NCBI RefSeq assembly: GCF_000017845.1
Contig: NC_010546.1
Span: forward strand, 2,730,001-2,762,000
Direction of reading: 5' to 3'
Source of the DNA: Crocosphaera subtropica ATCC 51142
GTDB taxonomy: Bacteria > Cyanobacteriota > Cyanobacteriia > Cyanobacteriales > Microcystaceae
Length of the DNA: 32,000 nt
In this document: piece by piece, positions 1-32,000 of the stretch
Position numbering within the stretch: the stretch's first letter is position 1
How the letters are laid out: the number at the start of each line of letters is the position of its first letter
Notes under the pieces: generated by a model
Database searches by the model: none
The model's input: only the letters and a program-made list of their open reading frames with translations
Told to the model about the DNA's origin: nothing
Position numbers and translations under genes: made by a program

Positions 1-1
1 C

Positions 2-277
2 ATGATTACCATTCAATCTGGACAATGGACGCACATCTATTGTCATTTGATGGGAACGGTAGAAGATAGTTCCCAAGGCCGCTATTTTGTCGATAGGGAA
101 GGGGGACTGGTTCTGTGGTTGGGTCAAGATGTTCCTGCTGGTGCGAGAATTGGTCGCGTCGGTATGACAGGACGAACCACAGGGCCTCATCTTCATTGGG
201 GGTTAAAGTATGGGGGAGAATATCTCGATCCTGCTTTAGTTTTACAAGAGATGTATGGGGGTCAAGCTTCTTCGTAG
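2..277 (+). CDS. M23 (LytM-type) metallopeptidase, C-terminal fragment; the 5' end lies outside the window
   Basis: The frame is open from the window edge. The translation carries GRVGMTGRTTGPHLHWGL...YLDP, the HxH metal-binding block typical of peptidase family M23. A hairpin plus T-tract follows. Confidence 0.75.
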   Translation: MITIQSGQWTHIYCHLMGTVEDSSQGRYFVDREGGLVLWLGQDVPAGARIGRVGMTGRTTGPHLHWGLKYGGEYLDPALVLQEMYGGQASS

Positions 278-311
278 CAATAGAACTAATTTACTCTATA
301 TTTCGACTGAT

Positions 312-344
312 ATCACATAATGGTAACTTTATGTGATTTTTTTT
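312..344 (+). terminator. Rho-independent terminator downstream of the M23 peptidase gene
   Basis: A 9-bp perfect stem, atcacataa (312-320) / ttatgtgat (329-337), with an 8-nt loop and a T-run at 338-344. Confidence 0.7.
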
Positions 345-404
345 ACATATTTTTACAGTAAGAATTGTTAACATAAAAAAAAGTGAAAAGAATGGTGAAT
401 TAAT

Positions 405-878
405 ATGAGTTTAAAAGAAGGAATATCGCTACAAACACTTGAAGCTATACAAGAGGGGACAGCGCAATTTTATACGCCACAGTCCAGTGATGAAACGATG
501 TTAGTGCAGGTTCCTCGTCATAGTGTTAGTGACTTGTTTGTGCATCATTTTCAAACGGATCAATTATTAGTAGTTAAAGGGAGTTTTATATTAGTTGCTC
601 TCTATAACAAGCAATATCATTATTATCCTTTAAGTGAGGATAAACCTGAAGTGATTACTATTCCTCCTGGTATTCCTCATAGTGCCATCAATGTGAGTTT
701 GCAAGACTGTGTAATGGTTAATGCTGTTTTACGTCATGGAGAGTCCCATCCTTTAGATTATCGACCCATGAAACCCCCTTTTCCTTATGATTTTGAAACA
801 ATTAATACTATGTTAGAAACCTTGGAACAGGTGAAGCTTGATAAGAAGAATAACCCCCTAGTAGTAGAAGCATCCTAG
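405..878 (+). CDS. Small cupin-fold protein (RmlC-like cupin), function unknown
   Basis: 157-aa ORF with an ATG start. It has a beta-rich core with HHF...VVKG...IPPGIPHSAIN, resembling the two cupin motifs. No closer assignment is possible by eye. Confidence 0.45.
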   Translation: MSLKEGISLQTLEAIQEGTAQFYTPQSSDETMLVQVPRHSVSDLFVHHFQTDQLLVVKGSFILVALYNKQYHYYPLSEDKPEVITIPPGIPHSAINVSLQDCVMVNAVLRHGESHPLDYRPMKPPFPYDFETINTMLETLEQVKLDKKNNPLVVEAS

Positions 879-961
879 AGGTTGATTTTAAAAGATTTTT
901 AGTGAACAAACATTAATATAGCAATTCCCATATTTGTGAGGTACAAAGTTTTCTAGTTTTG

Positions 962-986
962 GGAGTCAGGAGTCAGGAGTCAGCAG
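962..986. repeat. STRR-like tandem heptanucleotide repeat (ggagtca x3, then gcag)
   Basis: A direct read of gggagtcaggagtcaggagtcagcag in the intergenic region. Short tandem heptamers are typical of cyanobacterial intergenic DNA. Confidence 0.7.
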
Positions 987-1035
987 TTGAATTTTAGGTG
1001 TACCTTATGAGTTCGGGAAACGCTATATAAAAAGT

Positions 1036-1061
1036 TAGGGACAACAAAAAAATTGTCCCTA
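1036..1061 (-). terminator. Rho-independent terminator of the carotenoid oxygenase gene
   Basis: A 9-bp perfect stem, tagggacaa (1036-1044) / ttgtcccta (1053-1061). On the minus strand it is followed by ACTTTTTAT. It lies 8 nt past the stop codon at 1069-1071. Confidence 0.7.
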
Positions 1062-1068
1062 GTCTACA

Positions 1069-2553
1069 TTATATAAAAACCTCAGATGTCCAGTTTCCGT
1101 GGAGTCCGTAAGGAATATGATGTTTCAGATGTAGAGTGGCGATCGCTTCTTTCTCTATATTCTCCCCATCTAAAATAACGATATCAGAACGATGTTTATC
1201 ACCGTCATAAACCATCACTAAAATCCATCCTTCGTCTTCATTAGTTGCATTAGGTTTAGGGACAAAAATAGGTTCTCCAACATAACCTTGTGGGGCGAAA
1301 GAATGTAACTGTTTTTTTCCTGTTAATAAGTCTAATTTTAGGATAGCTTGTAACGGTGCATTTCCTTGCTCTTTATGTGCTGTTCCGATGAATAAATAAC
1401 GATAGTTTTTCCCGACATAATTGGGATTAATATCGGAAAATTCACAACAACGACTTTCGAGCATTTTTTTGTCAACCGTTTCCCTATCTAGATCAATTTT
1501 AAACCGCCAGATTTGTCCAGGATCTAAACTTTCAAAATCAGTTTCTTTGTAGTCAGTATCAGGTTTAACTTGAGGAAGAGAATCATAACAAATTGAATCT
1601 AAGTAAATATTATTATCTTTTTCAAAAGCATTAATATGATGAAAAACAAACCCTGCATTTGTTTCTAATATTTTCATTTTTTCATCCGTTGAAGTTCGGG
1701 GAATAACAATCAATTTACTGTTTTTTTGAGGATGAAAGTTGACACATTCTCCAGCACCTTTAAAGCCTAAAATATAGGGCAAAGGATTAAAAGTAACAGG
1801 GTTTTGTAAGAAGAGACAATAATGAGGGGTAATAGCAAAATCATGGATAAAAGAAAACCCAGGAACTGTATGGGAATGACGACGTAATAAGCAACCATCT
1901 GGACCAAATTCATAGATAGTAATTTTACTGGAAAGTCCTGGTTTAATGGAGAAATTAACTAAGCAAGGTTGACCGTTATCAAACTCAGAAGCAGGATCAA
2001 AACGAGGGTGTGCAGAAATAGAATCCCCTGGGTTTAGTACACCCTCTAAATAATCTATTCCTACAGTTTCTAATGTTTTAGGATCAAGTCGATAGGGTTC
2101 GGCTGCTTCCCAAAGTGCTAGTAATTTTTTACCCCAATAAATGACATTAGTATTGGCGATATTCTTAATATTAGTATCAAATAAGTTATTAATCCATCCG
2201 CCAGGTTTCTGTGTGCCAAACACCCCCCGATAGATCATTTTTCCTGCATTTTGTTCTTGCACATAGCCTTCTGTACGAACAAAACGGTTACGAAAATGGA
2301 CTTTTCCATTGGGTAAAAAAGAAATAGCGCAAATCATACCATCACCGTCGAAAGGATGTTTTAATGGATTTCCTTGCACCTCTAATAAACCAGGTCCGTT
2401 TCTAAATAAAGTTCCTTGTAATTGTTCAGGAATTTTACCTTCTATAGCTTCAATAAAATAGTCATATTCGTTAGGTTGAGACTGATAACCTTGTCGCCAT
2501 TGTTGACGATCATAGGATAAGATTTGCTTTCCTTGGCTCATTAAATTGGTCAT
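1069..2553 (-). CDS. Carotenoid cleavage oxygenase (RPE65/CCD family; apocarotenoid oxygenase-like)
   Basis: 494 aa. The four His iron-ligand blocks of the family are visible: SAHPRFDP, SFIHDFAITPHY, FVFHHINAFE and HHIPYGLHGNW. The FDGDGMI block is also present. Confidence 0.9.
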   Translation of the reverse strand: MTNLMSQGKQILSYDRQQWRQGYQSQPNEYDYFIEAIEGKIPEQLQGTLFRNGPGLLEVQGNPLKHPFDGDGMICAISFLPNGKVHFRNRFVRTEGYVQEQNAGKMIYRGVFGTQKPGGWINNLFDTNIKNIANTNVIYWGKKLLALWEAAEPYRLDPKTLETVGIDYLEGVLNPGDSISAHPRFDPASEFDNGQPCLVNFSIKPGLSSKITIYEFGPDGCLLRRHSHTVPGFSFIHDFAITPHYCLFLQNPVTFNPLPYILGFKGAGECVNFHPQKNSKLIVIPRTSTDEKMKILETNAGFVFHHINAFEKDNNIYLDSICYDSLPQVKPDTDYKETDFESLDPGQIWRFKIDLDRETVDKKMLESRCCEFSDINPNYVGKNYRYLFIGTAHKEQGNAPLQAILKLDLLTGKKQLHSFAPQGYVGEPIFVPKPNATNEDEGWILVMVYDGDKHRSDIVILDGENIEKEAIATLHLKHHIPYGLHGNWTSEVFI

Positions 2554-2577
2554 GGCGATTGATCCTTTTAACAGGGT

Positions 2578-4032
2578 TTATTTATTATTATTAGTAACAA
2601 ATTCGGGTAAAACTTCAGGCATCATACCCTCATCAGGAACTGTTCCCAAAGCATGGTGTTCGTAAGCTTCACCCATATATTTCAGGTTTTTGTCTTCCTC
2701 TTTCTCTTGACATTGAGGATCGCTATTAGGCAACCACTTTACCAATGGTAACGGTAATAAAGTCGAGAGGTTGGTGATAATAACCAGTAACCAGAGATTA
2801 TCAAAATTAGTTTCTGTTACTCCTAACCAGTGGGTGATCAATGCGCCTAATTCATGGGATAATAAACCAGCCAAATTAACAATTGACATTAACAAAGCAA
2901 ACAGGGTGGCTTCGATACCTTTAGGACATAATCTAGCCGATAAAACTAAGATGGGTAAAAAAGCAATTTGACCGGCTACTGTTAAAATCAAACTGTCCCC
3001 TAAACTAAACCAATGATCGTCAATTCCTAACATTCGGTTAGTATGGGTCACTAATAACAACATGGTCATACCCAAAGCAGCAGAAATTACTACACTCCAA
3101 CCTAAGATATTTCTAAAAGAAACATTTTTAAGAAACTTTTGATAAAGAAATACTCCTAATAATGAAGCAATGCTAGTCACTAGACGAACTCGCCCTAAAA
3201 ATTCTGGTGCAAACCCTAATTGATTAGTAGTAAAATAGAAAAAAGCAGAGTCAGCATGAGGGGTTGCTTGCCACAGAAAAACAAAGATAGTCGGTAATAA
3301 AATAGATTTCTGTTTAATAGCTTGCCACACCTGTTTAATTTGCTGCTTAATTAAAGATTGTTCTTGGTGAGAAACTAACTCATCTTGACTAATTGGTTCT
3401 TCTGTAATAAACCAAGCAGCTATACAAACAATAAACGGAAAAATAGCAGTAATTTCAAACACCGTTTGGTTACTAAATTGTTCTAATAACCAACCACTTA
3501 AATAAGCTGTAATTAACCCCCCAAACGCAGACATTCCCCATGTTAAAGATTGTAACGAGCCAGCCTGTCCTAAAGACTCTTTTCTAGCCCTTTCCACTAC
3601 CAACGAGTCAACAATCACATCACTAATGGCCACAGAAATAGAGGTTAACAAAAGAGTAAGACTAGCTAACCAAGCATTCGTTACCACTGTAGCTAACAAG
3701 ATCCAAGATAAACTACCTAATAGTCCCGAAATCACCAGATAAGGACGACGACGGTAGCCCAATATAGGCAAACCGTCCGAAATAAAGCCAAACAGGGGTT
3801 TGATCACCCAAGGAATGGCAGCAATACCCGTTAACGCACCCATTTGGGCAGGGGTTAACCCTAAATCATCCTTAAGGAAGAAACTCACCGCTAAACGGGC
3901 TAAACCTAAGATTCCTTGAACAAAATAAACGCTTAGGATGGCAAATAGTTCAGCACTAGGTTTATTACCGAATAATACCGTCTCTTTGAACGTCTTTTTG
4001 ATTTGTCTGAGAGGGGAAAGGGTGGCACTCAT
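2578..4032 (-). CDS. Folate/biopterin transporter family (BT1) MFS-type membrane protein
   Basis: 484 aa and polytopic (about 12 hydrophobic segments). The N-terminal block LGLARLAVSFFLKDDLGLTPAQ...IPWVIKPLFGFISD is characteristic of BT1 transporters. Confidence 0.8.
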   Translation of the reverse strand: MSATLSPLRQIKKTFKETVLFGNKPSAELFAILSVYFVQGILGLARLAVSFFLKDDLGLTPAQMGALTGIAAIPWVIKPLFGFISDGLPILGYRRRPYLVISGLLGSLSWILLATVVTNAWLASLTLLLTSISVAISDVIVDSLVVERARKESLGQAGSLQSLTWGMSAFGGLITAYLSGWLLEQFSNQTVFEITAIFPFIVCIAAWFITEEPISQDELVSHQEQSLIKQQIKQVWQAIKQKSILLPTIFVFLWQATPHADSAFFYFTTNQLGFAPEFLGRVRLVTSIASLLGVFLYQKFLKNVSFRNILGWSVVISAALGMTMLLLVTHTNRMLGIDDHWFSLGDSLILTVAGQIAFLPILVLSARLCPKGIEATLFALLMSIVNLAGLLSHELGALITHWLGVTETNFDNLWLLVIITNLSTLLPLPLVKWLPNSDPQCQEKEEDKNLKYMGEAYEHHALGTVPDEGMMPEVLPEFVTNNNK

Positions 4033-4264
4033 GAAGATAAGTAAAGTTTTGTGACTTTATCTATCATAAGCAATTATTCAGTATTAATGTTTACTGATCA
4101 GAGGCTTCCTAGCCCTAAGTATTATTACTTGTTTTGCATAAACAAATCCCACACCGTTATTCCCTAGCGGTCACTGTTCACCATTGAGTAAAATCTGTTA
4201 ATATAATGATCCACGCCCCTCAAAAAAATCGTGCGTTTGATTAGGTTAATTAATACCAACGCCT

Positions 4265-5437
4265 ATGCTAAATCCTAATTTAGAAGCAATAGAACTCAAT
4301 AAAGAAGAGATTGAAAGATACTCTCGCCACATTATCTTGCCAGAAGTGGGGCTAGACGGTCAAAAACGGTTAAAATCTGCCAGTGTTCTTTGTATCGGAA
4401 CTGGAGGCTTAGGATCTCCCCTTTTACTTTACCTGGCTGCTGCTGGTATTGGACGCATTGGGATTGTTGATTTTGATATTGTCGACAGTTCTAACTTACA
4501 GCGTCAGATCATTCATGGCACTTCTTGGGTGGGTAAACCGAAGATTCAATCAGCAAAGGATCGCATTTTAGAGATTAACCCGGCTTGTCAGGTGGATTTA
4601 TACGAAACGCGTCTGTCTTCGGAAAATGCTCTCAAGCTGATGGAACCTTATGACGTGATCGTAGACGGGACTGATAACTTCCCCACTCGTTACCTCACCA
4701 ATGATGCTTGTGTGTTGTTAAATAAACCCAACGTTTATGGGTCAATTTTCCGCTTTGAAGGCCAAGCAACCGTATTTAACTACGAAGGGGGTCCTAACTA
4801 CCGTGACCTATATCCCGAACCTCCCCCACCTGGAATGGTTCCCTCCTGTGCAGAAGGAGGTGTTTTAGGGGTATTACCTGGCATTATTGGCACTATTCAA
4901 GCTACTGAAACCATTAAAATTATTTTAGGGGCGAAAAATACCCTCAGTGGCCGTTTATTGTTGTACAATGCCTGGGATATGAGCTTTCGGGAACTGAAGC
5001 TACGACCGAACCCAGAACGACCTGTGATTGAACAATTGGTTGATTATGAGCAGTTTTGTGGCATTCCTCAGGCTCAAGCCGCCGAAACGGAAGAAAAAGC
5101 AGCCATTCCTGAAATTAGCGTCACTGATCTCAAAGAGTTAATGGATCACGGGGCTGATGCGTTTGTATTAATTGATGTGCGTAACGTCAATGAATATGAA
5201 ATTGCCCGTATTCCTGGTTCTGTGTTAGTTCCCCTCCCGGATATCGAACAAGGTTCAGGGGTACAAAAAGTCAAAGAATTAGCTAAAGATCATCGTGTTA
5301 TTGCTCATTGTAAAATGGGAGGGCGATCAGCCAAAGCTTTAAAAATTCTGCAAGATGCTGGAATTAATGGAACCAATGTTAAAGGTGGTATCACTGCTTG
5401 GAGTCAAGAAGTTGATCCCGATGTTCCTCAATACTAA
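4265..5437 (+). CDS. moeB: Molybdopterin-synthase adenylyltransferase MoeB (ThiF/MoeB/HesA family) with a C-terminal rhodanese domain
   Basis: YSRHIILPEVGLDGQKRLKSASVLCIGTGGLGSP is the nucleotide-binding block. The C-terminal rhodanese active-site loop is HCKMGGRS. Confidence 0.9.
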   Translation: MLNPNLEAIELNKEEIERYSRHIILPEVGLDGQKRLKSASVLCIGTGGLGSPLLLYLAAAGIGRIGIVDFDIVDSSNLQRQIIHGTSWVGKPKIQSAKDRILEINPACQVDLYETRLSSENALKLMEPYDVIVDGTDNFPTRYLTNDACVLLNKPNVYGSIFRFEGQATVFNYEGGPNYRDLYPEPPPPGMVPSCAEGGVLGVLPGIIGTIQATETIKIILGAKNTLSGRLLLYNAWDMSFRELKLRPNPERPVIEQLVDYEQFCGIPQAQAAETEEKAAIPEISVTDLKELMDHGADAFVLIDVRNVNEYEIARIPGSVLVPLPDIEQGSGVQKVKELAKDHRVIAHCKMGGRSAKALKILQDAGINGTNVKGGITAWSQEVDPDVPQY

Positions 5438-5464
5438 ACTTTGATTTGTTTCCGTCATGATAAA

Positions 5465-5497
5465 CCTACTTCTACTATTTTAGAAGTGGGTTTTTTT
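5465..5497 (+). terminator. Rho-independent terminator after moeB
   Basis: Stem cctacttcta / tagaagtggg (10 bp, one G-U pair), a 6-nt loop, then a T7 run at 5491-5497. Confidence 0.75.
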
Positions 5498-5692
5498 ACT
5501 GATCAGTGAATAGTAGCCGATTATCAGTTATCATACCAAATCCGCAAACAAAAACCGACTTATAGATTTCTCTCTCCCTATTAAATGTTTTAAAAATAAA
5601 ATAGAACTAGATAAATAAGATAAGTAAAAATAATCTTTGACAAATATTCTAAGATAAATGAGATCGCAAACTATCTTCAGCATTTTTACCTT

Positions 5693-6478
5693 ATGGGAAA
5701 AGAACCATTAATTGAACTCAGAGGGGTTTCTAAATCCTTTGGAAATCAGATTATTTTAGACGAAATTGACCTTACCGTTTATCGAGGAGAAGCCTTAGTT
5801 ATTATTGGACCATCAGGTACAGGAAAATCGACTATTTTGCGACTAATCGCTGGATTATTACCCCTTGATGCCGGAGAAATTTATATCAAAGGAAAACGAC
5901 GTAAAGGCATCATCGAAGACGGCCATCAACCTATGCGGATCGCCTTCGTCTTCCAACAAGCAGCCCTATTCGACTCCCTCACCGTTGACGGTAATGTAGG
6001 CTTTTTCCTCTACGAACATTCTAAACTGCCTCGTCCGAGGATTCGGGAATTAGTCGAAGCCAAACTCGCTATGGTGGGTTTACAGGGAATGAGCGATCGC
6101 TACCCCTCCCAACTCTCAGGGGGTATGAGAAAACGAGTCAGTTTTGCCCGCGCCCTCATTGCCAACCCAGACGATCCCCTAGACGACCCCGAAATTGTCC
6201 TCTACGACGAACCCACCGCCGGCCTTGACCCTATTTCCTCCACCGTCATCGAAGACCTAGTCAGACGTTTACAAAAAGCCCCAGGAGGCTGTGACACTTA
6301 CGTCATGGTATCTCACCAAGATAGTACCATTCGGCGCACCGCCGATCGCGTTATTTTTCTCTACGGAGGCAAAATTCAATGGGAAGGAAAGGTTCATGAA
6401 ATTGATCGAACCGCTAACCCCATTGTCCGACAGTTCTTTAATGCCAGTGTCAAAGGCCCCATTAAAGTCATTGATTAA
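5693..6478 (+). CDS. ABC transporter ATP-binding protein, MlaF/TGD3-like
   Basis: Walker A GPSGTGKST, signature LSGGMRKRVSFARAL and Walker B LYDEPTAGLD. It sits immediately upstream of an MlaD-domain gene. Confidence 0.85.
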   Translation: MGKEPLIELRGVSKSFGNQIILDEIDLTVYRGEALVIIGPSGTGKSTILRLIAGLLPLDAGEIYIKGKRRKGIIEDGHQPMRIAFVFQQAALFDSLTVDGNVGFFLYEHSKLPRPRIRELVEAKLAMVGLQGMSDRYPSQLSGGMRKRVSFARALIANPDDPLDDPEIVLYDEPTAGLDPISSTVIEDLVRRLQKAPGGCDTYVMVSHQDSTIRRTADRVIFLYGGKIQWEGKVHEIDRTANPIVRQFFNASVKGPIKVID

Positions 6479-6573
6479 CCATAATTGATCACTCCGAACT
6501 CCAATTGATTAAGTTATGGTAAGAGGGGAGTTAATGTACTTAATCCCAAAGAGAGACAGTGTGAGGCAAGACT

Positions 6574-7941
6574 ATGTTACGAATGCGAACCCTTCAAGAA
6601 GGCTCAGTAGGACTCTTTGCCCTGTTTGGGTTAATCATATTTGGGGGCTTAGTGGTTTGGCTACGGGGGGGTATTATCGGCCAAAAAACCTATCAATTTT
6701 TCGCTGAATTTAAAGATGTCAGTGGTTTACAAATCGGGGCCCCGGTTCGTTATCGAGGGGTTGCTGTGGGTAAAATTTTGGGACTACAACCCAGTAGTAA
6801 CGGGGTGACTGTTGCCGTTGAAATTTCTTCTGCTCAATTACGCATTCCCAAGGGTTCTAAAGTCCAGATTAATCGTTATGGTTTAATTGGGGAAGCGTCA
6901 GTGGATATTACCCCTTCACGGGAGCTATCTGAGGATGCCTTAAGCATTGATCCCACCAGTGAAGACTGTGAGCAAGCCGGGAAAATTCTCTGTAATAACG
7001 ATCAAGTGATGGGGCAAACAGGATCACAATTGGTTGAAGCCTTAACCCGTTTGAGTAATGCCTATAGCGATCCTGAATTTGTCGGTAATATGAACGCAGC
7101 CCTACAAAATGTCGCTAAAGCAGGGGGCAAAGTAGCTACCTTGTCTGAAGAAGTAACCAAATTATCAAAGGCGACACGGGGGGAAATTGGAGGCGTTAGT
7201 GATGTTCTCCGCAGTGCCGATCAAGCTGCTCAAGATGCGTCTCAATTAATGCGTAACGTGAATACAGTGGTGGCAGAAAATCGTACCGATCTCAATCGAA
7301 CCGTACGCAGTGCTGCTAATTTAATGAGTAATTTAGATGGATTAGTCTCAGAAAATAGAGGCAACATTGTTAATACCTTAGACAGCATCGAACGAACTAG
7401 CGATCAAGTGCGTTTATTAGCGTTGAACTTTAACACCACTGTAGATCGAGTTAATGAAGGGATCGATGAAATTGATATGGCAAAATTAGCCAATGATCTC
7501 GAAACGTTGATGAGCAATGCAGCCCAAACCTCAGAAAATTTACAAAATTTATCTCAATCTCTCAATGATCCTGAAGTGCTTCTCACGATTCAGAAAACCT
7601 TAGATTCTGCCCGTGTTACCTTTGAAAATACCCAAAAAATCACCTCTGATGTGGAAGAATTAACCGGCGATCCCACTTTTAGAAATAATATTCGTAAATT
7701 AATCGATGGACTGAGTAATTTAGTGGCTTATACTGAACAATTAGAACAACAAATTTATGTCGGACAAGTGATTGAATCTGTCACTGAACAAGTTGAATAT
7801 AGCTTGCTTTCACAACAGAATTTAAAATCATTTTATTCTGAGAAAAAAGACCCCTCTAGATTACCAAAACGACTTTCAACTATTAAGAAAACAAGGGAAA
7901 AAGTAACCTCGAATCAGGTTGAAAATAATGAAAACAAATAA
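6574..7941 (+). CDS. MlaD/MCE-domain protein (TGD2-like) with a long helical C-terminal extension
   Basis: An N-terminal TM helix (VGLFALFGLIIFGGLVVWL) is followed by the MCE block FAEFKDVSGLQIGAPVRYRGVAVGKI. About 300 aa of N/Q/S/L-rich helical sequence follows. A GAGG Shine-Dalgarno sits 9 nt upstream of the ATG. Confidence 0.75.
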   Translation: MLRMRTLQEGSVGLFALFGLIIFGGLVVWLRGGIIGQKTYQFFAEFKDVSGLQIGAPVRYRGVAVGKILGLQPSSNGVTVAVEISSAQLRIPKGSKVQINRYGLIGEASVDITPSRELSEDALSIDPTSEDCEQAGKILCNNDQVMGQTGSQLVEALTRLSNAYSDPEFVGNMNAALQNVAKAGGKVATLSEEVTKLSKATRGEIGGVSDVLRSADQAAQDASQLMRNVNTVVAENRTDLNRTVRSAANLMSNLDGLVSENRGNIVNTLDSIERTSDQVRLLALNFNTTVDRVNEGIDEIDMAKLANDLETLMSNAAQTSENLQNLSQSLNDPEVLLTIQKTLDSARVTFENTQKITSDVEELTGDPTFRNNIRKLIDGLSNLVAYTEQLEQQIYVGQVIESVTEQVEYSLLSQQNLKSFYSEKKDPSRLPKRLSTIKKTREKVTSNQVENNENK

Positions 7942-7983
7942 AAGTAATCGATGAGTCATTAAGCGGATTTTATATAAAAAATT

Positions 7984-8023
7984 CTAACTCCGTTGCATAG
8001 CACGACGTAGTCGCACTCCGAAC
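7984..8023 (+). repeat. Repeat A, copy 1 (40 nt); the inverted partner is at 16317-16356
   Basis: ctaactccgttgcatagcacgacgtagtcgcactccgaac matches the reverse complement of 16317-16356 at 38 of 40 positions. Confidence 0.85.
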
Positions 8024-8162
8024 TCACGTTACTATAGCAGCGATCGCTACTATGGTGATACGCACAAGGCAAGAGGCAGGAGCAAGTTTTTACATTTCAT
8101 TGATAAACACTATATAATTTTGTAACCAGCCTTACCTCCACTGTTGCATGAAGACTACCGAA

Positions 8163-8291
8163 GATTATCAGTAGTCGGACATAACTAAAAGAACCTATAT
8201 AAATGTTTGTAAACGAAGCTTGAACCCTACTCCTGTCTCCTGCCCCCTGCTTCATCTCAACTGTAACGTTTATTTTTGTCTAGGTACTTAG
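8163..8291 (+). repeat. Repeat B, copy 1 (MITE-like, about 129 nt); the inverted partner is at 11769-11887
   Basis: The termini gattatcagtagtcggacataa... and ...acgtttatttttgtctaggtacttag recur in reverse complement at 11769-11887. The middle section is diverged and G/A-rich (gcagggggcaggagacaggag-like). No ORF is present. Confidence 0.75.
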
Positions 8292-8550
8292 CTTTAGTAT
8301 GTCAATGCTTTTGCGTGTAAACTTTAACTTATACATGAAGTTATACATTACGATAACACTACTATTTTGATTATGGCTTTAAATGAGAATAGAGACATTT
8401 GACTCATTTGAATTCATTAAATCGACTCTAGTATTAATTAAAAGTTTCCTAACTATAGATAAATTCTTCCTGATGTTAAGTTTATGTTAACAATTGAAAA
8501 CAAGGCATCTGAAAGACCATTTATGTTCATCATTAGACGATTCCAAAAAA

Positions 8551-11500
8551 ATGAATGCTAATAACAATACCCTCAATAGGCAAGAACCTTGCCAGAAAAT
8601 ATTACACACCCTCGAAACAATTTCCCCAACTAAAGACTTAGGGTTGGACTTAGCTAAAACCTTTGAAATTGTAGAATGTGAATTTGGAGATGAAATTACT
8701 ACATTTCCTAGGAGGGCTGAAAAGAATGGACACAATCAAGACATGGATCAAGATGTTTATGTTGTCTGTCAAGGTCAAGTTAGGTTAGTCAGTTTTCAGA
8801 CCAATAAACAGAGAAATGTCTCAATTCAGTTACTCCAAGAAGGGGACATTTTTGGGGGAGATGGGTTAGGAAATCGAATCAGTTGGGCTTATGGTGCGAT
8901 CGCAGTGGGTTCAGACCCTGTGCAGGTGGCGAAAATTTCATCCCCTCAACTACAACCTTATTTAGAAAAGTTACCAGAACTTGAAACCCATCTGGCTACC
9001 ATTGCCCAACAAAGACAAACCTTAATCTTTTTTAAGCTCTTTACGAACCTGGGAACCCTACCCGGTCGAAGACTCCAACACCTATTACCTTATATCCAAA
9101 ATCAACGAATTCGAGCCGGAGAAAATCTGGCATCCTGGGGGAAAAAACAACCCAGTCGTTTGTGGTTGTGTCAAGGAGTCATTAAAAATGTCGACCTAGA
9201 AAGAGGTCATTCGTTTGGTTATCCTGAAACCATTCCTTCGGACTGGGTGGCTCAAACCGATCTCGAAGTCTATCAAATTCTCCAACAGGACTGGGATGCT
9301 GTTAGGGCGATCGCCCCTAGCTTACCCTCATCACCAGATAGTTCCTCCCATCTCTCCCCAACCGTTTCCCCAAAAAGTCATCCACCCCTTCCCCCGCCTA
9401 GTGCCTCTGTTCACCCTGAGCCACTTCCTCTCCCTGTCCCCCCTAACCCAGAATCATCAACGGTTGAATTTCCCAAACCCTTAAAAAAGCCCAGAGGATT
9501 ATGGCAAAATTATCCCTTTATTGAACAACAGAGTGCGGCCGACTGCGGTGCTACTTGTTTAGCCATGATTAGTCAATATTGGGGAAAAAGGCTCAATCTC
9601 AACTTTTTGCGAGACTTAGCAGGGGTTGGGCGTTCCGGGGCCTCTTTAAAAAACTTGGCCAAGGCCGCTGAAAAATTAGGTTATCAAGCCAGGCCTGTAC
9701 GAGCCAGTTTAAACCGCTTAATGGAAGAAAAAAATCCTTGGATCGCCCACTGGCAGGGGGATCACTATGTGGTGGTCTATCGTGTCAAAGGCGATCGCCT
9801 ACTCATTGCTGATCCGGCCCAGGGTAAACGGTTCATTCCTCGCCAAGAATTTATCACGGGATGGACAGGCTACGGTTTATTACTCGATCCCACCGAACAG
9901 TTAAATGAAGTCCCTACAGAAAAACGTTCTTTGGGGAGATTTTTGAAATTACTGTTACCCTATCGATCCCTAGGCATACAAATTATTTTCGCCTCTTTGC
10001 TTATTCAAATTTTTGGCTTAGTCACCCCTCTATTTACCCAAATTATCTTAGATAAGGTGGTGGTTAACAAAAGTCTGACCACCTTAAATGTGTTTGCCCT
10101 GGGGGTTCTTTTATTCGGGATCTGGAGTGTTTTATTATCGGGGGTTCGACAGTACCTACTGAGTTATTTGTCTAACCGTCTCGATCTGACCATGATTGGC
10201 GGTTTTATTAATCATGCCTTGTTGCTTCCCCTGAAATTTTTTGAATCTCGTCATGTGGGGGACATTATTACACGGGTTAATGAAAATCAGAAAATCCAGC
10301 GATTTTTGCTGAATCAGGTGGTGTTAGCCTGGTTAGATTTTTTAATGGGATTTGTCTATTTAGGGTTGATGCTCTATTACAACTGGCAACTTACTCTATT
10401 AATTGTGGCTTTAATCCCCCCAATTATGTTATTAACCCTGGGAGCAACCCCTTTATTGCGAAAAGTGTCAAGGGATGTCTTTAATCGCTCTGCTGAACAA
10501 AATTCGGCTTTGGTGGAAACCATTACAGGAGTGGCGACGGTCAAAGCTACCGCAACGGAAAAAGAACTACGTTGGCGTTGGGAAGAACGGTTAACCAATT
10601 ATCTGAATGCTCGATTTCGCAGCCAAAAACTGGGGATTAATCTACAAGCCGGCAGTGGTTTGATTAACTCCCTTGGCAGTACTGCACTCCTGTGGTATGG
10701 AGCAACCTTGGTGATCCAAGATCAACTCACCATTGGTCAATTTGTGGCCTTTAATATGATGATTGGTAAAGTGATCAACCCCGTTCTTTCTTTGGCTAAT
10801 CTTTGGGATGAACTGCAAGAGGTGTTAATTTCTGTCGAACGACTCAATGATATTTTTGACAGTCAACCCGAAGAAATACCCGGTCAACCCAGATTGCAGT
10901 TACCCCCCTTGAAAGGCCATATCAAATTTGATCATGTCACCTTTCGGTATAACGCTGACGAGGAACGCAACACCTTAGAGAATATTTCCTTTGAGGTGCA
11001 ACCTGGAGACACCATTGCCATTGTCGGACGCAGTGGTTCAGGGAAAACCACCTTAGTGAAGTTGCTTCAAGGACTGTATCCCCCAGACTCAGGAACCATT
11101 TACATCGATGAACACGATCTCAACCATATCTCTCCCCAATCCTTACGGAGTCAACTGGGGGTGGTTCCTCAAGAATGTTTCTTATTTTCTGGGACAATTT
11201 TCGAGAATATTACCCTATACCGTCCTGAATTTACCCTAGAACAAGTGGTGAAAGCAGCCCAACTCGCAGAAGCCCATGCTTTCATCCAGAGTATGCCGTT
11301 GGGATATAACACCAAAGTGGGAGAACGGGGAATGAATCTATCAGGGGGACAACGACAGCGCATTGCCATCGCCCGTGCGTTATTAGGCAAGCCACCGATT
11401 CTGATTTTAGATGAAGCCACCAGTTCCCTTGATACGGAGTCGGAACGCAGATTTCAAGCAAACCTTAGTCGTCTTTCCCACGACCGCACCACTTTTATTA

Positions 11501-11646
11501 TTGCTCATCGTCTCTCCACGGTTCGCAACGCTGATTGCATCCTTGTCTTAGATAAGGGAATTTTAGTTGAACAGGGAACCCACGAAGTCTTAATAGCAGA
11601 GCCAGGCATTTATGCTCATTTAGCGGAGCAACAACTCAATCTTTAA
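8551..11646 (+). CDS. HetC-like peptidase-containing ABC exporter: tandem cyclic-nucleotide-binding-like domains, Pro-rich linker, C39 peptidase, ABC transmembrane domain and ATPase
   Basis: The cNMP-like block is VYVVCQGQVRLVS...LQEGDIFGG. The C39 catalytic Cys block is QQSAADCGATCLAMISQYWG, and the His block is WQGDHYVVVY. There are six TM segments. Walker A is GRSGSGKTT, the signature is LSGGQRQRIAIARAL and Walker B is ILILDEATSSLD. The ORF also opens at a TTG at 8494; I chose the first ATG at 8551, and the true start is uncertain. Confidence 0.93.
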   Translation: MNANNNTLNRQEPCQKILHTLETISPTKDLGLDLAKTFEIVECEFGDEITTFPRRAEKNGHNQDMDQDVYVVCQGQVRLVSFQTNKQRNVSIQLLQEGDIFGGDGLGNRISWAYGAIAVGSDPVQVAKISSPQLQPYLEKLPELETHLATIAQQRQTLIFFKLFTNLGTLPGRRLQHLLPYIQNQRIRAGENLASWGKKQPSRLWLCQGVIKNVDLERGHSFGYPETIPSDWVAQTDLEVYQILQQDWDAVRAIAPSLPSSPDSSSHLSPTVSPKSHPPLPPPSASVHPEPLPLPVPPNPESSTVEFPKPLKKPRGLWQNYPFIEQQSAADCGATCLAMISQYWGKRLNLNFLRDLAGVGRSGASLKNLAKAAEKLGYQARPVRASLNRLMEEKNPWIAHWQGDHYVVVYRVKGDRLLIADPAQGKRFIPRQEFITGWTGYGLLLDPTEQLNEVPTEKRSLGRFLKLLLPYRSLGIQIIFASLLIQIFGLVTPLFTQIILDKVVVNKSLTTLNVFALGVLLFGIWSVLLSGVRQYLLSYLSNRLDLTMIGGFINHALLLPLKFFESRHVGDIITRVNENQKIQRFLLNQVVLAWLDFLMGFVYLGLMLYYNWQLTLLIVALIPPIMLLTLGATPLLRKVSRDVFNRSAEQNSALVETITGVATVKATATEKELRWRWEERLTNYLNARFRSQKLGINLQAGSGLINSLGSTALLWYGATLVIQDQLTIGQFVAFNMMIGKVINPVLSLANLWDELQEVLISVERLNDIFDSQPEEIPGQPRLQLPPLKGHIKFDHVTFRYNADEERNTLENISFEVQPGDTIAIVGRSGSGKTTLVKLLQGLYPPDSGTIYIDEHDLNHISPQSLRSQLGVVPQECFLFSGTIFENITLYRPEFTLEQVVKAAQLAEAHAFIQSMPLGYNTKVGERGMNLSGGQRQRIAIARALLGKPPILILDEATSSLDTESERRFQANLSRLSHDRTTFIIAHRLSTVRNADCILVLDKGILVEQGTHEVLIAEPGIYAHLAEQQLNL

Positions 11647-11768
11647 TTTTTGTGGCTTTTTTCTGTTTCTACTGTTATTCCTTGTTATTGATCTAACTAA
11701 GTCGGTAACTATAATCATCACAGTTTTCTACAGTTATCAATTAAAACAATTTAGTGGGGAACTTAAAC

Positions 11769-11887
11769 CTAAGTACCTGGACAAAAATAAACGTTACTGT
11801 CAAGTGAGCAGGGAGCCGAGACAGAGGGTGACTGCTTGTTTATATTTCTTAAGACAGTTGATTATATTTATGTCCGACTACTTAATC
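11769..11887 (-). repeat. Repeat B, copy 2 (MITE-like), inverted relative to 8163-8291
   Basis: ctaagtacctggacaaaaataaacgttactgt ... ttatgtccgactacttaatc. Both termini are near-identical to the reverse complement of copy 1. Confidence 0.75.
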
Positions 11888-11994
11888 AAAAAAATTGATA
11901 ACTGTTTACTGTTGTTTGTTCCCTATCTTAATTAATAACTAATGATTAGCAAATTTTCTCTTATTTTCTCTTTATTCCACATCATCAATTGATC

Positions 11995-12831
11995 ATGAAA
12001 ACCGTTCCTATTATTCGCCGAACATTGCTAACTTTAATGACAGTTAGTTCAATGAGTTTGGCACTACCTAGTAAAGCAGCTAACTTTTTTACAGTATCTG
12101 AAATTAGCTTAGAACTCACAAATTTTAGTCATCTTCCTCATGATATTGCTGCTTTTGTAACCCAAGACGTGACAACTATTGCTAATATTGGTTTTGTTGC
12201 TGCACAAGTTGATGTAGATGCAATTTTTCAAGTGGAAAATAATGAAGCGATCGCTCAAGCTTATTCATCAATTGGTTTAATTGGATCAGGTACAGATTAT
12301 CTAGGCTCAGCCAATGTTTCTACTAATTTATTCGGTAGTTTTATGATTCCTGTAGGGGAATCTTTGCGCTTTGATATTAATTCTTACTTATCTCTAGAAA
12401 ATTTTACTGAGGATCTATTTTCAGGACATAGTACATCAGGAACTATTAGTTTTTTATTTCAAGATGTTTTAAATCAAACCGTCTATGAGGTTTTTCGTTT
12501 AACTGGTATTTTAAATACTAATAATAATGAGGAATTAGGTCGAGATATCCTCAAATTTGTTCGTGGTGATGGACTAAAAATTTCCAATTATTATGAACAA
12601 ATTGTATTAGAAGGCAATAACGAATCCTTAGTTCTTGCCTTTAGTGGCGTATTTGAACAAAAGTTTGAACAAGGGGCAATCATCAATTTAGTCGCTGTCA
12701 GTCAAACTTGTAATTATGATTCTAATGAGGTTGGTGGTTGTGTCACAATTCCTGAACCGTCAAATAGAACCAGTTTATTATTAGGTTTACTCTGCTTAAT
12801 TTCTGTCGGGTTACGCTCAAGAATTATGTAA
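11995..12831 (+). CDS. PEP-CTERM sorting-domain secreted protein
   Basis: N-terminal signal peptide MKTVPIIRRTLLTLMTVSSMSLALPSKA. The C-terminus is PEPSNRTSLLLGLLCLISVGLRSRIM, that is PEP, a hydrophobic helix and a basic tail. The ORF track opens at a TTG at 11989; the ATG at 11995 is more likely. Confidence 0.75.
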   Translation: MKTVPIIRRTLLTLMTVSSMSLALPSKAANFFTVSEISLELTNFSHLPHDIAAFVTQDVTTIANIGFVAAQVDVDAIFQVENNEAIAQAYSSIGLIGSGTDYLGSANVSTNLFGSFMIPVGESLRFDINSYLSLENFTEDLFSGHSTSGTISFLFQDVLNQTVYEVFRLTGILNTNNNEELGRDILKFVRGDGLKISNYYEQIVLEGNNESLVLAFSGVFEQKFEQGAIINLVAVSQTCNYDSNEVGGCVTIPEPSNRTSLLLGLLCLISVGLRSRIM

Positions 12832-13527
12832 AAGATAGTTAAGTTCAATGGCTAGCCATTCCTGAAACATTCGATCCATAATTTCTTCATAAAGTATTGG
12901 GGTCAGTTCCGCCTCAATAAATTCTTCAACCATTAAAATATGATAGCCTTGATCTGTTTTTAACGGAGTAATCACTTTTTTGGGCTGTGCTGCAAAAATA
13001 TTAGCAGAAAAATCAGGTTTAAGATTGAAGCGATATAGTTTTCCTTCATGGCCACAATGATAACGACGTTGTTCATCGATATCATAAATATGTGCTGCTT
13101 GATAAAAACTCATTTCTTCTTCTTCTATTTGATAAAAAATTTCCCAAGCCAACTTTTCATACGGGACAATAATTTGATAAAGCAAAACTTGTTCAAAATC
13201 TACTTTATTCTGAGCAAAATATTTTTCTACTTCTTGAGAAAATAATGCTTCGGCTAGTTTTTGGCGGAGTATACTATTATAAATACCTGCTTCCCAATCA
13301 TCAGAATTAATCATTTGCTCGTCTAACCAAGCATAGGTGTCAGCAGCTTTTTCTAGTGATCTCTGAGTGCGTTGACTATCAGCTTCTATTTGAATTTCCT
13401 CTGCTGTCACTGTCAAATTCATTTTTTCAGCAGCTTGATTAATAATTCTTTGATATTGAATTTGGCAATAAATTTCTTTAAATTTCAGTGTTGTTTTGAG
13501 GAAATTGATGATTGTATCGACTTCCAT
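12817..13527 (-). CDS. Parvulin-type peptidyl-prolyl cis-trans isomerase (PpiC/SurA-like), with no signal peptide
   Basis: The C-terminal rotamase block FAAQPKKVITPLKTDQGYHILMVEEF follows a SurA-N-like helical region. A GAGG Shine-Dalgarno sits upstream of the ATG at 13527. The 3' end overlaps the PEP-CTERM gene by 15 nt. Confidence 0.7.
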   Translation of the reverse strand: MEVDTIINFLKTTLKFKEIYCQIQYQRIINQAAEKMNLTVTAEEIQIEADSQRTQRSLEKAADTYAWLDEQMINSDDWEAGIYNSILRQKLAEALFSQEVEKYFAQNKVDFEQVLLYQIIVPYEKLAWEIFYQIEEEEMSFYQAAHIYDIDEQRRYHCGHEGKLYRFNLKPDFSANIFAAQPKKVITPLKTDQGYHILMVEEFIEAELTPILYEEIMDRMFQEWLAIELNYLLHNS

Positions 13528-13711
13528 AAATTATCCTCTTATTCAAATTACTAAAAAATATCAATAACACAGCGAGGAAATTTAAAAAGGGAGGAGGGAA
13601 ATAATGAATGCTACATACCATTGATGATCTTAGCCTCCTGACACTCTCAATATATCATTAGTAGCACACATTAAAAAATCTGATATCATGTTCCCACACT
13701 CCCTAAGAGGG

Positions 13712-13963
13712 TTAGCGAAATAGTCTTGCAGAAACGTCTATAGTCGTCACAGGTCGCCCGCCAATGCCCCAGGAGAAACCACCAATAAAGGCCAAACCAA
13801 GTTTAACAGGGCTGCCCTCTAAGTCTCCGAGGTCGTCGCCAACTTGGGTAAAGGTTTCAACTGCCCAGCGAGACTTAAAGGAATAAAAACCCCCTTCAAC
13901 GGTTTGGGCATTGGGCAAACTCTCGTCATAAAAGTTTAAATCAGTAATGGTTAACTGGCTCAT
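13712..13963 (-). CDS. Double-glycine-leader peptide a (83 aa): leader MSQLTITDLNFYDESLPNAQTVEGG, 58-aa core
   Basis: ATG preceded by AGGAAG. The leader matches the I-x-D-L-x-x-x-x-E...GG pattern shared with four neighbouring genes and sits next to a C39 ABC exporter. Confidence 0.7.
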   Translation of the reverse strand: MSQLTITDLNFYDESLPNAQTVEGGFYSFKSRWAVETFTQVGDDLGDLEGSPVKLGLAFIGGFSWGIGGRPVTTIDVSARLFR

Positions 13964-13993
13964 GATTGTCTTCCTATTTTGCGGTATAATGGC

Positions 13994-14257
13994 TTAGAGT
14001 GAGAAAGTCCAGGTCAAGAAATTAAACCCTGTAAAGGTATTTGTCCCGATTGCTTCGCCAGCACCATTAACCAAGGCATCTATTCTTCCTGGGTTATCAA
14101 AATTACCATTGACTGTGGCTGACGAGTCGGGAAAAATAGGTCTTAAGAGACTAAGGCGATTAATACGACTGGTTATCGCTCCCTTAATTTGCTCAGGATC
14201 TTGTTGAGCAGTCTGGTGATTAATGAGTTTGAGATGGTCTAGATCAGAAATATTCAT
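13994..14257 (-). CDS. Double-glycine-type leader peptide b (87 aa): leader MNISDLDHLKLINHQTAQQDPEQIKGA (a GA variant), 60-aa core
   Basis: I chose an internal ATG of the 157-aa track ORF. From that ATG the product begins MNISDLDHL, nearly identical to the start of peptide c. The upstream 70 codons overlap peptide c out of frame. Confidence 0.6.
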   Translation of the reverse strand: MNISDLDHLKLINHQTAQQDPEQIKGAITSRINRLSLLRPIFPDSSATVNGNFDNPGRIDALVNGAGEAIGTNTFTGFNFLTWTFSL

Positions 14258-14354
14258 GGGTAGTACCCTTTTGTCTGTTATTTTTCTTGCATAAAAGAAA
14301 ATTTTTGGGAGAGAAAAATTCTTACTTTTTCTCTTAATTGGGTCATCATATTGC

Positions 14355-14615
14355 TTAGAATATTCTTCCAATAGCAACTTGAAACAGTGAGCTACTATAG
14401 GCAACAATATGTTGATCAGGTTGACTAATAGTGACAGGTTCTTCAATAATTTCGGAGGCTGAACCAATAGAACCTAAGTTAAAGGTTCTGATATCTCTTC
14501 CTAAAGCGGCTCTACCAGCAAAGAGAGTAAAAGCTTCGCTAAAGGACATAAAACCGCCTTTTACTTCATCAGATTGATGGATAGTTTCTAGATGTTCTAA
14601 ATCAGAAATATTCAT
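14355..14615 (-). CDS. Double-glycine-leader peptide c (86 aa): leader MNISDLEHLETIHQSDEVKGG, 65-aa core
   Basis: ATG with GGAGA upstream. It has the canonical GG leader and its own promoter-like motif at 14665-14694. Confidence 0.75.
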   Translation of the reverse strand: MNISDLEHLETIHQSDEVKGGFMSFSEAFTLFAGRAALGRDIRTFNLGSIGSASEIIEEPVTISQPDQHIVAYSSSLFQVAIGRIF

Positions 14616-14664
14616 TTTTTGGAATCTCCAATGCTAATGCTTTGATTAACCAAATTTTAGGTCA

Positions 14665-14694
14665 ATTTTATCTCCAATACCTGCCAGTTTGGCA
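14665..14694 (-). promoter_or_regulatory. Putative promoter/operator of the peptide c-b-a unit: palindrome TGCCAAACTGGCA, 11 nt, TAAAAT
   Basis: The minus strand reads TGCCAAACTGGCA-ggtattggaga-TAAAAT. The palindrome is at 14682-14694 and the -10-like box at 14665-14670. The same architecture occurs at 15094-15124 and 15688-15718. Confidence 0.55.
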
Positions 14695-14738
14695 ATCATT
14701 ATAAAATCAATAAATTGATATTTTGATCAGCCATAAAA

Positions 14739-14767
14739 ATCAGGAAGCTATTAGTAAGCTCCCTGAT
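14739..14767 (-). terminator. Rho-independent terminator after peptide d
   Basis: Stem atcaggaagc / gctccctgat (10 bp, 1 mismatch), flanked by an A-run and a T-run. It lies between the peptide d stop (14800) and the peptide c promoter motif. Confidence 0.65.
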
Positions 14768-14799
14768 TTTTTTAATTAAACTGATGAAATATCCTCTGG

Positions 14800-15030
14800 T
14801 TAGCTGAGGGAGCTAGAGTAGGCATCAATACGAGCATAGGCACGGCTACCGAGAGGACCAGCAACAGCACCAGTGGTGTCGGTATCAGTTTCAAAATCGA
14901 TTTCAGTGTCAGATTCTACACCAGTGGCAATAGAACCACCGCCAACGCGAGAAAAAGCACGACCGATACCACCACAGATTTCTTCAGCAGTAGAAACAAC
15001 TTCTAAGTATTTTAGATCTTGGATATTCAT
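14800..15030 (-). CDS. Double-glycine-leader peptide d (76 aa): leader MNIQDLKYLEVVSTAEEICGG, acidic 55-aa core
   Basis: The internal ATG at 15030 is preceded by AAGGAG at good spacing. The track ORF starts 11 codons earlier with no Shine-Dalgarno. The leader pattern is conserved. Confidence 0.75.
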   Translation of the reverse strand: MNIQDLKYLEVVSTAEEICGGIGRAFSRVGGGSIATGVESDTEIDFETDTDTTGAVAGPLGSRAYARIDAYSSSLS

Positions 15031-15093
15031 GAGGTTTAGCTCCTTAGTTCTTGTTAAAACCAACCGTATTGGTTGTTATTAATATAGTAAGTA

Positions 15094-15124
15094 TTTTTAT
15101 CAAGTTTGACTTGCCATTTTGGCA
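15094..15124 (-). promoter_or_regulatory. Putative promoter/operator of peptide d: TGCCAAAATGGCA, 12 nt, TAAAAA
   Basis: Palindrome at 15112-15124 and -10-like box at 15094-15099, read on the minus strand. Confidence 0.55.
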
Positions 15125-15202
15125 CAAAGTTTAAACAAATTTCATACTAAAACTTGACATATAAAAGTAAGAATTATTGTCATTTATTTTTTATAAAAAA
15201 TA

Positions 15203-15237
15203 GATCCTCTTATCCAATTAAATTAGGAAAGAGGATC
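15203..15237 (-). terminator. Rho-independent terminator after peptide e
   Basis: A 9-bp perfect stem, gatcctctt (15203-15211) / aagaggatc (15229-15237). On the minus strand it is followed by TATTTTTT. Confidence 0.7.
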
Positions 15238-15315
15238 ACAATTTCATCATCAATAGATAGAATTTATCTACTCAGTAATTTACTCTTATTGGTACAGTTG
15301 AATTTCGAGTTTTAA

Positions 15316-15582
15316 CTAATCTCCAACCACTACGCTGATACTTCTTCGTCCACCATCTGATTTCTTTTCTTCTCCTCCTACTGAAATAATAGAATTAATA
15401 CTAATTCTAATACTAGCAACTCCGTCACGTTCAATGGTTTCTACTACAAACGGATCATTACTTGACCCTGAATTATCAGGATTAGTTCTTGGATTAATTC
15501 GACTTTCTGTTCTGCCAATCCCACCAAAAACAACTGAGGGATCAGTGACAGTTTCACGATAACTCAAATCAGAAATCAACAT
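15316..15582 (-). CDS. Double-glycine-leader peptide e (88 aa): leader MLISDLSYRETVTDPSVVFGG, 67-aa core
   Basis: ATG preceded by AAGGAG. The leader pattern is conserved. The core starts IGRTESRI, comparable to IGRAFSRV in peptide d. Confidence 0.72.
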   Translation of the reverse strand: MLISDLSYRETVTDPSVVFGGIGRTESRINPRTNPDNSGSSNDPFVVETIERDGVASIRISINSIISVGGEEKKSDGGRRSISVVVGD

Positions 15583-15687
15583 GATATTTCTCCTTAATAA
15601 GACAGTTTTTTGCTAGAAATTAACGGATGTACAAGAGATATAGAAAATACAAAGGTTAATAATACCTATCACCTAATAATTTACCAA

Positions 15688-15718
15688 GTTTTAGTGGGAA
15701 AGCATTGCCAATTTGGCA
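15688..15718 (-). promoter_or_regulatory. Putative promoter/operator of peptide e: TGCCAAATTGGCA, 12 nt, TAAAAC
   Basis: Palindrome at 15706-15718 and -10-like box at 15688-15693, read on the minus strand. Confidence 0.55.
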
Positions 15719-15763
15719 GTTTCTCAAAAATTAGATAACACCTTCATATTTTCTAACTTTGTT

Positions 15764-16153
15764 TTAAAATTGCCACAGTTGTAAGCGAAACCCTCCATGA
15801 ATTTTTGCAGTGTTATTTGTCAATTCTTCTAAGTAATTGATATCTTTAATTTTTTCCCTAGATGTTTGAGTTGTTGTCTGTTGACATGAATCTTTTGATA
15901 ATTGCTGTTTTTGGAAATTCCTCTGCTCATTTTTTTCTTTTTTATGAGACTGTTTTAAACAATTATCTTTAATTAAACGATTATAAGTCCGATAGGGAAT
16001 ATAATGCAGTGGATTATAACCTGCCGTTTGTAAAATTAAAACACAAGCCCAGGAATATTTACCTGCTAAGATCGCATCAACAATTTTTTCAAATTGTTCT
16101 TCGGTCATGGTTCGTGATTGTTTGCTGTTTGCGCTATAACCAGAGTTAGACAT
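15764..16153 (-). CDS. HetP-family protein carrying a C-terminal double-glycine leader-like segment plus an 8-residue tail
   Basis: The N-terminal block [47 protein letters not shown] matches my recollection of the conserved HetP domain. The C-terminus is [29 protein letters not shown]. The ATG at 16153 has GAGGAG upstream; the track start at 16159 is a TTG. Confidence 0.7.
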
Positions 16154-16316
16154 AGTCAATAAAACTCCTCAAAATTGCTTAATTTAAAAACACAACAAGG
16201 CTTAGGAACAACAGGAGAACAGAAGATTCCGAGACTAGGTAACCATCCTTCGGGAAGGCAAAAGGTAGGGAACTAGGAGCAGAAGAAGACTATTTAACCT
16301 GAGTTCGGGGTTAGAG

Positions 16317-16356
16317 GTTCGGAGTGCGACTAAGTCGTGCTACGCAACGGAGTTAG
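16317..16356 (-). repeat. Repeat A, copy 2, inverted relative to 7984-8023
   Basis: gttcggagtgcgactaagtcgtgctacgcaacggagttag; 38 of 40 positions match the reverse complement of copy 1. Confidence 0.85.
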
Positions 16357-16455
16357 ATCATATTTAACAAAATAATGGGTGTTTTAGGCAACGATTTTAT
16401 TAGCCGTTGAGGTTATCCCGAATTCAAGTTATTTAGTGTTTAGTTCAGAACATTA

Positions 16456-18189
16456 CTAAAGCTTTATGCCATCCTTTTGTATTTGCTTAATGGGGTCAAG
16501 CAACACATCAATAATGCGACGGCGACGAATGATAATGTCTGCTGTTACGGTTTGTCCCGGTTTAAAGGCAATCCTTTCTTGATTTTTTAGAATATGATCC
16601 CGTTCTAGCTCGATCTCAACTCGATAAATTTCACCTAGTTTTTCGTCGGATTCCGCATCGGCAGAAATGGCGGTTACTTCACCCGTAATGACCCCATAAT
16701 CCTGATAAGGGTAAGCATCTAGCTTAACTTGTGTCGGCATTCCTTTGTTGACAAAACCAGCTTCTTCGTTGGGGAGAACCGCAGACACCACTAACGGCAC
16801 ATTATGGGGGGCAATCTCAGCAACGGTTTGTCCTGCTTCAATGACTTCGCCGGTGTTTTTGAGATCGAGGGATAAAATGGTGCCACTGATGGGAGCTTTA
16901 AGATACTTATATTGCAGCTTGCTTTGGGCAGCAATTAACAAATTTTTGTTCTCTGTTATTTTTCCTTGCAGTTGGGTCATTTCCACTTCAAGTTGCTGAA
17001 TTTTTTGCATGGCTTCTATTTGCTTCCGTTGCGCTTGCCCTTGCTTCTGAGTCAATTCAGCTTGAGCCTGTTGAACGGTTTGTTGGGCTAAGAACAGTTC
17101 TCCTTGATTTTCGGTCATTTGCGATCGCAGATCCCGTATCCCTTGATTCCCTTGAAAGATTTGTTCGTTGGCTTGGGTCACTTCTTGTAGTTGACTACTG
17201 ATAATCTGTTGTTCTGTTTGTCTCAGGGTTTGTTCGGCTTCGTAGAGATATTCTTGAGAAATGGCTCCTTCTTCTTGTAGGGGTTTAAGTCGGTTGATCC
17301 GCTCTTGATGGGCAACTTTCTCGGCCTGCAATTGATTAAGTCGTTGTTGGGCTAGGGTGGCTAGGGGTTGTAACTGTTTTTGTCGTAATTGATAGGCTGT
17401 AGCCTCGTTTTGTTGTTGAGCTAATAATTGACGGACTGTGGCAATCTTTTCTTTAGTATGGGCGATGACCGCTTGTTGCGCTTGTAGTTCGGCCGAGGCA
17501 ATGGCTGCATCTGTTTTGGCTTCTAATTCAATCCGTTCTTGTAGGGTTTGTTTTTGGCTTAACTCGGTTTCATAGGCTCGGAGCATTTCTTGAAGTCGAT
17601 TAACTTCTTTTTGGGCTAGTTCTGTATCGAATTCCACTAATAATTGACCGGCTTGTACCTCTTGTCCCTCTTCGACGGCAATGTCGGTCACTTTCCCCAA
17701 TTCTACTGGTTGAATTTTATAGGTTTCTCCCTCTGGCACCAATTTTCCTTGGGCTTTCCCTACTTCTTCAAGGGTTCCAAACCAGGCCCAGGCCCCGAAT
17801 GCAAGACAAAATGCCATTCCTCCTAAGATGAACTTTTGGGGTAAGGTGGCAGGGGGTTGGTCTAAGAGGGTTTGGACAGAAGACGACCAGAGATTGACTG
17901 GTTCTTCTAACTGGGGTGAACGATAGGCAGGGGTTGGGTTAAAGGTGGTTTGAGGAAGCTCTATTGCGTTGCTACTGACCCCACCATAAATATGGTTAGA
18001 GTTCTCAGGGGTCATCAAATTGGCCTGGTGTTTCTGACTAACTAATGAAGCGTCTTTGTCTTGAGTAAAATCCTGGACAAATTGCTTGTTCGTTCGTTCA
18101 AAGTGGGTTGACATAGTAAATCTCTTATGGTTTAGATTGATACTTTTATTCAAGGAAAGTTCACAACATTTATTAGGCTTAAAGTTCAT
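16456..18189 (-). CDS. HlyD-family membrane-fusion (periplasmic adaptor) protein of a type I / peptide export system
   Basis: A single TM helix (FILGGMAFCLAFGAWAWFG), a lipoyl-like block VEEGQEVQAGQLLVEFD, about 250 aa of Q/E/L-rich coiled coil, and a C-terminal beta-barrel block GMPTQVKLDAYPYQDYGVITGEVTAIS. An alternative ATG lies at 18114. Confidence 0.88.
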   Translation of the reverse strand: MNFKPNKCCELSLNKSINLNHKRFTMSTHFERTNKQFVQDFTQDKDASLVSQKHQANLMTPENSNHIYGGVSSNAIELPQTTFNPTPAYRSPQLEEPVNLWSSSVQTLLDQPPATLPQKFILGGMAFCLAFGAWAWFGTLEEVGKAQGKLVPEGETYKIQPVELGKVTDIAVEEGQEVQAGQLLVEFDTELAQKEVNRLQEMLRAYETELSQKQTLQERIELEAKTDAAIASAELQAQQAVIAHTKEKIATVRQLLAQQQNEATAYQLRQKQLQPLATLAQQRLNQLQAEKVAHQERINRLKPLQEEGAISQEYLYEAEQTLRQTEQQIISSQLQEVTQANEQIFQGNQGIRDLRSQMTENQGELFLAQQTVQQAQAELTQKQGQAQRKQIEAMQKIQQLEVEMTQLQGKITENKNLLIAAQSKLQYKYLKAPISGTILSLDLKNTGEVIEAGQTVAEIAPHNVPLVVSAVLPNEEAGFVNKGMPTQVKLDAYPYQDYGVITGEVTAISADAESDEKLGEIYRVEIELERDHILKNQERIAFKPGQTVTADIIIRRRRIIDVLLDPIKQIQKDGIKL

Positions 18190-18952
18190 TATCTGATTAT
18201 TTTTACAAGTTATTTTTTTTGCTATTTCATAATGCTAATTCTTTAAAAAACAAATTTTTTATAATTTATTCTTATGCAAAAAAAACATGAGAAATAATCA
18301 CTATATTTTAGAAATATTAATTTATACAATCTCAATTGTCAAGTTTTTATTTTTAACTTAATTTAATTTTAATCTTTTGTTTTAAAAATATATATAAAAT
18401 TGCCCAAAAAAGTCTTATTAATAATGTTTCTAGGTTTTTCGGATAGGGTTGAACATGAAAAAACCAAGTAACTAGACAGTTGAACAGTACCTTAGAAGCA
18501 AATGCGTAAATTTTATACATTTAGATCAATCAGGTTGATCTGTTAGTAGTCAATCACTGAAATTGGGGTTGATTTTATGAAAATCTCTTTATCTTTATGG
18601 AGATGAACTAATTTTGTCCCATATCAACTCTCAAATACGGGAGAATTTGACGATTGACTTTTTTTCTGTTTTTATGTCTAGATTTGTCCATTTTTAGAAA
18701 TTTAATCTTTTTGCAACAAGACTTAACTGAGTTTTGACTATTATCACGGTATTATTTAAGATGAATAATAATCAACTATTTTTGCTTGTTCTCTCCCTAG
18801 CCTGTTTGATGTAATCCTCATTGCTTAGAATTCTGCTTGAAATCATAGCCCTAGCTACTAATTCTAAGTGGCTATCATCTCTGATTTTTTTAGATGGGAG
18901 ATTACAAAAACAATTAAGCTAAACAACAGTCTAAGAATGGAAACGAGTTAAT

Positions 18953-19993
18953 ATGACTAACAATCAGGTTTTTTCGATTGCTAATAATTCTGATCTCAAA
19001 AATTTTAACTATCAAGAATTAAATCCACAAATGCGCCATGAGGTTCAAGAGTTAACCCTTGATATCAAAAATCGACTCCGTCGCTGCGCTCAAGATATCT
19101 ATATTATTGGTGATAATCTATGTAAAATCAAAGAACAATTACAACATGGACAATTTCGGACGTGGTTAAAAGCCGAATTTGATTGGAGTGTATCTGCTGC
19201 TAATAAATTTATGCAGGTTAGTCAACAATTTCAACTCAATGACTTAGAAACAGTGGAAATTTCTCCCTCGGCTCTCTATATTTTAGCAGCCCCTTCGACA
19301 CCCCAAGAAGTTCGCACTCAGGCTTTAGATACAGCGAAACAAGGTCAAACCATTACCTTTTCTTTTGCCAAACAACTCCTCAAACAAAATAAAGAGAAAC
19401 AATCAGATCCAAATATTAATAACCAACCAAGAAATAATCTTATAACCCAGGAATATCAATATGATCCAAAAATTAACAACCAGTTATTCCCTGATCAATC
19501 TAATGTCTTAGACTTGGTAAACACAAAGACAAGTGAGCTAAATTTATCGGTTCAAATTTATAGTTCTTCTGAATTTAATAATTATTTAGAGGAAGCATGG
19601 CAAAAAATGTTTGGTGCAGAAGAGTATTTATCTTTGCTAGTATGTCAAATTAATTCAGAAGATAGCAAACAGTCAGAAACCTTAATGTTTCAAGTGTTTC
19701 AACAACTCAGTTATGGATTAGCTTTTAGTTTAAAGCGAGCGGGGGATTTTGTGGGACAATATGATGAGAATCAATGTATTGCTGTTTTATCCAATACTGA
19801 TCCCGAAGGCGTTCAATGTGTAGTAGATCGGTTTATGAAGTGGTTTAGTGCTTGGCAAAAAACCCTATATAAGTCTGATCGATTCAAAACCCTAAATATT
19901 CATATCGGAACCGCTAGTATGATTCCTAAGCAGGGATTTACCCCTCACAGTCTCATTGAAACGGCGTTAAAGAATAAGGAATTAATGAAGTAG
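18953..19993 (+). CDS. DUF3102-like N-terminal domain fused to a degenerate GGDEF-like domain
   Basis: The N-terminus, IIGDNLCKIKEQLQHGQFRTWLKAEFDWSVSAANKFMQV, resembles DUF3102. The C-terminus follows the GGDEF fold pattern (LSLLVCQIN..., RAGDFVGQYDENQCIAVLSNTDPEG, LNIHIGTAS), but the GGDEF signature is replaced by YDENQ. Confidence 0.5.
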   Translation: MTNNQVFSIANNSDLKNFNYQELNPQMRHEVQELTLDIKNRLRRCAQDIYIIGDNLCKIKEQLQHGQFRTWLKAEFDWSVSAANKFMQVSQQFQLNDLETVEISPSALYILAAPSTPQEVRTQALDTAKQGQTITFSFAKQLLKQNKEKQSDPNINNQPRNNLITQEYQYDPKINNQLFPDQSNVLDLVNTKTSELNLSVQIYSSSEFNNYLEEAWQKMFGAEEYLSLLVCQINSEDSKQSETLMFQVFQQLSYGLAFSLKRAGDFVGQYDENQCIAVLSNTDPEGVQCVVDRFMKWFSAWQKTLYKSDRFKTLNIHIGTASMIPKQGFTPHSLIETALKNKELMK

Positions 19994-20025
19994 TTTACTA
20001 ATCTTTGATTGACTGCTGGAGGATG

Positions 20026-21405
20026 TCACCCTAAGAGACGCTTTAACCATTTTAACTTGCCTTGATAGGGTGGAAATCGCAAATTAGTTTCTAGCCAAAA
20101 GGAACGTTTTAAGACGCTTTTGTAATGGGAAAATATATCAAAACTAGCTTTACCATGATAAGAACCCATCCCACTCTTTCCAATACCCCCAAAGGGTAAG
20201 GTTAATACGCCATATTGCATGATTGTATCATTAATACAAACTCCCCCTGAGAGGGTATTTTCTAGTATCATTTGTTGTTGCTTTTTATCGTTAGAAAATA
20301 AATAAATAGCTAAGGGTTTAGGTCTTTCATTAATAAAGGCGATCGCTTCTTCTATTTCACCATAGCCTAAAACGGGTAAAATTGGCCCGAATATTTCATC
20401 TTGCATAATGGGAGAATCTGGGAAAATATTATCAATAACCGTCGGAGAAATATATTTTTCTTCTGGAATCACTTTGCCCCCTATCATTATATTTTCTAGA
20501 GGAAGTAAAGTACATAATCGGTTAAAATGATGTTCATTAATAATTCTTCCATAGTCTGGACTTTGAGAGGGATCATCTCCATAAAATTCTTTAATAGCTT
20601 GCTTAATAGCTTCTAATAGTTGGCATTTAATTTGATGATTGACTAATAAATAGTCCGGGGCGACACAGCTTTGTCCAGCATTTAAGAATTTACCCCAAAC
20701 AAGACGTTTTGCTGTCTCTTTTATATTAATATTTTTATCTACAATACAGGGACTTTTTCCCCCTAATTCTAATGTTACGGGTGTTAAGTATTTAGCAGCA
20801 GCTTCCATGACAATTTTGCCAATAGAAGGACTACCGGTAAAAAAGATATGATCAAACCTTTCTTTTAATAATTGTTGACTGGTTTCTTTACTGCCTTCAA
20901 TGACTTTAAGATAGTTATGATCGAAGTGATTATTAATAAGTTTTGCAATAAGGTTTGAGGTATTGGGGGTTAATTCTGACGGTTTAATAATAGCACAGTT
21001 TCCAGCAGCGATCGCCCCGATCAATGGCATAATGGCTAAGGAAAAGGGATAATTCCAAGGACTAATAATAAGGACAACTCCTTTCGGTTGCGGTTGAATG
21101 AATGCAGTGGCAGGAAATTGTTCTATGGGAGTTGAAACATAACGAGGTTTCATCCATTTTCTAAGAGTCTTGATCGTATGATCAATCTCTTTTTTAATAA
21201 TTCTGATCTCTGTTAAATAACTTTCAAAGTGACATTTTCCTAAGTCTTGATTTAAGGCTTCTACGATTTCATTCTCATGGTTAATAATTAGCTGTTTTAA
21301 TTGTTTGAGTTGTTGCTGACGAAACTCAAGATTTTGGGTTTTTCCTAATAAAAAATATTTATATTGTTCTTTTAAAATTGTTGGTATATTTTCAGTTTGT
21401 AACAT
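20026..21405 (-). CDS. NAD(P)-dependent aldehyde dehydrogenase (ALDH3-like)
   Basis: The catalytic Glu block is LELGGKSP and the catalytic Cys block is NAGQSCVAPDY, with FGGIGKSGMGSYHGK also present. The ATG at 21405 has GGAGA upstream; the track start at 21420 is a TTG. Confidence 0.88.
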   Translation of the reverse strand: MLQTENIPTILKEQYKYFLLGKTQNLEFRQQQLKQLKQLIINHENEIVEALNQDLGKCHFESYLTEIRIIKKEIDHTIKTLRKWMKPRYVSTPIEQFPATAFIQPQPKGVVLIISPWNYPFSLAIMPLIGAIAAGNCAIIKPSELTPNTSNLIAKLINNHFDHNYLKVIEGSKETSQQLLKERFDHIFFTGSPSIGKIVMEAAAKYLTPVTLELGGKSPCIVDKNINIKETAKRLVWGKFLNAGQSCVAPDYLLVNHQIKCQLLEAIKQAIKEFYGDDPSQSPDYGRIINEHHFNRLCTLLPLENIMIGGKVIPEEKYISPTVIDNIFPDSPIMQDEIFGPILPVLGYGEIEEAIAFINERPKPLAIYLFSNDKKQQQMILENTLSGGVCINDTIMQYGVLTLPFGGIGKSGMGSYHGKASFDIFSHYKSVLKRSFWLETNLRFPPYQGKLKWLKRLLG

Positions 21406-21476
21406 TAAATAAATCTCCAAGAATAAACTATTGATACAATAAGATATTTGCTTTCAGTATAACTAAACTCTATATT

Positions 21477-22484
21477 TTAAATAATCAATTCAATCCCTTG
21501 ATCTAATAATTGGTAACCTTCTTCGACTGTTTCAATGCGAGATACTTTATCTCTTAATTCTGATGCCCCAGGAAACCCTTTACAATACCAACTTAAATGT
21601 TTTCTAGCTTGATAAATGCCCCGTTTACCTTTATAGTCCCATAACCCTTTTAAATGTTCTTTTGCGCATTCTAACCTGTCTATAGGAGTTGGTTGATTTT
21701 GTAGCTTTCCTGTTTGAAAAAAATGGTCAATTTCTCCCACTAAAAAAGGATAACCTAGGGTTCCACGGGAACACATTACCCCGTCTGCACCCGTTATTTC
21801 TAAACAGTTAATGGCCGCTTCAACAGAAAAGATGTCACCATTGGCTATAATAGGAATAGTTAATATTTCTTTTACTTTTTTAATCCATTCCCATCTCGCT
21901 TTTCCTGTATATCCTTGGGCACGAGTTCTACCATGAAGGGTTAACATAGATGCCCCAGAATCTTGCATTTTTTGAGCAAATTCTAAGATATTAATTTCAT
22001 TATCATCCCATCCTATTCTCGTTTTGACGGTAACAGGAACATCGACCGCTTTAACCACTTCTTTGACTAATTTTTCGGCAATTTCTGGCTGTCTTAGTAA
22101 AGAAGAACCTCCCCCTTTTTTTGTGATTTTATTAACAGGACAACCCATATTAATATCAATGGTTTTTGCTCCTTCTCCTACGGCTTTTTGGGCTGCTTCT
22201 GCCATAAAATCTGGACGACAATCAAATAATTGAATACTAATCGGTTGTTCATGAGGATCAATTTCCATCAGTCTAGGAAGTTGTTTTAAATGATGTATTT
22301 CTGTTGCACTTACCATCTCAGTGTACATCATAGAATTAGGTGAATAACGTCTAACTAAACGACGAAAAACTAAGTCAGTTACTCCCGATAAAGGAGACTG
22401 CAATACCCGACTTTTTACTTCTACTGAACCAATTTTTAAGGGTTGAGATAATTTTTCTTGCAGCGTAGATGAAATAGATAACAT
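21477..22484 (-). CDS. dusB: tRNA-dihydrouridine synthase
   Basis: PLSGVTDLVFRRL, DINMGCPVNKITKKGGGSSLL (catalytic Cys) and LTLHGRTRAQGY. It starts 4 nt after the upstream gene. Confidence 0.88.
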   Translation of the reverse strand: MLSISSTLQEKLSQPLKIGSVEVKSRVLQSPLSGVTDLVFRRLVRRYSPNSMMYTEMVSATEIHHLKQLPRLMEIDPHEQPISIQLFDCRPDFMAEAAQKAVGEGAKTIDINMGCPVNKITKKGGGSSLLRQPEIAEKLVKEVVKAVDVPVTVKTRIGWDDNEINILEFAQKMQDSGASMLTLHGRTRAQGYTGKARWEWIKKVKEILTIPIIANGDIFSVEAAINCLEITGADGVMCSRGTLGYPFLVGEIDHFFQTGKLQNQPTPIDRLECAKEHLKGLWDYKGKRGIYQARKHLSWYCKGFPGASELRDKVSRIETVEEGYQLLDQGIELII

Positions 22485-22488
22485 AGTT

Positions 22489-23994
22489 TTATTTCGATGA
22501 GTTGGATAGCTTATTTTTATTATCTTTTGAATCGTTCAATGACAGTAAGTTTGTCCAAACTAGGGTAAGTTGAATCATCTGTAAATAAGTTTGTAAGTCT
22601 AACTGTCCCGTTTTCAACATCTCTTTATACTGATCATGAGAATATTGTAAGTGTCCATGTTGTAACATTAAACTTTCGGGTAGTTGTTGACTCCATTCAT
22701 CCATCAATTTTAAGATTTGATTATGGGATAATTCTTTTTGTTTATCCTGCCATCTTTGACATTGATCTGAGAAGATTTGTGTCATTTTTTCAATTTGTTC
22801 ATAAACTTCTGGAGACACTTGACCATCAATTAACATTAAACGATATTTTTGCCGTAAATCTTCAATTTCTTCTGTCGCTTTTTGGGGATTATTTTCTAAT
22901 AATTGTCGTAATTCGTTAATAGTTTGACGGTTTGCTTTAAGGAGATTATTTTGTTTTCTTTTCCGCCACCAACGAAGTAAAAACCCAATGCTACTGGTTG
23001 TAATTAACATAATTGATGCAGCTTGTAGAGGCTTATTTTCTCTCAAATAACGTTGCCATGCGACTCTAGGATCTCCATAATTAAAGACTTGTTGCGCCCC
23101 AGGATGAATATAAATCAATCCTTCACTTAATAGTTTAGCATCTTGTTGGGAAGCTAATTCGGGATAAAAAGGAGAGTATTGACGAAAGTTAGAAATAATT
23201 GCCCAAGTTAATAAAGAAACTGTCCTTTTGTTGACATCAGGGCGAGTAATTAAAGCTCCAGGAGTGGCAATAGTTGGTAGGTTTTGATCGGGTAATTCTG
23301 GTAAAGGTTTATAAGTTCCTTGAGGAATAATTGCTTCTTTATAAGATTCAGGAAATTGAATAGTTAAATAATTAATTAAACTAGAATTCACAGGAATAAA
23401 ACGCAGTTGATTCGACTGTTTTAATTCTTGTTTAAATTTATCACTGGTAGCTAAAGGCCCAACATAAACAAAGGCATCAACTTCATTATTGATGAGTTTT
23501 TTAAGTCTATCTTCATTAGATTTTACTTCTATAACTGTGATATTGCTGGCTTGAAAAATTCGCTTCGCAGTAAAATATATACCGCTACCTTCTGCCCCCA
23601 CCATCACCCGTTTTCCTTGTAAGTCTGCTAAGGTTTGAATGTCAGAATTAGCTTTAGTAATTAGGTGTAAATATTCTTGAGTTAAAACCAATAAAGTATT
23701 AACTTTTCCTTGTTTCATGGCTTCACTAGCCACATCTAATTGTACAATAGAAAAATCAACTTCTTTATCTAATAATCGTTGTAAGTTTTCTTGCGATCCC
23801 TGAGATTTATAAGTATCACTGACTTGTATTTGTTCTATCGTATCTGCTGATGATTTAATTTGAGAACTAATTCTTTGATAACCACTTCCAAGAGAACCAC
23901 TGGAAATAGATACCATTGTTTTTGGTGTACTACAACTACTTAAATAGATAGGAATAACTAGAAATAAACTGGTAGAAAAAATTTTTTTGATCAT
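22489..23994 (-). CDS. TAXI-family (TRAP-type) solute-binding-like lipoprotein with an extra C-terminal TM helix and helical cytoplasmic tail
   Basis: A lipobox LSSC near the N-terminus, and TAXI-like blocks ISSGSLGSGYQRIS and GKRVMVGAEGSGIYFTAKRIF. A TM segment (AASIMLITTSSIGFLLRWW) follows, then about 150 aa of Q/E/L-rich tail. Confidence 0.55.
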   Translation of the reverse strand: MIKKIFSTSLFLVIPIYLSSCSTPKTMVSISSGSLGSGYQRISSQIKSSADTIEQIQVSDTYKSQGSQENLQRLLDKEVDFSIVQLDVASEAMKQGKVNTLLVLTQEYLHLITKANSDIQTLADLQGKRVMVGAEGSGIYFTAKRIFQASNITVIEVKSNEDRLKKLINNEVDAFVYVGPLATSDKFKQELKQSNQLRFIPVNSSLINYLTIQFPESYKEAIIPQGTYKPLPELPDQNLPTIATPGALITRPDVNKRTVSLLTWAIISNFRQYSPFYPELASQQDAKLLSEGLIYIHPGAQQVFNYGDPRVAWQRYLRENKPLQAASIMLITTSSIGFLLRWWRKRKQNNLLKANRQTINELRQLLENNPQKATEEIEDLRQKYRLMLIDGQVSPEVYEQIEKMTQIFSDQCQRWQDKQKELSHNQILKLMDEWSQQLPESLMLQHGHLQYSHDQYKEMLKTGQLDLQTYLQMIQLTLVWTNLLSLNDSKDNKNKLSNSSK

Positions 23995-24014
23995 TGTAAC
24001 TGTTGTTTAAAAAG

Positions 24015-24878
24015 CTAATTATCTAAAGATAAATTATAAATTTGACGACGGGAAAAAGTGGTGACTTCTGCAAGTTGACGACTCGCTTGCGATCGTGTCA
24101 TTCCTTGGTCTAATAATTGTTTTAATTCATCTTTTAATTGATCAATACTTAATTCAAGAAAACGATTTTGAGAACAACCAGCAATAATTAAGGTAAATTC
24201 CCCTTTTATTTGCTGAGAATTCTGATAATATAAAATAGCATCTTCTAAACTTCCTCGCCAAAATTCTTCGTAACGTTTGGTGATTTCTCTGCCTACGGTA
24301 AGCGGATGATCTTTGCCGTAAATGTCTTGTAAATCTGTTAACGTTTTCAGTAAACGATGGGGGGCTTCATATAGAATAATTGTGCGAGTTTCTGTTTTTA
24401 ATGCTTGTAAGCGATCGCATCTTTCTTTTCCCTTTAAAGGGAGAAACCCCTCAAAAATAAAGCGATCGGTAGGTAAACCGGACACTGAAAGGGTTGTAAT
24501 AGCAGCGGTGGGTCCAGGAATAGGAATAACAGGAATATTTGCTATAATAGAAGCACTAATTAAATCGTATCCCGGATCAGAAATACCTGGCATTCCTGCA
24601 TCAGTTACTAATGCAATGCTTTTCCCTTCTTCAAGATAGTTTAATAATTCAGTTTGGCGAGCCGTGCGATTATGATGATGATAACTAATCTGAGGGGTCG
24701 TAATCTCAAAATGATGCAAAAGTTTAGCAGTATGACGAGTATCTTCTGCAGCGATAAGATTAACTGATTTTAAAATTCGGACTGCCCGAAAGGTAATATC
24801 TTCTAAATTTCCGATGGGTGTTCCCACAATATAAAGTGTTCCCTGCTGTAAACTTTCGTTGTTCATTATATTAGTCAT
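24015..24878 (-). CDS. rsmI: 16S rRNA (cytidine1402-2'-O)-methyltransferase
   Basis: GTLYIVGTPIGNLEDITFRAVRILKSVNLIAAEDTRHT and GMPGISDPG are typical RsmI blocks. An alternative ATG lies at 24866. Confidence 0.9.
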   Translation of the reverse strand: MTNIMNNESLQQGTLYIVGTPIGNLEDITFRAVRILKSVNLIAAEDTRHTAKLLHHFEITTPQISYHHHNRTARQTELLNYLEEGKSIALVTDAGMPGISDPGYDLISASIIANIPVIPIPGPTAAITTLSVSGLPTDRFIFEGFLPLKGKERCDRLQALKTETRTIILYEAPHRLLKTLTDLQDIYGKDHPLTVGREITKRYEEFWRGSLEDAILYYQNSQQIKGEFTLIIAGCSQNRFLELSIDQLKDELKQLLDQGMTRSQASRQLAEVTTFSRRQIYNLSLDN

Positions 24879-25785
24879 GAATGGATTATTTGTCGGTTTA
24901 ACGACTCTCGATATTATTTATCTTGCGGATCATTTTCCCCATTCTAATGAGAAAATTGTAGCACTCGATCAAACCATTGCAGCCGGGGGACCTGCTACTA
25001 ATGCAGCCATTACCTTTCAAAAGTTTGGTCATCAAGGAACCCTCTTAAGTATGATTGGTAATCATCCCATTAGTCAACTGATTTGTGCAGAATTAGAAGA
25101 TTGTTCTTTAAGTGTTTTTGATCTTGCCCCTTATCATCCCGAACCCCCACCTACCTCTTCAATTATTGTTAATAAAACCACAGGGGAACGGGCAGTTATC
25201 TCTATTAATGCTATCAAATCTCAAGCGAAAGCGGATAAATTATCCTTAGAAATTTTACAGGATATTGATATTATTTTAATCGATGGCCATCAAATGGCTG
25301 TCAGTCAAGTAGTTGCCCAAGAAGCCCATTTTAGAGACATTCCGATTATTATTGATGGGGGCAGTTGGAAACCTGGCTTTGAAAAGATTTTACCCTATGT
25401 CAAATATGCTGTTTGTTCGGCTAACTTTTATCCTCCCAACTGTTACGATGGTGATGATGTTTTTGCTTATTTAAAACAAGTTGGTGTTCCTCACATTGCC
25501 ATTACTAATGGAGAGAAACCTATTAAATATTGGACAGATGGAGAGTTTAACAGTATAGAAGTTTCTTCTATTAAAGCGGTTGACACTTTGGGGGCTGGGG
25601 ATGTGTTTCATGGGGCATTTTGCCACTTTATTTTAACTCATAGTTTTGTGGATTCTTTGGCTAAAGCGTCAGAAGTTGCTGCGGTTGCTTGTCAATCTTT
25701 TGGAACTCGACAATGGATGGAAAATTTAACAGATTTTGGTGTTAAGAATTATCAAAAATCTAAAAACACTGATCTTTTTTTTTGA
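24877..25785 (+). CDS. PfkB-family carbohydrate/nucleoside kinase
   Basis: The C-terminal signature is VDTLGAGDVFHGAF, and the N-terminus has the ribokinase-like GLTTLDIIY...AAGGPATNAA. The track start at 24859 is a TTG; the ATG at 24877 is preferred. Confidence 0.8.
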   Translation: MNGLFVGLTTLDIIYLADHFPHSNEKIVALDQTIAAGGPATNAAITFQKFGHQGTLLSMIGNHPISQLICAELEDCSLSVFDLAPYHPEPPPTSSIIVNKTTGERAVISINAIKSQAKADKLSLEILQDIDIILIDGHQMAVSQVVAQEAHFRDIPIIIDGGSWKPGFEKILPYVKYAVCSANFYPPNCYDGDDVFAYLKQVGVPHIAITNGEKPIKYWTDGEFNSIEVSSIKAVDTLGAGDVFHGAFCHFILTHSFVDSLAKASEVAAVACQSFGTRQWMENLTDFGVKNYQKSKNTDLFF

Positions 25786-25903
25786 TAAGTTCACAAATTG
25801 GTTATATCTGAGTTTTTTCTAGATAAATTGATCTTTATGTTCCCTAACATTAGATTTTATTGTGGTTTAAAGCGTTAAACTATTCGTCTTAAAGTAGAGA
25901 AAA

Positions 25904-26851
25904 ATGAATCGAGATATAATAGAGAAGATTGGACTTATTTTATCAATAATAGTAACTCTATTTATGTCAATTTTAGGTATTGGATTTGGTATATTTGTAG
26001 AATCTGAAGCAATTTTATTAGATGGATTTTTTAATATTGTTAGTTTCATCATGGCGTTAATAACTTTAGGAGTAGCTTGGTTACAAAGACAGCCAGAAAA
26101 TGAATATTTTAATTTTGGTTATCTCAGTTTTGTTCCGTTAGTTAATCTTATTAAAGGACTATTGATTTTTCTCTTATCATTGTTTGCTTTAACGTCTGCT
26201 ATCAGTATCATTTTACATGGAGGCAGAACCCTGAATGCGAATATTGCCATCATTTATGCTTTTATTGCTGCTGTTGGTTGCTTAACAACTGCTTTAATTC
26301 AAAAAAGAATAGCTCAGAAAACTCGTTCAATAATAATAGAAATAGATGCTAAAAACTGGTTGATTAATGGCTTAATTAGTCTTTCTGTTGGAATTGCTTT
26401 TACAATAATTATTTTCATAAAAAATACGTCTTTATCTTGGTTTATTCCCTATGCTGATTCTGTATTAGTAATCGTGTTAGTTTTGATTACTTTGCCTGTT
26501 CCCACTAAAATTATTATTGATAGTTTAAAACAATTACTATTAGCTTCTCCTAGTCCTAAGATTCAACGAGAGATCAAGCAGTTATTTGAAACCACTGTTA
26601 ACCATTTTCCTTTAGAAAAGTATTGGTTGAGAATGACTCAAATAGGGAATACTATTTTTATTAGTATATATTGGTTATTTCCTCAAGACTATGTTTTAGA
26701 AAATATTGAAATATTAGATCAAATAAGAGAAAAAATAAGTAAAGTTATCTATGAGAATTATACTGATATAATCATTGATGTTATCTTTACTAAAAGTCCT
26801 AAATGGGCAGAAAATATAACTCATAATAATAACCTAACTAACAATAGATAA
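25904..26851 (+). CDS. Cation-diffusion-facilitator-like membrane protein (non-canonical metal-site residues)
   Basis: Six hydrophobic segments plus a C-terminal alpha/beta domain (LRMTQIGNTIFISIYW...IIIDVIF), as in CDF transporters. The TM2 block reads EAILLDGFFNIVS. Confidence 0.5.
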   Translation: MNRDIIEKIGLILSIIVTLFMSILGIGFGIFVESEAILLDGFFNIVSFIMALITLGVAWLQRQPENEYFNFGYLSFVPLVNLIKGLLIFLLSLFALTSAISIILHGGRTLNANIAIIYAFIAAVGCLTTALIQKRIAQKTRSIIIEIDAKNWLINGLISLSVGIAFTIIIFIKNTSLSWFIPYADSVLVIVLVLITLPVPTKIIIDSLKQLLLASPSPKIQREIKQLFETTVNHFPLEKYWLRMTQIGNTIFISIYWLFPQDYVLENIEILDQIREKISKVIYENYTDIIIDVIFTKSPKWAENITHNNNLTNNR

Positions 26852-26896
26852 GATTAACTAGCAGAGAAAGTCTAAATTATAGTAACTTAAGTCTCC

Positions 26897-28369
26897 CTAA
26901 TTAGCTAGAAAAATTTGCATCGGAAAAGATTCAGCAACTAATTGATTAGCTTCTTTTTCAATATTTATATTAGATTCATAAGAGGTTTTGGATTTTGTTT
27001 CTTCAAAATGTAATAAAGTTTTAATCCGTTGATAAGCTTGGTAAGCTACTGTTGGAAAGAAGGAAAATTTACCAGGTAAAACACATAAATAGTTGCTATC
27101 AGAATCAGATTCAATCCAATAACTATACCGTCGTTTTTGTTCTTCTTGACTAATAAATTCAGTTTTCACACATTCGTAACTATACAGTCGACGATTATAT
27201 AACTTGTCTTGGCCAAAATAACGTTCTGCTGACTCTAAAATAGGTTCTATATCTACCCCATCCATACTATCATCATTAGCATAACCAGAATCAGCTAATA
27301 AAGAGTAAGTATATTTTTCATTTCCTAGTTCTCTATGTTGTACAAAATGATTAAAATGAAAGCGGTTTTTAGTTGACATTCTGACAAAATTAGTGTCTAC
27401 TAAAGCAGGGTAAGCGACTACCATTGCACTACGACTTCTCTTTAATTTTGCCCTCACTTGTAAATCTTTTAAAAAGGGTTCAAATCCTTCACCAACCGCA
27501 AATATAAATAATTTAGCTTTGAGTCGTTTTGCACGTCCTTCTTTTGTCTTACATAGCAAACTTTTAATCCTCAGTTTACCATAACTATCGATTAGTAACT
27601 TCTCAATTTTTATTCCAGTTTCAAATGTTACCCCATGACTTAAACAACTGGTTACTAAATCCTTTAAAATTCTGCTGGTGTGCATAGAACAATCTAAGGT
27701 TTCAATGAAATCATAATTAGACGGTTCTATATGATATGATTGATCAAATTGACGGCAAAGATTACGAATAATTTCTGTTGAATTTTTTAAGGAACAATTT
27801 AACCCTTCATAATCTTCTACTTGTGCATAAGTTGGGGCTAAACATTGATTATTGACTAACCAATTATGTTGTTTTCCGTAAGCCACTTCTAATCTTCCTA
27901 AGACTCTATTTCGTTGAATATTAATTTGTACTCCATCACTTTTTAAACGAGATGAACGAATTTCTGGAGCATCTTCTTGGGGATGAATTAAATAAACTGG
28001 TGCATTGTTAAACCAACCTTTGGGGTTAGGAGAAATAGCAGGAGTGAAAAATTTATTGTCTTTTTCTGTTAAATTAACGTTGCATTGCTCAGTAAAATAA
28101 GGGGTATATAAATTAATTAAATCTTCGACTCCATTGACACAGTTAATGAATGTTTGAGCATCATCTTGACCAGAATATAAAGCTCCTGTATGATACCAAC
28201 CTTCTAATTTTCCTGATGCTAAATTACCAAGTTGAGGAGCTTTTTCTAATAGTTTAATGGATAAATTACTATGACGGGCTAAGAATTCAGTAATGGCGAC
28301 TCCAGCAATACCACCACCTACGACAATAACATCAACATATTCAATTTCTGAGACTTGAATCGGGTTCAT
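26897..28369 (-). CDS. FAD/NAD(P)-binding oxidoreductase, specificity unknown
   Basis: N-terminal Rossmann dinucleotide motif VDVIVVGGGIAGVAITEFLA...LLEK. The track start at 28396 is a TTG; the ATG at 28369 is preferred. Confidence 0.6.
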   Translation of the reverse strand: MNPIQVSEIEYVDVIVVGGGIAGVAITEFLARHSNLSIKLLEKAPQLGNLASGKLEGWYHTGALYSGQDDAQTFINCVNGVEDLINLYTPYFTEQCNVNLTEKDNKFFTPAISPNPKGWFNNAPVYLIHPQEDAPEIRSSRLKSDGVQINIQRNRVLGRLEVAYGKQHNWLVNNQCLAPTYAQVEDYEGLNCSLKNSTEIIRNLCRQFDQSYHIEPSNYDFIETLDCSMHTSRILKDLVTSCLSHGVTFETGIKIEKLLIDSYGKLRIKSLLCKTKEGRAKRLKAKLFIFAVGEGFEPFLKDLQVRAKLKRSRSAMVVAYPALVDTNFVRMSTKNRFHFNHFVQHRELGNEKYTYSLLADSGYANDDSMDGVDIEPILESAERYFGQDKLYNRRLYSYECVKTEFISQEEQKRRYSYWIESDSDSNYLCVLPGKFSFFPTVAYQAYQRIKTLLHFEETKSKTSYESNINIEKEANQLVAESFPMQIFLAN

Positions 28370-28593
28370 AAATCGGATAATAAGATGATTTTTCAAACTA
28401 ATTTTATAGACTAACCCAGATTATAACGTAGATTTAAAAAATAGGTTATCACCGATTTCATGTTTAATAATAATTTTGGAATCTTATGAAATTATTGTTG
28501 CTGCTAGATTCAATAACGAGTATGTAAACTAAAGTCAAAGTTGGCTATAATATATTATTTAGTTAGATTCGCAGATGACAGTTCACTATCTAT

Positions 28594-29946
28594 ATGAATT
28601 TTTCTCTTCCTGTTGAGTACCGTAGCTTTTTACCTCGCTTTTATCGCCTTGCTTCGGTTAGTGTTTTATCTAATATGATGGTTCCCTTAGCAGGGTTATG
28701 CGACACTGCTTTTTTAGGACATTTAGAAGACATTCGTTACTTAGCTGGAGTTATTCTCGGAAGCATTTTGTTTGATTATTTATATCGGGTTTTAAAGTTC
28801 ATTCGTTCCGGAACAAATGCGATTACTGCGCAAGCAGTGGGAAGAAATGATAAAGAAGGAATATTACTCGCTATTTTCCGAAGTGGTTTAATTGCTTTAA
28901 CCATTGCTTTTGTTATTCTTATTTTACAATATCCTATCGAAAAAATAGGCTTTACTTTATTGTCTGGTTCTCCCAATATTGAAGCATCAGGAATTGATTA
29001 TTTTAGAGCAAGGATTTGGGGTGCGCCTGCAGTTTTACTCAATTTTGTTTTCATTGGTTGGTTCTTGGGAAGAGAAATGAAAACAGCGATTTTATTGTTA
29101 TCTATTGTGGGTAATTTTTCTAATGTTGGCTTGGATTATCTCATGATTTATCATTGGAGTTGGGGAAGTATGGGTGCAGGTTTAGCCACGGCAATTAGTC
29201 AATATTTAGCTTTATTGGTTGCTCTTATTTTTATGGTATTTAGTGTGCAATGGCATGGTTTTTCAGGAATTATTAAAAAAACTCTAGAAAAAGAAGAATT
29301 AAAATCAATTATTGCTTTGAAAAGTAATATATTAATTAGATTTTTAGCCCTTATTTCTGCTTATTCTATTTTTACTAATTTAAGTGCTTTACTAGGGACT
29401 GAGATTTTAGCAGCTAATGGTTTATTATTACAAATTGCTCTGTTAAGTCAATTTACCATTCAAGGAATAGGAATGACTACCCAAACTTTAACAGGAAACT
29501 TTAAAGGGAAAGGAACGATTGAACAAATTATGCCCTTATTAGTTGTTTCCATTATTAATAGTTTACTAATTGCCTTAAGCTTTGCTATTATTCCGTTTAT
29601 CTTCCCTGAAACTATTTTTAATTTATTAACTGATCACCAAGAAATTAGTAAAATGGCGATACAATATACCTTATGGTTACTACCCCTTTTGTGTCTAACT
29701 GCTACTGCATTTATGTTAGAGGGTTATTTCATTGGTTTGAAAGAAGCGACTACTTTAAGAAATGGAGTATTGATTGCGTTTTTTATTGGATTTTTACCCC
29801 TTGCAATTATGTCTTATTTTTCGCTAAATAATCATCTATTATGGTCAGCTTTAACTGCTTATATGGGAACTTTAATGATTACACTATTTCTACAATTACC
29901 TAAAGTTCAAAAAAATCATGTTTTTCAATTTCAAGAATCGGAATAG
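28594..29946 (+). CDS. MATE-family efflux transporter (DinF-like)
   Basis: 450 aa with about 12 TM segments and a two-lobe internal repeat. MATE-like blocks LAGLCDTAFLGHL and ANGLLLQIALLSQFTIQGIGMTTQTLTG are present. Confidence 0.78.
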   Translation: MNFSLPVEYRSFLPRFYRLASVSVLSNMMVPLAGLCDTAFLGHLEDIRYLAGVILGSILFDYLYRVLKFIRSGTNAITAQAVGRNDKEGILLAIFRSGLIALTIAFVILILQYPIEKIGFTLLSGSPNIEASGIDYFRARIWGAPAVLLNFVFIGWFLGREMKTAILLLSIVGNFSNVGLDYLMIYHWSWGSMGAGLATAISQYLALLVALIFMVFSVQWHGFSGIIKKTLEKEELKSIIALKSNILIRFLALISAYSIFTNLSALLGTEILAANGLLLQIALLSQFTIQGIGMTTQTLTGNFKGKGTIEQIMPLLVVSIINSLLIALSFAIIPFIFPETIFNLLTDHQEISKMAIQYTLWLLPLLCLTATAFMLEGYFIGLKEATTLRNGVLIAFFIGFLPLAIMSYFSLNNHLLWSALTAYMGTLMITLFLQLPKVQKNHVFQFQESE

Positions 29947-29983
29947 AATTTATTGATGAGATAACTTATTATGTTCTATTTAA

Positions 29984-30556
29984 TTACACTTCGTAAGAAA
30001 GTTCTCGCAACATTGAAACCGTAATTGGTAATTCTTGTTTGAGTAAAATTTCTAAATATTCGTCTATAGATTTAGGCGGTTTTTTTAATCTTTTTCGACA
30101 AGTTTCTGCTGCTTTTGCAACTTTAAAAGGTTTTAAATCAATTAAATTTGAAATAAACTTATCGGGATGTTCTACAAAAATTTCATAATTATCAAGAACA
30201 TGAGATGGAAAATCTTTAAGATTCATAGTAACAATAACATCAACTTGACCTTTTATAGCTGCTGCTAATACATGACGATCATCAGAATCTGGTAAATTAA
30301 TTGAGGAAATTAATTCCTCATAACCTGTTATTAAACAATCACGAACATGACTATTCATTAAATTCTTAATTTTTATCAACTGTTCAAGGGTTAAATCAGG
30401 TCTATTTTTTAGAATATTACGAATCCATTCATCATGAATTGTATCAGTCCAACGCGCTCTAAAAAGGTCAGTTAATGCTAACTGCATCAATAAATCTCTT
30501 AACGGTGCAGGATACAAAACACAAGCATCATAAAGGGCAGTAAAATTAGAGGACAT
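29984..30556 (-). CDS. PIN-domain ribonuclease-type toxin
   Basis: Acidic PIN blocks LYDACVLY, DSDDRHVLAAAI and VIVTMNLKDF. The start codon directly abuts the stop codon of the upstream HTH gene. Confidence 0.68.
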   Translation of the reverse strand: MSSNFTALYDACVLYPAPLRDLLMQLALTDLFRARWTDTIHDEWIRNILKNRPDLTLEQLIKIKNLMNSHVRDCLITGYEELISSINLPDSDDRHVLAAAIKGQVDVIVTMNLKDFPSHVLDNYEIFVEHPDKFISNLIDLKPFKVAKAAETCRKRLKKPPKSIDEYLEILLKQELPITVSMLRELSYEV

Positions 30557-31027
30557 TTACTCATAACCCATGTTTAATTCTTGTGCTTGTTCTACTAGTT
30601 TATCTAATACTTCACTTCGCTTACGATCAATATTATCTTTGTAGTTCATAATATCTTCAAAACGAATACGACGATGTTTTCCCACTTTAGTAAAAGGAAT
30701 TTCTCCAGACTCCAGTAATTTGATTACATAAGGACGAGACACATTCAAAATATCAGCAGCTTCTTGAGTGGTTAACTCAGCATGAATAGGAATTAGAGTT
30801 ATTGCATTTCCTTGTGCCATTTGAGTTAAGATATCAATCAATAAATGAAAAGCACTAGCAGGTATTTCAACAACTTGTTCAGTGCTATCATTTTTTAACA
30901 GTTTGATCGTTTGAGATTGATGATTGGATTGAAGATGAGACGCTAAAATGCGACTACTTTCCTGAGCAGTTTTTATCTCTGACTCAGACGGAATGAATGG
31001 TTTGTTAAGTGTTTTTGAGACGGTCAT
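30557..31027 (-). CDS. Excisionase/MerR-type helix-turn-helix antitoxin partner of the PIN protein
   Basis: LTTQEAADILNVSRPYVIKLLESGEIPFTKVGKHRRIRFEDIMNY is a typical HTH_17/excisionase-family block. The ATG at 31027 has GAGG upstream; the track ORF extends to 31093. Confidence 0.68.
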   Translation of the reverse strand: MTVSKTLNKPFIPSESEIKTAQESSRILASHLQSNHQSQTIKLLKNDSTEQVVEIPASAFHLLIDILTQMAQGNAITLIPIHAELTTQEAADILNVSRPYVIKLLESGEIPFTKVGKHRRIRFEDIMNYKDNIDRKRSEVLDKLVEQAQELNMGYE

Positions 31028-31116
31028 TGGAATTGCCTCATGCTTAAACCTCAGTGATTTAAGCATAACTGGCAAACGAAATAAACGCAACAAGCGAAAT
31101 AAACGAAATTAGACCC

Positions 31117-32000
31117 TTAACCCACAGATAAATGTCTAACTAAAGCATCTCCGACTATTTTCGCCTCCTCATCTGTCATCCCAGACGTTAATGGGGGACA
31201 AATGTGACGGGGACACCAATATTCTGCATTCGGGAAACGTTCACCCTTGCAAACCTCATCAAAAACTGGTTGTAAATGACAAGGTATTTCGTACACTGTC
31301 CCCCCTAAAAAGATATCCTCTTCTGCTAATGCTGCTTTTACCTCCTTCGCTGTTTTGCCTTCTGGGAGGAGTACCATTAACTTATACTGAGACGCACTAT
31401 CCATGTGGTCCGTGGAAACAAACCTGATCCCTGCTTCTCGCAACGGTGCCGTAATTAACTCATAACACCGTTGTCGTCGTGCTATCATCTGGGGTAACTT
31501 AGCCAGTTGAATGCGTCCTAAAACCGCGTGAACTTCGCTGATACGGGTACTATTACCAAAATCTGTATGTAACCCCCCGAAGTCCATTCCTCGCTTGCCT
31601 TGATTTCTCAGCGATCGCGCGATATAGTCTTCTTCATCATCGTTTAACGTAATCATGCCCCCTTCAAACGTCGTCATAATTTTAGTGGGGAAAAAAGAAA
31701 ACGCTGCACCATCCCCTAAATTTCCGGCTTGTACCCCATCAATTTGACTTCCGTGAGCGTGTGCCGTATCTTCTAGGACAAATAAACCATTTTTATGACA
31801 ATATTCCACCACTTGAGGAAATTCGGGAGAAATCACTCCACCGATATGCACCCATAACACCCCAGATATTTCTGGGGTTACTCCCCTTTCTACTGCATCT
31901 TTAACCATTTGCAAAGAGGGTGCAAAGGTATTCTCATCCATGTCTAAATATTGTACCTGTCCCCCCACTCGCAATACCGCAGCAACGGTGGCAAAATTAG
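31117..32000 (-). CDS. DegT/DnrJ/EryC1/StrS-family PLP-dependent aminotransferase, with the N-terminus outside the window
   Basis: Blocks LEDTAHAHGS, AAFSFFPTKIMTTFEGGMI (the PLP Lys region) and YEIPCHLQPVF. The frame stays open beyond the TTG at 31974 to the window edge (..NFATVAAVLRVGG). Confidence 0.85.
   Translation of the reverse strand, partial: NFATVAAVLRVGGQVQYLDMDENTFAPSLQMVKDAVERGVTPEISGVLWVHIGGVISPEFPQVVEYCHKNGLFVLEDTAHAHGSQIDGVQAGNLGDGAAFSFFPTKIMTTFEGGMITLNDDEEDYIARSLRNQGKRGMDFGGLHTDFGNSTRISEVHAVLGRIQLAKLPQMIARRQRCYELITAPLREAGIRFVSTDHMDSASQYKLMVLLPEGKTAKEVKAALAEEDIFLGGTVYEIPCHLQPVFDEVCKGERFPNAEYWCPRHICPPLTSGMTDEEAKIVGDALVRHLSVG

Follow-up and report, generated by a model that had tools for sequence, protein, structure and literature searches.

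The 32,000-nt stretch of Crocosphaera subtropica (Cyanothece) ATCC 51142 analyzed here (the window) raised the question of whether its HetC-like exporter, HlyD adaptor, HetP-family gene and small open reading frames constitute one peptide processing and export system, whether such a system is new, and what its cargo might serve for. The locus spanned cce_2670 to cce_2678 (the tags of the two outermost genes were assigned by position), and every gene that a sequence-only reading had placed in one export locus at 8494-18189 was recovered at its coordinates. The region was very probably the one group II cluster of this genome for processing and exporting double-glycine peptides, with proposed C39 processing, export and palindrome-driven transcription of the cargo genes.

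Gene content and prior record of the cluster

The genes of the cluster were as follows:

8494..11646, + strand: long-type peptidase-containing ABC exporter (cce_2670; Pfam, NCBIfam and alignment to PCAT1 and LahT150)
11989..12831, + strand: ORF280, predicted PEP-CTERM-like secreted protein (cce_2671, by identity)
12817..13527, - strand: PpiC/parvulin-type peptidyl-prolyl isomerase, PPIase (cce_2672, 'SurA' of Wang et al.; PF00639, 37.2 bits versus 21.7)
13712..13963, - strand: pep1 (cce_2673), 83 aa, leader MSQLTITDLNFYDESLPNAQTVEGG, core 58 aa
13994..14257, - strand: pep2 ('CDS3' of Wang et al.), 87 aa, leader ending in GA, core 60 aa
14355..14615, - strand: pep3 (cce_2674), 86 aa, leader MNISDLEHLETIHQSDEVKGG, core 65 aa
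14800..15030, - strand: pep4 (cce_2675), 76 aa, leader MNIQDLKYLEVVSTAEEICGG, core 55 aa
15316..15582, - strand: pep5 (cce_2676), 88 aa, leader MLISDLSYRETVTDPSVVFGG, core 67 aa
15764..16159, - strand: HetP-family protein (cce_2677), 131 aa, NF037966 116.5 bits versus a cut-off of 45
16456..18189, - strand: HlyD-family type I secretion membrane-fusion adaptor (cce_2678; TIGR01843, HlyD_3)

Profile searches in Pfam and NCBIfam matched the domains that had been assigned to the exporter, the adaptor and the HetP-family protein. The exporter displayed the layout N-terminal cNMP/CAP_ED-like region (Pfam cNMP_binding, 27.8 bits versus a cut-off of 27.5), Pro-rich linker, C39 peptidase (Peptidase_C39, 2.7e-39), six-helix membrane domain (ABC_membrane, 2.5e-47) and nucleotide-binding domain (ABC_tran, 8.3e-38), and its start was likely the ATG at 8551 rather than 8494. 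Its triad Cys351, His424 and Asp440 aligned with the catalytic residues of PCAT1 (4ry2) and LahT150 (6mpz), and the Walker, signature and H-loop motifs were intact as well; the C39 domain is thus predicted to be catalytically intact. The adaptor scored 242.8 bits against the TIGR01843 cut-off of 208.65 (HlyD_3, 4.7e-19).

The profile search of the 32-kb window detected no LanM, YcaO, radical-SAM, M16 or TolC/OEP gene, which bore out the earlier statement that modification enzymes and a TolC partner were missing; that statement had nevertheless passed over the PPIase and the PEP-CTERM-like gene lying within the same locus. The PPIase matched TIGR04500 ('peptide maturation system') weakly, at 54 bits and below the cut-off, and it had no N-terminal hydrophobic signal and is therefore probably cytoplasmic. 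ORF280 had a signal peptide, some 230 aa forming a domain that matched nothing in Pfam, and, at the C-terminus, a PEPS motif followed by a hydrophobic helix and a basic tail; this EPS/PEPS-TM-basic arrangement was invariant in the alignment of its homologues. Two orthologue tails passed the TIGR02595 cut-off of 16 (18.0 and 16.9 bits), while that of the window protein failed; its C-terminus is predicted from the sequence to be a PEP-CTERM-like sorting signal of a secreted protein.

The composition of the locus had been singled out as deserving attention, but the same locus with the same ORFs was already listed by Wang, Fewer & Sivonen 2011 (PLoS One 6:e22384, PMC3140520, Table S3) as the sole group II bacteriocin-type cluster of Cyanothece ATCC 51142, with cce_2673, 'CDS3', cce_2674, cce_2675, cce_2676 and cce_2677 as precursors. 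Because the five peptides and cce_2677 (100% identical to the HetP-like protein of the window) were all in that list, the cluster is known, down to the small gene pep2, which is unannotated in GenBank and whose coordinates agreed with Table S3 after addition of 2,730,000. A literature search by the locus tags of the cluster returned no match.

Leader motif, cargo peptides and promoters

All stop-to-stop segments of at least 40 aa in six frames of the window were scanned with the pattern [ILVM]x[DN][ILM]x[YHF][ILVMRY][EDKQ]x5-16G[GAS], using 200 residue shuffles as the null. Exactly six matches were found, namely five N-terminal leaders and a C-terminal segment of the HetP-like protein, whereas the shuffled sequences averaged 0.09 and never gave more than one; the common leader-like segment earlier noticed in six ORFs was hence far above chance. 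Position -4 ahead of GG/GA, as read from the sequences, was hydrophobic (V or I) in all six; one of the five leaders ended in GA, and one had R for L at motif position seven. Direct DNA repeats marked the leader-coding stretches, including 28 nt (79% identical) that the HetP motif had in common with the leader of pep4. All five small ORFs were intact and had Shine-Dalgarno-like sequences (pep4 was counted from an ATG preceded by AAGGAG, while its annotation gives 87 aa from a TTG at 15063). Their cores of 55-67 aa contained no Cys and had neutral to acidic pI values (4.2-6.3), and no core homologues were detectable in 80 related HetP loci; therefore, no function could be transferred from relatives.

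The palindrome TGCCA-N3-TGGCA preceded a TAnnnT box by 21-22 nt ahead of three cargo genes in the window, and hairpins followed two of these genes:

14682..14694, - strand: palindrome TGCCAAACTGGCA, predicted pep3 promoter, TAAAAT 22 nt downstream
14735..14771, - strand: intrinsic terminator hairpin after pep4 (-20.4 kcal/mol, z = -5.0), followed by UUUUUAU
15112..15124, - strand: palindrome TGCCAAAATGGCA, predicted pep4 promoter, TACTAT 22 nt downstream
15203..15237, - strand: terminator-like hairpin after pep5 (-16.3 kcal/mol, z = -3.0), followed by UAUUUUUU
15706..15718, - strand: palindrome TGCCAAATTGGCA, predicted pep5 promoter, TAAATT 22 nt downstream

Folding analysis gave no terminator-like fold after pep1, and no palindrome lay upstream of the HlyD, HetP or ABC gene in the window. 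Across the related loci together with the window, 144 palindromes were counted versus about 1.3 expected (124 within clusters and 17 outside), and in 107 of them a TAnnnT box followed at a distance of exactly 21-22 nt; a palindrome lay within 260 nt upstream of 41 of 77 candidate peptide genes, and in 25 cases among the related loci it stood upstream of HlyD-HetP. This enrichment fits a class-II activator-type promoter, and the cargo promoters are predicted to be activator-dependent: the palindrome would take the place of the -35 box, which implies a dedicated activator. The cargo genes would form three transcription units (pep5, pep4 and pep3-pep2-pep1), the last probably led by pep3. The palindromic promoter appears to be a new detail, on which Wang et al. 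2011 is silent.

Conservation and comparison with known systems

The sequence comparison was applied to 80 HetP loci of other cyanobacteria. Of these, 70/80 had the ABC gene and 70/80 the HlyD gene (many loci lacking either of them end at contig ends), in line with the expected co-conservation of HetP, C39-ABC and HlyD, and gene order was conserved. The PPIase had homologues 3' of the peptide genes in 43 of the 80 loci, and ORF280 in 16 to 18, always convergent with the PPIase gene; other families each occurred in at most 11 of the 80, except a GH116 neighbor. In the HetP-like protein, a linker of variable sequence joined the conserved helical N-domain (residues ~9-66) to the leader-like motif (103-123), after which came the 8-aa tail FRLQLWQF. 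The proposal that HetP shares the cargo recognition motif held family-wide (116/120 homologues), its x10 spacer (28/30) being more rigid than that of cargo leaders; no locus-specific co-variation was seen between HetP motifs and local peptide leaders. In the tail after GG, Trp made up 10.4% versus 1.6% overall, with a peak at +5 and +6.

The window locus was identical in type to the group II clusters (Wang et al. 2011, PLoS One 6:e22384), which are defined by a long-type CAP_ED plus C39 ABC, HlyD, rotamase ('SurA') and several GG precursors, often with a HetP-like protein carrying KIxDLxYLEx10GG; this HetP motif and the association of HetP with clusters were already reported there. Extras that group II clusters may carry, namely an M16 peptidase, an APH/ChoK-like kinase or a transposase, were all absent from the window locus, while its PEP-CTERM-like gene and palindromic promoters were unmentioned in that work, and novelty appears limited to some regulatory and accessory details.

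The hetC-hetP(-patC) locus of Anabaena/Nostoc PCC 7120 had the same two families adjacent; HetC has been proven to be a cysteine-peptidase ABC exporter, and its cNMP domain is essential (PMC10986499). Across more than 30 genomes of heterocystous strains, the hetC-adjacent HetP kept IKDLAYLEVVGKQKxEIRGG, and the TGCCA-N3-TGGCA promoter was kept immediately 3' of hetP. Unlike the window, the hetC-hetP locus lacked canonical GG cargo genes; the Anabaena hetC neighborhood has no HlyD gene (PMC10986499), related heterocystous loci had a fragment of ~293 aa or none, and hetP-adjacent ABCs of heterocystous strains were only 42-57% identical to the window ABC. The suggested hetC-hetP differentiation context stood as family membership only: hetC-hetP functions in heterocyst commitment, whereas the host here is a unicellular diazotroph without heterocysts, so that the names denote families rather than heterocyst functions.

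The EbfG1-4/PteB system of Synechococcus elongatus PCC 7942, in which the C39 exporter PteB secretes GG peptides for biofilm formation (PMC4997328), likewise had a tandem array of small GG-leader genes adjoining C39 ABC and HlyD genes. Its secretion needs the C39 cysteine, and its products serve biofilm/matrix rather than antibiosis (PMC4997328); EbfG1-3 form amyloids, as cited in a passage of PMC12267927. Unlike the window, no HetP-family gene or PEP-CTERM partner was reported for it; its cargo had no sequence similarity to that of the window, and the best Anabaena homologue of PteB sits in Wang's group III exemplar cluster (alr5147/alr5148), therefore placing PteB in another exporter clade than the window ABC.

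The C39 domain aligned full-length with LahT150 (E = 2.5e-21) and PCAT1 (2.8e-19), with Cys, His and Asp conserved; the window exporter differed from PCAT1, ComA and LahT by an extra N-terminal ~330 aa including the cNMP-like domain and by operating in a diderm envelope together with a HlyD adaptor. The window leaders shared the hydrophobic -4 residue plus GG with those of the defined C39 exporters (PCAT1/CtA, ComA/ComC and LahT), but their consensus IxDLxYLE differs from the LSxxELxxIxGG type. Long protein-like leaders ending in GG (NHLP/Nif11) are C39 substrates according to passages of PMC6363468 and PMC12537861.

Processing, export and the role of the cargo

By analogy with PCAT and type I secretion mechanisms, the C39 domain would bind the leader helix in the cytoplasm and cleave after GG/GA, and ATP hydrolysis would power the passage of the cores (55-67 aa) across the ABC-HlyD complex and out by a TolC-like channel whose gene lies elsewhere; the PPIase would probably work on the precursors ahead of export. 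The HetP-like protein would dock on, and probably be cleaved by, the same C39 domain, yielding a 123-aa DNA-binding N-terminal product and the 8-aa aromatic tail. According to a suggestion of Wang et al. 2011 (PMC3140520), HetP may be cut not by C39 but by an M16 peptidase, for which the window had no gene. HetP carrying GFP at its C-terminus was functional in Anabaena, and its localization did not change in a hetC peptidase mutant (PMC4133259); obligatory C39 cleavage of HetP does not fit well with these results.

A different role of the HetP-like protein, as a regulator binding the TGCCA-N3-TGGCA promoters, sequestered or clipped by C39 through its C-terminal pseudo-leader and not itself a precursor, appeared rather unlikely; if true, cargo transcription would be coupled to the state of the exporter. 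HetP is described as a DNA-binding protein aiding promoter access for sigma-HetZ, but the binding reported is non-specific (PMC13342950), and the AF2 model of the N-domain gave no significant DNA-binding fold match (best Foldseek E = 0.95). HetP was the sole conserved protein beyond transport and PPIase in the clusters, no canonical transcription-factor family being co-conserved, and the palindrome was limited largely to HetP clusters in the sampled DNA; the gene of a palindrome-binding factor, however, could lie at any place in the genome. The palindromes upstream of HlyD-HetP elsewhere and the rigid HetP motif favored a regulator, as did the bypass of hetC loss by hetP over-expression in Anabaena (PMC4133259), while the window HlyD, HetP and ABC genes had no such palindrome and the conserved Trp signature after GG suggests that the released peptide itself matters. 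A reading of the small ORFs as remnants, decayed or silent, of a locus no longer exporting was highly improbable: the literature search gave no expression reports, the cores had no homologues in related loci, and the GA ending and the R substitution could mark decay, but all five ORFs were intact with conserved leaders, three were preceded by the conserved promoter layout, in which the spacing was exactly 22 nt, pep4 and pep5 were followed by strong terminators, and the exporter motifs were intact.

With the preferred reading of a working export cluster, the five small peptides should be cleaved and exported, as judged from the genes. A classical unmodified (class II/microcin-like) bacteriocin cluster, with five antimicrobial cores directed against competitors and immunity encoded elsewhere or needless, was quite unlikely. 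GG leaders with C39-ABC and HlyD form a canonical microcin/bacteriocin export architecture, several divergent cargo genes are typical of bacteriocin loci, and Wang et al. 2011 (PMC3140520) class the locus as such. A small membrane immunity gene was, however, absent from the window, and the genes conserved with the cluster included one for a PEP-CTERM surface protein and one for a HetP-family protein that binds DNA. A cationic character is usual among class II bacteriocins, whereas the present cores were neutral to acidic, and they contained no Cys. Among cyanobacterial GG peptides of this type, only EbfG have been tested, and they serve biofilm formation and not killing (PMC4997328). The neutral to acidic Cys-free cores, the lack of an immunity gene and the PEP-CTERM partner make it plausible that the cores are signaling or surface peptides rather than bacteriocins, and they would more likely act as surface/matrix components or signals than as toxins.

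Gene content of the export locus and its published description

Every gene named in the sequence-only reading, which had joined an exporter, an adaptor, a HetP-family gene, and five small peptide genes into one locus of Crocosphaera subtropica ATCC 51142, was confirmed by the ORF list and domain scans, while the genes for PPIase and ORF280 had been overlooked inside the interval it delimited.

Features of the export locus (window coordinates, strand, description)
8494-11646, +, ABC exporter (cce_2670): cNMP_binding, Peptidase_C39, ABC_membrane, and ABC_tran domains
11989-12831, +, ORF280 (cce_2671): predicted secreted protein of ~280 aa; signal peptide, ~230-aa domain without Pfam match, and C-terminal PEPS plus hydrophobic helix plus basic tail
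12817-13527, -, PPIase (cce_2672): PpiC/parvulin type, PF00639
15764-16159, -, HetP-like protein (cce_2677): NF037966, 116.5 bits against a cut-off of 45
16456-18189, -, HlyD adaptor (cce_2678): type I adaptor model TIGR01843, 242.8 bits against a cut-off of 208.65

The Peptidase_C39 domain of the ABC exporter (PF03412, about residues 330-480, 134.5 bits in the Pfam profile search) aligned end to end with the solved LahT150 and PCAT1 domains, and catalytic residues Cys351, His424, and Asp440 were conserved in the alignment with both. The transport part matched PF00664 (ABC_membrane) and PF00005 (NBD) and displayed intact nucleotide-binding motifs: Walker A GSGKT (848-852), signature LSGGQ (949), Walker B ILILDE (969), and H-loop H1005. 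The cNMP_binding domain located N-terminal to C39 (PF00027, residues 83-157) was marginal, at 27.8 bits against a cut-off of 27.5. By these sequence features, the exporter is an intact peptidase-containing ABC transporter (PCAT) of the C39 family, predicted to cut GG leaders as it exports them.

The claimed hetC-hetP pairing stood insofar as ABC and HetP families occurred in one locus, and ABC and HetP genes were likewise neighbours in 70 of the 80 related loci. The heterocyst role did not: C. subtropica ATCC 51142 is a unicellular diazotroph without heterocysts, and the ABC exporter is a HetC-family relative and not a functional HetC.

No TolC/OEP outer-membrane factor domain was found in any window ORF of at least 100 aa, and no LanM, YcaO, or radical-SAM domain was found in the window; the earlier statement that such genes were missing held to this extent, and with PPIase only, the locus does not qualify as a modified-RiPP cluster. 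A TolC-like partner may be encoded elsewhere in the genome. According to the established PCAT/type I secretion mechanism, the leader would be docked by the C39 domain and then cut after GG/GA, and cores of 55-67 aa would be exported via ABC-HlyD plus the TolC-like channel.

In a six-frame search of the 32-kb window, the strict leader motif had exactly six matches, as the earlier reading had listed, against 0.09 expected by residue shuffling: the small ORFs pep1 to pep5 and the HetP-like protein. The five small ORFs had the properties of double-glycine (GG) leaders (N-terminal 15-30 aa, GG/GA/GS end, and amphipathic conserved segment), with V or I at position -4 in all five, and their cores, with predicted N-termini FYSF, ITSR, FMSF, IGRA, and IGRT, were Cys-free with pI 4.2-6.3. 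The leader-coding DNA was itself visible as direct repeats, and a 28-nt stretch (79% identical) was common to the pep4 leader and the HetP motif.

In a survey of 58 cyanobacterial genomes, Wang et al. 2011 (PMC3140520) sorted C39/HlyD clusters into seven groups. Their group II comprised long-type (CAP_ED) C39 ABC, HlyD, rotamase ('SurA'), a mean of 3.8 precursors, and often a HetP-like protein with the motif KIxDLxYLEx10GG. One group II cluster in Cyanothece ATCC 51142, as C. subtropica ATCC 51142 was formerly called, was given in their Table 1, with precursors cce_2673, previously unannotated 'CDS3', cce_2674, cce_2675, cce_2676, and cce_2677 (HetP) in Table S3. 'CDS3' (CP000806:2743994-2744257) equalled its window coordinates plus 2,730,000, so that the window corresponded to CP000806:2730001-2762000. 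Table S3 placed cce_2677 at 2188113-2188508 and its neighbours at 2743712-2745582, while the window predicted 2745764-2746159; the tabulated coordinates are probably a typographical error. The locus has all features of group II and is listed as such. Since the locus, the small ORFs, and the HetP/leader link are all contained in Tables 1 and S3 and the published motif, the locus finding itself adds nothing beyond the 2011 publication, and the 'specific composition and cargo' put forward as deserving attention were already in Table S3. The feature is real and its earlier interpretation was largely right; it represents a clean, minimal example of a widespread cyanobacterial system, without M16 peptidase, kinase, or transposase.

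Conservation across HetP-family loci and a PEP-CTERM-like partner

The comparison was applied to 80 HetP-family loci from other cyanobacteria (L001 to L080), drawn from at least 581 matches on one-genome-per-species contigs, with gene families defined by BLASTP plus ORF clustering. The ABC exporter and HlyD were each present in 70 of the 80 loci, so that the gene set is co-conserved; PPIase was found in 43 loci and members of the ORF280 family in 18, many absences being due to contig ends. The usual order was ABC, HlyD, HetP, GG peptides, PPIase, and then convergent ORF280; the window shared with L001 and L010, its closest relatives, an inverted ABC gene at the far end. No further family occurred in more than 11 of the 80 loci, with the exception of a GH116 (beta-glucosidase 2-like) gene of ~800 aa, found directly upstream of the HetP-linked ABC in 36 loci (e.g., L007, L009, and L016, ~8 kb upstream of HetP). 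This gene was missing from the window, where a MlaD/ABC-ATPase pair lay upstream of the ABC exporter instead.

When the five cargo peptides were compared with the 80 loci by BLAST, nothing was found at E below 1e-5, and the cargo genes of related loci were recognizable by their leaders with no detectable core similarity. Core evolution is too rapid to allow functions to be transferred.

PPIase showed weak, below-cut-off resemblance to TIGR04500 (a 'peptide maturation system' PpiC relative) and had no N-terminal hydrophobic signal; for lack of this signal, it is probably a cytoplasmic enzyme and not a SurA of the periplasm. ORF280 homologues were found by BLAST in the fetched HetP loci, while a 5.8-billion-protein index returned only ORF280 itself. 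The pattern of PEP, TM helix, and basic tail was invariant in the alignment of 17 homologues from related clusters, and the family was convergent with PPIase in 16-18 of the 80 clusters. Two orthologue tails passed the PEP-CTERM model TIGR02595, the window's own tail falling below threshold. ORF280 was not named as a cluster member by Wang et al. 2011, and the PEP-CTERM-like partner was absent from the searched papers. A role of the cores in matrix, surface, or signalling is weakly favoured over one as toxins by the analogy to EbfG/PteB, this conserved partner, and the missing immunity gene.

Two further groups of genes were present in the window. A gene for a DUF3102 plus GGDEF-like protein (18953-19993, +) was oriented divergently to HlyD, the two being separated by 760 bp of AT-rich spacer; with a conserved counterpart in just 1 of the 80 loci, it probably lies outside the cluster. 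Genes for a PIN-domain protein (190 aa) and a HTH_17 protein (178 aa) adjoined without gap at 29984-31093 (-), one having 30557 as its first base and the other 30556 as its last. They resemble a toxin-antitoxin pair and are unrelated to the peptide cluster.

Predicted palindromic promoters of the cargo genes

Three copies of the palindrome TGCCAAnnTGGCA were found in the window, 67-136 nt 5' of the ATGs of pep3, pep4, and pep5. With one mismatch allowed, 0.54 matches were expected in the window, and the observed count was reached in 0 of 100 shuffles.

Palindrome sites in the window (coordinates, strand, description)
14682-14694, -, palindrome with TAnnnT at offset 22
15112-15124, -, palindrome with TAnnnT at offset 22
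15706-15718, -, palindrome with TAnnnT at offset 22

The core form TGCCA-N3-TGGCA was present in 71 of the 80 related loci (e.g., L009 at 7844, 14696, and 15592, and L022 at 13692-13920) and amounted to 144 sites in 1.34 Mb (the 80 loci plus the window), against ~1.3 expected. Within the 80 loci, 124 sites were inside clusters and 17 in flanks. A palindrome lay within 260 nt upstream of 41 of 77 candidate GG genes, and 25 sites lay upstream of HlyD. On the gene strand, 107 of the 144 palindromes were followed by a TAnnnT whose start lay at a distance of exactly 21 or 22 nt; this spacing would place the palindrome centre near -41 without a -35 box. Class II activator-dependent promoters have this layout, as seen among cyanobacteria in the NtcA arrangement GTAN8TAC-N22-TAN3T. 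TGCCA-N3-TGGCA plus TAnnnT is a predicted promoter of the class II activator type, specific to HetP/GG-peptide clusters. When metagenome contigs were scanned without bias for the 16-mer CTGCCAAAATGGCAAC, most of the 120 matches were chance occurrences in unrelated organisms and only 9 had a MIISDLNYLE...GG ORF 73-90 nt downstream, which is supportive but weak as a specificity test. A literature text search for the palindrome gave no bacterial mention and returned only unrelated zebrafish and human sequences, and the promoter is new as far as the searchable literature goes.

Hairpin terminators were found after pep4 (-20.4 kcal/mol, z = -5.0) and pep5 (z = -3.0), and no strong one was found after pep1. 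This distribution points to three likely transcription units, namely pep5, pep4, and pep3-pep2-pep1, the last one possibly running on into the PPIase gene; their predicted transcription starts are near 14647 (pep3), 15077 (pep4), and 15671 (pep5) on the minus strand. The Rfam scan of the window gave no match.

The HetP-like protein and a possible substrate of HetC

The HetP-like protein was 100% identical to cce_2677, and the HetP domain PF28069 was found on all its homologues. Its C-terminal motif IxDLxYLE-x10-GG occupied residues 103-123 and was followed by an 8-aa tail, FRLQLWQF. In 116 of 120 HetP homologues, a leader-like motif lay close to the C-terminus with a short tail behind it. This tail is not random: its first eight residues were 10.4% Trp, compared with 1.6% overall, and Trp peaked at +5 and +6 after GG. 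HetP motifs and cargo leaders had V or I at position -4 alike, while the YLE-to-GG spacer was 10 residues in 28 of 30 HetP proteins and mostly 7-9 in cargo leaders. This architecture resembles that of NHLP/Nif11-type precursors, composed of a protein-like 'leader', GG, and a short C-terminal peptide, and HetP was tabulated as a precursor family by Wang et al. 2011 (PMC3140520). Co-variation between the HetP motif and local cargo leaders gave no signal in 30 loci, where local pairs shared 3.93 of 8 identities and non-local ones 3.98. An AF2 model from an alignment of 90 sequences had a mean pLDDT of 65.5 and a confident helical N-domain (87-94 at residues 20-50); Foldseek against the PDB gave no significant fold match (best E = 0.95). 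The M16 peptidase suggested by Wang et al. as the HetP-cutting enzyme was rejected for this locus, which has no M16 gene.

In the fetched loci of Fischerella, Calothrix, Rivularia, and Nostoc, all that was left of the backbone was hetC-type ABC, hetP, PPIase, and at most a ~293-aa fragment of HlyD, and no canonical GG genes were found; this agrees with the report of no adaptor gene near hetC in Nostoc (PMC10986499). The HlyD-like ORF of ~293 aa lay between hetC and hetP (~9050-9935) in L028, L034, L037, L041, L045-L047, and L050 (Fischerella plus relatives) and matched query residues 54-571 with gaps. Its look of a decayed adaptor gene suggests that hetC-hetP arose from a once complete group II export cluster. 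These heterocystous loci kept one palindrome site just downstream of hetP. In L027-L080 from heterocystous genera, the palindromic promoter, ~130-1200 nt downstream of hetP, was followed by a stretch translating to '..(T)V(A)xGG SF(S/F)..' (e.g., L064 4326-4584 and L069 10875-11194). When the DNA beyond hetP was searched for an ORF of PatC-like or GG type, only the short conserved '..TVAxGG SF..' appeared, without a clear ORF. Judged from its translation, this stretch may be a relic GG-peptide gene, at the place where Anabaena has patC (asr2819).

HetP was the only conserved in-cluster candidate for the palindrome-binding factor, as we infer from gene content. One reading built on this holds that HetP-family proteins are dedicated palindrome-binding activators linked to C39 through a C-terminal pseudo-leader, that the HetC-to-HetP step of heterocyst commitment is a co-opted remnant of this link, and that HetP is the HetC substrate. 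In such a scheme, HetP would be bound to TGCCA-N3-TGGCA near -41 of cargo promoters, and the C39 domain would dock or clip HetP, releasing a short Trp-containing peptide. The motif IKDLAYLEVVGKQKxEIRGG was kept in hetC-adjacent HetP proteins of more than 30 heterocystous genomes; the 2024 HetC study (PMC10986499) stated that the HetC substrate was unknown, with no leader-bearing protein or gene near hetC, and did not take up the HetP motif of Wang et al. PMC13342950 described HetP as a non-specific DNA-binding protein easing promoter access for sigma-HetZ. A hetC peptidase mutant was bypassed by hetP over-expression, and a C-terminal HetP-GFP fusion was functional and kept its localization in a hetC peptidase mutant (PMC4133259); the behaviour of the fusion disfavours obligatory cleavage of HetP. 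Taken as a whole, this reading of HetP as activator and HetC substrate appears rather unlikely to us.

The predicted palindromic promoter and the PEP-CTERM-like partner provide concrete handles on the regulation and function of these clusters, namely an operator, predicted transcription starts, and a surface partner. HetP as a substrate of HetC is an unexploited lead, in that HetP proteins encoded next to hetC-type genes share the motif of genuine cargo leaders in dozens of genomes; if true, it would identify the long-sought substrate. If HetP does act as the activator, cargo transcription would be tied to the capacity for export, in what would be an ancestral exporter-regulator circuit.

Follow-up and report, generated by a model that had tools for sequence, protein, structure and literature searches.

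Precursor peptides with a double-glycine (DG) leader and HetC-type exporters are widespread in cyanobacteria, and such systems are tied to biofilm formation (ebfG/pteB) as well as to heterocyst differentiation (hetC-hetP-patC). The group II cyanobacterial "bacteriocin" clusters were presented by Wang, Fewer and Sivonen in 2011, who already described the peptides, a HetP-like gene with the motif KIxDLxYLE-x10-GG, and the long-type exporter (PMC3140520). Within the text of that paper, the terms "promoter" and "palindrom" have 0 occurrences each. The locus investigated here, located in a 32-kb stretch of DNA analyzed as a whole (the window), is one of these group II clusters, comprising cce_2673 to cce_2677 of Cyanothece ATCC 51142. 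This assignment is based on Pfam and NCBIfam matches, the leaders, and Wang's Table S3. A literature text search gave no mention of cce_2673 to cce_2678.

The biofilm module ebfG/pteB of Synechococcus elongatus PCC 7942, corresponding to the Biofilm-1 iModulon (PMC4997328, PMC11420160), resembles the window locus: a small, jointly regulated gene set encodes DG-motif peptides together with a C39 exporter and a component of type I secretion. Its authors stated in 2016 that the regulation mechanism of these genes was then not yet known. In contrast to the window locus, ebfG/pteB is a group III cluster, for which Wang's Table 2 lists no HetP precursor. Using the published EbfG peptides as a combined query, no candidate ebfG locus of S. 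elongatus was obtained.

A common theme of bacteriocin and competence regulons in Gram-positive bacteria is one operator (LytTR repeats of PlnC/ComE; ComR box) preceding the peptide as well as the exporter and regulatory operons, combined with DG-leader cargo and a peptidase-containing ABC exporter. The same holds for the cyanobacterial clusters described here, and this shared-operator logic would fit auto-induction. The Gram-positive sites are direct repeats, or longer palindromes bound by RNPP or LytTR proteins. Unlike these systems, the cyanobacterial clusters encode no histidine kinase, response regulator, or RNPP protein.

On the level of promoter architecture, NtcA class II promoters carry GTAN8TAC, followed after about 22 nt by TAN3T, with the site centred at -41.5 (PMC3898017). 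The promoters reported below likewise combine a palindrome with TAnnnT at ~22 nt, lack a -35 hexamer, and have a centre near -41; the mechanism implied by this analogy would be polymerase recruitment by a dimer. They differ from NtcA promoters in having an odd palindrome of 13 bp whose 5-bp half-sites lie 8 bp from each other, where NtcA has the 14-bp GTA-N8-TAC, in belonging to clusters that encode no CRP-family regulator with a DNA-binding domain, and in a regulon that represents a peptide-export cluster, not nitrogen assimilation. The HetR site upstream of hetP/hetZ (core GGGGT-CTA-ACCCC) is also a 5-N3-5 palindrome tied to the hetP locus. However, its sequence is different, and it precedes hetP, whereas the TGCCA palindrome is found downstream of hetP in Nostocales.

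Palindromes in front of the peptide transcription units

The exact palindrome TGCCA-N3-TGGCA occurs three times in the 32-kb window, in each case upstream of minus-strand DG-leader peptide genes (e, d, and c-b-a; Table 1), and nowhere else within it. None of 100 dinucleotide-preserving shuffles of the window contained an exact copy, confirming the initial annotation, which had claimed three palindromes before three peptide units and their uniqueness in the 32 kb. Allowing up to two mismatches added 11 matches compared with 8.6 expected, i.e., chance level. Apart from the 10 identical specified bases, the flanks of the three copies have nothing in common. The palindrome is of odd length (13 bp), and the centres of its 5-bp half-sites are 8 bp apart, a distance that is unusual for helix-turn-helix dimers.

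Table 1. Features of the export cluster in the window, ordered by position
Feature	Position	Strand	Remarks
HetC-type peptidase-containing ABC exporter (cNMP-binding + C39 peptidase + ABC)	8494..11646	+	true start codon uncertain
PpiC-like peptide-maturation protein	12817..13527	-	conserved cluster member; own palindrome in some relatives
DG-leader peptides c-b-a	13712..14615	-	no palindrome between genes
Peptide a (cce_2673)	13712..13963	-	
Peptide b (CDS3)	13994..14257	-	
Peptide c (cce_2674)	14355..14615	-	
Predicted -10 box TAAAAT	14654..14659	-	22 nt after palindrome 1; predicted start near 14647
Palindrome 1, TGCCAAACTGGCA on minus strand	14682..14694	-	exact match; putative operator of c-b-a peptide unit
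Intrinsic terminator after peptide d	14735..14771	-	-20.4 kcal/mol, z -6.38, U-run
DG-leader peptide d	14800..15030	-	76 aa with start ATG 15030; cce_2675 is annotated with start TTG 15063
Predicted -10 box TACTAT	15084..15089	-	22 nt after palindrome 2; predicted start near 15077
Palindrome 2, TGCCAAAATGGCA	15112..15124	-	exact match; putative operator of peptide d
Intrinsic terminator after peptide e	15194..15237	-	-16.6 kcal/mol, z -3.85, U-run
DG-leader peptide e (cce_2676 of Cyanothece ATCC 51142)	15316..15582	-	88 aa, MLISDLSYRE..VFGG
Predicted -10 box TAAATT	15678..15683	-	22 nt after palindrome 3; predicted start near 15671
Palindrome 3, TGCCAAATTGGCA	15706..15718	-	exact match; putative operator of peptide e
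HetP-family protein (cce_2677)	15764..16153	-	directly upstream of palindrome 3
HlyD-type membrane fusion protein	16456..18189	-	palindrome in front in 25 related loci, absent here

Peptides c, b, and a probably form one operon. The hairpin terminators noted earlier after peptides d and e proved to be real in terms of folding energies, z-scores, and U-runs. An Rfam scan of the window and eight Nostocales loci returned one tRNA only. For peptide d, homologues were sought and none was found outside its own genome; consequently, HetP was taken as the anchor for footprinting across genomes.

Conservation and promoter geometry

The comparison set consisted of 80 loci of other cyanobacteria (855 kb), selected solely for encoding a HetP-family protein, and this choice by itself accounts for part of the joint occurrence of HetP and the palindrome. 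A total of 148 exact copies of TGCCA-N3-TGGCA were detected, with 73 of the 80 loci being positive. This made it the top-ranking 5-N3-5 palindrome of the data set, followed by a poly-T palindrome with 35 copies. The same scan returned 27 copies of GGGGT-N3-ACCCC, a sequence that matches the core of the HetR site known from hetP and was therefore treated as a positive control. Changing the spacer from N3 to N0-N2 or N4-N8 reduced the number of copies from 148 to 0-4, one-mismatch variants amounted to 43 in total, and the logo of 151 sites reads TGCCA-N3-TGGCA. In Chroococcales, Pleurocapsales, Oscillatoriales, and Nostocales alike, the 10 specified bases are invariant and occupy the same place in the promoter. 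The closest named relatives (CCY0110, PCC 8801, and PCC 7424) have sites at matching positions of the gene order, with the flanking sequence being wholly diverged. The motif is thus not specific to the ATCC 51142 genome; it is conserved across cyanobacterial orders and is not a dispersed repeat without positional bias.

The genes downstream of the sites encode DG-leader peptides (46), HlyD-hetP (25), and the PpiC-like protein (6). Control would accordingly extend past the cargo to the HlyD-hetP operon, and sometimes to the PpiC-like gene, in relatives; the HlyD-hetP operon in the window has no palindrome in front. In the locus maps, the palindrome follows hetP in Nostocales, and most other loci have it in front of HlyD-hetP. 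The earlier proposals of a symmetric dimer-type site at a fixed promoter position and of coordinated control over the peptide units both appear well founded and are strengthened. Palindrome promoters were also detected at a peptide-precursor locus with neither HetP nor an exporter encoded in the surrounding few kb (L115, L200), suggesting a factor that acts in trans and could be encoded anywhere. A complementary metagenome scan with the pattern TGCCAAAATGGCA-N21-22-TAnnnT gave at least 120 matches. Those listed were mostly chance matches in unrelated taxa and hence did not define the regulon; about 10 of them were cyanobacterial palindrome promoters, including six before DG-leader genes, two before GG-leader precursors adjoining an ATP-grasp gene, and a single site of the Nostocales type next to hetP. 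The motif strings were found in none of the cyanobacterial papers searched, and the six string matches obtained were unrelated. The palindrome is a new element relative to Wang's description of the group II cluster and apparently an almost invariant control site that was undescribed until now.

The distance between palindrome and -10 box is nearly as constant as the palindrome. TAnnnT was counted 96 times at 22 nt and 38 times at 21 nt against a background of about 9 per offset. Within the 80 loci, 128 of the 148 sites have TAnnnT at 21-22 nt; all three window sites have a -10-like hexamer at exactly 22 nt. The initial annotation had placed a TAAAAN box at 11-12 nt. Such hexamers (TAAAAT, TAAAAA, and TAAAAC) are indeed present there in the window, but this spacing is kept in only 8 of 133 sites and -10-like hexamers do not cluster at it. 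With the -10 box being TAnnnT at 22 nt, the palindrome would cover about -47 to -35 with its centre near -41, and transcription is predicted to start at the positions given in Table 1. Adding 2,730,000 converts these window positions to those of CP000806. A sigma-70 consensus scan returned none of the three palindrome promoters of the window, and in the oriented logo no TTGACA-like sequence appeared 16-18 nt before the -10 box. A dyad centred about -41, a -10 hexamer at ~22 nt, and a weak or absent -35 hexamer are the features of class II promoters. From the earlier view of an on/off site overlapping the -35 region, the coordinated dimer site is retained, while the geometry would be that of a class II activator and not merely a location over -35. 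Read from this geometry, the site would act through activation.

Several known site classes were compared with the palindrome. The NtcA box GTA-N8-TAC was matched neither by the three window sites nor by the logo of 151 sites, and the CRP/FNR box, an even-length dyad whose 5-bp half-sites are spaced by 4-6 bp (TGTGA-N6-TCACA, TTGAT-N4-ATCAA), is ruled out by the N3 spacer and the 0-4 copies with N4-N8; the earlier statement that this is neither an NtcA nor a CRP box is thereby borne out. The HetR site (GAGGGGTCTAACCCCTC-type palindrome) differs in sequence and was recovered separately as the 27 copies of GGGGT-N3-ACCCC. For the sigma-54 promoter TGGCAC-N5-TTGCW (-24/-12), no TTGC is present at the required distance in the window sites, where TGGCA is followed by ggtattggaga, agtcaaacttg, and atgctttccca; sigma-54 is not known from cyanobacteria. 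The sigma-HetZ (DIF1) promoter with its consensus TCCGGA-N16-17-TGnA (PMC13342950) does not fit either, as TCCGGA is absent and the -10 box is TAnnnT, not TGnA. An RNA hairpin or terminator is ruled out by the position of the palindrome upstream of the -10 box.

Candidate binding proteins and alternative explanations

Considering the motif, its invariance, the fixed spacing to the -10 box, the gene context, and the cross-order conservation, all observed directly, we interpret TGCCA-N3-TGGCA as the operator of a dimeric, sequence-specific activator dedicated to the export cluster, with a probability of roughly 0.6. A near-invariant site at a fixed position points to one dedicated activator, possibly HetP itself. 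The cluster served would consist of the HetC-type exporter (PCAT), HlyD, HetP, and the DG peptide genes. A dimer bound ~41 bp upstream of the start would recruit sigma-70-type RNA polymerase in a class II manner, as suggested, in analogy to NtcA, by the 22 nt to TAnnnT and the lack of a -35 hexamer. Each peptide transcription unit would have its own operator copy, in most relatives also HlyD-hetP and sometimes the PpiC-like gene, whereby cargo, export accessory, and HetP would be switched on together.

According to the initial annotation, no regulator gene was obvious in the locus; this overlooked the HetP-family gene cce_2677 (16153-15764), HetP being called DNA-binding in PMC13342950. Its product consists of an N-terminal three-helix HetP domain, a KIxDLxYLE-type motif-x10-GG, and the tail FRLQLWQF. 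It is a candidate regulator and is probably also cut by the peptidase domain of the exporter. HetP, HlyD, the exporter, and the PpiC-like protein are the only genes conserved across the 80 loci; no other conserved regulator gene was found among them, and none in the window. The DUF3102-GGDEF protein (18953-19993) was rejected as regulator, being conserved in the closest relative only and not across the 80 loci. HetP is referred to as a DNA-binding protein with nonspecific binding, and its loss abolishes the sigma-HetZ ChIP peaks (PMC13342950). AlphaFold2 modeled the HetP domain as a confident three-helix bundle (pLDDT 88). The third helix carries an invariant, partly basic RTYNRL stretch, K62 is invariant as well, and the loop between helices 2 and 3 has 10 residues, unlike in a classic helix-turn-helix. 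Foldseek searches of the PDB with full-length and domain-only HetP models gave no significant match; E-values were 2-5 at best, and the TnpE, SANT/Myb, and primase Fe-S domains retrieved were at chance level. No sequence homologue was found in the PDB with a HetP-domain profile, and 7 of 25 HetP members gave a weak, sub-threshold match to the winged-helix RTP family. It is a speculation, less likely than not, that HetP binds the palindrome through its N-terminal three-helix domain, perhaps released or changed by C39 cleavage after the internal DG motif.

An alternative that we hold to be somewhat short of even odds is an unlinked transcription factor, e.g., of LysR type, as the dedicated regulator, with HetP being only a co-regulated target or exporter substrate. 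The palindrome promoters away from any HetP gene (L115, L200), the HetP fold without significant match to DNA-binding proteins, and the nonspecific DNA binding reported in PMC13342950 are in agreement with this. Against it, neither the conserved genes of the 80 loci nor the window include another regulator gene. A LysR-type factor in particular would be compatible with TGCCAnnnTGGCA, which is formally a T-N11-A dyad. LysR recognition sites are usually located near -65 with a second site at -35, the regulator gene often being divergent. Here, a single dyad lies at -41, and no LysR gene was found in the window or among the conserved families of the 80 loci.

Repression is improbable. A dimer on -47 to -35 could keep the cluster silent until displaced by a signal. 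The palindrome overlaps with the position of sigma region 4, and a related export cluster of S. elongatus is kept off by an extracellular inhibitor (PMC4997328). However, 128 of 148 sites keep the -10 distance at 21-22 nt, a precision that repressors do not need, and there is no -35 hexamer for activator-independent transcription. A direct reading of the palindrome as an unusual -35-like element by an alternative sigma factor is very improbable. Fixed spacing to a downstream element, the many group 2-4 sigma factors of cyanobacteria, and the recent finding that HetZ is a sigma factor with its own -35 element TCCGGA (PMC13342950) speak for it. Against it, neither half-site varies and the symmetry is perfect in all 148 copies, as would be expected of a dimer; the -10 box is separated by 22 nt rather than 16-18; the box is an ordinary TAnnnT, not the TGnA of HetZ; and the -24/-12 pattern of sigma-54 does not fit. 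Functionless leftovers of a tandemly duplicated promoter-peptide-terminator module, or a dispersed repeat, for which the modular layout in the window and the paralogy of the five peptide leaders speak, are already refuted for practical purposes by cross-locus conservation, palindrome counts, and the fixed -10 spacing, with 10 identical bases in otherwise unrelated flanks, the same bases invariant at the same promoter position in four orders, and a conserved operator even at peptide d, which has no homologue outside its own genome.

Implications for cyanobacterial peptide export

If HetP were the binding protein, as speculated above, C39 cleavage of HetP after its internal DG motif could couple export to transcription. 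On a further, doubtful view, the cut would allow a short aromatic tail to be exported as a signal while the DNA-binding domain is set free, resulting in an auto-inducing loop that would join export, cell-cell signalling, and transcription of the cluster. In heterocyst-forming strains, the hetP promoter would have been rewired to HetR, with the operator surviving downstream of hetP and driving an unannotated transcript. That HetP-family proteins in general, including the heterocyst commitment factor HetP, are such pro-protein activators on TGCCA-N3-TGGCA, cleaved by the HetC-type exporter after KIxDLxYLE-x10-GG within an auto-inducing loop, with the heterocyst hetP rewired to HetR, is a more far-reaching proposal that we regard as doubtful.

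A near-invariant class II operator provides a defined DNA probe for catching the regulator, and it allows prediction of the regulon in any cyanobacterial genome. It also offers a cheap and concrete test of HetP as a sequence-specific transcription factor. Beyond this, our data suggest an older, self-regulated module for peptide export, found in unicellular cyanobacteria, as the ancestor of the heterocyst genes hetC and hetP.

An exact palindrome within the export cluster

The five double-glycine (DG) leader peptides of the window, a to e, correspond to cce_2673, "CDS3", cce_2674, cce_2675, and cce_2676 of Cyanothece sp. ATCC 51142 (CP000806; genome coordinate = window coordinate + 2,730,000). 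Wang et al. (2011; PMC3140520) already described the cluster and its peptides, assigning the five to a "group II bacteriocin cluster" as its precursors; they also entered cce_2677 as a HetP-like precursor and noted its internal DG motif. The study contains nothing on promoters.

The initial annotation had placed a TGCCA-N3-TGGCA palindrome before all three peptide units and nowhere else, and exact matches in the 32 kb are indeed limited to these three sites. No exact match occurred in any of 100 shuffles of the window, additional matches with two mismatches allowed stayed at chance level, and the window scan found no palindrome between peptides c, b, and a. In minus-strand orientation, all three sites are followed by a small gene whose product opens with a DG leader (M-x-I-x-DL-x-(Y/H)-LE...GG). 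Since the sites stand ahead of peptide genes and both proposed hairpins, behind e and behind d, make good intrinsic terminators, the modular promoter-peptide-terminator layout is real.

Features of the export cluster and palindrome sites (window coordinates)
Feature	Position	Strand	Remark
Long-type peptidase-containing ABC exporter (PCAT)	8494-11646	+	cNMP-binding + C39 + ABC, HetC architecture
280-residue protein	11989-12831	+	
PpiC-like maturation protein	13527-12817	-	
Site 1	14682-14694	-	upstream of peptides c, b, a
Site 2	15112-15124	-	upstream of peptide d
Site 3	15706-15718	-	upstream of peptide e
HetP-family protein (cce_2677)	16153-15764	-	
HlyD-type adaptor	18189-16456	-	
DUF3102 protein, GGDEF-like C-terminal domain	18953-19993	+	divergent from HlyD

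The gene of the 280-residue protein and the end of the PpiC-like gene share positions 12817-12831. The protein returned no HMM matches; its N-terminus is signal-like, its C-terminal tail, PEP...hydrophobic...RSR, is reminiscent of a PEP-CTERM sorting signal, and all three close relatives carry a gene of 291-292 residues at the equivalent position. The DUF3102 protein recurs, again divergent from HlyD, in Crocosphaera chwakensis (locus L205, 6341-7282), and in PCC 8801 a GAF-GGDEF protein adjoins the exporter (locus L206, 3000-4106). Together with the cNMP-binding domains of the exporter, these GGDEF-type neighbors hint at second-messenger input.

Conservation across cyanobacterial loci

As no homologues of peptide d were found outside its own genome, the HetP-like protein (2094 relatives) was taken as anchor. 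With 25 of these relatives aligned as query, a scan limited to one genome per species yielded 80 loci from Chroococcales, Pleurocapsales, Oscillatoriales, Synechococcales-type, and Nostocales genomes. The exact palindrome is present in 73 of them, with 148 copies in 855 kb, ranking first among all 1024 possible 5-N3-5 palindromes (runner-up poly-T, 35 copies; median 0). Spacer N3 accounts for 148 copies versus 0-4 for each other spacer tested, and one-mismatch variants amount to 43 in all. The next G+C-containing palindrome is GGGGT-N3-ACCCC with 27 copies; it agrees with the HetR site known at hetP in its core and was taken as positive control of the count.

Loci usually follow the order exporter, palindrome, HlyD, HetP, palindrome, and DG peptides with further palindrome-peptide units, sometimes extended by a palindrome and the PpiC-like gene. 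Downstream of the 148 sites we found a DG-leader gene (46), HlyD-hetP (25), or the PpiC-like gene (6), one site each of the first and last group also facing an unassigned side; 51 sites had no recognized gene in range, and 20 lacked a strict -10 box where one is expected. In the nearest named relatives, sites occupy matching places in the gene order within diverged flanking sequence: two in C. chwakensis CCY0110, ahead of the first and third peptide genes, and three each in Rippkaea PCC 8801 and Gloeothece PCC 7424, ahead of HlyD and the same two peptide genes. Some Oscillatoriales/Planktothrix-type loci show three to four tandem palindromes, 80-135 bp apart, before one DG peptide gene, each with a -10-like hexamer at 22 nt (L012 5154-5458, L017 6015-6318, L018 9692-9908, L187 100-269).

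Approximately 30 of the sites without a recognized gene are of a Nostocales type, a single palindrome 0.5-1.3 kb past the hetP start, with TAAATT or TACATT 22 nt behind it (e.g., L039 7324-7700, L041 7147, L059 7138, L040 7000, L033 6856; ~25 further loci). No DG-leader gene was found behind it in these loci; conserved instead are a Shine-Dalgarno sequence and a tiny frame M-x-N-Y/F-stop of 4-5 codons, and further downstream a TGGTGGTTCTTTTT element, readable as a 12-13-residue frame, and then the PpiC-like gene. This downstream region matched no Rfam family in the eight Nostocales loci searched. Its possible counterpart in Anabaena PCC 7120 is the region of patC (asr2819), the gene after hetP, which affects the heterocyst pattern (PMC4133259).

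Promoter geometry

The distance histogram of TAnnnT hexamers at 0-49 nt from the palindrome has a single sharp peak, with 96 at 22 nt and 38 at 21 nt over a background of about 9 per offset. The TAAAAN box that the initial annotation had noted 11-12 nt past the palindrome thus has to be abandoned as -10 element: TAnnnT is not in excess there, and TAAAA occurs in only 8 of 133 oriented sites. At exactly 22 nt, the window promoters carry TAAAAT (site 1), TACTAT (site 2), and TAAATT (site 3). TAAAA does stand between operator and -10 box in all three (14665-14670, 15094-15099, 15688-15693), perhaps left over locally from module duplication, perhaps as an additional A/T-rich element.

With the hexamer set at -12 to -7, the palindrome would span -47 to -35, centered at -41. 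The oriented logo has an upstream A-tract at positions -8 to -3 counted from the palindrome, which is immediately preceded by T and C in this order and immediately followed by A. The logo lacks any TTGACA-like element 16-18 nt from the -10 box; a sigma-70 consensus scan of the window returned none of the three promoters. This architecture is shared by canonical NtcA-activated promoters, the NtcA box of which is centered at -41.5 (PMC3898017). The symmetry of the site is perfect, its phase to the -10 box is tightly fixed, and a -35 element is absent. Together, these three properties point to a dimeric activator and oppose a repressor operator, a sigma-factor element, and a duplication relic.

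The strictly conserved dyad lies at a fixed distance from the -10 box ahead of peptide operons, the HlyD-hetP operon, and the PpiC-like gene. A dimeric activator would recruit RNA polymerase in a class II manner, jointly switching on cargo and export accessory genes. In most non-heterocystous relatives, hetP itself lies behind a site, which would create a circuit with feedback on hetP. The HlyD-hetP operon of the window has no palindrome, so that any such feedback would take another route there.

Candidate binding proteins and reach of the regulon

The initial annotation saw no obvious regulator gene inside the locus and passed over the gene of the HetP-family protein, a candidate; no classical regulator was found in the window. 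No classical regulator family is conserved across the 80 loci either, the only conserved families being HetP (81), HlyD (74), the exporter (72), and the PpiC-like protein (36). The DUF3102-GGDEF protein was rejected as regulator, being common to the closest relative only.

We regard HetP as a tentative candidate, with a probability of roughly one in three. In its favor, a 2026 PNAS paper (PMC13342950) applies the term "nonspecific DNA-binding protein" to it and shows the loss of sigma-HetZ ChIP peaks in a hetP mutant. For the conserved N-terminal domain of the HetP-like protein, some 60 residues long, AlphaFold2 gave a confident three-helix model (pLDDT 88; helices at protein residues 18-29, 33-43, 54-73), and a 16-residue stretch is nearly invariant across orders, with I52 variable, in keeping with the invariant DNA site. 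Against HetP, Foldseek and a PDB profile search gave no significant match, the sole hint being a Pfam match below threshold to the winged-helix RTP family in 7 of 25 members. Co-occurrence with the palindrome proves little, as the loci were selected via HetP.

An unlinked factor is plausible at somewhat short of even odds. A metagenome scan, in which most of the matches listed are due to chance, found the palindrome with its 22-nt -10 box in at least two independent contigs (L115 4179-4574, L200 3152-3552), preceding a GG-leader precursor (MHHPFDLDS..LDLDFEE..GG) that adjoins an ATP-grasp (RimK-like) gene. Neither HetP nor exporter lies within a few kb of these promoters, which argues for a factor acting in trans; the regulon seems to include unlinked loci of peptide precursors. 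In L143/L160, L163, L112, L091, and L121, contigs of non-cyanobacterial look (G+C 0.26-0.50), the palindrome appears 3-4 times per contig in other repeated intergenic units, possibly as binding sites of unrelated proteins.

The HetP-like protein cce_2677 comprises the N-terminal domain, a low-complexity linker, a DG motif of the KIxDLxYLE-x10-GG type, and the 8-residue tail FRLQLWQF (C-terminus at window 15764-15850, minus strand). In the HetP-family proteins of these clusters (alignment A1), this motif is followed by a short, often aromatic-rich tail, elsewhere, e.g., FRYFWW or MGIFEYFWR. The arrangement suggests an intracellular domain to which a cleavable peptide for export is fused. Speculatively, the C39 domain of the exporter could cut after the DG motif, releasing the DNA-binding domain inside the cell and exporting the aromatic tail; a similar cleavage model was floated for HetC substrates (PMC10986499).

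The class II promoter architecture is of an already known kind. By consensus comparison, the palindrome fits none of the NtcA, CRP/FNR, HetR, DIF1/sigma-HetZ, or sigma-54 sites, its motif strings were not found in cyanobacterial papers of the searchable literature, and the regulatory mechanism of the related ebfG operon was called unknown by its authors in 2016 (PMC4997328). We therefore file TGCCA-N3-TGGCA as a putative new regulator-binding motif with its own regulon, a finding of larger consequence if HetP proves to be the regulator.

What the first reader, a model, noticed from the sequence alone, without database searches (positions are those of the whole stretch)
15764..16153. HetP-family protein ends in a double-glycine leader followed by only eight residues (FRLQLWQF): a possible carrier for a secreted octapeptide
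Seen in sequence: after the conserved HetP-like N-terminal domain and a low-complexity Q/K/T linker, the protein ends ...[22 protein letters not shown]|FRLQLWQF-stop. The 20 residues before GG align with the leaders of the five neighbouring peptides (NISDLEHLETIHQSDEVKGG, NIQDLKYLEVVSTAEEICGG, and so on). The residue after GG is F, as in peptides a and c. Inference: the HetC-like C39 domain could cleave here and release an aromatic, hydrophobic octapeptide, making the HetP-like protein both an intracellular domain and a pro-peptide. Short diffusible peptides control cyanobacterial patterning (the PatS/HetN RGSGR motif), and HetC has been linked to their handling, so a HetP-borne peptide would be a new link. 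Alternative: this is a fossil fusion of a hetP-like gene with a truncated GG-peptide gene.
Basis: partly seen in the sequence, partly recalled or inferred. Interest (0 to 1): 0.8.

Follow-up and report, generated by a model that had tools for sequence, protein, structure and literature searches.

The report
HetP protein with double-glycine tail
A small cyanobacterial regulator (HetP family) ends in a cleavage-and-export tag that matches the transporter encoded beside it; this tag was already published in 2011 for this very gene, it has never been tested, and it may identify the long-sought substrate of the HetC transporter.

Summary
The window is Crocosphaera subtropica (Cyanothece) ATCC 51142, and the ORF at 15764-16153(-) is cce_2677, a 129-aa HetP-family protein ending [21 protein letters not shown]|FRLQLWQF.

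The C-terminal segment is homologous to the double-glycine leaders of the neighbouring small peptides (profile-profile P = 1.6e-8). The adjacent HetC-like ABC exporter has an intact C39 Gln/Cys/His/Asp set.

The finding is not new. Wang et al. 2011 (PLoS One 6:e22384) described the motif KIxDLxYLEx10GG in "HetP-type precursors" and showed cce_2677 in their alignment. Micallef et al. 2015 reused the class.

My additions:
- 186 of 195 homologues carry the module, including Anabaena HetP itself.
- 51 of 55 module-bearing genes with full flanks lie within 10 kb of a HetC-like exporter.
- A Trp 5-6 residues after GG is about 84% conserved and is absent from the neighbouring peptides.
- Tails vary from 3 to 40 residues.
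- Some intact clusters carry HetP without the module.

C39 recognition and cleavage is therefore likely. A specific octapeptide signal is weakly supported, and a fossil fusion is rejected. Cleavage has never been tested, and HetC's substrate is still reported as unknown (2024).

The parts
15764..16153 (-). Full HetP-family gene (cce_2677), 129 aa from the ATG; an alternative TTG start at 16159 gives 131 aa; the stop codon is at 15764-15766.
15962..16135 (-). HetP domain (aa 7-64). It is a confident all-helical fold and is the part shared with short HetP paralogues.
   Evidence: NCBIfam NF037966 E 2.8e-34. AF2 helices 18-77 with pLDDT about 88-95. Mean top-residue frequency 0.87 over aa 17-66. 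No structural relative in the PDB.
15857..15955 (-). Low-complexity Q/K/T/S linker (aa 67-99), predicted disordered and not conserved.
   Evidence: AF2 gives pLDDT below 50 for residues 77-104. Top-residue frequency 0.26. Aromatic content 1.5% across homologues.
15791..15853 (-). Double-glycine leader-type module [21 protein letters not shown] (aa 101-121). The predicted C39 cleavage site follows Gly121.
   Evidence: hhalign to neighbouring-peptide leaders P 1.6e-8. Conservation: L105 94%, Y107 90%, E109 90%, G120 97%, G121 92%. Matches the published motif KIxDLxYLEx10GG.
15767..15790 (-). Eight-residue tail FRLQLWQF (aa 122-129), containing the family-conserved Trp (W127).
   Evidence: The W127 column is 84% Trp at 90% occupancy. 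Short tails are 25% aromatic against 1.5% in the linker. Trp at P4'-P7' is found in 0 of 48 neighbouring peptides.
8494..11646 (+). HetC-like peptidase-containing ABC exporter (1050 aa): N-terminal cNMP-binding-type region, C39 peptidase (aa 340-468, about 9511-9897), transmembrane domain and ATPase.
   Evidence: Pfam and NCBIfam hits. Gln346/Cys351/His424/Asp440 are intact and the best PDB match is LahT150 (6mpz), E 2.9e-21.
16456..18189 (-). HlyD-family membrane fusion protein directly upstream of the HetP gene on the same strand.
   Evidence: TIGR01843 242.8 bits. The synteny is conserved in most related loci.
13712..15582 (-). Five small double-glycine peptide genes: cce_2676 15316-15582, cce_2675 14800-15030, cce_2674 14355-14615, unannotated 'CDS3' 13994-14257 and cce_2673 13712-13963.
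   Evidence: All are listed as group II precursors by Wang et al. 2011.
12817..13527 (-). PpiC-type rotamase-like protein that closes the cluster. It is a conserved partner of HetP genes whether or not a transporter is present.
   Evidence: Pfam Rotamase E 6e-9 and TIGR04500-like. Conserved in related loci.

Best explanation
cce_2677 belongs to the already described 'HetP-type double-glycine precursor' class, and it has two parts.

Part 1 is the N-terminal ~65-residue helical HetP domain. It is an intracellular regulatory module. In Anabaena, HetP is a commitment factor, described in 2026 as a non-specific DNA-binding protein that helps sigma-HetZ reach its promoters.

Part 2 follows a disordered linker. 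It is a C-terminal module derived from the same leader type as the co-encoded small peptides: I-x-D-L-x-Y-L-E-x10-G-G-x4-5-W.

The most likely mechanism is as follows. The catalytically intact C39 domain of the neighbouring HetC-like exporter binds this module and cuts after Gly121. The 121-residue HetP fragment stays in the cytoplasm. The short Trp-containing tail (here FRLQLWQF) enters, and probably passes through, the exporter together with the HlyD partner.

I infer that the main purpose is to couple the state or location of HetP to transporter activity, not to deliver a specific octapeptide signal.

Shown: homology of the module to real leaders, its conservation, the synteny, and the intact protease residues. 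Inferred: binding, cleavage, export and any regulatory consequence.
For: - Module homology to the neighbouring leaders: hhalign P 1.6e-8, in register at GG.
- The module is present in 186 of 195 unique homologues, as GG 174, GS 11 and GA 1, the dipeptides C39 peptidases accept.
- G120 is 97% and G121 92% conserved, against a 26% top-residue frequency in the linker.
- 74 of 80 genome loci have a HetC-like exporter within 10 kb, usually in the order hetC-hlyD-hetP-peptides-ppiC.
- 51 of 55 module-bearing genes with at least 8 kb on both sides have the exporter.
- Six module-less short paralogues sampled elsewhere have no exporter within 10 kb. The association is Fisher p = 2e-4, with non-independent sampling.
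- The C39 Gln/Cys/His/Asp set is intact in the window and in 132 related C39 domains.
- Nostoc HetC has demonstrated cysteine-protease activity, and its catalytic residues are needed for differentiation (PMC10986499).
- A cyanobacterial exporter of the same architecture (PteB) secretes GG-motif proteins, with cleavage at the motif (PMC4997328).
- The leader and tail are predicted disordered when alone, as expected for a leader that folds on binding.
- For coupling rather than a signal: tails vary from 3 to 40 aa, and HetP without the module occurs in intact clusters.
Against: - No cleavage has ever been shown for any HetP protein.
- The module is C-terminal, after about 100 residues. Classical leaders are N-terminal and 15-30 residues long.
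- An 8-residue cargo (3-7 residues in some homologues) is shorter than any PCAT cargo I know of (own knowledge).
- HetP-GFP C-terminal fusions in Anabaena had similar localisation in a HetC peptidase-deletion background (PMC4133259). This does not fit simple dependence on the peptidase.
- A Nostocales paralogue clade keeps the helix but has lost GG (RNS, RS, RDS). The helix may therefore also work without cleavage.
- The same-locus versus cross-locus leader similarity test gave no signal (p = 0.50).
Confidence: 0.55

Rival explanations
1. Docking without processing. The leader-like module tethers HetP to the C39 domain, or to another part of the HetC-like exporter. HetP would then act as a regulator, pseudo-substrate or plug, or would be localised at the transporter. 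The tail is not released as a product.
For: - HetP-GFP and HetC-GFP both concentrate at heterocyst poles (PMC4133259).
- Short HetP paralogues sit beside stand-alone homologues of the HetC N-terminal cNMP-binding region and of the PpiC-like protein. This suggests that the HetP domain works with those parts of the system.
- The helix is kept where GG has decayed.
Against: - GG/GS/GA is kept in 186 of 195 homologues, with 97% and 92% conservation of the two glycines. Pure docking does not need this.
- The catalytic residues are universally intact.
- HetP-GFP localisation was unchanged when the peptidase stretch was deleted.
Confidence: 0.18
2. The point of the arrangement is to make and secrete a specific bioactive or signalling octapeptide, FRLQLWQF, with HetP acting as its carrier.
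For: - A tail is always present (minimum 3 residues). It is strongly aromatic and carries an 84%-conserved Trp that the neighbouring peptides lack.
- The 2024 HetC paper proposes this kind of model for an unknown substrate.
Against: - Tail length and sequence are not conserved beyond the Trp (3-40 aa).
- The closest relatives (54-59% identity) have different tails.
- Intact clusters exist in which HetP lacks the module.
- No receptor candidate was identified.
- The tail has no RGSGR motif.
Confidence: 0.12
3. The module acts independently of the transporter, for example as an interaction helix between HetP paralogues or with another partner, or the hydrophobic tail acts as a degron or membrane anchor. 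The resemblance to GG leaders would only reflect its origin by gene fusion.
For: - The helix persists in paralogues with decayed GG, and in loci where hetC is reduced to fragments (L131, L142, L156).
- HetP-GFP was reported in membrane fractions.
Against: - There is strong co-location with intact PCAT genes.
- The exact GG spacing is conserved.
Confidence: 0.1
4. Fossil fusion with a truncated GG-peptide gene, with no present function.
For: - The module aligns from the peptides' initiator Met position onward (M-x-I-S-D-L against K-I-K-D-L), and hetP lies directly upstream of the peptide genes. An ancient fusion is a plausible origin.
- Occasional decay is seen (L090, with in-frame stops).
Against: The module is conserved across Chroococcales, Oscillatoriales, Pleurocapsales and Nostocales in about 95% of sampled full-length homologues. 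It carries HetP-specific features (basic P3, Trp at P5'/P6') that are maintained.
Confidence: 0.03

Closest known systems
HetP-type double-glycine 'bacteriocin precursors' (Wang, Fewer & Sivonen 2011, PLoS One 6:e22384; Micallef et al. 2015, BMC Genomics 16:669)
   Same: This is the same gene. cce_2677 appears in their Fig. S1A and Table S3 as a group II precursor, with the motif KIxDLxYLEx10GG.
   Different: Those papers treat HetP as a bacteriocin precursor and suggest that an M16 peptidase might do the cleavage. They do not report the conserved Trp after GG, the family-wide synteny statistics, the module-less variants, or the link to the open question of the HetC substrate.
Anabaena/Nostoc PCC 7120 HetC-HetP (heterocyst commitment)
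   Same: The transporter has the same domain architecture (cNMP-binding + C39 + ABC). The HetP domain is the same, and so is the module: Anabaena-type HetP reads KIKDLAYLEVVGKQTTEIHGG|NLDQWL... (L042). hetC and hetP are adjacent.
   Different: The window organism is unicellular and forms no heterocysts. Here hlyD, five GG peptides and ppiC are still in the cluster, and the tail is 8 residues rather than 40. In L042, the Anabaena-type locus examined, no hlyD lies between hetC and hetP.
NHLP / Nif11 long-leader precursors (own knowledge: Haft et al. 2010), processed by C39 transporters such as the LahT family
   Same: A whole protein-sized N-terminal region precedes a GG site and a short C-terminal core. 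The closest solved C39 domain to the window's is LahT150.
   Different: There is no sequence relation to nitrile hydratase or Nif11. The HetP domain has an independent intracellular function and also exists alone. No lanthionine, cyclodehydratase or radical-SAM enzymes are in the window.
EbfG1-4 / PteB of Synechococcus elongatus (Parnasa et al. 2016)
   Same: This is the only cyanobacterial GG-motif/PCAT system with experimental evidence of cleavage at the motif and of secretion dependent on the peptidase Cys. It is the best model for the five neighbouring peptides.
   Different: The EbfG proteins have ordinary N-terminal leaders and protein-sized cargo. No HetP fusion is involved.
Secretion-coupled regulators such as FlgM (own knowledge)
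   Same: This is a conceptual analogy only: a regulator whose state depends on engagement with an export machine.
   Different: The machinery is different. Here the regulator domain would stay inside and only a tail would leave. The analogy is entirely hypothetical.

Membership tests
HetP family (NCBIfam NF037966 / Pfam PF28069) | N-terminal HetP domain scoring above the curated cutoff | tested here: met
   116.6 bits against a cutoff of 45, aa 7-64. PF28069 is precomputed on the identical protein.
HetP-type GG precursor (Wang et al. 2011) | C-terminal motif KIxDLxYLEx10GG | tested here: met
   KIKDINYLE + 10 residues + GG (L to I at one position). The gene is listed by the authors.
HetP-type GG precursor (Wang et al. 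2011) | Located in or next to a C39-ABC transporter ('group II') cluster | tested here: met
   PCAT at 8494-11646, HlyD at 16456-18189, five GG peptides at 13712-15582.
Double-glycine (PCAT) substrates | Gly-Gly/Ala/Ser at positions -2/-1, preceded by a conserved leader recognised by C39 | tested here: met
   GG at 120-121. Profile homology to bona fide neighbouring leaders, P 1.6e-8.
Double-glycine (PCAT) substrates | Leader is N-terminal and 15-30 residues long, with the cargo making up the bulk of the precursor | tested here: not met
   The module starts at residue 101 of 129 and the cargo is 8 residues.
Double-glycine (PCAT) substrates | Cognate transporter with catalytic Cys/His in its C39 domain | tested here: met
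   Gln346, Cys351, His424 and Asp440 align with LahT150/PCAT1.
Double-glycine (PCAT) substrates | Experimentally cleaved after GG and exported | not testable with these tools
   No published test was found. The 2024 HetC paper used only an artificial substrate.
NHLP / Nif11 long-leader precursors | Leader domain homologous to nitrile hydratase alpha or Nif11 | tested here: not met
   Only HetP_family is hit in NCBIfam, and only a sub-threshold RTP hit in Pfam.
NHLP / Nif11 long-leader precursors | Co-encoded core-modifying enzymes (LanM, cyclodehydratase, radical SAM) | tested here: not met
   No such domains were found in the 26 window ORFs scanned. Only a PpiC-like protein is present.
PatS/HetN/PatX morphogen peptides | RG(S/T)GR pentapeptide | tested here: not met
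   The protein sequence (printed in full) contains no RG(S/T)GR; the tail is FRLQLWQF.

The most novel reading that the evidence does not exclude
HetP-family proteins are the cognate physiological substrates of HetC-type peptidase exporters throughout cyanobacteria. C39 cleavage at the conserved GG frees or activates the cytoplasmic HetP regulator and expels a Trp-containing tail. Gene regulation, and in heterocyst formers commitment itself, would then be gated by transporter activity and by its ppGpp/cNMP-binding domain. The unicellular Crocosphaera cluster would be the ancestral form of the hetC-hetP developmental module.
Probability: 0.3. Interest if true: 0.8.

Novelty: already known. Interest (0 to 1): 0.4.

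Why it matters
HetC was identified decades ago (own knowledge) and was shown in 2024 to need its peptidase and ATPase residues for heterocyst differentiation. Its substrate is still unknown, and that paper states that no double-glycine leader gene lies near hetC.

The HetP module contradicts that statement. It was noted in 2011 in the natural-product literature, and I show here that it is nearly universal and also present in Anabaena-type HetP. A cleavage assay of HetP by the HetC N-terminal domain is an obvious and cheap experiment.

If the assay is positive, it would link a secretion machine directly to a commitment regulator. It would also show that this link predates heterocysts.

For the scan itself, the lesson is that this item is a rediscovery of a published prediction, not a new feature.

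Tried and rejected
1. Single-sequence test. The window HetP scores only E = 2.5 against the 21-position leader HMM, which is not significant alone. I replaced it with the profile-profile comparison.
2. Co-variation of HetP's module with leaders of the same locus against other loci, over 23 loci. No excess was found (p = 0.50). My anchoring misregistered four of the window's five leaders, which weakens the test.
3. Association of the tail Trp with presence of the transporter. It was not significant (Fisher p = 0.30), although three loci with hetC remnants have lost the Trp.
4. AF2 model. Only the N-domain is confident, and the leader and tail have no secondary structure. Foldseek against the PDB gave no hit with E <= 0.001.
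5. The promoter/terminator scan of 12.5-18.6 kb was uninformative.
6. Literature. Videau et al. 2016 (PMC5111671) and Zhang et al. 2018 (PMC5892110) are not held, so I could not check what is known about the HetP C-terminus. A search for the cce_267x locus tags found nothing.
7. Reaching short paralogues with the metagenome scan returned mostly long forms. The contrast group therefore came from eight exact-protein look-ups. It is small and was not sampled randomly.
8. Frameshift or assembly artefact was rejected, because the architecture is shared by homologues.

Full report
**What is there.** The window corresponds to Crocosphaera subtropica (formerly Cyanothece) ATCC 51142. Matching the coordinates in Wang et al.'s Table S3 to window positions gives an offset of 2,730,000 in CP000806. 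The ORF at 15764-16153 on the minus strand is cce_2677. It is 129 aa from the ATG, or 131 aa from an upstream TTG at 16159. It ends ...[30 protein letters not shown]-stop. Residues 7-64 match the NCBIfam HetP_family model at 116.6 bits against a cutoff of 45.

The surrounding genes form one cluster:
- A 1050-aa exporter on the plus strand (8494-11646), with a cNMP-binding-type N-terminus, a C39 peptidase domain, an ABC membrane domain and an ATPase. This is the HetC architecture.
- On the minus strand, in order: an HlyD-family adaptor (16456-18189), the HetP gene, five small ORFs with N-terminal double-glycine leaders (13712-15582), and a PpiC-type rotamase-like gene (12817-13527).

**Is it more than chance?** A pattern for the shared motif occurs four times in the six-frame translation of the window. 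All four lie in this cluster, and none occurred in 300 shuffles.

I collected 48 leaders of small peptides next to HetP genes in related loci, excluding HetP itself, and built a profile from them. This profile aligns to a profile of 81 HetP proteins over 19 columns, in register and ending at GG. The consensus IsDLxyLE...I.GG aligns with IkDLxYLE...IrGG, with a one-residue insertion in HetP. hhalign gives probability 95.5% and P 1.6e-8.

The window protein alone scores only E = 2.5 against this very short model. The statistical weight therefore rests on the family.

**Conservation.**
- Among 195 unique homologues (120 database proteins and 80 genome loci), 186 carry the module. The dipeptide is GG in 174, GS in 11 and GA in 1.
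- In an 89-sequence alignment the mean top-residue frequency is 0.87 in the HetP domain, 0.26 in the linker, 0.53 in the module and 0.29 in the tail.
- Within the module, L105, Y107, E109, G120 and G121 are 90-97% conserved.
- Within the tail one column stands out. The Trp aligned to W127 is 84% conserved at 90% occupancy.
- None of the 48 neighbouring peptides has a Trp at P4'-P7'.
- Tails are always present but run from 3 to 40 residues (median 16).
- Short tails are 25% aromatic, against 1.5% for the linker.
- Heterocyst-forming lineages have tails of about 36-40 residues. The Anabaena PCC 7120-type HetP reads KIKDLAYLEVVGKQTTEIHGG|NLDQWLTEQ... (L042).

The conserved unit is therefore I-x-D-L-x-Y-L-E-x10-G-G-x4-5-W. 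The particular octapeptide of this strain is not conserved. Its nearest relatives, at 54-59% identity, end in YQIQQYFDLIML, FQLHRWHFPKTV, FRIQWSFDWK and similar sequences.

**Context.**
- In 74 of 80 genome loci a HetC-like exporter lies within 10 kb, most often in the order hetC-hlyD-hetP-(GG peptides)-ppiC.
- After adding 80 metagenome loci and removing duplicates, 51 of 55 module-bearing genes with at least 8 kb on both sides have the exporter.
- The C39 catalytic Gln/Cys/His/Asp are intact in the window protein. Its closest solved relative is the LahT150 double-glycine protease, E 2.9e-21. Cys and His are intact in 132 related C39 domains.

**Variants that inform the mechanism.** A search of 1.8 billion cluster representatives with the N-domain found 307 relatives. 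Of the best 147, roughly 60% have the module (my hand correction of the regex count) and roughly 37% are short, HetP-domain-only proteins. I looked at the context of eight module-less forms.
- Six have no exporter or HlyD within 10 kb.
- In four of these six (L161, L162, L164, L165), the short HetP sits beside a clear homologue of the window's PpiC-like protein (36-46% identity, E 1e-46 to 1e-65). It also sits beside a stand-alone homologue of the N-terminal cNMP-binding region of the HetC-like exporter (26-35% identity, E 1e-13 to 1e-33).
- Two (L167, L168) sit in otherwise complete exporter-HlyD-HetP-small ORFs-PpiC clusters. Several metagenome loci do the same (L089, L093, L115, L147).
- One locus (L090) shows the module decaying through in-frame stops.
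- A Nostocales paralogue clade of 129-130 aa keeps KIKDLAYLEVV but has RNS, RS or RDS in place of GG.
- In four loci hetC survives only as deletion fragments. In three of them (L131, L142, L156) the HetP tail has Arg in place of the conserved Trp, and L156 also has SG for GG. The fourth (L150) keeps both GG and Trp.

The association between module and exporter is significant in a crude test (Fisher p = 2e-4). The sampling is small and not phylogenetically independent. The Trp-versus-exporter association is not significant (p = 0.30).

**Structure.** AlphaFold2 with an 89-sequence alignment gives a confident helical N-domain (helices 18-77, pLDDT about 88-95). The linker is disordered (pLDDT below 50 for residues 77-104). 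The leader and tail have no secondary structure (pLDDT about 48-59). This fits a leader that orders only on binding. Foldseek finds no PDB relative of the HetP domain.

**What is already known.**
- Wang, Fewer and Sivonen (2011) reported that HetP-like proteins lie next to cyanobacterial bacteriocin-type clusters, mainly their group II. They described 'a putative cleavage motif KIXDLXYLEX10GG'. Their Fig. S1A alignment includes cce_2677 with the cleavage site marked. Table S3 lists it together with cce_2673-2676.
- Micallef et al. (2015) used 'HetP-type precursors' as an established class.
- On the developmental side, Corrales-Guerrero et al. (2014) showed linked functions and polar co-localisation of HetC and HetP.
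- Rachedi et al. (2024) showed that HetC's N-terminal part is a cysteine protease, using an artificial substrate only. They found that C347/H420 and the ATPase glutamate are essential and that the cNMP domain binds ppGpp. They state that no gene with a double-glycine leader is near hetC and that the substrate is unknown. They propose a model in which an N-terminal cleavage product stays inside and acts on transcription.
- A 2026 PNAS paper calls HetP a non-specific DNA-binding protein that promotes sigma-HetZ binding.
- I found no paper that tests HetP cleavage.

**Interpretation.** The most likely reading (about 0.55) is that the module is a working C39 recognition and cleavage site. Cleavage after Gly121 would separate a cytoplasmic HetP fragment from a short Trp-containing tail that enters the exporter.

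I think coupling of HetP to the transporter is the more probable purpose, rather than production of a defined secreted octapeptide, for three reasons:
- The tail is not conserved beyond one Trp.
- The HetP domain has an independent life with PpiC-like and cNMP-binding partners.
- Complete clusters tolerate loss of the module.

Docking without cleavage (about 0.18) and transporter-independent roles of the helix or tail (about 0.10) are live rivals. A non-functional fossil is very unlikely (about 0.03).

**Verdict.** The finding is already published for this exact gene, so its novelty is nil as a discovery. The open question it bears on, the substrate of HetC, is real and directly testable, which is why I do not score it near zero.

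Noticed in passing
L161 10001-13344; L162 10001-12819; L164 10001-13332; L165 10001-13151: Short, module-less HetP paralogues lie far from any exporter. They sit beside a homologue of the window's PpiC-like protein and a stand-alone homologue of the HetC N-terminal cNMP-binding region, often with DUF218, DUF1816 and polysaccharide-export genes. A conserved trio (HetP domain + PpiC-like + cNMP-binding module) therefore exists with or without the transporter.
   Followed up: partly
L131 8393-8942; L142 7089-7632; L156 7802-8301; L150 6753-8393: hetC is reduced to deletion fragments upstream of hetP. In three of these four loci the HetP tail has Arg in place of the conserved Trp (SLDQRL), and L156 also has SG in place of GG. 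This suggests relaxed constraint once the exporter is lost, but Trp loss also occurs beside intact exporters (for example L130, L043, L080).
   Followed up: partly
L024, L054, L061, L023 (HetP ORF near 10001-10390 or 7141-7530): A Nostocales paralogue clade of 129-130 aa keeps KIKDLAYLEVV but has RNS, RS, RDS or RGS instead of GG, followed by a 10-residue tail (K/Q)EQWL(T/A)K(Q/K)VQ. L023, L054 and L061 lie near a second, more divergent PCAT-HlyD pair (PpiC-like hit in L023 and L061 only). L024 has only a PpiC-like hit within 10 kb.
   Followed up: partly
L089 about 6900-7460 and L115 about 10270-10900: Directly downstream of a module-less HetP in a PCAT-HlyD cluster lies an ORF rich in GGxGxD-type repeats (GNDTVFAAGGDDF...GGSGSDKIFG...). 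By eye it resembles an RTX-type calcium-binding type I secretion substrate.
   Followed up: no
L090 1808-2200: The HetP gene is truncated by in-frame stop codons inside a still recognisable module (KINDLSYLEKVEQKQS*LGSRARVF). This is an example of the module decaying.
   Followed up: no
window 11989-12831 (+): This 280-aa ORF has no family hit. Its C-terminus (PEPSNRTSLLLGLLCLISVGLRSRIM) looks like a PEP-CTERM sorting signal by eye, but no NCBIfam model matched at E <= 0.01. Weak homologues occupy the same position in several related clusters (L001, L008, L015).
   Followed up: partly
window 14355-15030 (-): Two of the five GG peptides share an ...AYSSSL motif at or near the C-terminus (14 residues from the end in one). 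Peptides in related loci are Ser/Tyr-rich (for example L036). Their function is unknown. The EbfG biofilm proteins of Synechococcus elongatus are the only characterised cyanobacterial analogues.
   Followed up: no
L030, L033, L035, L038, L041, L049, L050, L052 about 9250-9910: In Fischerella, Westiellopsis and related loci only a fragment of hlyD (matching window HlyD aa ~363-573 at most) remains between hetC and hetP. In L042, the Anabaena-type locus, there is none. The adaptor gene appears to have decayed in the heterocystous lineage.
   Followed up: no
window 15962-16135 (-): The HetP domain gives a confident AF2 helical model but has no Foldseek match in the PDB (best E about 3). Pfam gives only a sub-threshold hit to Replication terminator protein (18.2 bits against a cutoff of 26.7).
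   Followed up: partly
Wang et al. 2011 Table S3 (read): The coordinates given for cce_2677 (2188113-2188508) do not fit its neighbours (2743712-2745582). From the window offset the gene should be at about 2745764-2746159, so this is probably a table error.
   Followed up: yes
window 18953-19993 (+) and 29984-31093 (-): A DUF3102 + GGDEF protein lies just beyond the HlyD gene. A PIN-domain and HTH_17 gene pair, which looks like a toxin-antitoxin system, lies near the end of the window.
   Followed up: no
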